A program made the position numbers and the translations under genes. Under the pieces are notes generated by a model. It made no database searches. It was given only the letters and a program-made list of their open reading frames with translations, and was not told where the DNA came from. From NCBI GenBank assembly GCA_003695435.1, contig RFJL01000011.1:1-43594 (forward strand): a stretch of 43,594 nucleotides of DNA, given 5' to 3'. Source of the DNA: Candidatus Woesearchaeota archaeon (GTDB taxonomy: Archaea > Nanobdellota > Nanobdellia > Woesearchaeales > UBA11576). This document shows positions 1 through 43,594 of this stretch, piece after piece. The stretch's first letter is position 1, and every line of letters begins with the position of its first letter.

Positions 1-327
1 CATTTCAACAAAATCAGAAGCATCATAGCTTGCACTCACTCCACCCGTGCGGTAATCAACCTTACTTGCAATGGTCCCTCCAAAGGAGAGTATTGAAACG
101 GTAGGAAGAGACGAGTTTGGTTGAAGAGGTTTTTTCTGCTTTGAAACGGGTACGTAGGATTCAAGCACTTCATGGCTTTGGATCTTTGATCTGTCAATGC
201 CGATGTTATACCCGTTTTCAAGTTTGAGGACAAAGATGTTTGGATCAAGAAGTTCTGGACGCGGAAGGTAAATTCCCACAAGCTCTTCATCATCTACAAG
301 TATCCTTACTTTATCACCTGGCTTCAT
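1..327 (-). CDS. gatD: Glu-tRNA(Gln) amidotransferase subunit D (GatD), N-terminal 109 codons; gene continues past the left window edge
   Basis: Not in the ORF track because it is open to the edge. Reverse translation from ATG at 325-327 gives MKPGDKVRILVDDEELVGIYLPRPELLDPNIFVLKLENGYNIGIDRSKIQ...LPTVSILSFGGTIASKVDYRTGGVSASYDASDFVEM with no stop. This matches the GatD N-domain followed by the asparaginase-like GGTIAS..DYRTG motif. ATGA start/stop overlap with the upstream ORF. Confidence 0.8.
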   Translation of the reverse strand, partial: MKPGDKVRILVDDEELVGIYLPRPELLDPNIFVLKLENGYNIGIDRSKIQSHEVLESYVPVSKQKKPLQPNSSLPTVSILSFGGTIASKVDYRTGGVSASYDASDFVEM

Positions 328-671
328 GATTTTGCACTTGCGTAAAAGTTATTGTTATTGTCAAGAACAATGAGTGTGAAGTTATCTCCTTTTTTCGCAT
401 CAAGCGGAATTACAATTTGATCTTCTACCAAGACAGGAGGTGGCGTGCTCACATCACATGCGTCACATTGTATTGCGAAACTAAACATGGTAGGTGTATC
501 AAATGCGTTACGCACATAGGCATTATAACCCCCATCAACTACTTCAAGTTCTAAAAGTTTTTTCGGGACATCTTTTTGTATTTGTGATGCGTCCTGCTTA
601 GAAACAATGGTTTGAGAGCATCCAAGAAGTATGAAAACGAGTAAGAGAAGAAGCATACTTGTTTTTTTCAT
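324..671 (-). CDS. small secreted/lipoprotein-like hypothetical protein
   Basis: From the internal ATG at 671: MKKTSMLLLLLVFILLGCSQ..., a signal peptide with a lipobox-like LLGC. Its stop overlaps the gatD start (ATGA). No recognisable catalytic motif. Confidence 0.5.
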   Translation of the reverse strand: MKKTSMLLLLLVFILLGCSQTIVSKQDASQIQKDVPKKLLELEVVDGGYNAYVRNAFDTPTMFSFAIQCDACDVSTPPPVLVEDQIVIPLDAKKGDNFTLIVLDNNNNFYASAKS

Positions 672-822
672 AGTGCTAACACCTCTTCTGCGCATTTATA
701 AAGATTTGGTAATGTATTTATAGGTGTGTGTAGCGTTGCTTAAATTAATGAAAACGATTGCAAAACCACGCGCACGCTCATAAGGGCGATTGATTCTTTA
801 TGTTTTGCTAGAGGTCTTTATA

Positions 823-1761
823 ATGTATGTCAAGGATATAAAATGGGAAAAAGGAATGCGTGTCACTGATCTTGTAACGCAAATGGGAGCAGCAGGTTTT
901 CAAGGAACAGAACTTGATCGCTGCGCAACAGCAATAGCGAAGATGAAAAAGGAAGGTGCAAAAATCTTCTTAACCTTCACATCAAACATGGTGACCTCTG
1001 GATTAAGAGGACTGTTTTCCCAAATGATTCAACTGGAAATGGCGCATGCAATAGTCACAACAGTGGGAGCAATAGAAGAGGATATTATGCGTGCAAGTGG
1101 AGAAGAGTTCATACTAGGACAGTTTCATTCTGATGATGTTGAACTTTACGAGAAAGGGCTTAACCGTGTAGGAAACCTGATGATTGCAAATGAGTCTTAC
1201 GCACGATTTGAGGATATGATAAGTCCTCTTCTTAGAATGCTCTACGAGAAAAAACCTCGCTGGGCAGTATCTGAAATGTTAAAAGAAATCGGCCTTACTC
1301 TCCAAGATGAGGGATCAATAATCTTCCAAGCAGCAAAGCACGATGTCCCTGTGTTTTGTCCTGGAATTACCGACGGCGCTTTCGGGTTCCATCTCTACAT
1401 GTTCCAACAAAAACATCCTGATTTTGTTGTTGATGTTGTTAAGGATTTCAAAAATATCATTCACTGCACAAGTTACGACGACAAAAAGGGAATTATCGCA
1501 CTCGGAGGCTCTATTTCAAAGCACCATGCAATTCTTGCAACACTTCTCAACGGAGGTCTTGACTACGCAGTATACATGACAACGGCAAGATCTTCAAGCG
1601 GATCGATGAGTGGTGCTACAACTCAAGAGGCAAAAAGTTGGGGAAAGATTAAAGATGATAGTGATGCTGCGATGGTTATTGGCGATGTATCAATAACATT
1701 TCCTCTAGCGCTTACAAAGGCACTTGATCAACTAAGTGAGGAAGGAATTATCAATGGCTAG
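823..1761 (+). CDS. dys: deoxyhypusine synthase
   Basis: FTSNMVTSGLRG, GGSISKHH and TTQEAKSWGKIK (catalytic Lys region) motifs. The ATG at 823 is preferred over the TTG at 790. Confidence 0.9.
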   Translation: MYVKDIKWEKGMRVTDLVTQMGAAGFQGTELDRCATAIAKMKKEGAKIFLTFTSNMVTSGLRGLFSQMIQLEMAHAIVTTVGAIEEDIMRASGEEFILGQFHSDDVELYEKGLNRVGNLMIANESYARFEDMISPLLRMLYEKKPRWAVSEMLKEIGLTLQDEGSIIFQAAKHDVPVFCPGITDGAFGFHLYMFQQKHPDFVVDVVKDFKNIIHCTSYDDKKGIIALGGSISKHHAILATLLNGGLDYAVYMTTARSSSGSMSGATTQEAKSWGKIKDDSDAAMVIGDVSITFPLALTKALDQLSEEGIING

Positions 1762-2776
1762 GTTTATTGTTAATCGTAACGTACTCAAAGAACAATATCA
1801 AAGCCTCGTTGATCTTGGCTTTCTCACAGCATACTCTGTAAAGACCAATCCTGACGTAGTTCCTTTTCTTGAAGAGGACACGAACTGTCTTTTTAGTATT
1901 GTTGCAGGAGAGAGTGCAGATCATGTCAAGGATAAAAGCCGTTTGTGGTTTATTGCTCAGGCATGGGATGGGCAAGAAATTCTTGAACTTCTTGAAAGAG
2001 GCATTACAAAATTCGTAGTGGATAATGAATGCGATCTCTTAACACTCAAAAAAGCACTTGTGAAAACAGAGCAGAGCATTGACTTACAACTGCGCATGAA
2101 GATCAGGGAGCATACGATCTACACAGGAAAGCACTATGTGTTTGGAATGTCTTCAGAGATGATTAATGAGGAGATTGCACAGCTCAAGAACCATCCAAAA
2201 ATAAACTCTCTTGGTGTTCACTTCTATCGCAAGACGCAAAACGTCTCGGAGTGGAATTTTATTGACGAGCTTGAACGAGCACTTACCAAAGAGACACTTA
2301 AGACCATTGACAGCCTAAATATTGGGGGAGGATTACCTGTTAAATACGCGAATTCGAATATTGATGTTCTCCCTTCCATCTTTGAGAAGCTCAAAGCATT
2401 GGTTATGTGGTGCAAAGAGCAAAATATTACGCCGATGATGGAGCCAGGACGGTACATCGTAGCACCTGCTGTGAAGCTTGAAGCCAAGATCATAGCAAAG
2501 TATGAGAACACATTAATCCTTGATTGCTCTATTTTCAACGGAGCACTTGACACAGCTCTTCTCGGATTACGCCTGCTTGTAGAAGGAGAGGGCGAAGGAG
2601 AAGAGTATCTGATCAAAGGAAGAACGCCCGATTCAACAGATATCTTCAGGTACAAGGTCAAGCTTCCCCGAAAAGAAGTAGGGGACACTATTGTGTTCCT
2701 CAATGCAGGAGCGTATACGTTCACGACTGATTTTTGCGGCCTTAAGAAGATTACATTAGAAACTCAAACCCCTTAA
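1754..2776 (+). CDS. PLP-dependent decarboxylase, Orn/DAP/Arg decarboxylase family (fold type III), short form
   Basis: AYSVKTNP (PLP lysine motif), LNIGGGLPV, EPGRYIVAPA and GAYTFT motifs. ATG at 1754 overlaps the dys stop by 8 nt (ATCAATGGCTAG). The usual GPxC(D/E)SxD is GRTPDSTD here, so the Cys is absent. Confidence 0.75.
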   Translation: MARFIVNRNVLKEQYQSLVDLGFLTAYSVKTNPDVVPFLEEDTNCLFSIVAGESADHVKDKSRLWFIAQAWDGQEILELLERGITKFVVDNECDLLTLKKALVKTEQSIDLQLRMKIREHTIYTGKHYVFGMSSEMINEEIAQLKNHPKINSLGVHFYRKTQNVSEWNFIDELERALTKETLKTIDSLNIGGGLPVKYANSNIDVLPSIFEKLKALVMWCKEQNITPMMEPGRYIVAPAVKLEAKIIAKYENTLILDCSIFNGALDTALLGLRLLVEGEGEGEEYLIKGRTPDSTDIFRYKVKLPRKEVGDTIVFLNAGAYTFTTDFCGLKKITLETQTP

Positions 2777-2830
2777 TCAAGAAAATATTCTTGTGTGCAA
2801 TAGGCGTAATAGCGTTTATAGGCGGATTAC

Positions 2831-5110
2831 TCAACCAAAGTAATCAACTTTCTTCTTCTTAATTTCTTCTGCGCGTTGAGCTCTAAAATGGGCTTCAAGA
2901 GACTTGTAGACTTCCTCAATTTCTTTGGAAACTGATGGGCGTACGACTTTAAAGGCATCTTCAAAATCATCTAAACTAACTTCCTTAGCGTCCATATTCT
3001 TACGCAAAGCATGCAGAGCAGCTTCTCTGCAAAGGGCTTCAATATCTGCGCCGACATATCCTTCTGCCTTTGCTGCAAGCTCTTTGATATTAACATCTTG
3101 TGCCAAGGGCATTTTTGCAGTGTGCACTTTGAAGATTTTCTCTCTTGCTTCCACGTCTGGAACAGGCGCCATCAAGACGCGATCAAATCGTCCAGGCCTA
3201 AGAAGAGCAGAATCTACAATATCAGGTCTGTTAGTAGCCCCAATGATAACAACATCATGCATTTCTTCAAGACCGTCAATTTCGGTAAGAAGTTGGTTTA
3301 CAACGCGATCAGTAACATTGGAGTCACCACCCCCGCCACCACGTTTAGGGGCAAGGCTATCAATCTCATCAAAGAAGATAATGGTGGGACTTACCTGGCG
3401 TGCTTTTTCAAAGACCTTGCGAATACCTCGTTCAGACTCTCCAACCCATTTAGAGAGAAGCTCGGGACCCTTAACGGAGATGAAATTCGCATCACTCTCG
3501 TTAGCAACTGCTTTTGCAAGCATAGTTTTTCCTGTTCCTGGAGGGCCGTAGAGAAGAATTCCTTTAGGCGGTCTCACCCCTAGACGAGAAAATGCTTCTG
3601 GCTGTTTAAGAGGCCATTCAACAGCCTCTTTGAGTTTTTGTTTAATATCGTCAAGACCGCCAATATCATCCCAAGTAGTGGTGGGAACGGTGATAAGTAC
3701 CTCTCGAAGGGCAGAGGGCCGCACTACTTTAAGCGCTTCAATAAAATCGTCTTGGGTGATGCGGAGTTTATCAAGGAGTTCAACAGGAATGGGGTCGTCT
3801 TTGTCAAGATGGAGGTCGGGAAGGACGCGTCTAAGAACAATCATTGCAGCTTCTTTTGCAAGCGCTGCTATATCAGCTCCAACAAAACCATAGGTTACTT
3901 CCGCAAGTTTATCAAGGTCAACCTCTTTTGCAAGAGGCATACCTCTTGTGTGAATTTTAAGAATGTTAAGTCGTCCGTCTTTGTTAGGAACACCTATTTC
4001 AATTTCTCTATCAAAGCGTCCAGGTCTTCTGAGGGCGGGATCAAGAGCATTGGGAATATTTGTTGCAGCTATAACAACAACCTTTCCTCGAGAGTTAAGA
4101 CCGTCCATAAGTGCGAGAAGTTGTGCAACAACTCTTCTTTCAACTTCTCCTTTGGTATCTTCTCTTTTGGTTGCAATTGCATCAATCTCATCGATAAAAA
4201 TGATGGAAGGTGCATTTTTTTCTGCTTCTTCAAAGATTTTACGCAGGTTTTCTTCTGATTGTCCATAATACTTGGACATAATCTCAGGACCGTTAATAAC
4301 GGTAAAGTTAGAGTTCGTCTCGGAGGCAACTGCACGCGCGAGAAGTGTTTTTCCTGTTCCTGGAGGTCCATGAAGAAGGACTCCTTTTGGAGGTTCAATG
4401 CCAAGGCGCTCAAAGATTTCAGGATGTTTGAGAGGGATTTCAACCATTTCCCTTATCTTTTTGATCTCTTCTTTGAGCCCTCCAATATCTTCATAAGTAA
4501 CATCTGGAATAACTTTACTCTCCTCAACTTCTTCAATAGGTTCGTTTTTGTAAATGACTTCTGTTTCCTGAGTGATAAGTACGGGACCTTTCGGATCTGT
4601 TTTTGCTACGATAAGTTTGATGTCTCCTAGGTTGAATCCCATCATGCTCTCATCAAGCATGGAGAAAATGTCTTCAACGGGGGACTGGCTCATGATGTTG
4701 CGGCGTCTTCGTGTTCCTCCAAGGGCGAGAATATCTCCAAGAACTACTGCTCGTCCAAGAAGACCTCTTTTGAAGAGTTCAGGGGGAGCTCGAATAAAGA
4801 TTCCGTGACGCGCAGGAACAATCGTCACTTTTTTTGCAGCACTCACAGATGCCTTGCGTACTTTAATAATCTCGCCGATTCCTGTCTTCGCATTTCTTCG
4901 CAGAATGCCGTCCATTCGGATGATGTTAAGGCCAAGGTCTCCAGGATATGCGCGATCAACAATACCCACTGTTTTACGTCCTCCTTCTAGCTCAACAATA
5001 TCTCCGGGACGTACAGAAATTTCTGCCATGAGATTGGCATCTATGCGAACAATGCCTTTATTAACATCATCTTGTACAGCTTCCGCGACTTTTAACTCAA
5101 GTTCTTTCAT
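2831..5110 (-). CDS. cdc48: CDC48/VCP-type AAA+ ATPase (two AAA domains)
   Basis: N-terminal CDC48 N-domain-like region. Two Walker A motifs GPPGTGKT, two Walker B motifs IIFIDEID / IIFFDEID, second-region-of-homology motifs. 759 aa. Confidence 0.95.
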
Positions 5111-5141
5111 TCTAAGAGGGTAAAAAGATGAGGTCCTATAT

Positions 5142-5546
5142 CTACTTTACTTTGATGCGTTGGAGCTGAATTGGGGGAGGAAGCCCTACTGCATCGGAAA
5201 GAATCGCAGATTGTATGCTGCTTTTCTCAATTACCTTGTTTGCAACGAGTTCAAAAATCTGTTTTTGGAGTTTCTTTTCCTTTTTCCACTTCTCCAAAAT
5301 TTCTTTTACTTTGGCCTCATCTCCAAGGTAAAGAATACGTCCTTTGAGCTTGATATGTCCAAGGTTAGAATACGTTGTTTCTTGTTTGAAAAGGAATTGA
5401 CAACCCTGCTGTGTTGTTGAGCCCACGCTGAGTGCATAAGGCTCTACGCCATCTATGGAGATATTACTCTTAATACTTACCTTTCCTTTTGGTTTTAGTT
5501 CTCTGTGAACATCAATGTCGGTAAACGTAAAGTTAACGATGGTCAT
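5142..5546 (-). CDS. hypothetical protein (possible SecB-like chaperone fold), co-oriented 31 nt upstream of cdc48
   Basis: Intact 134-aa ORF. The overall pattern (N-terminal [11 protein letters not shown] strand, C-terminal ...[21 protein letters not shown]) loosely resembles SecB (..SMVSRGTFPQLNLAPVNF). The fold assignment is weak. Confidence 0.5.
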
Positions 5547-5621
5547 ACTTGCTCTCTCCTATGACTTGATATTTAAAGTTTGTGCCATACCTTTAAAAGG
5601 ACGATTTTGTGTTTTTGTGGT

Positions 5622-6377
5622 ATGTATGTTGATGTTCATGCTCATTTAGATGTAGAAGAATTCCGGGAAGATCTTCCTGAAGTCATTCAGCGAGCAGAAG
5701 ATGCTGGCGTTCGCCTTATTGTTGCAAATGGAACAAATGTTAAGAGTAATCGCGCAGTTCTTCATCTTGCAAGGAAATATACAGTCATTAGGGCAGCTCT
5801 TGGTTTTTATCCTCTTGAAATTGTAAAGTCTTCTGTTCAAGAAATTGAAGAAGAGCTCGAGTTTATCAAAAAACACAAAGATGACATCGTTGCGATTGGA
5901 GAAGTGGGGTTGGATCTTTACTGGGATAAATCTCCTACAAATTTTGAAAAACAAAAGACGTTTTTCATTAAAATTATTGAATTGGCAAATAAGATTCAAA
6001 AGCCAATCATTGTTCATTCAAGAAAAGCTGAGCTAGAAACTATTGAAATTCTTGAGGAACACTCTGCATGTCCGGTTATTCTACATTCATACGGTGGAAA
6101 GCACAAATATGTTGATCGTTGCGTTGAACGCGGGTGGTATTTTACCGTTGCAGCAAATATTGAGAGGTCAGAGTCGTTGCAGGGATTAGTACAAAGAGTC
6201 CCAAGTGATCTTTTGCTTACAGAAACAGATTGTCCGTATCTCGCGCCCGTAAAAGGTGAGCGCTCAGAGCCAAAAGATGTAGTCCTAGCGGCAAGAAAAA
6301 TAGCGCAGATTAAAGGAGTAGAAGAAGTAGAGATGAGGAATATTCTTTTCATGAATGCTCAACGCTTGTTCTATTAA
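5622..6377 (+). CDS. tatD: TatD-family metal-dependent hydrolase/DNase
   Basis: MYVDVHAHLD start motif, GEVGLD, IVHSR and TETDCPYL motifs. TTTAAAA box about 24 nt upstream of the ATG at 5622. Confidence 0.9.
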   Translation: MYVDVHAHLDVEEFREDLPEVIQRAEDAGVRLIVANGTNVKSNRAVLHLARKYTVIRAALGFYPLEIVKSSVQEIEEELEFIKKHKDDIVAIGEVGLDLYWDKSPTNFEKQKTFFIKIIELANKIQKPIIVHSRKAELETIEILEEHSACPVILHSYGGKHKYVDRCVERGWYFTVAANIERSESLQGLVQRVPSDLLLTETDCPYLAPVKGERSEPKDVVLAARKIAQIKGVEEVEMRNILFMNAQRLFY

Positions 6378-6508
6378 GCCTTGAAAACTCTGTTTTAAAT
6401 CGCTCAATTTTTCTCTCTTCTTCACGCGTATCTTGGTGCTCACTCACACAGCTTAGATTCTTACATTCGTACAATGATTTTAAATACCCAAAAAGATGAT
6501 TTTTTCGT

Positions 6509-7030
6509 ATGAAATTGGAGATTGACACGGAAAGAGACTCATTAGAGCATCTTGCTCATATCGCACAGATGCTACTTGCAATGGCAGGAAAAAAGCCGGA
6601 GCAAAATCAAGTCTATAGGAGAGAGTCTCGAAGACTGCGACCCCGTGACATTACAAGACAACAAGCAACATCAACAGCTCCAGTAAATCCTTCAGAGTAT
6701 CCCTCATCAGGGTCCCCATCATATTCTCAGATCCACACCCCCCAACAACAAGCCCTGCCTGTTCGCGACGACAATCAGCAACAACAGCAGGCGGCTTCCA
6801 CTCCTCTGCTTAACCTCTTCCAAGAAAACCCTCAACCTGCGCAACAACAAGTACAACAACAGCATTCAGCGCAACAACAATCACAGCAGCAATCAGCATA
6901 TCAATCCTCAACAGTGCAATCAACACAATCTATTTTTGATATGTTCGCACAACCTGAAGAAAAACAACACGAAAAACAGCAAGCAGAAGAAGATGCTTCC
7001 CTTGAGGGCATACAAATAATTCCTTATTAG
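6509..7030 (+). CDS. glutamine-rich low-complexity hypothetical protein
   Basis: 173-aa ORF with a TATA-like TTTTAAATA about 24 nt upstream. The central two thirds are Q/S/P-rich (QQQQQAAS..QQQVQQQHSAQQQSQQQSAYQ). No domain recognised. Confidence 0.5.
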   Translation: MKLEIDTERDSLEHLAHIAQMLLAMAGKKPEQNQVYRRESRRLRPRDITRQQATSTAPVNPSEYPSSGSPSYSQIHTPQQQALPVRDDNQQQQQAASTPLLNLFQENPQPAQQQVQQQHSAQQQSQQQSAYQSSTVQSTQSIFDMFAQPEEKQHEKQQAEEDASLEGIQIIPY

Positions 7031-7167
7031 TGGGCGTGTGGTGTTCTGATTGAAATTTTCCACGTATCTACGTTCGCTTGTTGGTATGCTTGCGATGTGG
7101 TTCTTCTCCGCATAGATGATTCTGCGTTTAGATAATATTTATATTGAGTAAATCCCGCAAGAAGCGT

Positions 7168-7587
7168 ATGCCTTACAAAATTCTGCCTCATACAGCCGAT
7201 TGGATGGTTGAAGCAACAGGTAACACGCTAGAAGAAGCATTTGCAGAAGCGGCAAGAGGTGCTTTTGAAGTAATTTGCCCACCTGACGAAGTAAGGAAGG
7301 CACAAAGCTTTCCGATTAAAGTGCAGGCAAAGCGTTTGATGTCCTTACTCTATGAATTTATAGAGGAGCTCATCGTCCTTACAGACACAGAGGGGTTCCT
7401 TCTTAACTCTTTGAGTGATATGAAGATTGTGCAAAATGAGGATGGTTTTACCCTCACTGCAATAGCATGGGGGGACCATTACAAAAACTATGATGTGAAA
7501 TCAGCGATCAAATCCATGACCTATTCCGATATGCTTATTAAAGAAGAGCAAGGAAAATATCGAGTAAGGATAACTGTTGATATATGA
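7168..7587 (+). CDS. archease (RtcB activator)
   Basis: MPYKILPHTADWMVEATGNTLEEAFAEAA is the canonical archease N-terminus. Lies immediately upstream of rtcB. TATA ATATTTATAT about 25 nt upstream of the ATG at 7168. Confidence 0.9.
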   Translation: MPYKILPHTADWMVEATGNTLEEAFAEAARGAFEVICPPDEVRKAQSFPIKVQAKRLMSLLYEFIEELIVLTDTEGFLLNSLSDMKIVQNEDGFTLTAIAWGDHYKNYDVKSAIKSMTYSDMLIKEEQGKYRVRITVDI

Positions 7588-7634
7588 ACAACAGGTGAAT
7601 AAACAAGTAAATTCAAACAACATACGAAAGGCAT

Positions 7635-9059
7635 ATGAAAATAAAAAAAATCTCGGATTCGCAAATTGAAATTGAAAAAGAAGGTGCAATGCGTGTGCCT
7701 GTAAGGGTGTTTACATCAGACGTTCTTTTTGAAAAACTCAAAGAGGATAAATCATTACAACAAGGAATCAACGTAGCAACCCTCCCAGGCATTCAAAAAG
7801 CATCGTACATTATGCCCGATGCACATATGGGCTATGGCTTTTCAATCGGTGGAGTCGCAGGTTTTGATGCGCAAGAAGGAATTATCTCCCCTGGAGGAAT
7901 TGGATTTGACATTAATTGCGGAGTGCGGGTTCTTGCAACAAATCTTACTGTTGAAGATGTTCGACCTAAAATGCATGAATTACTCACAGCGCTCTTCGAA
8001 GCAGTCCCCTCGGGAGTTGGCTCAGAATCAAAGTTTAAGCTTAGCAGGGAAGAGATGGATGAAGTATTGCTTAAAGGAGCGCGTTGGGCATTAGAAAGAG
8101 GATATGGCGAAGAAGAAGATCTCGAACTTACAGAAGAAGGTGGGTGTTTCCCAGATCCGGATCCTTCATTGGTTTCTCCTCGTGCAAAAAAAAGAGGAAA
8201 AGATCAACTAGGAACCTTGGGTTCAGGTAATCACTTCTTAGAAATTCAGTCTGTTGATGAGATTTATGATGAAGAAATAGCGCGTCGTTTTGGAATTACT
8301 AAGACGGGTCAAGTTGTTATTATGATTCATTGTGGATCGAGAGGTCTTGGACATCAGGTTTGTTCAGATTTCTTGCGTAAAATGGAAGAACAACAACCAG
8401 AACTTGCTGACAGCCTTCCTGATCGTGATCTCATGTACGCACCAGCACAGTCTCAAATAGCAAAAGACTACTTTAAAGCGATGCAAGCGGCTGCAAATTT
8501 TGCGTTTTGCAATAGGCAGATCATAGCACATCAGGTCAGAAAAACATTCAAAGAAGTATTTCCTGGTTGTGAAGTAAAACAAGTGTATGACATCGCGCAT
8601 AACATTGCAAAACTTGAAGAACATGATGTTGATGGTGTTAAAAAGCAATTGTATGTCCACAGAAAAGGAGCTACACGAGCGTTTGGTCCTGGAAGAAAAG
8701 AAATTCCTGAAAAGTACAGAGATATTGGACAACCAATTCTCATACCCGGTTCCATGGGAACCGCATCGTTTATTCTTGTAGGAACACAAAAAGCAATGGA
8801 GATCTCTATGGGCTCAACAGCACATGGGGCGGGGAGGGTTATGTCAAGATCACAAGCAAAAAGAGAATTTGACGCAAAACAAATCAAAGAAGAACTTGCA
8901 CAGAAAAACATTATGATTAAATCAGCGTCTATGCGGGGGATTACAGAAGAAGCCCCTCAAGTATACAAAGATGTTGATGAAGTTGTAAAGGTGTCGCATG
9001 AAGCAGGTATTGGGAAACTGGTAGTAAGAGTTGTTCCGCTTGGCGTAGTTAAGGGATAA
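7635..9059 (+). CDS. rtcB: RNA-splicing ligase RtcB (3'-phosphate/5'-hydroxyl RNA ligase)
   Basis: PDAHMGYGFSIGGV, GGIGFDINCG, GSGNHF, HCGSRGLGHQ, GSMGT and HGAGR motifs. 474 aa. Confidence 0.95.
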   Translation: MKIKKISDSQIEIEKEGAMRVPVRVFTSDVLFEKLKEDKSLQQGINVATLPGIQKASYIMPDAHMGYGFSIGGVAGFDAQEGIISPGGIGFDINCGVRVLATNLTVEDVRPKMHELLTALFEAVPSGVGSESKFKLSREEMDEVLLKGARWALERGYGEEEDLELTEEGGCFPDPDPSLVSPRAKKRGKDQLGTLGSGNHFLEIQSVDEIYDEEIARRFGITKTGQVVIMIHCGSRGLGHQVCSDFLRKMEEQQPELADSLPDRDLMYAPAQSQIAKDYFKAMQAAANFAFCNRQIIAHQVRKTFKEVFPGCEVKQVYDIAHNIAKLEEHDVDGVKKQLYVHRKGATRAFGPGRKEIPEKYRDIGQPILIPGSMGTASFILVGTQKAMEISMGSTAHGAGRVMSRSQAKREFDAKQIKEELAQKNIMIKSASMRGITEEAPQVYKDVDEVVKVSHEAGIGKLVVRVVPLGVVKG

Positions 9060-9112
9060 GCTGCATTATTTTTTCACAGAACTTAGAACGTTCTTTTTCA
9101 CTTCAGATGAAG

Positions 9113-9673
9113 TCATAACTCTTCCGAGAGGGAATCTTTGTGTTTGAAAGTCAGTTGAGTTGCGTCATACTCTCCTCGTTCTTCAAGGTGTTGTAGGAGT
9201 AAGCCTATGTTGAGAAGGTGAAATGGCCCTCGCTGTATGCGTAAATGTCCTTGTACTTGTGATGGTAAGGGTGTTGTTACCTGCCAACCCCTTGTGCGAT
9301 AAAAGTGAGCAATATGGTTTTGAGCAAGTCGTATTGCGAGATGGTGGCCCTCGAAATGAACAATTTCCGCGTCGGGAAGGGCCCCTTCATAGACGGTTCT
9401 TGGTTGGAGCTGGTAAAACGAAAAGAGCATGTCATGCTCTGTTTGACCAACTCTCTTGACAGGTTCCCTAAAAAGAATGCGTAAAACCATTTCTTGATCC
9501 TGCTTCAAACCTGATTTCATCTCAAACTCATTCTCTAAATACACGTAGGGGTGTTGAAAGGTGAATTGCTGGTAGAACTCTTCATTAAGTGAGCGATATG
9601 CGCGGTCTATGTGATAAACTGTTTTTCCATCATAGAGGTTACCTGGCGTCGATACTACAACAGCATCTCTCAT
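9113..9673 (-). CDS. hypothetical protein, compositionally atypical for this window
   Basis: Intact 186-aa ORF with a TATA-like TTTTATAC about 27 nt upstream of the ATG. R (13) and H (12) outnumber K (6), opposite to the K-rich neighbouring genes, and local GC is visibly higher. Contains RLAQNH (Rx4H), but no domain can be supported. Confidence 0.55.
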   Translation of the reverse strand: MRDAVVVSTPGNLYDGKTVYHIDRAYRSLNEEFYQQFTFQHPYVYLENEFEMKSGLKQDQEMVLRILFREPVKRVGQTEHDMLFSFYQLQPRTVYEGALPDAEIVHFEGHHLAIRLAQNHIAHFYRTRGWQVTTPLPSQVQGHLRIQRGPFHLLNIGLLLQHLEERGEYDATQLTFKHKDSLSEEL

Positions 9674-9724
9674 AAGACTGTTCAGAACAGAATACCTGTA
9701 TAAAAAAGTATGGGAGAAAAATTA

Positions 9725-9799
9725 AGATAAGCAAAACCTTGGCGTTGCGCTCGAGAGGGGGCAGCAAGAACGAGGCTTTAGCCGTGGTGTTGCTTATCT
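9725..9799. ncRNA. candidate structured RNA or large terminator hairpin (GC-rich 75-nt element closed by a perfect 10-bp stem)
   Basis: AGATAAGCAA (9725-9734) pairs perfectly with TTGCTTATCT (9790-9799). The interior is GC-rich (GGCGTTGCGCTCGAGAGGGGGCAGC...GGCTTTAGCC) with further pairings GUUGC/GCAGC and GGC-UUUA-GCC. On the minus strand it is followed by TAATTTTT. No tRNA, C/D or H/ACA signature found. Confidence 0.35.
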
Positions 9800-9806
9800 A
9801 TGAGTG

Positions 9807-9935
9807 TTAGAATGGATCCTCTCCTGTAATAACTCCTTTTTCTTCGTATTGTTCAAGGCCCAGTATTTCATGATCCCACTCAGCAAAGAGTCTTTCCTTT
9901 TCGTAGTGTTCAGTTTTTTTATATCTCCACGTCAT
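9807..9935 (-). CDS. micro-ORF B (42 aa), hypothetical
   Basis: Below the ORF-track size cutoff. MTWRYKKTEHYEKERLFAEWDHEILGLEQYEEKGVITGEDPF. Preceded by GAGGTGA 6 nt upstream of the ATG. Overlaps micro-ORF A by 17 nt. Confidence 0.4.
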   Translation of the reverse strand: MTWRYKKTEHYEKERLFAEWDHEILGLEQYEEKGVITGEDPF

Positions 9936-10086
9936 AAAGCTCACCTCTCGTCCAAGCATCTGAAAATTGAAAGTCAAAGAGTTTCATGCGATCCTCAGCT
10001 TGAGCTGTTTTCATTGTTTGATTCTGCACTTGGTAGTAAAAGAGTTTTTCAATGGTCGTTGTTCTTAAGTCACGTGGGTCAATCAT
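9919..10086 (-). CDS. micro-ORF A (55 aa), hypothetical
   Basis: MIDPRDLRTTTIEKLFYYQVQNQTMKTAQAEDRMKLFDFQFSDAWTRGELYDVEI. Strong SD GAGGTGAT 4-5 nt upstream of the ATG at 10086. The opposite-strand 159-aa ORF (9804-10283) has an implausible F/S-rich composition. Confidence 0.4.
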   Translation of the reverse strand: MIDPRDLRTTTIEKLFYYQVQNQTMKTAQAEDRMKLFDFQFSDAWTRGELYDVEI

Positions 10087-10127
10087 GGTATCACCTCAGA
10101 TACTTTTTTAGGGGGGGTCAAAAGGTA

Positions 10128-10166
10128 GGTGGAGGCAAGGTTTTTCGGGGTCATGGCGCCTCCACC
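10128..10166 (-). promoter_or_regulatory. 9-bp hairpin in the putative 5' leader of micro-ORF A
   Basis: GGTGGAGGC (10128-10136) and GCCTCCACC (10158-10166) are perfect complements separated by 21 nt. Lies between a TATTTAAA box (minus strand, about 10190-10197) and the SD/ATG of micro-ORF A. Confidence 0.35.
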
Positions 10167-10217
10167 GCTTTCTACTCTCGAAAATGCCAGAACTGTTTAA
10201 ATACCTCATTCGAGTAT

Positions 10218-10299
10218 CTGTCCAGTGTCCAGTGGACGCAAAAAAAGAAGAATCAAATACTACGACAGCAAATACGTGCATAACAAGGACTGGACAGGG
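10218..10299. promoter_or_regulatory. candidate origin-recognition-box (ORB)-like repeats next to orc1/cdc6
   Basis: CTGTCCAGTGTCCAGTGGACG (10218-10238) holds two overlapping TGTCCAGTG units including TCCAGTGGA. An inverted copy ACTGGACAG lies at 10289-10297. They flank a roughly 50-bp A-rich spacer, immediately 3' of the orc1/cdc6 stop codon. Confidence 0.35.
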
Positions 10300-10317
10300 T
10301 GAAAAATAGTCGTACAT

Positions 10318-11397
10318 TTATTTAAAACCGCCAAATTCGCTGAGTTTTTTTGTTTTAGCAATTTCAATAATCGTAGTATTTCCATCCTTTCCGGTAACGC
10401 GTTTTGTGTCAATAAAGCGATTATCCGCAAGCTTTCGTATGCGACGCTGAAATGTCTTATACGTTACCGTTGCACCTGTTTGTTTATACTTTTCATACAA
10501 ATCACCAATGCGAGATCCATCGTGCGCCTTAATAATTTCTAAAATACGCTGAGCATCATCTTCAAGATCTTCTTGATCCTTAATGGTGAAATGATCCATC
10601 TTCGCAAGCGCTTGTTTGACATGATCTGAAGTGATTTTTTTAGAAGAACTCATCTCAGCATGCTGTCCTGCTTCTTTAAGCAAGTAAAGACCTGCACGAA
10701 TATCCTGAAAACGAGATGCCTCCTCACATGCAAGGGCAAAGGCTTGTGCATCCCACGCACCTTTAACAAAGGCATATTCGCTTCGTTGTTTGAGAATTTC
10801 TTTGGTTTCTTGAGCAGAGTAAGGCCGAAACGCGACTTTTTCAGGAAGAACTCTTGAACGCACGCGCGGTTCAAGCTCATCAACCCAATCCTCGTGATTC
10901 GTAATAAGAATAATTGTTTTTTTGAAAATCTCTTCCACAAGCGTGTAGAGGAACTCAGTATCCTCAACTTTGTCAATTTCATCAAACACAAAAACAGCAG
11001 ATTTCTTATTAACAATGTTCTTAATCACGTTGAATAGTTCATCACTTCGCTTATTGTGCGTGAGTTTGTATCCAAGTTGCTCACAGATATCAACATAAAT
11101 TTTGAACGTAGTATTTTTAGTCCAGCAATTAATGTAAATACACTCTACTTCATCATACTCTTCTTCTAATTCTTTGAGAACCATACGCGCAGCTGCAGTT
11201 TTACCAATTCCTGGAGCTCCATGGATGAGGAGGTTCTTTCCAGTACGGCCCTGAAGGAGCGGAGCAATGCACTGAGCAATGTAGTGTTGTTCACTCTCCC
11301 GAAAAGGAAGGAGTTTTGGCAAAAAAGAATAATCAAGCGCCAACTCGTTCAAGAACACAGATTCTCCGCTTCCAAGCATGTCTTTAAAGAGTCCCAT
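10318..11397 (-). CDS. cdc6: Orc1/Cdc6 replication initiator
   Basis: LPFRESEQ, Walker A GAPGIGKT, Walker B VFVFDEID, and a C-terminal winged helix (TYKTFQRRIRKLADNRFIDTKRV). ATG at 11397 is preferred, with TATA CTTATAAAC about 21 nt upstream. Confidence 0.93.
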   Translation of the reverse strand: MGLFKDMLGSGESVFLNELALDYSFLPKLLPFRESEQHYIAQCIAPLLQGRTGKNLLIHGAPGIGKTAAARMVLKELEEEYDEVECIYINCWTKNTTFKIYVDICEQLGYKLTHNKRSDELFNVIKNIVNKKSAVFVFDEIDKVEDTEFLYTLVEEIFKKTIILITNHEDWVDELEPRVRSRVLPEKVAFRPYSAQETKEILKQRSEYAFVKGAWDAQAFALACEEASRFQDIRAGLYLLKEAGQHAEMSSSKKITSDHVKQALAKMDHFTIKDQEDLEDDAQRILEIIKAHDGSRIGDLYEKYKQTGATVTYKTFQRRIRKLADNRFIDTKRVTGKDGNTTIIEIAKTKKLSEFGGFK

Positions 11398-11459
11398 GGC
11401 ACATCTAATCACTGCGTTGTTTATAAGAATTGCTTGTTGCAAGGCAAAGCGTTTTCAAA

Positions 11460-11741
11460 TTATTTATGCTTTTTCCCACACTTTGGACAATAATTAAAAA
11501 GTGCGTGTAGGGTAACTCCGCAACTATCACAACGAAGAACATGTGATCCCGACAGAATATGCTCTCGCACACTTTCCTTGCTCTGTAATAGAGAAAATAA
11601 CCACTTAAGAAGTCCCCATAAAAACATAAGAATACCTGCATACAAAAAGACGATAAGTTCTACCGGATTTACGAAATACGAGATAAGTGTAACGATACCT
11701 CCAATAATCATGTAAATAAACCAGGGAATACTTGAAGCCAT
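11460..11741 (-). CDS. small membrane protein with C-terminal zinc ribbon
   Basis: Two hydrophobic helices followed by CDSCG...CPKCG (CxxC...CxxC). Starts 5 nt after the serS stop, same strand. Confidence 0.55.
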   Translation of the reverse strand: MASSIPWFIYMIIGGIVTLISYFVNPVELIVFLYAGILMFLWGLLKWLFSLLQSKESVREHILSGSHVLRCDSCGVTLHALFNYCPKCGKKHK

Positions 11742-11746
11742 AATAA

Positions 11747-13018
11747 TTAGCGTTTAATACGTTCAATGCCGTTCATATAGGGCACTAGTACCTGTGGGAT
11801 GAGAACGCTACCATCTTCTTGTTGGTAGTGCTCAAGAATGGCAACCATTGCGCGTGAAGTGGCGATTCCCGTGCAATTAAGCGTGTGTGCAAGGGGCTGT
11901 TTTGGTTTTCCAGGCTCTCCATAGCGAATATTAAGTCTTCGCGCCTGATAATCTGTGCAGTTTGAACCGGATACTACTTCAATATATTTTTGCTGCCTGG
12001 GGCTCCACACTTCAATATCGTATTTCTTAGCAGCAACTGTTCCAAGATCTCCGGTGCAAATATTCACAACGCGATAAGGCAATCCCAGTCCTTGAAAAAT
12101 TTCCTCTGCGTTACGTATCATCTCTTCATGAAGATCCCAACTCTCCTCAGGCTTGCAAATAACTACTTGTTCAACCTTGGTGAATTGGTGAACACGAAAA
12201 AGGCCCTTCGTATCAAGACCTGATGACCCAATTTCCTTTCTAAAACAATGAGAAAGTCCAACTATTTTAAGAGGAAGCATATCTTGGGGAAGAACTTCAT
12301 CCATGAATTGCGCGGTAAGAGGGTGTTCAGAAGTTGCAATAAGATATTCATCTTCTTCTTCCACCTTATACATTACATTCTCAAAATCTGAAAGATCCGT
12401 AACCCCTGCGTAAGGCTTTTTACGCATCATAAACGGAACTTCATAAAAGAGGTACCCTTTCTTCATAAGCGTGTCTCGTGCATAGGCGATGAGGGCTTGA
12501 TTAAGTAGGGCAAGTTCGTTCTTAAGAAAATAAAAACCCGCACCTGAAATCTTCACTGCGCGATCAAAGTCAACAAGATCAAGTGCCTCTGCAACATCAA
12601 TATGATTTTTCACGTCCGTAGTTTTTCTCTCACCCCATGAACGCACCTCTACATTATCAGAGTCATCCTTGCCATAGGGAACGGTTTCATGGGTGATGTT
12701 CGGAAGAGTCATGAGAATTTCTTGAATGCGAGAATGCGTTCTCTCAACTTCATCTTCTAAAAGTTTAATCTGCTGAGGAATTGCCTTTGACTCTTCAAGA
12801 AGTGAAGAAACATCCTTTCCTGCTTTCTTAGCAGCAGCAATCTCCTTGCTCAGTGAATTACGCTTGGAGCGAAGAGCATCAAGTTCTTGTTTGCTCTTCC
12901 TCCACTCCTCGTCAAGTCGTAAAAGCTCATCAACAAGGACGATTTTTTCATCCTTGCGCTTTTCAAGATCTTGACGCACAATTTCAGGATGTTCTCTGAT
13001 GAGATTAATATCAAGCAT
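11747..13018 (-). CDS. serS: seryl-tRNA synthetase
   Basis: N-terminal coiled-coil arm and class II motifs (FRKEIGS..GLFRVHQFTKVE; GSNCTDYQARR; TLNCTGIATSRAMVAILE). 423 aa. Confidence 0.95.
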   Translation of the reverse strand: MLDINLIREHPEIVRQDLEKRKDEKIVLVDELLRLDEEWRKSKQELDALRSKRNSLSKEIAAAKKAGKDVSSLLEESKAIPQQIKLLEDEVERTHSRIQEILMTLPNITHETVPYGKDDSDNVEVRSWGERKTTDVKNHIDVAEALDLVDFDRAVKISGAGFYFLKNELALLNQALIAYARDTLMKKGYLFYEVPFMMRKKPYAGVTDLSDFENVMYKVEEEDEYLIATSEHPLTAQFMDEVLPQDMLPLKIVGLSHCFRKEIGSSGLDTKGLFRVHQFTKVEQVVICKPEESWDLHEEMIRNAEEIFQGLGLPYRVVNICTGDLGTVAAKKYDIEVWSPRQQKYIEVVSGSNCTDYQARRLNIRYGEPGKPKQPLAHTLNCTGIATSRAMVAILEHYQQEDGSVLIPQVLVPYMNGIERIKR

Positions 13019-13060
13019 GTTGTGTTCCTACAAAGACTCTTTTATAAAGGCTCTGTTGCG

Positions 13061-15049
13061 CTATTTAAAAAGCTCTTTGAGCCAAATCTCCATTCTTTGC
13101 CACAAGGTCACATCAACAAGAGAGATGGAAAATGTTTCTTTGGAGGAATAGGAATTCCCCTTGTAGTCCTCATATACCAGAGTGATGGTTCCGGTGTTTC
13201 TTCCAACATTAAGAAGATCCCCTCTGAAACCTAATTGTACCACCTGCTTTGAATCAACATCGCCCAGAACGAATTCCTCAGAGCTTCTCCCTAACTCGAC
13301 ACGTACCGTTGTGTTGTGCAATCCTGACTGAGACGTTGGCTCAACAATAAATTGGAGAATCTCGCTCTCTTCATAATGTATTGTTGACGAGAGGTTATCA
13401 ATAAGAATTCTTGCTGAAGGCTTGTCAAGAATCTGCAATTCAATAAGGTATAATTGATCAAGAGTTCTGTGCTTTAAGGAGAGTGGCAGTTGATGAAATC
13501 CTTCTTCAAAAGTTCCCAAATTAAATTCAACAACACTTTCCTGATTAAGGAAAAGATCAACACGCTTGCAAACATCCTCAAGACACACAAGCAAGTCATC
13601 AAGAATGCTTGTACCTCTATTCTTAAGTCTGCACTCGTAGACCACATTGTCTTGCGCGTAGTAATGTTGTTGAATTGAAGAGCATTGCACATCAACAGCA
13701 CTTTCTTCTTGGTTGTTTTCTTGAACGTGGGCAAGTGTTTGTAAATCTGCAACATCAAGGATACTCTCGCCCTTTGAAATAACAAAGGAATCTTTTGCAT
13801 AGCCTCCCTGTGAGCTTTTCACTTCTACAGGAATAGTATACACGAAATGTTCATCAAGGTTTTGGGGCGCCTCAACGACCCAGGAAACTGTTTTTGTCTC
13901 AAAAGGAGCCAAAAAAAGGGTTTGGGTGGAATCTTCAACATACTCAATGGTATTCACAGGTGTTAAGATAACTGTTGGTGAGATGTAGCTATCAAGAAGA
14001 TTGGTAACATGCACTTGAATAAGATTTGCACTTCCAAAACCAATGGAGTGATCATACACATCAAGATCAAGAGCTATTTTATCCTTTTGCACGCCCTTGT
14101 AGTCAATGAGTTGAGCGTCAATAATGATGGGCTTAGCAACACCTACAACATCGCGACCTAGCCAGGTAAAAACAGTAGCACTCTGAGCACTATCTATGCT
14201 CTCTTTAAGTTTAATGTGGGTAGGATCTACAAATCCATACTCTCCGTAGGTTACATCCCAAGCAACCCATCCAACAGAAGGAAAATACACCTCTGCCCAG
14301 CCATGTGCTCCCCAATCATTTTCAAAAAGCTCAGAGTCCGAATAGACAACACCTGAAATAAACTTTGCAGGGATTCCAAGGGTGCGTAGCTGTGCAATGA
14401 ACAAGGAGGTGAGCTCATCACAAACGCCTTGTCGGTTTTCAAGAACCCAGCTCGCAGGCTGCGAAACCTCTGCGGTGAGCGTGGAGAGGTTATACTCAAT
14501 GTTCTTGTTTGTCCAAGAAGCAATAGTATACACCACATCGTATAAATCATTTTTCCCCTGCACAAGTTGAGATGCGAGTCGGATAATTTTTTCATCGTCG
14601 CTATTGATGTGTTCAGAAGGTTTGGTGTAGGGGAGAACATCAGAAGGAAGAGATGCTAGAGGGTAGGCAATTTTGCGAGTGATAGGGAGGTAATGGGGAT
14701 GCGAGATTACGCGAGCATCAATACTAAAATCAAGATCTCCTGGCTCGGGATTATCCCAAAAAAAGGCGAACTTGCCTGTTGTAGAAACGGGATCTGGTTG
14801 GGTTTTAAGAGAGATAACGTCTTGGGAGTAATAGTCCTGAGGGCTAAAAAGCACATCTGCTTGCACGTAATCTATACTCCCACTACTTTTTTGCAAAGAG
14901 AGTTGCACTCCGGATTCAATGTGTACTTGCACTTCAACTTGCTCTGCGGTGTATTGCCAGAAATTATCGCTATCTAACTCTTGGGCGGGGAGAAGTGGAA
15001 GCATAAGCAGTGCGAGAAAAGTAAAGGTGGAGAGTAAACGATGGTTCAT
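13061..15049 (-). CDS. secreted transglutaminase-like cysteine protease-fold protein with C-terminal beta-rich repeats
   Basis: Signal peptide MNHRLLSTFTFLALLMLPLLPAQ. Transglutaminase core Cys/His/Asp context: GVCDELTSLFIAQLRTLGIPAKFISG ... HGWAEVYF ... WVAWDVT. 662 aa. Confidence 0.8.
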   Translation of the reverse strand: MNHRLLSTFTFLALLMLPLLPAQELDSDNFWQYTAEQVEVQVHIESGVQLSLQKSSGSIDYVQADVLFSPQDYYSQDVISLKTQPDPVSTTGKFAFFWDNPEPGDLDFSIDARVISHPHYLPITRKIAYPLASLPSDVLPYTKPSEHINSDDEKIIRLASQLVQGKNDLYDVVYTIASWTNKNIEYNLSTLTAEVSQPASWVLENRQGVCDELTSLFIAQLRTLGIPAKFISGVVYSDSELFENDWGAHGWAEVYFPSVGWVAWDVTYGEYGFVDPTHIKLKESIDSAQSATVFTWLGRDVVGVAKPIIIDAQLIDYKGVQKDKIALDLDVYDHSIGFGSANLIQVHVTNLLDSYISPTVILTPVNTIEYVEDSTQTLFLAPFETKTVSWVVEAPQNLDEHFVYTIPVEVKSSQGGYAKDSFVISKGESILDVADLQTLAHVQENNQEESAVDVQCSSIQQHYYAQDNVVYECRLKNRGTSILDDLLVCLEDVCKRVDLFLNQESVVEFNLGTFEEGFHQLPLSLKHRTLDQLYLIELQILDKPSARILIDNLSSTIHYEESEILQFIVEPTSQSGLHNTTVRVELGRSSEEFVLGDVDSKQVVQLGFRGDLLNVGRNTGTITLVYEDYKGNSYSSKETFSISLVDVTLWQRMEIWLKELFK

Positions 15050-15114
15050 CGTTTTTGAGGGGGTGCGCGCCTATTAAAAACGTATTCCTTCAAATCCACC
15101 ACTCAAGTGAAAAA

Positions 15115-15230
15115 CGCCGAGGGGGGGATTTGAACCCCCGTGTCCTAGGGACACAGGATCATTGCGAGGTGATCTGAAGAACTCAGCGTTCTTAGCAATC
15201 CTGCGCAATACCAGACTATGCGACCTCGGC
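15115..15230 (-). tRNA. tRNA-Ser (GCU) with a 33-nt canonical intron after position 37
   Basis: Hand fold: acceptor GCCGAGG/CCTCGGC, anticodon stem CAGGA/TCCTG, loop TTGCTA[intron AGAACGCTGAGTTCTTCAGATCACCTCGCAATG]A, long variable arm TGTCCCTAGGACAC, T arm GGGGG-TTCAAAT-CCCCC, discriminator G, then TTTTT. No encoded CCA. Confidence 0.85.
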
Positions 15231-15260
15231 AAAGCTTGAAGTAGAACTGCTCCCAGTTCA

Positions 15261-15268
15261 TTTATAAA
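15261..15268 (-). promoter_or_regulatory. TATA box for tRNA-Ser
   Basis: TTTATAAATG (minus strand) followed by exactly 28 nt before the mature 5' end. The divergent tRNA-iMet has the same geometry. Confidence 0.6.
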
Positions 15269-15285
15269 GGTTCTGCCAGCGAAGA

Positions 15286-15293
15286 TTTATAAA
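15286..15293 (+). promoter_or_regulatory. TATA box for initiator tRNA-Met
   Basis: TTTATAAATG followed by exactly 28 nt before tRNA position 1. Confidence 0.6.
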
Positions 15294-15323
15294 TGACCTC
15301 TAAGCTTATCAACAAATAACCAT

Positions 15324-15398
15324 AGCGAGGTGGAGCAGCTAGGAGTGCTCGGTGGGCTCATAACCCACAGGTCGGTGGTTCAAATCCACTCCTCGCTA
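15324..15398 (+). tRNA. initiator tRNA-Met (CAU)
   Basis: AGCGAGG acceptor with an A1:U72 pair. Anticodon stem ends in GGG/CCC around loop CTCATAA. T arm GGTGG-TTCAAAT-CCACT. 75 nt, no encoded CCA, followed by a T-run. These features are typical of archaeal initiators. Confidence 0.88.
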
Positions 15399-15431
15399 CT
15401 TTTTTATCATCAGCTCAGCATTCTTAGAATC

Positions 15432-16385
15432 ATGCCAAAACCATTTCCCCAGCTCAAACATAAAGCAATTCTTGCGCCAATGTCTGGTGTCACTCACGTG
15501 GCATTTAGACAGCTTTGCAAAGAATACGGAGCAGCACTTACTGTAACGGAGTTCCTCAGCGCAACCGCGATAAACCATAAAAACAAGCTTACAAGAAAAA
15601 TGATGGCAGTAGCAGATAACGAAAGTCCTGTTGCCTGCCAATTGTTCGGGTCCAGCGTGGATGAAATTATTTGTGCTGCAAAGATTGTTGAGTCACACTT
15701 TGACATCATAGATATCAACGTTGGTTGCCCTGCGTATAAAGTAGTGCGAACAGGTGCAGGGTCAGCTCTTCTAAGCAATCCTGAAAAAATAGCTCAGATA
15801 GTAAGATCTCTTGTAAATGCGGTACGTATTCCAATCACTGTTAAAATACGAGCAGGCATTGCAAAGTCTTGCATCAACGCGGTTGAAGTTGCAAAAGCTT
15901 GTGAAGAAGCGGGAGCTTCCGCAATAACAGTTCATCCAAGAACTGCAAAACAAGGTTATTCTGGAGTTGCTGATTGGTCTATCATCAAACAAGTTAAAGA
16001 AGCAGTAAGCATCCCTGTCATTGGTAACGGAGATATCAAAACAGCACAAGATGCTCAACGTATGCTCAAAGAAACGGGTTGTGATTATGTCATGGTGGGA
16101 AGAGCAGCACGCGCAAACCCGTATATCTTCACACAAATAAACGCCCTTCTCGAAGAGGGAAAACATCTTCAAGCGCCAAGTTTTGAGGAGAAAATAGAAC
16201 TACTCTTCAACTATTTACGACACGCAAGAGAGCATGATATCAAGTTTTCAAACGTCCTTGCCGTAGCCCAAGCATTCACCAAAGGATATGAAGGAACTGC
16301 GCAGTTACGCAACGCTATGACTCAGTGTAAGTCAGAAGAAGAATTAACCGCTCTACTTGAACGCACTCTCAACTTGTCCAAGTAG
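15432..16385 (+). CDS. dus: tRNA-dihydrouridine synthase (Dus family)
   Basis: [22 protein letters not shown] and ITVHPRT motifs. The track ORF start at 15330 overlaps the tRNA, so the ATG at 15432 ([11 protein letters not shown]) is preferred. Confidence 0.9.
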
Positions 16386-16655
16386 TGCATCACAGGTCTT
16401 ATGAACTGCTTTTGCAAGGTCAAAATCTTCATAGTGTGATTCGAAGATTTTCTTAGAAGGGATATCAAAGCGAAGACGTATTTCTTGCCTGTCCTGGTGG
16501 CCTCCCTTATCTACTTTACGAACGTGCACATGCAACGTACACTCGTTTTGTGCGATGCGAACAAGTTTGGGAAAGGTGTCTTCAATGATTTTTTTTACCA
16601 TCTGAGCATCGTCATCGATGAGAACGCCTAATCCGTCATATTGAATAGTTGTCAT
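16353..16655 (-). CDS. hypothetical protein, possible HPF/RaiA-like (ribosome hibernation factor) fold
   Basis: About 100 aa from the ATG at 16655. The beta-alpha-beta-beta-beta-alpha-like pattern and C-terminal ...[24 protein letters not shown] parallel bacterial HPF (..DMYAAIDGLIDKLARQLTKHK). By-eye similarity only. The 3' end overlaps the dus 3' end by 33 nt. Confidence 0.45.
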
Positions 16656-16731
16656 AAGAAGCGTTTTCGTTATAACATTCTTAAATCTTATGTACTGCAC
16701 CTTTATATAGTCCTAGGTATCGAGGTGTTTA

Positions 16732-17379
16732 ATGATTGTTGCAGGCGTTGATGAGGCTGGAAGAGGACCTGTCATCGGCCCCATGGTAATGGTAGGTCTT
16801 AAGTGTAGCGAAGAAGATGAAGAACGCTTGAGAAGAATGGGTGTTAAGGACTCAAAACTTCTTAGCCCTCTGCAAAGAGAACGGTTATATGAACAACTTA
16901 TTGAACATTTTGAATACGAGCTTATCATACTCACACCAAAAGAGATTGATGAAGCACTTGCACATCCCGATCTGAATCTTAACTGGCTTGAAGCTCTGAC
17001 CACCGCAAAACTTCTCAATCTATTAAACGCAGATAAGGCATACGTTGACTGCCCCTCTAACAATGTTGAGGCGTATACTGCCTATCTGAAAAAACACTTG
17101 GAAGTAAAGACGATCATCGTTTGTGAGCACGGGGCTGACAAAACGTATCCTGTTGCAAGCGCGGCTTCAATCATTGCGAAAGTAACGCGCGACAAAGCAA
17201 TAAGAGACGTTGAGAAAAGGATAGGGCAACGTGTGGGCTCAGGATATCCAAGTGATCCTGTAACCGTACAATTTCTTAAAGAAAATTGGAACAAGCATAA
17301 GGAAATATTTAGAACTTCCTGGGCAAGCTATAAGAATATTGCGCAAAAACACGCTCAGAAGGGGCTTGAAGACTTTTAG
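16732..17379 (+). CDS. rnhB: ribonuclease HII
   Basis: MIVAGVDEAGRGPVIGPMV (DEAGRG catalytic motif), DSK and SIIAK motifs. 215 aa. Confidence 0.9.
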   Translation: MIVAGVDEAGRGPVIGPMVMVGLKCSEEDEERLRRMGVKDSKLLSPLQRERLYEQLIEHFEYELIILTPKEIDEALAHPDLNLNWLEALTTAKLLNLLNADKAYVDCPSNNVEAYTAYLKKHLEVKTIIVCEHGADKTYPVASAASIIAKVTRDKAIRDVEKRIGQRVGSGYPSDPVTVQFLKENWNKHKEIFRTSWASYKNIAQKHAQKGLEDF

Positions 17380-17437
17380 ACCACCGACATATTTATAAAG
17401 CAGGTCGGCGAGTATTACGCTAAAAAAGGGGCGTACA

Positions 17438-20400
17438 GTGACTAAGATTAACAAACTTGTTATGCATGGTTTTAAGTCATTTGCTAAACGAACTGAAATA
17501 CAGTTTGGCAATGACTTCAACTGCATTCTAGGTCCCAACGGTTCAGGTAAATCTAATGTTCTTGATGCTCTGTGCTTCGTTTTGGGAAAAAGCTCTGCGA
17601 AATCTCTTCGGGCAGAAAAAACATCAAATCTCATCTATAACGGTGGGAAGAAAAAAACACCTGCAAAACAAGCAGAAGTTTCTATCTACTTTGATAACAC
17701 CTCTAAAATTTTCCCAACAGAGGATAAAGAAGTTAAAATCACTCGCATCGTTAAAAAATCAGGACAAGGAGTATACAAAATCAACGATGAAGTACGTACA
17801 AGGACGCAAATTCTAGAACTTCTAAGCCTTGCACGTATAAACCCTGATGGGTATAACATCATTCTTCAAGGTGATATCATCCGTATGATTGACATGTCTC
17901 CAAATGAGAGAAGAGGTATCATTGAGGAAATAGCAGGAATCTCCATTTATGAAGAAAAAAAGCAAAAAGCCATGAAAGAGCTTGAAAAAGTTGATGGAAA
18001 ACTCAAAGAAGCAGAAATAGTCTTGCAAGAACGCGAAGCATATCTAAAAGAGCTCAAAAAAGAGAGAGATCAAGCACAAAAATTCAAAGACTTAGAATCT
18101 CAAATTAATACTAATAAGGCAACACACTTACATCGGCGCATTGTTAAATTTCAAGCAGAACAAGAAGCATTGCAAGAGAAAATAGATGCTCACCAAGAAA
18201 AGCTTGACAAAATCACCTCGACTATAAGCCAACTCAAAAAGTCAATTGAAGAGAAGAAAAAAGAAATTGATCAGATAAACAAAGAAATTGAGAGACGCGG
18301 AGAAAAGGATCAAATTGCCCTACACAAAGAAATTGAAAACCTCAAAGTTAACATTGCAACAGCAAAAAACAGAATAGAGTCTTGCAAAGATGAAATTGCA
18401 AAAATAGAGAAAAGAAAAGCAAATCTTCTTGAGGATGCTAAGGAGGTAGATGCACGAATAAACAAACTCAAAGAAGAAGTAAAAGTCTTAGACGAACGAG
18501 AAACAACAAAACAAAAACACCTCAAAGAGTTAGATGAGAGAATTGCTCAGTTCCGAAAAAAGCACAAAATAGAAGCAGCAGCAGATATCGATCAACAAAT
18601 TCAGGAATTAGATGCAAAAGCAGAAGAATTGCAAAAAGAAATGCAGGAACTACGAGCATCACAACAAGAACTCCTAAGAGAAAAAGATAAACTGGAATTC
18701 CAAATCAATTCAATTGATGAGCGAATAGAAAAAGTTCTCTCTGTAGAAAAAGAAAATAAGGAACAAATTAAAAATCTCAAGAAAAAGAAAGAAGAATTCA
18801 AGAAAATAACTCTCAAACTCAACGCACTCATAACACAAGACGCGGCGCTAGCTCAAGAGCTCGCACAAGCACGCTCTAAACTTATCGCAGCGAATGAAGA
18901 AAAATCAAAACTCTCTGCGCGTCAATCACAAATCTTAGAAAAGCTTGGATCCGATCGTGCAGTAAAAGCGATTTTAGATAACAGAAAAGAACTCAGAGGT
19001 GTGCACGGAACGGTTTCAGAACTAGGGCAAGTTTCAAAAAAATATTCTCTTGCCCTCGAAATGGCAGCAGGAAACAAGCTTAAATCAATTGTTGTTGACG
19101 ATGACAAAGTCGCAGCAAAATGCATTGAATATCTCAAAAAGAATCAACTCGGCGTTGCAACATTTCTTCCAATCAATAAAATCAAAGCACCTCCTGAAAG
19201 CGACGTTGCAAATAAGCTTGCAAAACAACCAGGAGTTCACGGCAAAGCTGTAGATCTTATCAGCTACGATCCAAAATTCAAAGGGATTTTCAAATATGTT
19301 TTTGGTAACACGCTCGTAGTAGATAACATCTCAGTTGCACGCAAGATAGGAATTGGTTCTGCAAAAATGGTCACCCTTGATGGAGACATTACTGAACTCT
19401 CAGGAGCAATGCAGGGAGGATACCGACAAAAACGTCAAGGACTTGGATTTTCAGAAAAAGAAGTTACTAAAGCAATAGAACAAGCAGAATCTCTTGCTGC
19501 GCAGATGGGTCTAAAAGTATCCAAGCTTGAAAAAACTCGTGCAGAAAACGAGGAAAAAATCGTAGAACTAAGAAAAGAGAAAGCAGAACTCGAAGGCGAA
19601 ATTATTAAGATGGAAAAAAGCCTTCATCTTGAATCAGGAGATCTTGAAGTTAATAAGAAAATCAAGGAAAATCTTGAAAGAGATTTACGCGCAATGGAGG
19701 ACAAGGTTGTTGAGGTTCAGCGTACAATTTCTGAGAAAAACAGAGTTCTTGCAGATATCAAGATTAACAAAGAAAAACTACGTAATCAACTCAATGAATT
19801 AAGAAATCCTCGCTTACAAGCAGAACTCAACAGTTTAGAAGAACAACGAGCAAAACTTAAAGAAGAAATTATCTCCATTAACTCAGAGAAACGAAATTTC
19901 CAAACACAAATTGAAACTATGCTTATTCCCGAGCAGAAGAATATACAAAAAGCGCTACAAGGACACGAAAAAGAACAGGATTCCTTTAACAAAGAAATCG
20001 CTCAACTTGAAGAAAAACTCGCTGTATCTGAATCCCAACTCAAAGAAAAGGAAAAACAAGAAAAAGAATTCTACGCTCAATTCAAAGAACAGTTTGCAAG
20101 AAGACAAAAACTCTCCGATGAACTAGAAAAAGAGGAGAAAAAACTCTATGCAGACACTGATGAGCAGAGAAAAATAGAACACAAAATAAACCTTATTGGC
20201 ATTGAAAAAGCCAAAGTAGATACTGAACTCATTGTTCTTAGAGAAGAATTCAAGCACTTTGAAGGCGTCAAAATTGATCATGAAAAATCTGATGAACAAC
20301 TCAAAAAAGAGATTAACCAGTTCGAGAAAATGGTTGAAAACCTTGGAGCGGTAAATCTAAAAGCTCTTGAAATATATGATTCCGTTGTTCAAGAATATGA

Positions 20401-20932
20401 AACGCTGACAAAAAAGAAAGCAGATTTGGAAGATGAGAAGAACAGCGTCATCAAGTTCATGGAAGAAATTGAAGAGAAGAAAAAAACACTCTTCATGGAA
20501 ACCTTCAACATAATCCAAGAGCACTTTGTGAGAATATTCTCGTCTCTTTCAACAAAAGGCGAAGCATCACTTATCCTTGAAGACCCTGAAAACCCATTCA
20601 ATGGAGGTCTTGAAATCCGTGTGAGACTCTCCGGAAAAAAATTCCTTGATATCAGATCCCTTTCAGGAGGGGAAAAAACAATGACTGCTCTTGCATTCCT
20701 CTTTGCAGTCCAAGAACATGAGCCCGCACCATTTTACGTCCTTGATGAAGTTGATGCAGCTCTTGATAAAAAGAACTCTCAACGCTTAGCAGAGCTTGTA
20801 AAAGCATATGCGCAAAAAGCACAATACATCATGATTTCTCACAACGACGGCGTGATCTCCGAAGCAAACAACCTCTTCGGAGTGTCAATGAATGAACATG
20901 GAATGACTGATGTGATTAGTTTGAAGGTTTGA
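17438..20932 (+). CDS. smc: SMC chromosome segregation ATPase
   Basis: GTG start. Walker A GPNGSGKSN, long coiled coils, hinge (GVHGTVSELG...), signature LSGGEKT, Walker B FYVLDEVDAALD. 1164 aa. Confidence 0.95.
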   Translation: MTKINKLVMHGFKSFAKRTEIQFGNDFNCILGPNGSGKSNVLDALCFVLGKSSAKSLRAEKTSNLIYNGGKKKTPAKQAEVSIYFDNTSKIFPTEDKEVKITRIVKKSGQGVYKINDEVRTRTQILELLSLARINPDGYNIILQGDIIRMIDMSPNERRGIIEEIAGISIYEEKKQKAMKELEKVDGKLKEAEIVLQEREAYLKELKKERDQAQKFKDLESQINTNKATHLHRRIVKFQAEQEALQEKIDAHQEKLDKITSTISQLKKSIEEKKKEIDQINKEIERRGEKDQIALHKEIENLKVNIATAKNRIESCKDEIAKIEKRKANLLEDAKEVDARINKLKEEVKVLDERETTKQKHLKELDERIAQFRKKHKIEAAADIDQQIQELDAKAEELQKEMQELRASQQELLREKDKLEFQINSIDERIEKVLSVEKENKEQIKNLKKKKEEFKKITLKLNALITQDAALAQELAQARSKLIAANEEKSKLSARQSQILEKLGSDRAVKAILDNRKELRGVHGTVSELGQVSKKYSLALEMAAGNKLKSIVVDDDKVAAKCIEYLKKNQLGVATFLPINKIKAPPESDVANKLAKQPGVHGKAVDLISYDPKFKGIFKYVFGNTLVVDNISVARKIGIGSAKMVTLDGDITELSGAMQGGYRQKRQGLGFSEKEVTKAIEQAESLAAQMGLKVSKLEKTRAENEEKIVELRKEKAELEGEIIKMEKSLHLESGDLEVNKKIKENLERDLRAMEDKVVEVQRTISEKNRVLADIKINKEKLRNQLNELRNPRLQAELNSLEEQRAKLKEEIISINSEKRNFQTQIETMLIPEQKNIQKALQGHEKEQDSFNKEIAQLEEKLAVSESQLKEKEKQEKEFYAQFKEQFARRQKLSDELEKEEKKLYADTDEQRKIEHKINLIGIEKAKVDTELIVLREEFKHFEGVKIDHEKSDEQLKKEINQFEKMVENLGAVNLKALEIYDSVVQEYETLTKKKADLEDEKNSVIKFMEEIEEKKKTLFMETFNIIQEHFVRIFSSLSTKGEASLILEDPENPFNGGLEIRVRLSGKKFLDIRSLSGGEKTMTALAFLFAVQEHEPAPFYVLDEVDAALDKKNSQRLAELVKAYAQKAQYIMISHNDGVISEANNLFGVSMNEHGMTDVISLKV

Positions 20933-22007
20933 GTACTTGTACCAACTCATCAGCAGTTTTCTTCCAAGAATACTCCTTGGATGTCTTTCTAGCAGCTCGT
21001 CCTAATCTCGCTCTTAGCGCGGGTGAGGCAATTAATTCTTGTAACAAACTTTTCAAATAGTCCACATCTCCTGGGGGGAATAACATGCCATTTTTCCTAT
21101 CTTTAAGATAAACGTTAATGTGTCCCATTGGCGTCACTACAACAGGCAGTTGCGAAGCCATCGCTTCAAGAGTTGTAAGAGAGGTTGTCTCAGTATGAGA
21201 TGGAAGAACATAAATATCCATTGCTTGAAAATATTTTTGAGGGTTATTTACTTGGGGGATGTTTGTTATTCCACGCATGTCTTGCCAAGAAACTTCACCA
21301 CCAACAATGAGTAGATGAATTGTTTTATCCTCCTCGTAAAGCTGTCGAAACGCTTTGTAGAGCGTGTCAAGATCTTTTTCTCTTGTTGTGCGCCCTACAT
21401 ATCCGATAACAGTGTAGTCCTCAAGACCTAATTCTTTTTTCGCATTTTTTCTAGGACGAAACGTGCGATTATCAACACCTAAGGGGATCACAACATGTTT
21501 TTTTCCTATTCCCTTTTGTTGAATTGCGCGCAATGTTTCATTTGACGGACAAATAAGTAAATCTGATTTGTTGTAAATGCGAGGAATAATTTTTTTAAGG
21601 ATCCATGCGGCAATTCGCTGAGCTACAGGAAGGTTCTTTGAGAAGAGCGCCCATTCAATACTGTGGATAAAACTTACAACATATTTCTTCTTTTTTCGAG
21701 CATACTTAATTGCGTAGTAGCCAATAGGCCCAATCGTTTGTGTAAAGACGACATCTGCGTTATCAATGAGATTTTGAAGAGTTTTTTTGTCAACCTGTGC
21801 AGGAGCGTATCCTGCTACACTTACTTTACGCAGAGGAAACAAAACAATACGGGCAGGGTACGTTGGGGGGCGTCCATAGTCTGGACATGCGATAGTAATG
21901 TCGAAGTGTTTGCTAAGGTGGGGGATGATCTCATCAAGAAAACGTGCAATACCGTCCCAACGTGGGAGAAAACTATCTGTTGCAATGAGCAGTTTAGGCT
22001 TTGTCAT
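20916..22007 (-). CDS. glycosyltransferase, GT4 (GT-B fold) family
   Basis: N-terminal LLIATDSFLPRWDGIARF and a C-terminal E-x7-E-like region (PSHTETTSLTTLEAMASQLPVV). The 3' end overlaps the smc 3' end by 17 nt. Confidence 0.85.
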   Translation of the reverse strand: MTKPKLLIATDSFLPRWDGIARFLDEIIPHLSKHFDITIACPDYGRPPTYPARIVLFPLRKVSVAGYAPAQVDKKTLQNLIDNADVVFTQTIGPIGYYAIKYARKKKKYVVSFIHSIEWALFSKNLPVAQRIAAWILKKIIPRIYNKSDLLICPSNETLRAIQQKGIGKKHVVIPLGVDNRTFRPRKNAKKELGLEDYTVIGYVGRTTREKDLDTLYKAFRQLYEEDKTIHLLIVGGEVSWQDMRGITNIPQVNNPQKYFQAMDIYVLPSHTETTSLTTLEAMASQLPVVVTPMGHINVYLKDRKNGMLFPPGDVDYLKSLLQELIASPALRARLGRAARKTSKEYSWKKTADELVQVLKPSN

Positions 22008-22663
22008 CGTACTTTGTAGAACACCTCTGCGAATCTGCAGCTGTTACGCAACCCGTTGCGAATTGCACGGTAAATAGTTGCAGGAATGAGCTGCACTAAG
22101 GCTATCCATTGACTATCAAATCGTTTGATTGCTGCAAGCTTTTTCCAGAAGTATGGCGTGATATCAACAACCATACGAACGCCTTGTTTCTTAAAGCTTA
22201 AAGGGTTCCAAATATCATAGGAGTAGATGTCTCCTTGGTAGTTTATCTCGTCTGCAACGTCGAGAGTGATTTTGTAGAGTGCCCTGTGGTCGGGATGGGG
22301 GTCGTCGATACTGTGAATAAAGATTTTTTCTGGTTTGAGTTTGAGTATTGCATTTTTGATTGCATCATGAAGCAAGCGGGGGTTTTCATCACGTAGAAAC
22401 TTACCTTCTTTTGCACCAACAATGCCAAGATGTTCAATATTCATGAACTTACTCACACGTTTTGCTTCTTTTTCTCTTTGCTTTGCTATAATTTCTGGTT
22501 TGATGTGGGGGTGGGATTTCTCCCCAAATGATGCAATGAGACTAGCCACGTGATAGCCTTCATCAAGGTATTTGAGTAGCGTCCCACCAGCACCAATGGC
22601 AAAATCATCGTTGTGCGCGCCGATAACGAGAATGGAGGGTTTTTTCTTCTTGTTCTTATGCAT
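22004..22663 (-). CDS. PIG-L/LmbE-family N-acetylglucosaminyl deacetylase
   Basis: ILVIGAHNDDFAIGAGG and HPDH motifs. The stop overlaps the GT4 start by 4 nt. The ATG at 22663 is preferred because the longer track ORF runs into tRNA-Gly. Confidence 0.85.
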   Translation of the reverse strand: MHKNKKKKPSILVIGAHNDDFAIGAGGTLLKYLDEGYHVASLIASFGEKSHPHIKPEIIAKQREKEAKRVSKFMNIEHLGIVGAKEGKFLRDENPRLLHDAIKNAILKLKPEKIFIHSIDDPHPDHRALYKITLDVADEINYQGDIYSYDIWNPLSFKKQGVRMVVDITPYFWKKLAAIKRFDSQWIALVQLIPATIYRAIRNGLRNSCRFAEVFYKVR

Positions 22664-22715
22664 ATTCTTGGTGTATTTGACGTGTTTAAAAAATCTGGTA
22701 CGGTAAAGAAAAGAA

Positions 22716-22807
22716 TGCAGCGGCCGGGACATTCGAGACGTTGTGTCTTTTCGAACCCGGATCACAGGCTTGGAAGGCCCGGATACTAGCCATTATACTA
22801 CCGCTGC
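22716..22807 (-). tRNA. tRNA-Gly (UCC) with a roughly 20-nt intron in the T-loop (about position 59/60)
   Basis: Hand fold: acceptor GCAGCGG/CCGCTGC plus discriminator A, D arm GTAT-AATGGCTA-GTAT, anticodon arm CGGGC-CTTCCAA-GCCTG. T stem CCGGG/CCCGG encloses TTCGAA[AAGACACAACGTCTCGAATG]T. TATA TTTAAAAA lies about 26 nt upstream. Confidence 0.75.
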
Positions 22808-23164
22808 GAGTAGTGTGAAGGGACAGATATCTCTTTTTAAAGCTTGTGCTACTTGCAGAGGGATGCTGCGGAGGATGATTGGCGAAGGGTGTTTTGGAAA
22901 CGAGTGGTTTGAACAAAGTATTTGTTGTACAACTATCTCTACGCACTAAATTCGCACATCCTAGGCACTTCTTTTATAAATAGTGTTGATTATGCTCTAT
23001 GCACTACTCTCTGCTCAAACAGGGGGTGCGTGCCTAACGCACCTAAAAAGAGTTGGAGTTGAATCATTACCCTACTCACAACTCTTTAAGTATTTGAGGC
23101 GGGCAGGATGAGAATCATATGAAAAAAGTATTCGTTTTGAAAAAGAAAAGAGGTACTATGTTTG

Positions 23165-25462
23165 ATGAGTAACAATCCGCACAGGAGGAAAAGAGCATTT
23201 CTTGATGAGCTTGTTCAATATCTCATTCCACCATCTCTTATTGTTTTGCTCACTGTTACGTTGTGGGATTTGTTTTACGGCTTTGGACGTTTCGAGACCT
23301 TCATAGATATTTTTGATCTCTATGTGATCATCATTTTCTCAATAGATCTGTGGTATCGATATAAAGAAGTACAGAACCTCCACGAGTGGGTGCATAGAAA
23401 TTATCTAGATATTATTGCAACTATTCCCTATAATTTTCTTTTTGCAGGTATTGCGTGGATGCCCCTTCTTCAAGGCGTAAAGGGGTTGCGTTTTTTAAGA
23501 TTTGCACGTCTTACAAGGTTGTTAAGATTTGCAGGAAGACTTCCTCGATTTCTTCGTTTACGAGGAAGCATCAAAAAGTCTTCAAGAATTCGCAAGAAAC
23601 AACCTCATGAAAAACATTTCAAAGGGGTGCTCTCTTTCAAGGTTATTCTACTCATCACTATTAATTCTATTATGGGAACGGGTATTTATTTTCTTATCGC
23701 AGCAGGTGCAAAACATGCAGGTCCTGCAAGTCTACTATCCTGGGCAATCCTTTCAATCATTTCATTGTATATTGCTGCGTGTTTTTCAGAACTTGTAAGC
23801 ATGTTTCCCAAAGCAGGTGGGGTGTATGAGTATGCAAAGCAGGCATATGGTAGGTTTTGGTCATTTCTTATTGGTTGGTCCACAGCAATTGCAGGGGCAG
23901 TTACCATAGCCATGTTAATATTAGGCGCATTGCAATATATTGCGCCACAACACCCTCAGCTATACATTTTTGCAGCATCTCTTTTCATTCTTCTTTTTAG
24001 CGCCGTTGCGTACAGGGGTATGAAAACATCTGTTGTTGTGCTTATTCTCTTCGCGTTGATCACTTTGCTTAGCGTTCTTTCCTTAATTATTCCTGGGTTG
24101 TTCTCGTTAAGACTAGAAAACTTCACTCCGTTCTTTGTCTTTCCCAGTTTCACCATTCTCCTCACCATTTTTTTCATTGCTGAAACGTTTTTTGGTTGGG
24201 AGTCTGCGGTGTTCCTCGCAGCGGAAACAAAAAATCCGCGTAAAGTTATGCCAAGAGCCTTGATCATAGGAACGTTAGTAATTGCTGTGCTTTCTCTTTC
24301 TTTGGCAGTGGTGGGAATGGGTCTTATCGAGTGGAGTGTTTTTGGACAAAGCAATGCACCTCTTTCAGATATTGCACACGTCCTCTTTGGCGACGTGGGA
24401 AAAGTCATATTCACTCTGCTTGTTTTCATTTCTATTTTGGGAGCAGTTGCGTCCTGGATTGTAACTGCGCCACGTCTTCTTATGGCGCTTGCAGAAGATA
24501 AATTGTTCTTCGTTCAATTCGCTAAAATCCATCCAGTCTATAAATCACCTTACGTGTCAATCATCTTTGAATTTTTTATTTTGATCCTACTCGTTATAAT
24601 CGGATCAGGGTCATACGAGACGCTTTTGCACATGCTCATTCCTCTAATCATATTCATTTATTCTTCTGTGTTACTTGCTGTTTTAGTTCTTCGCTTCAAA
24701 AGACCAGATATTCCCCGAACGTTTAGGGTGCCCTTCGGAAAGATCGGACCCCTGCTCACCATTTTGTTTATGTTTGGTTTGTTAGTGGGTTTTGTTCTGT
24801 ACACGCATTCAGCCTGGGAGATTCTCAAGATATCTCTTTCACTTATCCTCTTTGGAATTCCCGCATATTTCTTTATTGAATTATTCTATACCAAAAAGTA
24901 CACGATTCTTAGAAGACGTGCGATGTTCAAACTACAACATGCGCTACATAAAACAATCAAGCCTCTTCGTTTGTATGCTCAGATGGTGCGCATGGTTGGT
25001 GGTGTGAAGGGAACGGTGATTGATTTTAACACGCCACATGCAGGAATGACTCGGTTTCTTAAACGAAAAAAGATGAACGTTAGCAAAATAATTGTTCTTA
25101 ACCTTGTAAAAGAAGAGGTTGAAGAGTTACGTAAAGAAGGGTTTGAGGGGGTTGAAATACATAAGATACGATCATACACGTTACCTTCGGTTCGTGCAGA
25201 CGCATTTTTTTCAGTTAATGATCTTGGACAGGTTAAAGATGTAGAACACTTCGTAAAACAAGTTTCAAGAGTTTTGAAAAAAAGAGGGGTGTTCTGTTTT
25301 GCTGTGCGTAACTCTCTTGTAAATGTTCATCCTAATGCAATACTCCTCGGAGATAAAAAGGCGATTTTAAGAATCTTCAAGGAAAACTCTCTTGACGCGA
25401 AGTATCTTCGCAAAAAAAAGGGGTTGGGAGAAGTTCTGTTCATCTATGGTGTTAAGCGCTAA
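23165..25462 (+). CDS. fusion protein: voltage-sensor domain (S1-S4) + APC-superfamily amino-acid permease + degenerate class I methyltransferase-like C-terminal domain
   Basis: S2 FDLYVIIIFSIDLWYRY. S3 NYLDIIATIPYNF. S4 LRFLRFARLTRLLRFAGRLPRFLRLRG with Arg every third residue. APC motifs GTGIYFLIAAG..AGPASLLSW..ELVSMFPKAGGVYEY..LIGW and about 12 TM helices. C-terminus VIDFNTPHAG ... ADAFFSVNDLGQVKDVEHFVKQVSRVLKKRGVFCFAV. Confidence 0.85.
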   Translation: MSNNPHRRKRAFLDELVQYLIPPSLIVLLTVTLWDLFYGFGRFETFIDIFDLYVIIIFSIDLWYRYKEVQNLHEWVHRNYLDIIATIPYNFLFAGIAWMPLLQGVKGLRFLRFARLTRLLRFAGRLPRFLRLRGSIKKSSRIRKKQPHEKHFKGVLSFKVILLITINSIMGTGIYFLIAAGAKHAGPASLLSWAILSIISLYIAACFSELVSMFPKAGGVYEYAKQAYGRFWSFLIGWSTAIAGAVTIAMLILGALQYIAPQHPQLYIFAASLFILLFSAVAYRGMKTSVVVLILFALITLLSVLSLIIPGLFSLRLENFTPFFVFPSFTILLTIFFIAETFFGWESAVFLAAETKNPRKVMPRALIIGTLVIAVLSLSLAVVGMGLIEWSVFGQSNAPLSDIAHVLFGDVGKVIFTLLVFISILGAVASWIVTAPRLLMALAEDKLFFVQFAKIHPVYKSPYVSIIFEFFILILLVIIGSGSYETLLHMLIPLIIFIYSSVLLAVLVLRFKRPDIPRTFRVPFGKIGPLLTILFMFGLLVGFVLYTHSAWEILKISLSLILFGIPAYFFIELFYTKKYTILRRRAMFKLQHALHKTIKPLRLYAQMVRMVGGVKGTVIDFNTPHAGMTRFLKRKKMNVSKIIVLNLVKEEVEELRKEGFEGVEIHKIRSYTLPSVRADAFFSVNDLGQVKDVEHFVKQVSRVLKKRGVFCFAVRNSLVNVHPNAILLGDKKAILRIFKENSLDAKYLRKKKGLGEVLFIYGVKR

Positions 25463-25509
25463 GGGTGTTAAGTAAAAGAAGGTGGAATTGGTTTTGTGTT
25501 GTTCTTGTG

Positions 25510-25550
25510 TTTCCTTTTTTCTTTTTCTCTTTTTTTTGTTTCTTTTTTTA
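25510..25550 (+). terminator. poly-T tract downstream of the transporter gene
   Basis: Multiple T5-T8 runs (TTCCTTTTTTCTTTTTCTCTTTTTTTTGTTTCTTTTTTTA) within 90 nt after the stop at 25462. Oligo-T runs are archaeal termination signals. The tract partly doubles as the K-rich C-terminus of the convergent gene. Confidence 0.4.
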
Positions 25551-26588
25551 TTTCTCTTGTTTGTTTTTGGTTGTTTGAACTTGTTCTCGGAGTTGTTGTA
25601 AAAACTGCTCCCAATCCTCTTGTGCAATGGACCCGCCGCAAGCCTGGTCGTGTCCGCCACCTCGCCCTTCAATGCCTTGCAGTGCTTTTTGCAGGATGTT
25701 ATACATGGATCTGTTTGGACTTGAGCGAAAAGAACACTTGTATTCTCCATTCTTGTTACGAGCAACAACAATGATTTTGTCAGGAAACTTGTATAATAAT
25801 TCATTTGCAAGCTCTCCTGTGAAGCTTTGCTGTCCTGAGTAGACAAAGACAATAAGAGGATCTTGTCCAACTACTTTAAGAGCGTCTTTGAGAAGTTCTT
25901 GATATGCGGTATTGTATTTGTCATACTGCTTGAAAATGTGCTTGAGAGAGGGGTTGTCTCGTGTGAGTTCGTTTGGTTTTCTAACTGTGCTTAAGAGTTC
26001 AACAGATTTTGAGTATTCTTTGCTTCTTCCTTTAAGGTTGAATTGATAACAGCGAATCATCCATGAAAAAGGAGAATCAAAAAGTGCTTGTGGAGCTGAA
26101 GTTATGGTTGGAGGAAGAAGTTCAGGATATTCTTTTCTGAATTCTTCGATAAGATCTTTGGGAAAGGTCCAATCCCCAATGATGCCTATCATCGCTATCC
26201 AGAGTTCCCCTCCAATTGCGCGATAAACTATTTCAGACGTGCTCATAAGTGCGTCGGGTTGTTGAAGTTTTGGATTAACATATACTGCAACGGGCTTGTT
26301 TTGAATGTCGTGATGATCCACCCACACAACAGGTGTGGAAAGGCCTTCAAAAAAAGAGTCATCAATGGTGTGTGCGTCAAGAACAAAGATTTTATCTGGT
26401 TGGTATTCCTGGACTTGTTTGTGATAATAGTTGTCAAGAGTGGGTCTTGCTTTAAGAACAATACCTTTACCTGTTCCACAGTATTGTCTGCAGAGAAGAA
26501 AGGAACAAAGACCATCAGTGTCATCATCAAAGAAGAAGAGGGGGTTGGTACAGGTATCAAGCGCGTCTTTGAGCGGTTTGAAATTCAT
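25548..26588 (-). CDS. DHH/DHHA1-family phosphoesterase (RecJ/NrnA-like)
   Basis: FFFDDDTDGLCS (DHH motifs I/II), VLDAH, VWVDHHD (DHH) and GGGHDQACGG (DHHA1 GGGH motif). 346 aa. Confidence 0.8.
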   Translation of the reverse strand: MNFKPLKDALDTCTNPLFFFDDDTDGLCSFLLCRQYCGTGKGIVLKARPTLDNYYHKQVQEYQPDKIFVLDAHTIDDSFFEGLSTPVVWVDHHDIQNKPVAVYVNPKLQQPDALMSTSEIVYRAIGGELWIAMIGIIGDWTFPKDLIEEFRKEYPELLPPTITSAPQALFDSPFSWMIRCYQFNLKGRSKEYSKSVELLSTVRKPNELTRDNPSLKHIFKQYDKYNTAYQELLKDALKVVGQDPLIVFVYSGQQSFTGELANELLYKFPDKIIVVARNKNGEYKCSFRSSPNRSMYNILQKALQGIEGRGGGHDQACGGSIAQEDWEQFLQQLREQVQTTKNKQEK

Positions 26589-26718
26589 TTTTTATAAACT
26601 GCAAAAATCGATATTTAAGGATTGAGTACTTCTATACGGCTTTTCACGCTACTTTACGATTGTAAGGAGCATGAACTATTTTTTTTAGATATGTGTGTTA
26701 TGTGCATTAGAAAATGGT

Positions 26719-27681
26719 TTATGAAAATTCAACGCCTGCTTGTTTATAGAGGTCTAGTGCTGTTTTCTTAGCCTCTTCAAGTGATGTTGCTTGTTTGAAA
26801 ATGATTTCTCCGTACGAATAAACATAGATGTCTCCTTCAAGGATGAGAACAAGTTCGGTGTCTACAAGAACGGGGTAGGTTTCGCGAAGTGCATCCAGGT
26901 TGAGTTGCAAATGCTTTGAAGGTTGTACCACAATGCCTTTTTTTGAACGACAATGTCTGATGTGGTATGGCGCAGTGTCCTCTGTTTCTTCTAGATGTCT
27001 TCTTTTTTTCACAGTAAATGATGAAATGGAGGGCTCGTAAACACTAAGGGAGTGCAGCTTTGTTTCGCGCTGTTCTTCAACTGTGCCGAAAATGAGTTTG
27101 AATGCTTCAACTACTTGCAGTGATGCGATGATGTGTGTGGTTGGTGCGAGCACACCAAATTCTTCACAAGATTCTGCTTGTGCTGCTTTGGGAAATGCGT
27201 CGCGATAACGAGGACCCCCTGGAAAAATGGTCATAACATATCCTCTATCTCTTATACCTGAGCCCATAATCCAAGGTATGTGTTGTTCAAGACAATAGGT
27301 GTCAATAACGTCTCGCGTCTCAATATTGTCTGTGCCATCAATGATGATATCTGCTTTGACGTTTTTGATTGTTTCTTTGTTGATATGGGTAGTTGATGTG
27401 TGGATGGTGATGTCTGAGTTTATGCGTTGGAGGTGTTTTTGGAGTGCTGTTGCTTTTGGTTTGTTAATGTCTTCTTGAGTGTAGCAGCTTTGTCGTTGGA
27501 GATTCACGAGTTCTACGATGTCCCTATCATACAAGAAGATCTCACCAACCCCGCTACGTGCAAGCAGTTCTGCTGCAACACTGCCAAGCGCTCCGCAACC
27601 AATTATGGCTATGCTTGTTTTACGCAGTTTTTCTTGTGCAGTGCTACCTATGAATATTTCCTGTCTTGAATAACGATTCAT
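26719..27681 (-). CDS. ThiF/MoeB/UbaA-family E1-like adenylyltransferase with roughly 90-aa C-terminal extension
   Basis: RYSRQ, IAIIGCGALGSVAAELLARSGVG (nucleotide-binding GxGxxG), DRDIVELVNLQRQ and IIDGTDN motifs. Confidence 0.85.
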   Translation of the reverse strand: MNRYSRQEIFIGSTAQEKLRKTSIAIIGCGALGSVAAELLARSGVGEIFLYDRDIVELVNLQRQSCYTQEDINKPKATALQKHLQRINSDITIHTSTTHINKETIKNVKADIIIDGTDNIETRDVIDTYCLEQHIPWIMGSGIRDRGYVMTIFPGGPRYRDAFPKAAQAESCEEFGVLAPTTHIIASLQVVEAFKLIFGTVEEQRETKLHSLSVYEPSISSFTVKKRRHLEETEDTAPYHIRHCRSKKGIVVQPSKHLQLNLDALRETYPVLVDTELVLILEGDIYVYSYGEIIFKQATSLEEAKKTALDLYKQAGVEFS

Positions 27682-27800
27682 TGAGTTGTTTCCTTTTGGA
27701 AGGTTTTTGACTGTTTTTTTTATTTGTTGAAGGCTGTCTTGCCTGTCTTGCCTGCCTTGAGTGTTTTCTTTGTGATTTGCTTTAATTGCTTTTGGTGATA

Positions 27801-27808
27801 TTTATAAA
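27801..27808 (+). promoter_or_regulatory. TATA box for the polyprenol kinase-like gene
   Basis: TTTATAAA lies 25 nt upstream of the ATG at 27834, consistent with a leaderless transcript. Confidence 0.5.
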
Positions 27809-27833
27809 CTTGCGCGGCTTGCAAACACGTAGT

Positions 27834-28412
27834 ATGGTATTGGCAAGAGAGATTCGCAGACAGGTGCTTCACTTATTGGTGGGGGTTGTGTTAGCGCTTC
27901 TGATTTTCTATGGGTTTATAGGGATCCTTGGTTTGCTCATTATACTCATTATTGGTTTGATCATCTCAGCACTTGCAACAGAGTATGATTTGTTGTTTAT
28001 TTCGTGGTTCTTAAAACGCTTTGATAGGCCTGAGGATAGGTACTTTCCGGGTCGCGGAGCAATTGCTATGGTTGCAGGAGCTTTGCTCTCATTAACGCTT
28101 TTCGGCAGTCAAATCGCAACTGCCTCCTTACTCATTCTTGCTTTTGCGGATAGTTTTTCGCATATTGTTGGAAGAGCTCTTGGAAAGCGACCGCATCCAC
28201 TTAATGGAAAGAAGCTTTGGGAGGGCTCTGTTGCGGGAACACTTATGGGTACAATTGCTGCTTGGGCTGTGGTGCCCTTATGGGCTGCGTTTTTCGCGTC
28301 CGTAGTTGCTATGCTTGTCGAAGCAATTGAAATACGGGTTAAGGGCGTTTTTCTTGATGATAATTTAATCATCCCGGTGGTTGCAGGGGCCGTTCTTGCC
28401 TTGTTGTTATAA
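27834..28412 (+). CDS. integral membrane CTP-dependent polyprenol (dolichol) kinase / CdsA-like cytidylyltransferase family protein
   Basis: Six or so TM helices. FADSFSHIVGRALGKRPHPLNGKKLWEGSVAG resembles the GDxxAxxxGxxxGK...K(T/S)xEGSxxG motif of this family. Confidence 0.6.
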   Translation: MVLAREIRRQVLHLLVGVVLALLIFYGFIGILGLLIILIIGLIISALATEYDLLFISWFLKRFDRPEDRYFPGRGAIAMVAGALLSLTLFGSQIATASLLILAFADSFSHIVGRALGKRPHPLNGKKLWEGSVAGTLMGTIAAWAVVPLWAAFFASVVAMLVEAIEIRVKGVFLDDNLIIPVVAGAVLALLL

Positions 28413-28458
28413 ACCAACCCCAAATAAACCACTGTTTAGTGGTGAAATTAGAGTAATA

Positions 28459-28466
28459 TTTATAAA
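28459..28466 (+). promoter_or_regulatory. TATA box for the SLT-domain gene
   Basis: TTTATAAA lies 22 nt upstream of the ATG at 28489. Confidence 0.5.
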
Positions 28467-28488
28467 CATTCCTGCGGGGGAAGAGCTT

Positions 28489-29745
28489 ATGGTACCTTCC
28501 TGGAAAACGGGGTTCGCAGCAGGATCTGCTTTAGCACTTCTATTAGGCGCATATCAGGGGTTTCATCGCAATGCCATACTAACACCGCAAGAAGCATCCC
28601 TGGCGCCGCAGATAGTGCAAGTGGGCGAAGAAGATTTCACTAAAGACTGGCAAGAACGAGCTGGTACGTTATCCGTGCAAGGCTCACAAGAGGACTATGA
28701 AATCTACCAGCGCACACAACAACATCTTAAACGATCTCAAGATCAGAATCTTCGCGCTCTTTTTGGAAATGACTTCTCTCTTGAGGTGCGCGTAGAACAA
28801 GAAAAAGCAAAATGGCTAGGAACTAGCGGAAGGTTTCCTCTTCTGGATAAAAGAAGAAAAGCAAAGATGGCGCAAAAAAGAGAGTTTCTTGAAGAACTCC
28901 TACAACGCTTAACGGCATTTGACGATTACTTCAACACGGCCGAATCATTAACGGTAAGTAAAGGCTCGCCATCAAACAGATTTGTTCATTATGGTCTTAT
29001 AGCAGCAGAATCCTTAGCATATATCAAGGCTCAAAATAATGCTTCTGATGCAAAAGGTCTTTGCCAGTTCATGGACAGAACTGCTCAAAGTATGGGCGTA
29101 TTTGTCTCATCACATATTAACAGGAGTTTTTCTCCCGCATCCATAGAATCATGCATCTGGTTTCTTGAACAAGAAATCCCGCTCATTTTATCAGGGGTGT
29201 CAAAACCTCTTGATTACCGTCACAAACTCGCAGCATACAATGCAGGACCTTCACAAGTACGATACGCGCTAAAAAGAGGAAACTATTCATTTAGTGACCT
29301 CTCTTCGTTTTTCAGTTCCCCTCGTTTTATTCCTGGTTTTTCTCGAAAATTTTCTCCTCAAAAAGAAACTCAGGAATACCTTGTGAGAGTTTTTTCCTTT
29401 GCGGAAATCTTTAAATTAGCAGCTCTTCCAGTTTCGGAAAAGAAAGAACTTGCTAAGAGACTAGAAAAAAACATTTCTTCTGCTGAGGGTTTAGAAAAAC
29501 TGCACATCATCAATAATTTAGCAGCTCTGAACATACGCTGGCCACAAACGCCCCCTCAATGGAGTGTACACATTGATAATTATTCTAATTGTAGCTATGG
29601 GGGAAGAGTCCCTTCTTATCTGAAGGTGTTCAATCCTCATCTTCCTGGAGACAGAACCTATCCGCCTTCGGTATGCATACACAAACCTGATTCTTCAGAT
29701 CCTTCTGTTCGATATCTACAGTTCTTGTTCGCAAAGAATGAATAG
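28489..29745 (+). CDS. membrane-anchored protein with SLT/GH23 lytic transglycosylase-like domain
   Basis: N-terminal TM GFAAGSALALLLGAYQGF. LIAAESLAYIKAQNNASDAKGLCQFMDRTAQSMGV follows the ES...S..GA.GLMQ.M..TA pattern. About 60 aa later comes LAAYNAGPSQV (AYNAGP motif). Confidence 0.7.
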   Translation: MVPSWKTGFAAGSALALLLGAYQGFHRNAILTPQEASLAPQIVQVGEEDFTKDWQERAGTLSVQGSQEDYEIYQRTQQHLKRSQDQNLRALFGNDFSLEVRVEQEKAKWLGTSGRFPLLDKRRKAKMAQKREFLEELLQRLTAFDDYFNTAESLTVSKGSPSNRFVHYGLIAAESLAYIKAQNNASDAKGLCQFMDRTAQSMGVFVSSHINRSFSPASIESCIWFLEQEIPLILSGVSKPLDYRHKLAAYNAGPSQVRYALKRGNYSFSDLSSFFSSPRFIPGFSRKFSPQKETQEYLVRVFSFAEIFKLAALPVSEKKELAKRLEKNISSAEGLEKLHIINNLAALNIRWPQTPPQWSVHIDNYSNCSYGGRVPSYLKVFNPHLPGDRTYPPSVCIHKPDSSDPSVRYLQFLFAKNE

Positions 29746-29972
29746 AGTGTTCGAAGATGGTCGTGGTGTGCTTTTCAAAACTCCTTTAGTTGCAACGCTC
29801 TCCTGTAGGAAAAAAGAAGAACTGCAAAGAAGCTCTCTGAAACTGAAGCGGGGTTGAGATTCCCCAAAGGCAACTCCTCTAAAACAACGTCCTACACGAG
29901 TCTTGCGAAACTTGTCTTCATTAAAGCACACATAAAAGCATAAATACGTCTGCTTCTTTTGAGCCAACCATT

Positions 29973-31145
29973 ATGTTACGAAGAGCAGATTGTGTGAAAT
30001 GCAAAGGAAGATTTTGCGATGGGATGCGAAAATGCCCGATTATGCAAAAAGTTCGCGCACAATCAACAGTAAATACACAAGCAAAACAAGAATTCTCAGG
30101 AACAACGCCGAACCTTTTTGTAGGTCGTTTCGGTTACCCTCACGTCCAGGTGGGTCTTCTCACAGCTGAACAACTTAGCGGTCAGGACTCTCCAAAAGAA
30201 TGGGTACGACAAAAAAAATCAATACAAGACGTCATCAACTACCGCACACAACTCATTAACTCAAATGTGAAGACATCCGTTCACAAACTTCAAAACAAGA
30301 TTGTTGAAATGTCTCAAGAGGTAGCTCTTGCAAAAAAACCTGCTGAAATTGAAGTATCCCTTTCAAAAAAACCTTCGTTTAAAATCTCCCTTCATCAACA
30401 CGCAGCCCCACATGGACCAAACGTAGAGTTACGTAAAGCGCGTTTTACGCAAAACGTAAAGATTGATCAGAGAGTAGAAAAAGTAGTTGATGATGACCTA
30501 CTCGCAACAGAGCAGATAAAAAAACTCTCAAGAAGGGTTGATGAGTACGAACTCACAAAGATGTTCTCAGCAGGTCTTTTGGGAAAAGACCAAAAAATAG
30601 TTCCAACAAGATGGTCAATAACTGCCGTTGATGACACTCTTGGAAAACAGTACATCAAAGAAGTTAGAGATTTCCCCTTTGGAGACTACGAACTCTACAT
30701 GGGATCGCACCTGGGAAATTATTATTTCATACTCTGTTTTCCTGAACCTTTTCGCTATGAACTCTTTGAAACACTTGTAGGGGACGTTATGAGCTTCGCA
30801 CACGACTATGAATCTGCAAAAGGTCGTACCACCTACGCACAAGAAACTGCAGGGGGCTACTACGCAACTCGTTTAGCAGTTCTTGAACGACAGAAAAAGA
30901 ATAAGAGACAACAAGGAGTCCTTGCTCTTCGTTTCATTACTGATGAATACTGGGCACCGCTGGGGGTGTGGGTGGTAAGAGAAGCATCACGCAATGCAAT
31001 GCAAGGAAAACCCTTGCGTTTTGATGACAAAGAGACCATGCTGCGTTTTGTCGAAGAGCTGGTGAAAAAAAGATGGAAGATGAACGTAAAGAAGTTATAT
31101 GCTCAAAGCAAGGTTCTCAAAGAGAAGACGTTGTTTGATTTTTAG
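29973..31145 (+). CDS. nreA: archaeal Nre-family DNA repair protein (NreA-like)
   Basis: N-terminal Cys cluster CVKCKGRFCDGMRKCP, TPNLFVGRFGYPHVQVG, WSITAVDD, and C-terminal YWAPLGVWVVRE. TATA GCATAAATAC about 27 nt upstream. Confidence 0.75.
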   Translation: MLRRADCVKCKGRFCDGMRKCPIMQKVRAQSTVNTQAKQEFSGTTPNLFVGRFGYPHVQVGLLTAEQLSGQDSPKEWVRQKKSIQDVINYRTQLINSNVKTSVHKLQNKIVEMSQEVALAKKPAEIEVSLSKKPSFKISLHQHAAPHGPNVELRKARFTQNVKIDQRVEKVVDDDLLATEQIKKLSRRVDEYELTKMFSAGLLGKDQKIVPTRWSITAVDDTLGKQYIKEVRDFPFGDYELYMGSHLGNYYFILCFPEPFRYELFETLVGDVMSFAHDYESAKGRTTYAQETAGGYYATRLAVLERQKKNKRQQGVLALRFITDEYWAPLGVWVVREASRNAMQGKPLRFDDKETMLRFVEELVKKRWKMNVKKLYAQSKVLKEKTLFDF

Positions 31146-31175
31146 TAGTTGTTGAATAACTCTTGTAATCGTCTT

Positions 31176-33686
31176 CTATGATAGTCTTCCTCTAATGTCT
31201 TCTAAGAATCTGCTGATCGTTTTTAAGATGTGTTCTGGTTGAGTTTTAAGCTCCTTACAGGTGAGCTGCAATAAATCCCCGCTAAATTCTTGAGTGGATG
31301 TGAGCTTGAAGGGAACATCTTTTTTCTTCTTAACAATTTGTTTCCACAATGAGAAGAGCTCCGCTGCTCGTCCAGGGACTTGCGAAGGGGAACACTCAAG
31401 TAGCTTTGCAGCATCCTCAATAATGCCACTTTCTTGTTTTTCCAGTGCTCGTGCAGCGTTACCTGCTGCAAATTCAAGTCTGACAACGCCGTCTTGTACT
31501 TTTGAGCTTTTAATGATCTTGATCACTTCAGCTTCAGAAGTGTTGTTTAAGTGTGTTCCCCCACATGCTTCAACATCAAATCCGCCAATATCAACAACGC
31601 GAATAATTGAGCCAGGAACAGCACCTCCTTGGTAGAGTCGCATACCAAATTTTTTCTCTGCTTCTGAGCGCTTGAGGAAGTATTTTTCTATGGGAATTCC
31701 TTTTTTGACAATTTCATTTGCTTTTTCTTCGATGCGGTCAAGAAGTTCTTGACTAAGAGCTTCATAATGGGTGATGTCAAGGCGCGCTTTTTCTGTGGAC
31801 TTTGCAGCACCTGCTTGCCAGATGTGATCTCCAAGAAGGGTGCGTGCAGCTCCATTAATGATGTGGGTTGATGTGTGATGTTGTGTGAGTTGTTTTCTGC
31901 GCTCAAAATCTATGGTGCACGAAACCTTCTCTCCAACGCTAAGAGAGCTGGCATCCTCAACCTCGTGTATGATGACGTGATCTTGTTTGAAAATATCTTT
32001 AATCTTAGCATCTCCAATAGTTCCTAAGTCGTGAAGTTGGCCTCCTGATGTGGGGTAAAAATAGGTTTCATCCAGCGCTACATAGTTTCCTTGAATCGCA
32101 ACAATGGTTGCTTCAAAAGTGACTTGTTTCCAGTCATCAAAGTACTTTGCTTTGGAAGGAGGTATGTTTGCAACATCAATGTCACGAACTTTTTTCGTTG
32201 CGGTTTTCTGTTCTTTTTGCTCGTGTCGTTGTGCAAGTAATTGGAAGAAGTTATCAGGTATGGTGATGGTTTTCCCAAGCTTTCTTGCCTCTTGTTGAAT
32301 TGTTTTAGGGCTAATGCCATGAGAGTCATAAAGTTCGACAAGGTCATCAACACTCACCTCTTTTTGAACTATTTTTTTAACGAGGCGACTTGCTTGGTTT
32401 TTGCTTGAGATATATTTTTCTTTTTCAACATCTAGAATTTTTTGCACTTGAGGAAGTTGTTTTTTCAGTTCTGGAAAAATAGGTTCGAGTTCTTGAGCAT
32501 GCCATGTGGCAACATCTTTAAGATCGACATTCCAATTAAACTCGTCAATGAATGATAATGCTCGTCGTAAGATAACACGCAAATTATATCCTCCGCCCAC
32601 ATTCGAAGGCAGTCCTCCATCTGCAATGGCAAAAAGTAACGAGCGAGTATGTTCCGCAATGGAGTAGAGGCCCACCATTGGCCAAACTTTTTCCCGCAGA
32701 ACCTGTACGTCAATATCGAGTTTGCTGGCAACAGTTTCCCATGCCTTGTTGATATCTTCAACTTCGTCAATGTTAAGAAGTGCTGAATAGGATGAAAATT
32801 GTTTGAAGAGCCCAGTATCATATTCTGCTTGGGTGGCTTCTTTGAGCTTGGAGAGTACTGATGGAAAAACTGCTTCGTACATATTCGGCGTTCCTTGCGA
32901 GAACCAAGCAATGCGTTCTTGTCCTAATCCCATGTCAAGAACTTTAATGTTTAGTTCCTTGATTGAACCATCTTCCAATTGTTCAAACATCATGTATACT
33001 TGGTTGCACAACTCAACTCCGCGTGAGAAGAATTCCATGCAAGGACCAAAGTTGCCTCCTCCCGCCCATGCATCTTCGTGAAGGGTGAGTTCTGTTTTGT
33101 CAAGACCTACAACTGAGGTGATGTAGGAATAGAGATCTTGGAATGCTTTGTTTTGATCCCATTCTTGTGGTGAGACAAATTGATGTTGTCCGATCATAAC
33201 GAACCCTGTGCAATGTGAACCCGTAACTCCGACGTTATCGACATCTCCAAAGCGTAAGCAGAATTGGGGGATAACGAGTTTTGGGGCGGGAGGTTCAACT
33301 TCTCCTGAAATAACGAAAGGTTGAAATGCTGCAATGGATGCAATGGTGAAGTAGGTTGTAGGGTTCCAGCGAGCAATCACAGGGTAGCGAGAAATACTTG
33401 CATATCCTTCTTTTTTCATATGTTCTTCAAAGGTCTTCCAGACATCAATGTATGAGAGCGTGTTTTTTGAGGGGTTGTTAGAAACAACGTTGAAACCTCC
33501 CACGCAAGAGGGATCTCCACAAATTTCTCTCTTAGGGTCTACGTTCCAGAATGTTGTACCACAGGAAACACAAGTATTTCGATAAAATCCTTCTTTTTTG
33601 AGGATTTGTGTTGCATAGTACTTTTCAGGGTTATCACTTGCTTTTGCTTTGAACTCTTTTTTGAGCTCCTTATCTGTTTTCATCAT
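31176..33686 (-). CDS. alaS: alanyl-tRNA synthetase (archaeal type, short C-terminus)
   Basis: N-terminal zinc-like CVSCGTTFWN, class II core, editing-domain HTSTHIINGA and CGGTH motifs. 836 aa. Confidence 0.95.
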   Translation of the reverse strand: MMKTDKELKKEFKAKASDNPEKYYATQILKKEGFYRNTCVSCGTTFWNVDPKREICGDPSCVGGFNVVSNNPSKNTLSYIDVWKTFEEHMKKEGYASISRYPVIARWNPTTYFTIASIAAFQPFVISGEVEPPAPKLVIPQFCLRFGDVDNVGVTGSHCTGFVMIGQHQFVSPQEWDQNKAFQDLYSYITSVVGLDKTELTLHEDAWAGGGNFGPCMEFFSRGVELCNQVYMMFEQLEDGSIKELNIKVLDMGLGQERIAWFSQGTPNMYEAVFPSVLSKLKEATQAEYDTGLFKQFSSYSALLNIDEVEDINKAWETVASKLDIDVQVLREKVWPMVGLYSIAEHTRSLLFAIADGGLPSNVGGGYNLRVILRRALSFIDEFNWNVDLKDVATWHAQELEPIFPELKKQLPQVQKILDVEKEKYISSKNQASRLVKKIVQKEVSVDDLVELYDSHGISPKTIQQEARKLGKTITIPDNFFQLLAQRHEQKEQKTATKKVRDIDVANIPPSKAKYFDDWKQVTFEATIVAIQGNYVALDETYFYPTSGGQLHDLGTIGDAKIKDIFKQDHVIIHEVEDASSLSVGEKVSCTIDFERRKQLTQHHTSTHIINGAARTLLGDHIWQAGAAKSTEKARLDITHYEALSQELLDRIEEKANEIVKKGIPIEKYFLKRSEAEKKFGMRLYQGGAVPGSIIRVVDIGGFDVEACGGTHLNNTSEAEVIKIIKSSKVQDGVVRLEFAAGNAARALEKQESGIIEDAAKLLECSPSQVPGRAAELFSLWKQIVKKKKDVPFKLTSTQEFSGDLLQLTCKELKTQPEHILKTISRFLEDIRGRLS

Positions 33687-33981
33687 AGTTCTTGTGCTTT
33701 TTGTTTTGTTGTGGCTTTTTGTTTTATGGTGGTAAGGTTTTCATGAAGTAAGAGGACATCTCAGCAGTTACTTTCCGTTCATCACGATATCAGCCGGGAA
33801 TAACTTCATCATCGACGTTGCTTGTTACTGTTTTCTTTTAAATGTGTTGGGTCTTATGTTTGTTTGTAAGGGTGAGGTTATTCGCAGAGTCACGACCTTT
33901 ATTCATAAATGTTTTGAGAATAAGGAAATAAGGGGCTCCTCTGAGTTGGGGGGTGGTAAGAATGCGGTTGGAGGAGCCCTT

Positions 33982-34050
33982 ATGATGGTAATGCTTCTTA
34001 TGATTGTAATGTTTGTAATTCTTTTTGCCACATCAGGCCTATTTTTTTGA
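33982..34050 (+). CDS. candidate 22-aa hydrophobic micro-ORF
   Basis: MMVMLLMIVMFVILFATSGLFF preceded by GGAGGAG 4-5 nt upstream. That SD is one arm of a 9-bp hairpin (GGGCTCCTC 33933-33941 / GAGGAGCCC 33971-33979). Overlaps the 3' end of the convergent 133-aa gene by 53 nt. Confidence 0.25.
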   Translation: MMVMLLMIVMFVILFATSGLFF

Positions 34051-34399
34051 GCGCGTGGATGAAATTGTCGCTGATGCGATACTGTTTTTTATACATGTCG
34101 TAATCAACAAGACCCATGCTCTTCATAGGGGTGAGGATGCGATCGTAAAATTGTCTTTTGTTATAGGATATTTTAATGGTCTTTTTTTGTGAGATGGGAC
34201 CCACGCTCTCATCAATCTCGATGGTCGTCCCCTCATGGAGTCTATTGGCAAAAACACTCATTTCAGTCTTCCCAAGAGATCCTCCTGCTTCTTTGAACTC
34301 TGTGAGGAGCATGCGAGCTACCATGACTTGCTGTTCTGTTGCAAAAATGATTTCCAGGATGTCATCTGGAAGGTGGTATTGATCAAAGAGGATCACCAT
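33998..34399 (-). CDS. hypothetical protein, possible C-terminal winged-helix
   Basis: Intact 133-aa ORF. The C-terminal FYDRILTPMKSMGLVDYDMYKKQYRISDNFIHAL looks like a recognition helix plus wing. No firm family assignment. Confidence 0.55.
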   Translation of the reverse strand: MVILFDQYHLPDDILEIIFATEQQVMVARMLLTEFKEAGGSLGKTEMSVFANRLHEGTTIEIDESVGPISQKKTIKISYNKRQFYDRILTPMKSMGLVDYDMYKKQYRISDNFIHALKKIGLMWQKELQTLQS

Positions 34400-34487
34400 G
34401 GTTGAGCTATCAAAAAGAAACAGAGTATATAAATATTACGTATTTACATACGAGTATACTAAAAAGTATCCTGGTTGCTAGGGGTTC

Positions 34488-36353
34488 TCAGTTATTGTAA
34501 AATTCCTCTATTCTTCGAATATACTCTCTAGTAATCTTTATTTTCCAATCTGCAGGAAAGTTTTTGTAATAATTTGGCTGAGCATACCTCTCATCCAAGA
34601 AGATAATCACGCCCTTGTCTTTTTCGGTTCGAATACACCTTCCTGCGCCTTGGATTGTTTTTTGGAATGCAGGCATAACATAACCATAGTCCCATCCTTT
34701 GCCAAACTTGACATCGTAATAATCAATAAGACGTTTAGTTTCGAGAGTTGGTGTTGATAGTGGAAGACCCACCACAATGACTCCTTGGAGAAGTTCGCCC
34801 GGAAGATCAACACCCTCTCCAAAAGATCCTGAAATTGCTCCGAGAAGAACTGCCCCTGTTGAAGAAAAACTCTTGAAACGATTAAGAAATGTGGATTTTT
34901 CCTCCTTGTTCATTCCTGGTTTTTCACAAAAACAGGTCTTGTTACAGAGTTGAGAAAACAAGTCATATACTTGATCTCGCAAATAATAAGAGGGAAAAAA
35001 TATTGCAACATTGCCAGGAATTTTTTCACTTATTTGAGCACAAACCCGTGCAATACGTTCAAACTCTTCTTTCGATCTTCTTTGATATTTGGTTGTCGTC
35101 ACAGGGACAATCATGTTAAGACGATTTTCTTGAGGAAATGGACTATCAAACGTAAGCATATCAGTATCTGTTTCAAAACCTAAAATGTCTCGGTACATCT
35201 GGGTTGGTTGCAAGGTTCCTGACATGAGGATTACGCTGTGCGCGGTGTCATTTACATCTCGCGAGAGGATTTGGGGATCCATGCATCGATACATAAGACT
35301 AACAAGAGCTTTTTGAGAGCCTTCTCTTTTTGCGCAGAATCTGATGAACCCTTCTTCAGGACCCAGCCATGAAGAAAGAAAGTTACCCACGCTTTTAATT
35401 GCTGAAGTTTTTTCAGTATTGAGAACTTCATCTCCAAAAATATCACATAGAGCAATGAAATCTTCGACCTTTGTTTCGCCCCCAAACACATCTGTAAGAT
35501 CTTCTTGTCGAAGCATACGTTCATCACCAAGTTTAAGACCTGAATCGATCTCTTCAAAAAATTCTGCAAGGGCATCCATTTCTTTACGAATCTTTTCGGC
35601 CCCAATGTTATCAATTTCTTTTCTTGCGCGCTCAACAGTTGTTTGTGCAAGAGAATCACTAAGCAAATTGCGCAATCGCTCAGGGAGGTTGTGTGCCTCG
35701 TCAACAATAACAATTACATCACTTAGTCCAATGCCTATTTTGGAGAAGAATTGATTTCGTATTCTCTCATTGTAAATATAGTAATAGTCTGCTATGATGA
35801 CGCGGGCACCTTCACTAAGTGCACTGGCCATCTCATAAGGGCAAAGCTGCTCACTCTCACAAACCGTGTTAAATTCTTCGATGTGCAGGGGAGAGAGGTG
35901 TTTGAATTTTGTTTGGGCTGCTTTTGCCTGAGTAGTAAGGCCCTGACCTGACCGCGTGTTAGAATAGTATGAGCAAGCATTGTCTTCGCGCAGTTTTTTA
36001 CAATATTCAAAAAAATCTGCCGAGCGCAGACTTTGAACACCACTTTGTAAACACATTCCTTTCTTTCCAATAAGATCAACAACGTGCACAGGAATGTTAT
36101 GTTTTTCTTTTATCGCGCGAAGGGTGTCTATTGCTATTGCGTGTTGTGTGTGGCGAGACGTTAAAAAGAAAATGGTTTTTTCATGTTTTATTGCATATTC
36201 TAATGCGGGTGCAAGAGCTGCAGCGGTTTTTCCAAGTCCTGTTGGTGCATGTACGAGCAAGTGTCGTTTGTTCTCAACAGCATCGGTTACTTTGGTAATG
36301 AACTCTTTTTGATACGGGCGAACAGTCTCAAAAGGGAAATACTTAATCTCCAT
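34488..36353 (-). CDS. xpd: XPD/Rad3-family 5'-3' DNA helicase (SF2, FeS cluster)
   Basis: Walker A HAPTGLGKT, DEAH box VDEAHNL, four-Cys FeS domain (GMCLQ..YCKKL..ACSYY..LCPYE), and C-terminal helicase motifs (GSFGEGVD, QGAGRCIR). Confidence 0.9.
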   Translation of the reverse strand: MEIKYFPFETVRPYQKEFITKVTDAVENKRHLLVHAPTGLGKTAAALAPALEYAIKHEKTIFFLTSRHTQHAIAIDTLRAIKEKHNIPVHVVDLIGKKGMCLQSGVQSLRSADFFEYCKKLREDNACSYYSNTRSGQGLTTQAKAAQTKFKHLSPLHIEEFNTVCESEQLCPYEMASALSEGARVIIADYYYIYNERIRNQFFSKIGIGLSDVIVIVDEAHNLPERLRNLLSDSLAQTTVERARKEIDNIGAEKIRKEMDALAEFFEEIDSGLKLGDERMLRQEDLTDVFGGETKVEDFIALCDIFGDEVLNTEKTSAIKSVGNFLSSWLGPEEGFIRFCAKREGSQKALVSLMYRCMDPQILSRDVNDTAHSVILMSGTLQPTQMYRDILGFETDTDMLTFDSPFPQENRLNMIVPVTTTKYQRRSKEEFERIARVCAQISEKIPGNVAIFFPSYYLRDQVYDLFSQLCNKTCFCEKPGMNKEEKSTFLNRFKSFSSTGAVLLGAISGSFGEGVDLPGELLQGVIVVGLPLSTPTLETKRLIDYYDVKFGKGWDYGYVMPAFQKTIQGAGRCIRTEKDKGVIIFLDERYAQPNYYKNFPADWKIKITREYIRRIEEFYNN

Positions 36354-36545
36354 GAGTTGTTTCCTTTTTGTTTGCTATTTAAGTGTTGTTGTGTGACTTG
36401 TCCAGTGGTCTTGCAGAAGGTACGTAGTGTGACCGTACCTGGGTGGGAGGACACACACCACGTTGAAATTCTTGAAACCGATATCAAAAGATATTTAAAT
36501 GCCTCTTTGAAATATAGGTTGTAAGCAATAGATTGGGGTTAAGAG

Positions 36546-36815
36546 ATGAACAAAGAACAAATTTTCAATGTGTTTTTCCGGGAAAAACCTGCGATGATGC
36601 TCATCTCGCTTCTTAACTCAAAGTCGGAAATGTATGCATCCACACTTGCAAAGCAAGTTGACTGCACCTATTCTCACGTCGTGAAAGTTTTGCAACAATT
36701 AGAGGAGGCAGGACTTATTAAGTTTAATAAACAGGGAAGACTCAAACTATTAACACTTACCAAAAAAGGAGCAGATATTGCTGAACATATCAATAAGATT
36801 AGAAGTTCTCTTTAG
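36546..36815 (+). CDS. small winged-helix transcriptional regulator (ArsR/MarR-like)
   Basis: MYASTLAKQVDCTYSHVVKVLQQLEEAGLIKFNKQGRLKLLTLTKKG is an HTH followed by a wing. Followed by a hairpin plus T-run (AACTCGTTTTTTGTGAGTT). Confidence 0.75.
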   Translation: MNKEQIFNVFFREKPAMMLISLLNSKSEMYASTLAKQVDCTYSHVVKVLQQLEEAGLIKFNKQGRLKLLTLTKKGADIAEHINKIRSSL

Positions 36816-37086
36816 ACTCATGTGAACTCGTTTTTTGTGAGTTTGAGTGTTGCCCTTTTGTTTATTTCAGAACGTGTTTTTAGCATTTACAAGTTGTAAG
36901 GGATGTCAGTGTAAAGAGTGTTTGTGCATTGAGGGAAAAGCGTTGAGCTTCGTGGTTTGTTGTCTCTTACTTGCTGTGTGGGAATAATTGCAGTGGTAAG
37001 GGTGCTACTAAAGTTCAAGCACAACAAATAAAGATCTAAATGGTGGTGTGTTCCAAAAGAATTGGAGAAAAAATTAATTTGCAAGT

Positions 37087-37542
37087 TTATTCAAGGAACT
37101 TGCTTGCTTGTCTTGGATCCCACTTCCACGTCATGGGGAGTTTTCCTGTGCGCTTGTAGTACTTTACAAGACGACCAATCTTGGATTCTGTAAGAAGGAG
37201 TCCTCTTTTTGCAGTTTTATCCATGTGATTGTTTTCCAAATGGTTGCGAATAGTAACTGATCTTCTGATGAGTGCTTGTAGATCTTCAGGAATTTCATTA
37301 GCCATCCCTTTTTCAGAAAGAATTTTGGTGATGGTTTTTCCACAAAGTGCTTTGACGTCAGGAACACCATAACTATCTCGTAAGATCAATCCAATTCTGC
37401 TTGGAGCGTTGCCTTCTTTTGCAAGTTTTTGAATGAGTTTTTCAACCTCTGCGGGTTTGTGGCTTTGCCAAGGGGGGTTTTCCCTTACTGTTGGTTTTGT
37501 TGAACCTGATTTTCCTTTAGCTCTCGAGTGCATTCTTGCCAT
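37087..37542 (-). CDS. rps15: 30S ribosomal protein uS15 (archaeal S15P / eukaryotic S13 type)
   Basis: MARMHSRAKGKSGSTKP...APSRIGLILRDSYGVPDV...HLENNHMDKTAKRGLLLTESKIGRLVKYYKRTGKLP. The ATG at 37542 is preferred over the long track ORF. Confidence 0.93.
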   Translation of the reverse strand: MARMHSRAKGKSGSTKPTVRENPPWQSHKPAEVEKLIQKLAKEGNAPSRIGLILRDSYGVPDVKALCGKTITKILSEKGMANEIPEDLQALIRRSVTIRNHLENNHMDKTAKRGLLLTESKIGRLVKYYKRTGKLPMTWKWDPRQASKFLE

Positions 37543-37729
37543 AGTATATACCTCTGCACAGAAAGAAATCGCATCTTTCTGGCATAACCAAGCTTTCACC
37601 GGGTTATCCTTGATAATTACACTCCTCAATTTATTTAAAAAGCTATTTATTTTCAATATTGATAGTATTTCACTGGTCACAAGACAACCAGAACAAACCC
37701 TTTTAAACAAAGAGCTTAGAACAAACAAT

Positions 37730-38548
37730 ATGCCAAAAAGAGTTCAATCCCCCAGTTCTATCAATATCTACAAACAATGCCCTAGAAGATACTTTTACCA
37801 GTACATCAAAAAACTCCCAACCTATCCTAGTATCCACACTCTTAGGGGAAACATTGTTCACAGCACACTTGAACTCTTCTACGAACTTGATCCTCAAACG
37901 CTTGACGAAGCAAATTGGCGAGTTGATATGGCAAATTATGCAAGAAACCTCTTCGAAGCACTCTGGAAAAAAAACAGAAATTCACTTCTCAAACTTGCAG
38001 GAAGTGAAGAGAAATATTATTTTTTCTACCAAGAGTCTGCGCAAATGCTGGCTAATTGGATGAATGCATTTTTCTCAAAATTTTCTAAACTACTTCAAGA
38101 AAATACTCTTTTGCAGGCATGGGAGAAAATACGTCCTATCGCAAGAGAGATAGAATACAAATCACGAGAGCTCAGCGTAAGAGGATTTATTGATTGCATT
38201 GAAGAAATCGATGGCAAAATCCGCCTTATTGACTATAAAACATCCAAACTCAAAAAAGAGTTTCCCAAGGAGTATAGGTTACAGCTTGCAATATATGCCT
38301 TGATGTATAAGGAAAAGCATGGAAAACTTCCTGATGAGGCAAGCGTGTGGTTTTTGAGAGGAGAAGAAGTGGTCGTTCCTATAACTGAGGAGCTTGTTAA
38401 AGATGCACTCTTTGAGGTGGAGCAGATTCATTTTAACACGCAATCAGAGCACATATCCGATTACCCTGTTAACATCACTCCGCTGTGCAAGTGGCGCGGA
38501 GGACAGTGTGATTTCTATAACGTTTGTATCAAAGAGAGGCACTTGTAA
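37730..38548 (+). CDS. PD-(D/E)XK nuclease, Cas4/RecB-exonuclease-like with Cys cluster (stand-alone, no CRISPR nearby)
   Basis: N-terminal SPSSINIYKQCPRRYFY, core GFIDCIEEIDGKIRLIDYKTSK (D..ExK-type), QLAIYALM (QxxxY), and C-terminal CKWRGGQCDFYNVC. ATG at 37730. The upstream track extension is antisense to rps15. Confidence 0.8.
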   Translation: MPKRVQSPSSINIYKQCPRRYFYQYIKKLPTYPSIHTLRGNIVHSTLELFYELDPQTLDEANWRVDMANYARNLFEALWKKNRNSLLKLAGSEEKYYFFYQESAQMLANWMNAFFSKFSKLLQENTLLQAWEKIRPIAREIEYKSRELSVRGFIDCIEEIDGKIRLIDYKTSKLKKEFPKEYRLQLAIYALMYKEKHGKLPDEASVWFLRGEEVVVPITEELVKDALFEVEQIHFNTQSEHISDYPVNITPLCKWRGGQCDFYNVCIKERHL

Positions 38549-38672
38549 AAACGTAGTGAACCTTGCGTAAAAAACTCTTAAAAGCGTTCATAAAAGCAAT
38601 GGTAGCAAGCCAAGACTAACGTAAAATCACGTAAAACAAACATTCTTAAACAGAACTAACTGCATTTCAACT

Positions 38673-39617
38673 ATGCAAGAGGTGTTTGTTTGGTCGCTTA
38701 TTGGACTGCTAAGCATTATTCTTATCGTCAAGTCAGCAAGCTATGCCATTGAGTCTATCATTCGCTATGCAAGAAAAACAGGGCTTTCTTATTATTTTGT
38801 GGGTCTTCTTATTGTCTCCATAGGAACATCTCTTCCTGAGATTTTCACCGCAGTGATATCCGCACTGCAAGGAGCATCTCAACTTGTCATAGGGGATGCA
38901 ATGGGTGCAACCATCGTTGATATTGGTCTTGTTCTCTCATTAGTGGGTCTTGTTGGGGGGAAAGTTGTCTTCAAGAAAAAAGAGGCAAATCTAAGTGCGG
39001 TAAAGATACTTGCAGTGGTGGCAGCACCGCTTATTCTTGCAATTGATGGAACACTTTCCCGACTTGATGGTATTTTAATGATCGTACTCTACATCTTCTA
39101 CTATGCTATTAACATTTTCAAGGAGATCACACAGCAGAAGGTTGCAAAGAAGGTTCCTCTAACCTTTGCGCTTCATGAGACTCTGGTGTTTGGCATTAAT
39201 ATTGCGTTGCTTCTCTTTGGAACGCAAGTTCTCGTAAAGTCGGCAACGACTCTGTCAAGTATCTTGGGAATTCCCGAATATCTTTTTGGGGCTCTTTTCC
39301 TGAGCATTTGCACAACGTCTCCGGAATTCATGGTGGAGCTCAAGGCATTATGGAGTAAATCCGCGCCTATTGCATTAGGGGATATCTTCGGATCGGTGGT
39401 AACCAATACTTCTCTTGTCCTGGGAATTGCCTGTGTGATTTCGCCAGTGATGATAGCAACACAATTCTTCGTAGTGGGTTTTTTCATGGTGGGTCTTGTG
39501 GCCTTGGGGCTTTTGTTTCTAAGGGCTGAGCGTATTACTCGTACACAGGGATTGGTGTTGTTCCTGGGCTATGTGATTTTTGCTCTCACTCAACTTTTTG
39601 CACTTACACAACATTAG
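38673..39617 (+). CDS. Ca2+/cation antiporter (CaCA, YrbG-like)
   Basis: Two alpha-repeat motifs SIGTSLPEIFTAV and CTTSPEFMVEL, about 10 TM helices, 314 aa. Confidence 0.85.
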   Translation: MQEVFVWSLIGLLSIILIVKSASYAIESIIRYARKTGLSYYFVGLLIVSIGTSLPEIFTAVISALQGASQLVIGDAMGATIVDIGLVLSLVGLVGGKVVFKKKEANLSAVKILAVVAAPLILAIDGTLSRLDGILMIVLYIFYYAINIFKEITQQKVAKKVPLTFALHETLVFGINIALLLFGTQVLVKSATTLSSILGIPEYLFGALFLSICTTSPEFMVELKALWSKSAPIALGDIFGSVVTNTSLVLGIACVISPVMIATQFFVVGFFMVGLVALGLLFLRAERITRTQGLVLFLGYVIFALTQLFALTQH

Positions 39618-39723
39618 CGGGGCACAGTTCTGATTGCATAATACTGGTGCTAGAAAGACTGCGTATTGGGATCATGCACAAGCACGAGTCACAATAGAAT
39701 GGTGAGAAATGGTGGAGGGGTGA

Positions 39724-39841
39724 TAGTCCCGCCCGGATAAGCGTGCAGTGAGTCTGTAACCACGTACTTTGCTCAGCGGCATTTCGAACCGGGGTCCAGA
39801 GACCCAAAATCTCCGATGATTGGCCACTACACCACGGGACT
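39724..39841 (-). tRNA. tRNA-Gln (UUG) with a roughly 45-nt intron in the T-loop (about position 59/60)
   Basis: Hand fold: acceptor AGTCCCG/CGGGACT (A1:U72) plus discriminator A, D region TGGTGTAGTGGCCAATCAT, anticodon arm GGAGA-TTTTGGG-TCTCT. T stem CCCGG/CCGGG encloses TTCGAA[ATGCCGC...ACGCTTA]T (intron about 39738-39782). TATA TTTTATAAA lies upstream. Confidence 0.75.
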
Positions 39842-40003
39842 GTAAGTCCCCTCCTTAGGTGGCTATCTAATCATCGGTTTATAAAATTTTTTGATTAGGT
39901 TCTTTTAGCAATCCTGATTTTTTAGAAGTTCGTGCTGTTTGTTCAATCATTGAGCAAGTATGTCTGTATGTCTGTTTGTCTGTATGGGGCAACTTGTTAG
40001 GGG

Positions 40004-40810
40004 TTATTGTTTCCATTGCTCAATCATTTCTTCTTCAATGAAATGTAATTTACCTGGGATGATGAGCGAATGAAGAGGTGCACCAAAATCTGTGTCTAGA
40101 AGCTCCTTAACAGTTCCTGCCCTGATGAGTTGGGATTCTTGTCCGATGCGTGCAACTCCAACCACTAGGGTGTCTTGGGTGACGATGTTTTCTTGTCTTT
40201 TTTCTTCTATGGAGAGTAGATTGCGTAAAGCCTCATTTACGCTCATAAAACGAGGTTTGAGAGGGTTTTCCCTACCTTGTTTGAGATCCTCTTTACGTGC
40301 TTCTTTGATCTTAATATCAAGAAGGCACAAGGTGTGCAACCCTCTTTCGAGATTTTCCTTAATTGCGTCGTAGTGTGTTTGAACTTCCCATCCTTCTTCG
40401 GGAAAAACAATTGATGTGGTCTTGCCGTATTTGTAGAGTTCAAGACCTACGATGCCAACTGCATTGAGAATAGATGCGTTGTGAATGACTTTAACTTGGA
40501 TTCCTGCATCTTTTGCTCTTAGGTAGAGGTCCGCGTGAGTTGTTGCTCCAAACGGATCCCCGACAACAAGAAAGCAGACATTTTTTGTTTTTGCAGGTTC
40601 AAGAATCTCTTCTGCGCGTTTTTCAACAAGGTCGCGGTCTGCAAGAATGATGGGTTTTCCATATTCTTTTTCCAGTTCTCTCTCACTGCAACCGAGAATA
40701 GATGTGTAGTGCTCAAGGAAGATGATATCTGCTTGTTCGATAGCTGCTTTTCCTTTAAGGGTGATGTCTTTTGCATCTCCTAAGCCTAGTCCGATAAGGG
40801 TAAGAGTCAT
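40004..40810 (-). CDS. dph5: diphthine synthase
   Basis: MTLTLIGLGLGD, VCFLVVGDPFGATTHADL, LCLLDIK and IIPG motifs of the tetrapyrrole-methylase-fold Dph5. 268 aa. Confidence 0.93.
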   Translation of the reverse strand: MTLTLIGLGLGDAKDITLKGKAAIEQADIIFLEHYTSILGCSERELEKEYGKPIILADRDLVEKRAEEILEPAKTKNVCFLVVGDPFGATTHADLYLRAKDAGIQVKVIHNASILNAVGIVGLELYKYGKTTSIVFPEEGWEVQTHYDAIKENLERGLHTLCLLDIKIKEARKEDLKQGRENPLKPRFMSVNEALRNLLSIEEKRQENIVTQDTLVVGVARIGQESQLIRAGTVKELLDTDFGAPLHSLIIPGKLHFIEEEMIEQWKQ

Positions 40811-41197
40811 ACTGCTTTTTTGTCGTGCTCTTCTATTAAAAAGTCGTTGTTTTTGTGTGTGTATTATTTGTTCTGAGAACTCTGTGGTGCGTGAAGCATG
40901 ATCAAAAGACAGATATAAAATTTAAATTAGTATATTAAATAGTATATTAGTTTATATTTAATGTTTTTTTTTGTGTTTTTGCTTTCTGTTTTTCTCTTTT
41001 TTTTGTTTTTTTGGTGTATTTTTGAGATTTCTTTCCCAATAAACACATAATAGCTAAATCAGTATATTTTTTTGTATACCAGATTATATTCTTGAACACA
41101 TAAATGTTTATAAATTCACATTGCACGACTTTACACTACGAAAGATCACTAACGATTGTTTCGTATCCTAAAATCAAAAAAAGGGGGCAAACACACA

Positions 41198-42265
41198 ATG
41201 GACTTTTTAGTACAAAACGCACTGCACACAGCAGAACAACAAGCCCAACCTGAAGTCGGGCAAGCAAACATCAAAGTTATCGGAGCAGGTGGTGCTGGTA
41301 ACAATATGGTTAACTGGCTCTACCAAAAAGGTATTCAAGGCGCAGAAATTATTGCATGTAACACAGATCAACAACATCTTAACATTACTAATGCTGATCG
41401 TAAATTCTTAATCGGAGCAGATCTTACTCGTGGACTCGGTTGCGGAGGGTTCCCTGAAAGAGGAATGGAAGCAGCAAAAGAGTCAATGCAAAAAATCAAA
41501 GAATCACTTCGCGACGCAGACATGTGCTTTGTCTGCGCAGGTATGGGCGGAGGAACAGGAACAGGTTCCGCACCAGTTATTGCTCAAGTAGCAAAAGATT
41601 CCGGTGCAATCGTTATAGGAACTGTTACGATGCCGTTCAAAATTGAGCGCGCAAGAGTTGACAAAGCAGAATTCGGTCTTCAACAATTAAGAAATGCTTG
41701 TGATACGGTAATTGTCATTGACAACAACAGACTCGTCCAAATCGCAGGAAACCTTCCTGTCCAACAAGCATTTGCAGTAGCAAACGAACTTATCTCAACA
41801 ATGATTAAAGGAATTGTTGAAACCATTGCAGTACCTTCCCTTGTTAATCTTGACTATGCAGATGTTAAGACTATCATGACTAACGGGGATGTTGCGGCAA
41901 TTGGTGTCGGCGCATCAGATACTGCAAACCGTGTAGACGAAGCAGTTAAAGGTGCACTTTCAAACCCTCTTCTTGACATTAGCTACGAAGGCGCAACAGG
42001 TGCAATCATCCACGTCCACGGAGGACCTGACCTTACTCTTGATGAAATCTCAAGAGTTGGAGAACTTGTCACAGAATCCATGGACCAAGATGCGAATGTT
42101 ATCTGGGGAGCACGTGTTAGCGATGATATGAAAGGAAAGCTCACCGTGATGACTATTATCACAGGAGTTAAATCCCCCTGGATCCTTGGTAAAAAGGATG
42201 CGCGTTCTATCAGAGCACACACTGCTCAGATGAACGAAGACCTTGGCATCGAGATGATCCGATAA
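41198..42265 (+). CDS. ftsZ: cell division GTPase FtsZ
   Basis: IKVIGAGGAGNN, tubulin signature GMGGGTGTGSAPV, and NTDQQHL. GGGGG SD-like element 10 nt upstream of the ATG at 41198. Confidence 0.95.
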   Translation: MDFLVQNALHTAEQQAQPEVGQANIKVIGAGGAGNNMVNWLYQKGIQGAEIIACNTDQQHLNITNADRKFLIGADLTRGLGCGGFPERGMEAAKESMQKIKESLRDADMCFVCAGMGGGTGTGSAPVIAQVAKDSGAIVIGTVTMPFKIERARVDKAEFGLQQLRNACDTVIVIDNNRLVQIAGNLPVQQAFAVANELISTMIKGIVETIAVPSLVNLDYADVKTIMTNGDVAAIGVGASDTANRVDEAVKGALSNPLLDISYEGATGAIIHVHGGPDLTLDEISRVGELVTESMDQDANVIWGARVSDDMKGKLTVMTIITGVKSPWILGKKDARSIRAHTAQMNEDLGIEMIR

Positions 42266-42327
42266 ATCATTTTCTTTGCTCTCTTTTACAACCACCCCCA
42301 ATCTGTTCAAGAGAGCATCTCCTTGTC

Positions 42328-42366
42328 TCCTATGCAGCAATGCATAGGGACTTTTTTTCTTTTTTC
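42328..42366 (+). terminator. hairpin plus T-run after ftsZ
   Basis: CCTATGCA-GCAA-TGCATAGG (8-bp stem) followed immediately by CTTTTTTTCTTTTTT. Confidence 0.55.
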
Positions 42367-42569
42367 ATTTTCTTCTTTTCTCATACGTGTTCCTTCCCGT
42401 CCCTCATTCATCCTCTTTTTTTTCGGTTGGTCTTCTGTTGTTTTCTCAGAACACCCTTTAAACACTTCACCATCTAAACACTTAAATTATCGTAGAACTT
42501 TCTTTCTTTACAGGGTGAGAGAATACTAAAAAAGTATTTGAAAGGCTAGCATAAAATCACAAACAACAT

Positions 42570-42911
42570 ATGAAACGAATTAGATATATTGGATCAAGAG
42601 AGCAATTAACACCAGAACAACAAGCGTTCAGACCCCCCAATTTTAATCGTAGCGTTTGCGAACAGTGCTTTCTTTTTGATGCAAACAAACTACTCTGGGA
42701 AGAGGAGGGGTACCAGCCACTCAAAGAATATTGCATGTCCTGCGATGGGAAAACACCAGTTCAAAACATCGAAGTAACACAGCTAAAATTTCTAAGAGAT
42801 CTTATGAACATTTATGATGCTCGAATGGTTGCACACCTCACAGAAGCACAAAGTGTGTGCGATCAAATAGACCAAACACTCAAAAACATAGAAGACATTA
42901 TAAACTCATAA
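42570..42911 (+). CDS. hypothetical protein with CxxC...CxxC zinc-ribbon-like pairs
   Basis: Intact 113-aa ORF with CEQC and CMSC pairs and a helical C-terminus. No family recognised. Confidence 0.5.
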   Translation: MKRIRYIGSREQLTPEQQAFRPPNFNRSVCEQCFLFDANKLLWEEEGYQPLKEYCMSCDGKTPVQNIEVTQLKFLRDLMNIYDARMVAHLTEAQSVCDQIDQTLKNIEDIINS

Positions 42912-42927
42912 AAAGTTAAAATCATAA

Positions 42928-43594
42928 TCAATTCTTGGATTTTTTTTCACTTATTTTTTCTTTTACCTTATTGCGCATTCTTTCATGAAACTCCTTAAGT
43001 TTGGCAGTTCCCTTTTCGAAAAGAGTCTTACAGGATTCCTTGCTTTTTTTACAATAATTTGCAGTAATTGCTCCCCAATTATCCAATGCAAGGTTGGGAT
43101 ATTTGACTTTATCCTGCCACGAATTAAGAAACACAATATCTTCTAACGTGTACTTAACTGGAATGTACGGCGTCTCATCAGCGTAGCCAATGGGAATAAG
43201 TGCTTCAACACGAATTGTTGTGGGAATAGAACAAATATTCTTCACATCATATTCCTCAAAAGTTCCAATCCAGCAAGCACCAAGACCTTGATCCTGAGCC
43301 ATCAAAAGGATGTTCTCAATTGCAGCAGCACAACTTTGCGAAGCAAACATATCTGCCCGCTTAGGTCCAAACTGACGTTCCATTTTTCGAGGCTCAGAAC
43401 ACACAACGATAATAACCGGCGCAGTTCCAATCCAAAATTGCTCTGCACACACATGTGCAAGCGCATCTCTTTTTTGCTCATCAGTTACTACAATGAATCT
43501 CCACGTCTGTAAATTTCCCGCACTTGGTGCTTCTCGTGCAGCTTCAAGAAGCATGCCTATCTTGTCCCACTCCACAGGTTGTTGTTTAAACTTA
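42928..43594 (-). CDS. nitroreductase-family flavoprotein with Lys-rich C-terminal tail; 5' end probably beyond the right window edge
   Basis: LLEAAREAPSAGNLQTWRFIVV is the nitroreductase signature. The frame stays open upstream of the GTG at 43575 to the window end (..KFKQQPVEW..), matching the usual R-x-F-xxx-P-V N-terminal motif. Confidence 0.8.
   Translation of the reverse strand, partial: KFKQQPVEWDKIGMLLEAAREAPSAGNLQTWRFIVVTDEQKRDALAHVCAEQFWIGTAPVIIVVCSEPRKMERQFGPKRADMFASQSCAAAIENILLMAQDQGLGACWIGTFEEYDVKNICSIPTTIRVEALIPIGYADETPYIPVKYTLEDIVFLNSWQDKVKYPNLALDNWGAITANYCKKSKESCKTLFEKGTAKLKEFHERMRNKVKEKISEKKSKN

Follow-up and report, generated by a model that had tools for sequence, protein, structure and literature searches.

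A single open reading frame (ORF) in a woesearchaeal genome joins three modules in one chain: a canonical S1–S4 voltage-sensor domain (VSD) with a complete charge-transfer centre and without a pore, as identified by profile searches, a permease of the amino-acid type with 12 predicted transmembrane segments (TMs), and a cytosolic tail with a methyltransferase fold. Based on this architecture, the protein is probably a voltage-regulated amino-acid transporter; the voltage control of transport, including its direction, is what we infer from sequence only. Among known transporters under voltage control, it looks like only the second kind, and the first from outside the animals.

The stretch of DNA analysed (the window) comprises 43,594 nucleotides of contig RFJL01000011.1 from Candidatus Woesearchaeota archaeon (assembly GCA_003695435.1). 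The ORF begins with ATG, contains 766 codons including the stop (Table 1) and has an alternative start, TTG at position 23162, with the same end at 25462 on the plus strand. It is flanked by two minus-strand genes, PIG-L upstream and DHH/DHHA1 downstream. The initial annotation of the window had proposed this three-part ORF, and its architecture was confirmed by Pfam together with family profiles; the motifs quoted there, namely those of S2, S3 and the nine-arginine S4, GTGIYF, FPKAGGVYEY and VIDFNTPHAG, were all found where it had placed them.

Table 1 Features of the fused protein and their positions in the window.
Feature	Positions	Strand	Residues	Basis or remark
Whole coding sequence	23165..25462	+	765 aa	Monocistronic; ORF listing and independent Logan assembly
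S1	23210..23278	+	~16–38	AlphaFold helix 5–38; hydropathy TM 16–34; KvAP S1 aligns
S2	23285..23371	+	~41–69	D51 as outer countercharge
S3	23378..23446	+	~72–94	Motif LDIIATIPY; D82 as countercharge
S4	23462..23563	+	~100–133	AlphaFold helix 100–133, pLDDT 57–72
Basic cytoplasmic linker, S4 to permease TM1	23564..23638	+	134–158	~25 residues
12-TM APC-superfamily (LeuT-fold) permease core	23639..24889	+	~159–575	Pfam, PDB, hydropathy
Cytosolic class-I SAM-methyltransferase fold	24932..25459	+	~590–765	Pfam and PDB profile matches
Degenerate motif I (SAM glycine loop)	25016..25045	+	618–627	VIDFNTPHAG; methyltransferases hh[D/E]hGxGxG
Motif II position	25094..25108	+		VLNLV; Asn replaces the SAM-ribose-binding acid; aligned to 'vvGVDiS' of 8rdl

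When residues 1–160 were searched alone, the Pfam model Ion_trans (PF00520) matched with 28.4 bits (cut-off 25; E = 1.2e-6) over profile positions 29–125 of 241, that is, S2–S4, with the pore half absent. The match was seen only with these residues isolated and was not reported by a Pfam scan of the full-length protein. Because whole-protein scans do not report Ion_trans, the sensor is missing from the annotations of family proteins, which read 'APC family permease'. As a single sequence, the N-terminus found only weak similarity in the PDB (KvAP, E = 0.18), and we used family profiles in its place. These matched KvAP with E = 6.7e-6 (28 matches) and E = 2.5e-8 (33 matches), the latter spanning S1–S4 (profile positions 6–132 of 137). 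All 28 and all 33 matches were sensors of voltage-gated channels (Kv, HCN and hERG), with no entry for Hv1 or VSP among the significant ones. The VSD placed at the N-terminus by the initial annotation was thereby recovered by profile, and its observation that no S5–P-loop–S6 pore follows S4 also held, as Ion_trans is matched no further than profile position 125 and TM1 of the permease begins 25 residues past S4. A voltage-gated ion channel of the VIC superfamily was considered and rejected, given the missing pore domain. The sensor on its own was modelled twice with AlphaFold, and both models contained four helical segments (pLDDT 78, pTM 0.52–0.53, S4 pLDDT 57–72); the second attempt, with the domain trimmed and the alignment deepened with stand-alone sensors, brought no gain. 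Foldseek searches of the PDB with these models returned no significant match (best E 0.77 and 0.89, TM 0.43–0.45, rmsd 13–18 Å), and channels with a VSD made up ~44 of the 50 non-significant matches listed for the first model and ~35 of 48 for the second.

The charged residues of helices S1–S3 are conserved across 120 homologues. Position 35 of S1 is acidic (E or D) in 117 of them. The S2 motif FDLYVIIIFSIDLWYRY, at residues 50–66, contains D51, D61 and R65, which are invariant (120/120), and F58, present in 119. Both aspartates align with the two S2 aspartates of KvAP, and F58 supplies the aromatic residue of the charge-transfer centre three positions before the inner acid, D61, a spacing (F-x-x-acidic) that we take to be equivalent to Shaker F290/E293. 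In the S3 motif NYLDIIATIPYNF (residues 79–91), P88 is invariant and D82 (Asp in 110 homologues, Glu in nine) aligns with the acidic residue (glutamate) of KvAP 'YEIPALVP'. D51, F58, D61 and D82 presumably correspond to Shaker E283, F290, E293 and D316.

S4 of the window protein, with motif LRFLRFARLTRLLRFAGRLPRFLRLRG at residues 108–134, carries nine arginines, five of which form an unbroken i+3 run. Compared with shuffles of the same segment, its i/i+3 arginine pattern gave P = 0.019 for the run and P = 0.0035 for pairs. This S4 is among the shortest in a family in which the helix has 8–14 basic residues, typically 11–12 across ~37–39 residues, and in which most members show unbroken i+3 runs of 6–7. 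S4 lengths differ by multiples of three residues (105/117 homologues fall in the same mod-3 class), so that the arginine register is kept. The helix ends in an invariant hinge, R125-x-P127-R128-F129, of which P127 and R128 are themselves invariant, and it is broken at P127 in the second AlphaFold model.

Beyond the hinge, the linker holds a near-invariant Q146-P147-H148-E149-K (H148 in 120/120 and P147 in 117/120 homologues) and is conserved as highly as the sensor; pairwise identity within the family is 0.70 for the linker, 0.64–0.70 for sensor plus linker, 0.78 for the permease and 0.43 for the tail. That a complete APC permease core follows, as initially annotated, was borne out by AA_permease_2 (PF13520), which matched residues 156–540 (E = 5e-44; 151 bits versus a cut-off of 27; profile positions 1–404 of 427), and AA_permease (PF00324) scored 118 bits on the same core. 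The best PDB match of the permease was BasC (6f2g, E = 5e-34, covering residues 9–431 of 444), followed by xCT, GkApcT, b0,+AT, LAT2 and AdiC. Hydropathy gave 12 permease peaks with a clean positive-inside alternation and placed the N-terminus, linker and tail all in the cytoplasm. GTGIYF and FPKAGGVYEY occupy residues 171–176 and 214–223, and both the GTG of TM1 (171–173) and the FFGWES of TM6 (342–347) vary little or not at all within the family. Together, Pfam, PDB and hydropathy assign the core to the amino-acid-type APC (LeuT-fold) carriers with 12 TMs. It shares with BasC, GkApcT, LAT and AdiC the 12-TM core, the G-[ST]-G of TM1 and the aromatic-G-x-acidic of TM6, whereas those carriers have few residues before TM1 and neither a sensor nor a methyltransferase-fold tail; similarity to them is too low to assign a substrate to the archaeal permease. 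NCBIfam likewise gave no subfamily or substrate assignment, with the best model, TIGR00909, at 178 bits versus a cut-off of 557 and all equivalogs far below their cut-offs. Proton coupling was not called from the TM5 lysine, as the BasC alignment is unreliable at 25% identity.

Profile matches to the PDB placed the tail with the ToxA methyltransferase (8rdl, E = 6e-5), ahead of CFA synthase and BioC. Methyltransf_11 matched it with 22–26 bits (cut-off 21.2) over profile positions 17–95 only, meaning that the SAM-loop part is missing, and the same model matched 13 of 22 diverse family tails. At motif I, the family consensus ivdynsplgaf aligns to 'vlDLaCGyGyF' of 8rdl. The glycine-rich SAM loop had been called degenerate in the initial annotation, and we found the acidic motif II residue to be lost as well: the tail of the window protein has the class-I methyltransferase fold, with motif I and an acidic motif II both absent. 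These alignments indicate that the loss of SAM binding is lineage-specific rather than a property of the whole family, because about a fifth of the family keeps a near-canonical SAM loop. A [DE]x[DG]CGxG loop was kept in 24/120 homologues and lost in 96/120. Homologues with an intact loop read 'AVDKS' at motif II and reach E values of up to 3e-14 on methyltransferase Pfam models, and degenerate ones read 'ANQS'. The tail of the window protein could be a ligand-sensing pseudo-enzyme, as was proposed when the ORF was first annotated.

The same architecture, sought in other genomes, was recovered at full length in >120 protein clusters from JGI, ENA, NCBI, Logan and Tara, and ~59 species-level genomes of Woesearchaeota/Nanoarchaeota, two of them from single cells, carry it as a single ORF. 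Of 58 family loci (57 in GTDB species-level archaeal genomes), 50 contained complete single ORFs of 740–861 aa. Contig ends truncated seven of the remaining eight, the last one was missed by the motif used, and no split version of the fusion was seen at any of the 58. A Logan assembly of a near-identical strain (run SRR7905022) contains the same ORF with one residue changed (R609S) and the same neighbours, and the genes around a 66% orthologue, on a contig of 153 kb, are syntenic with the window. The suspicion that a chimeric assembly, or a frameshift joining separate genes, had produced the fusion fails on these observations and on the conservation of the linker at the junction itself; its probability is negligible and we consider it refuted for practical purposes. 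The fused protein is conserved in one DPANN clade, the Woesearchaeota/Nanoarchaeota. The same archaea encode related pore-less sensors, many of them stand-alone proteins of 140–230 aa. Their genes were not adjacent to permease genes at the loci examined, and the idea that they are a split form of the fused system was rejected on that ground.

A conserved gene neighbourhood was also rejected. The neighbours in the window (SMC, GT4, PIG-L, DHH, ThiF and SLT) were missing from 62 related loci, save one DHH match, and synteny was limited to the two closest relatives. With neighbours not shared across related loci, no operon partner hints at a function.

In the mechanism that we propose, S4 would shift with membrane potential, and its cytoplasmic end would be coupled to TM1 through the conserved R-x-P-R-F hinge and the QPHEK linker. 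In LeuT-fold carriers, it is the inner half of TM1 that gates the inward-facing state; with S4 wired into this helix, the position of S4 would bias or lock the transport cycle. The most likely logic may be that of a check valve, with uptake allowed across an energised membrane and shut off once the potential is lost, which would keep a reversible carrier from leaking scarce amino acids out of a genome-reduced cell. This leak-prevention argument is weakened by the closest solved relatives (BasC, xCT and AdiC) being mostly exchangers. The tail, predicted to share the cytoplasmic side of the membrane with the linker, is probably a regulatory or scaffolding pseudo-enzyme, and the overall design would parallel that of SLC9C1, which combines a transporter, a VSD and a cyclic-nucleotide-binding domain. 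If so, genome-reduced, host-dependent DPANN cells may couple the uptake of nutrients to the energised state of their membrane.

Voltage control of transport has to be weighed against other uses of the same parts. The sensor-like domain might be a structural relic that serves folding, oligomerisation or membrane insertion, in which case the protein would be a plain APC transporter that carries additional helices. Non-sensing VSD-like domains do exist (the first VSD of two-pore channels is one), and both the lack of a significant voltage-sensor match in Foldseek and the low model confidence of S4 are in keeping with a relic. We nonetheless regard it as unlikely, given that the hallmarks of a sensor stay fixed, including the invariant D51, D61 and R65, F58 in 119/120 and an acidic residue at D82 in 119/120 homologues, that indels in S4 are confined to multiples of three with the arginine register preserved, and that sensor plus linker are nearly as conserved as the permease core. 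The pore-less sensor could instead conduct ions itself, through an Hv1-like proton pathway or an omega-type leak, and so supply or dissipate the coupling ion with no allosteric gating. A stand-alone pore-less sensor is the format of Hv1-type channels, and the many stand-alone archaeal relatives, encoded away from permease genes, imply that this type of VSD can work in its own right. Several features make ion conduction in the fused protein highly unlikely: an S4 with 8–14 basic residues and an intact Phe/Asp centre are typical of occluded, non-conducting sensors; the profiles match Kv, HCN and hERG rather than Hv1; and a tightly conserved linker into TM1 argues for mechanical coupling.

The sensor might also act on the tail, as in an enzyme of the Ci-VSP type, or the permease might be a transceptor read by the methyltransferase-fold domain, in which case members with an intact SAM loop could methylate the substrate during or after import. 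The near-canonical SAM loop and acidic motif II of the 24 intact-loop homologues, with their strong Pfam scores, speak for such an enzyme, as does the membrane face shared by linker and tail. VSPs, though, have a direct linker between VSD and phosphatase, and in the archaeal protein S4 and the tail are ~440 residues and 12 TMs apart. The tail has also lost its SAM motifs in the window protein and 80% of the family, is the least conserved module and is absent from a 587-aa sensor-plus-permease representative (possibly a partial sequence). Control of, or read-out by, the tail therefore strikes us as very improbable, and regulation of the permease by voltage is the reading that we prefer.

Several known systems share parts of this design. 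KvAP, Kv and HCN channels provide the best profile match to S1–S4 (the sensor half of Ion_trans), with the same S2 and S3 countercharges and an arginine at every third position of S4, and KvAP is archaeal too; they differ in having an S4–S5 linker, S5, P-loop and S6, whereas the archaeal S4 precedes a transporter. Ci-VSP and Hv1 likewise use a VSD without a canonical pore, and an enzyme-fold cytosolic domain is again present, but the archaeal fusion has no phosphatase and its enzyme fold lies 12 TMs away from S4. Hv1 has three arginines in S4, and the archaeal S4 is far more charged.

Voltage sensors are generally thought of as parts of channels. The only transporter described as an exception is SLC9C1 (PMC10620092), a characterised sperm-specific Na+/H+ exchanger (sNHE) gated by voltage and cAMP (PMC6052114, PMC10620092), which provides the precedent of a secondary transporter gated by a VSD (PMC10620092). 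The initial annotation, which knew of no characterised fusion of a VSD and a secondary transporter, had overlooked it, and the archaeal fusion is accordingly a second, independent kind rather than the first. SLC9C1 is arranged as exchanger–VSD–CNBD and its S4 is ~60 Å long (PMC10620092). Both proteins combine a secondary transporter with an S4-type voltage sensor in one polypeptide without a pore, both are tripartite with a cytosolic domain of a ligand-binding type, and S4 is unusually long in typical archaeal members too. The exchanger, however, has the NhaA/CPA fold and the archaeal carrier the APC/LeuT fold; the VSD is C-terminal to the exchanger, as opposed to the archaeal order of VSD, permease and tail; cytosolic helices clamp S4 in SLC9C1, whereas the archaeal S4 enters TM1 through a 25-residue linker; the third domain binds cyclic nucleotides in one and has a methyltransferase fold in the other; and one is metazoan, the other archaeal. 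No sequence homology between the two was found beyond the VSD, which marks them as independent inventions. A literature search for prior descriptions returned no VSD–APC fusion and no VSDs in DPANN, only the papers on SLC9C1.

We consider the evidence evenly balanced for a broader reading, in which the protein would be the first prokaryotic voltage-gated secondary transporter and the first with S4 running directly into a LeuT-fold TM1, invented independently of SLC9C1 and belonging to an undescribed DPANN toolkit of pore-less sensors that comprises stand-alone sensors, HPP-fused sensors and sensors fused to an unknown four-TM domain. If this is true, DPANN cells would make membrane proteins answer to membrane potential with sensor modules. 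A second, unrelated example would make electromechanical coupling to carriers general rather than a sperm-specific oddity, as the archaeal case involves another transporter fold, another wiring (S4 into TM1) and another domain of life. As a compact single chain of 765 aa, the protein would lend itself to studies of how the movement of S4 reaches the alternating-access cycle, and its family supplies natural variants, with 8–14 charges in S4 and SAM loops that are intact or degenerate. Members with an intact SAM loop tend to have a shorter S4, which is probably a phylogenetic effect.

The gene for the window protein encodes 765 aa counted from the ATG, or 766 aa with the upstream TTG start, and lies alone on the plus strand, flanked by minus-strand genes, upstream for a PIG-L deacetylase and downstream for a DHH/DHHA1 protein. 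The sequence strings quoted in the initial annotation were all found where it had placed them, and its architectural interpretation, a voltage sensor (VSD) joined to an APC permease and a degenerate methyltransferase-like tail, was supported. When Pfam was applied to the whole protein, AA_permease_2 matched at residues 156-540 (E = 5e-44), AA_permease also matched and Methyltransf_11 matched partially (residues 638-712, corresponding to profile positions 17-95 only), with no match to Ion_trans. Using residues 1-160 alone (window 23165-23644), Ion_trans scored 28.4 bits against a gathering score of 25 (E = 1.2e-6), spanning profile positions 29-125 of 241, which represent the S2-S4 part and leave the pore half uncovered. 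Because Ion_trans passes only when the N-terminus is scanned by itself, the family is publicly annotated as plain 'APC family permease'; the domain is likewise missing from the precomputed database domains of family members.

Coordinates of the features discussed, in the 43,594-nt window
Feature	Position	Strand	Remark
RtcB, tRNA-splicing ligase	7635-9059	+	same window as the 116-nt tRNA
tRNA (Rfam)	15115-15230	-	116 nt versus a 71-position model
tRNA-Met, normal	15324-15399	+	divergent, about 100 nt from the 116-nt tRNA
Window-protein gene	23162 (TTG) / 23165 (ATG)-25462	+	single ORF
Na+/Ca2+ exchanger family protein	38673-39617	+	PF01699, E = 2e-45

Searched against the PDB as a single sequence, the N-terminus matched the KvAP voltage sensor weakly (E = 0.18), and family profiles were therefore built. 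A 35-sequence profile of residues 1-158 matched the isolated KvAP sensor over S1-S4 at E = 6.7e-6, followed by HCN1, HCN4, hERG and Kv1.3, and all 28 of its PDB matches were sensors of voltage-gated channels. With a deeper profile of 42 sequences, including distant stand-alone relatives, the KvAP match spanned positions 6-132 of 137 (E = 2.5e-8), and Kv sensors made up all 33 PDB matches. The two S2 aspartates of KvAP align with D51 and D61, and its S3 glutamate with D82. Six residues (D51, D61, R65, P88, P127 and R128) are identical in all 120 full-length homologues; F58 is conserved in 119, and the same number have D or E at position 82. Together, F58-x-x-D61 and D82 are spaced as in the charge-transfer centre of Shaker (F290/E293/D316). 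Homology of the N-terminus to genuine VSDs is, in our view, very probable.

The isolated sensor was modelled with AlphaFold2 from 35 sequences (residues 1-158) and from 42 (residues 12-138); each of the two models contained four helical segments, S1 at 5-38, S2 at 41-69, a broken S3 at 72-94 and S4 at 100-133 with a kink at P127. Model confidence was moderate (pLDDT about 78, pTM 0.52-0.53, S4 at 57-72). In Foldseek searches of the PDB, most of the top 50 places went to HCN1, NavAb, KCNQ2, CavAb and the KvAP sensor, none of them significant for either model (best E = 0.77 and 0.89, TM ≤0.45, rmsd 13-18 Å), and the assignment to the VSD fold is therefore based on the sequence profiles and signature residues.

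Of the nine Arg that the S4 helix of the window protein carries within 27 residues, five form an unbroken i+3 run (P = 0.019 for the run and P = 0.0035 for i/i+3 pairs, versus shuffles of its own S4 segment). This register signal is stronger in the family than in the window S4 alone: most members have 11-12 basic residues in S4, 6-7 of which form an unbroken i+3 run, and in most of them the segment from the end of S3 to the PRF motif measures 41, 44, 47, 50 or 53 residues, with a single mod-3 length class holding 105 of 117 members. If the Arg register of a voltage-sensing helix is under selection, insertions and deletions are expected in three-residue steps only.

Past S4, an invariant hinge (R125-x-P127-R128-F129) is followed by a highly basic linker of 25 residues that runs directly into permease TM1, with no pore between S4 and TM1. 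The linker holds a near-invariant QPHEK motif (H148 in 120/120 and P147 in 117/120 homologues). Solved APC transporters, unlike the window protein, have only about eight residues ahead of TM1, and residue 9 of BasC aligns with residue 161 here. Hydropathy detects S1, S2 and 12 further TMs. The asymmetry of Lys+Arg in the permease loops (inside 3/2/4/4/6, outside 1/0/1/1/0/0) places the N-terminus, linker and tail all in the cytoplasm, which is the geometry that a fusion of a VSD to an APC core requires.

The core is a genuine carrier of the APC/LeuT fold, and its best solved relatives are BasC (E = 5e-34), an xCT consensus construct, GkApcT, b0,+AT, LAT2 and AdiC. It is the most conserved module (mean pairwise identity 0.78); in NCBIfam it missed every subfamily cut-off, hence no substrate is assigned. 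A second ion-gradient-coupled carrier in the window, the Na+/Ca2+ exchanger family protein, gives a hint that cation gradients are kept up in this organism.

Conservation is lowest in the tail (identity 0.43). Judged from its sequence, this module has a class-I methyltransferase fold, its profile matching the ToxA methyltransferase (E = 6e-5), CFA synthase and BioC. In these alignments the SAM loop 'LDLaCGyG' falls on the family's 'VDYNSPxGxFT' and the acidic motif 'GVDiS' on 'vvNsS'. At these places the window protein reads VIDFNTPHAG and VLNLV, so both SAM-binding motifs are lost. This loss is not universal, since 24 of 120 homologues keep [DE]x[DG]CGxG plus 'AVDKS' and score strongly on several methyltransferase models. 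S4 segments tend to be shorter (41 or 47 residues) in intact-loop homologues and are mostly 50 residues in degenerate-loop ones, an association that probably reflects phylogeny. One protein of 587 aa that represents a separate 50% cluster (P0209) consists of sensor and APC core and ends just past TM12 with no tail; the gene may really lack this part, or its call may be truncated.

The window itself is archaeal and encodes CDC48, RtcB, Nre, XPD and FtsZ. ARAGORN in its default mode misses the 116-nt tRNA, as would fit an archaeal tRNA that contains an intron.

A full-length query returned 634 relatives, the best 120 of which are 735-861 aa long and cover 92-100% of the query at 52-66% identity, a near-identical strain (P0001) excepted. 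These 120 were derived from JGI, ENA, NCBI, Logan and Tara assemblies, with contigs as long as 922 kb, and where a source is named it is Woesearchaeota or Nanoarchaeota. About 25 loci, in addition to L004, L005, L008 and L009, carry the title 'uncultured Methanosarcinales archaeon' (binchicken co-assemblies); because proteins from these MAGs are 45-55% identical to the Woesearchaeota/Nanoarchaeota ones, the title looks like a placeholder or mislabel. Among GTDB species representatives, about 59 genomes encode the sensor, two of them from single cells.

An artefactual fusion of separate genes, which the initial annotation had named as what would undo its reading, is very unlikely. Sensor and permease motif share one continuous ORF of 740-861 aa at 50 of 58 family loci, and no split version was found among the 58; seven of the others are cut by contig ends and one (L005) was missed by the motif search. 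In the Logan assembly of a different run (SRR7905022), the protein differs by a single substitution (R609S) and its neighbours are unchanged. The 66% orthologue (P0002) lies on a 153-kb contig where its surroundings are again SMC / GT4 / PIG-L / gene / DHH / ThiF / SLT, a neighbourhood not conserved beyond these two close relatives. The tripartite architecture is almost certainly real.

What the sensor does is more debatable, and voltage control of transport strikes us as moderately likely. Less well supported are the alternatives that the sensor is a relic, given an S4 with its register kept across the family; that it forms a conduction path like that of pore-less Hv1, given the tightly conserved linker into TM1; and that it controls the tail, as in VSP, given a tail that is the most variable module. 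Under voltage control of transport, S4 would shift with membrane potential and act through the conserved hinge and linker on TM1. In LeuT-fold carriers the cytoplasmic half of TM1 gates the inward-facing state, so the position of an S4 joined to it could bias or lock the transport cycle. One possible role is that of a check valve permitting uptake only with an energised membrane, which would suit a genome-reduced cell reliant on imported amino acids; the sequence does not fix the polarity of voltage dependence. The tail, on the linker's cytoplasmic face, would most simply be a regulatory or scaffolding pseudo-enzyme in the window protein; members of the intact-loop subclade may use it to bind SAM. 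We thus regard the window protein as a putative voltage-sensor-coupled secondary transporter.

The initial annotation knew of no characterised precedent, which does not hold in general, as its list of VSD partners left out SLC9C1, a Na+/H+ exchanger of sperm whose gating depends on an S4-type sensor and on cAMP (PMC6052114); it stands for this fold and lineage. The two systems share the principle of a VSD plus a carrier, a tripartite logic and a long S4, but the fold of the carrier, the order of the domains, the geometry of coupling, the third domain and the domain of life all differ, and among the structural membership features of SLC9C1 'VSD plus carrier in one chain' is the only one found in the VSD-APC family. 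The literature searched, which included few subscription journals, contained no earlier account of a VSD joined to an APC permease, nor of any VSD from DPANN archaea.

Finally, the sensor profile was searched exhaustively against 1.84 billion representative proteins, and at least 403 matched at E ≤ 1e-10. Besides the tail-less P0209, the VSD-APC family accounts for one full-length representative (P0023, 779 aa); nearly all other matches listed are 100-310 aa, leaving no room for a pore. VSD-APC proteins are thus one product of a broader radiation of pore-less VSD modules that is apparently undescribed. It includes stand-alone sensors of about 140-230 aa (P0140-P0180 and P0210-P0351; for example, P0156, locus L063, 4001-4471), which share the signature LDIIATIPF...PRF, come from Woesearchaeota/Nanoarchaeota where a source is named and in many cases carry an acidic helical insert between S3 and S4; at the loci inspected, no permease genes adjoin them. 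Another pore-less fusion to a membrane domain joins an N-terminal HPP domain (PF04982) to a C-terminal VSD in proteins of about 305-320 aa (P0153, P0158, P0163, P0172 and P0228). Eight further proteins of 260-320 aa (P0181, P0185, P0187, P0191, P0193, P0203, P0206 and P0207) combine an N-terminal domain of about four TMs, with no Pfam match, with a C-terminal VSD and no pore past S4. The format is not confined to archaea, as a 203-aa stand-alone, pore-less VSD with a regular R-x-x S4 is encoded by the bacterium Herbivorax sp. ANBcel31 (Clostridia; L060, 3797-4408, plus strand).
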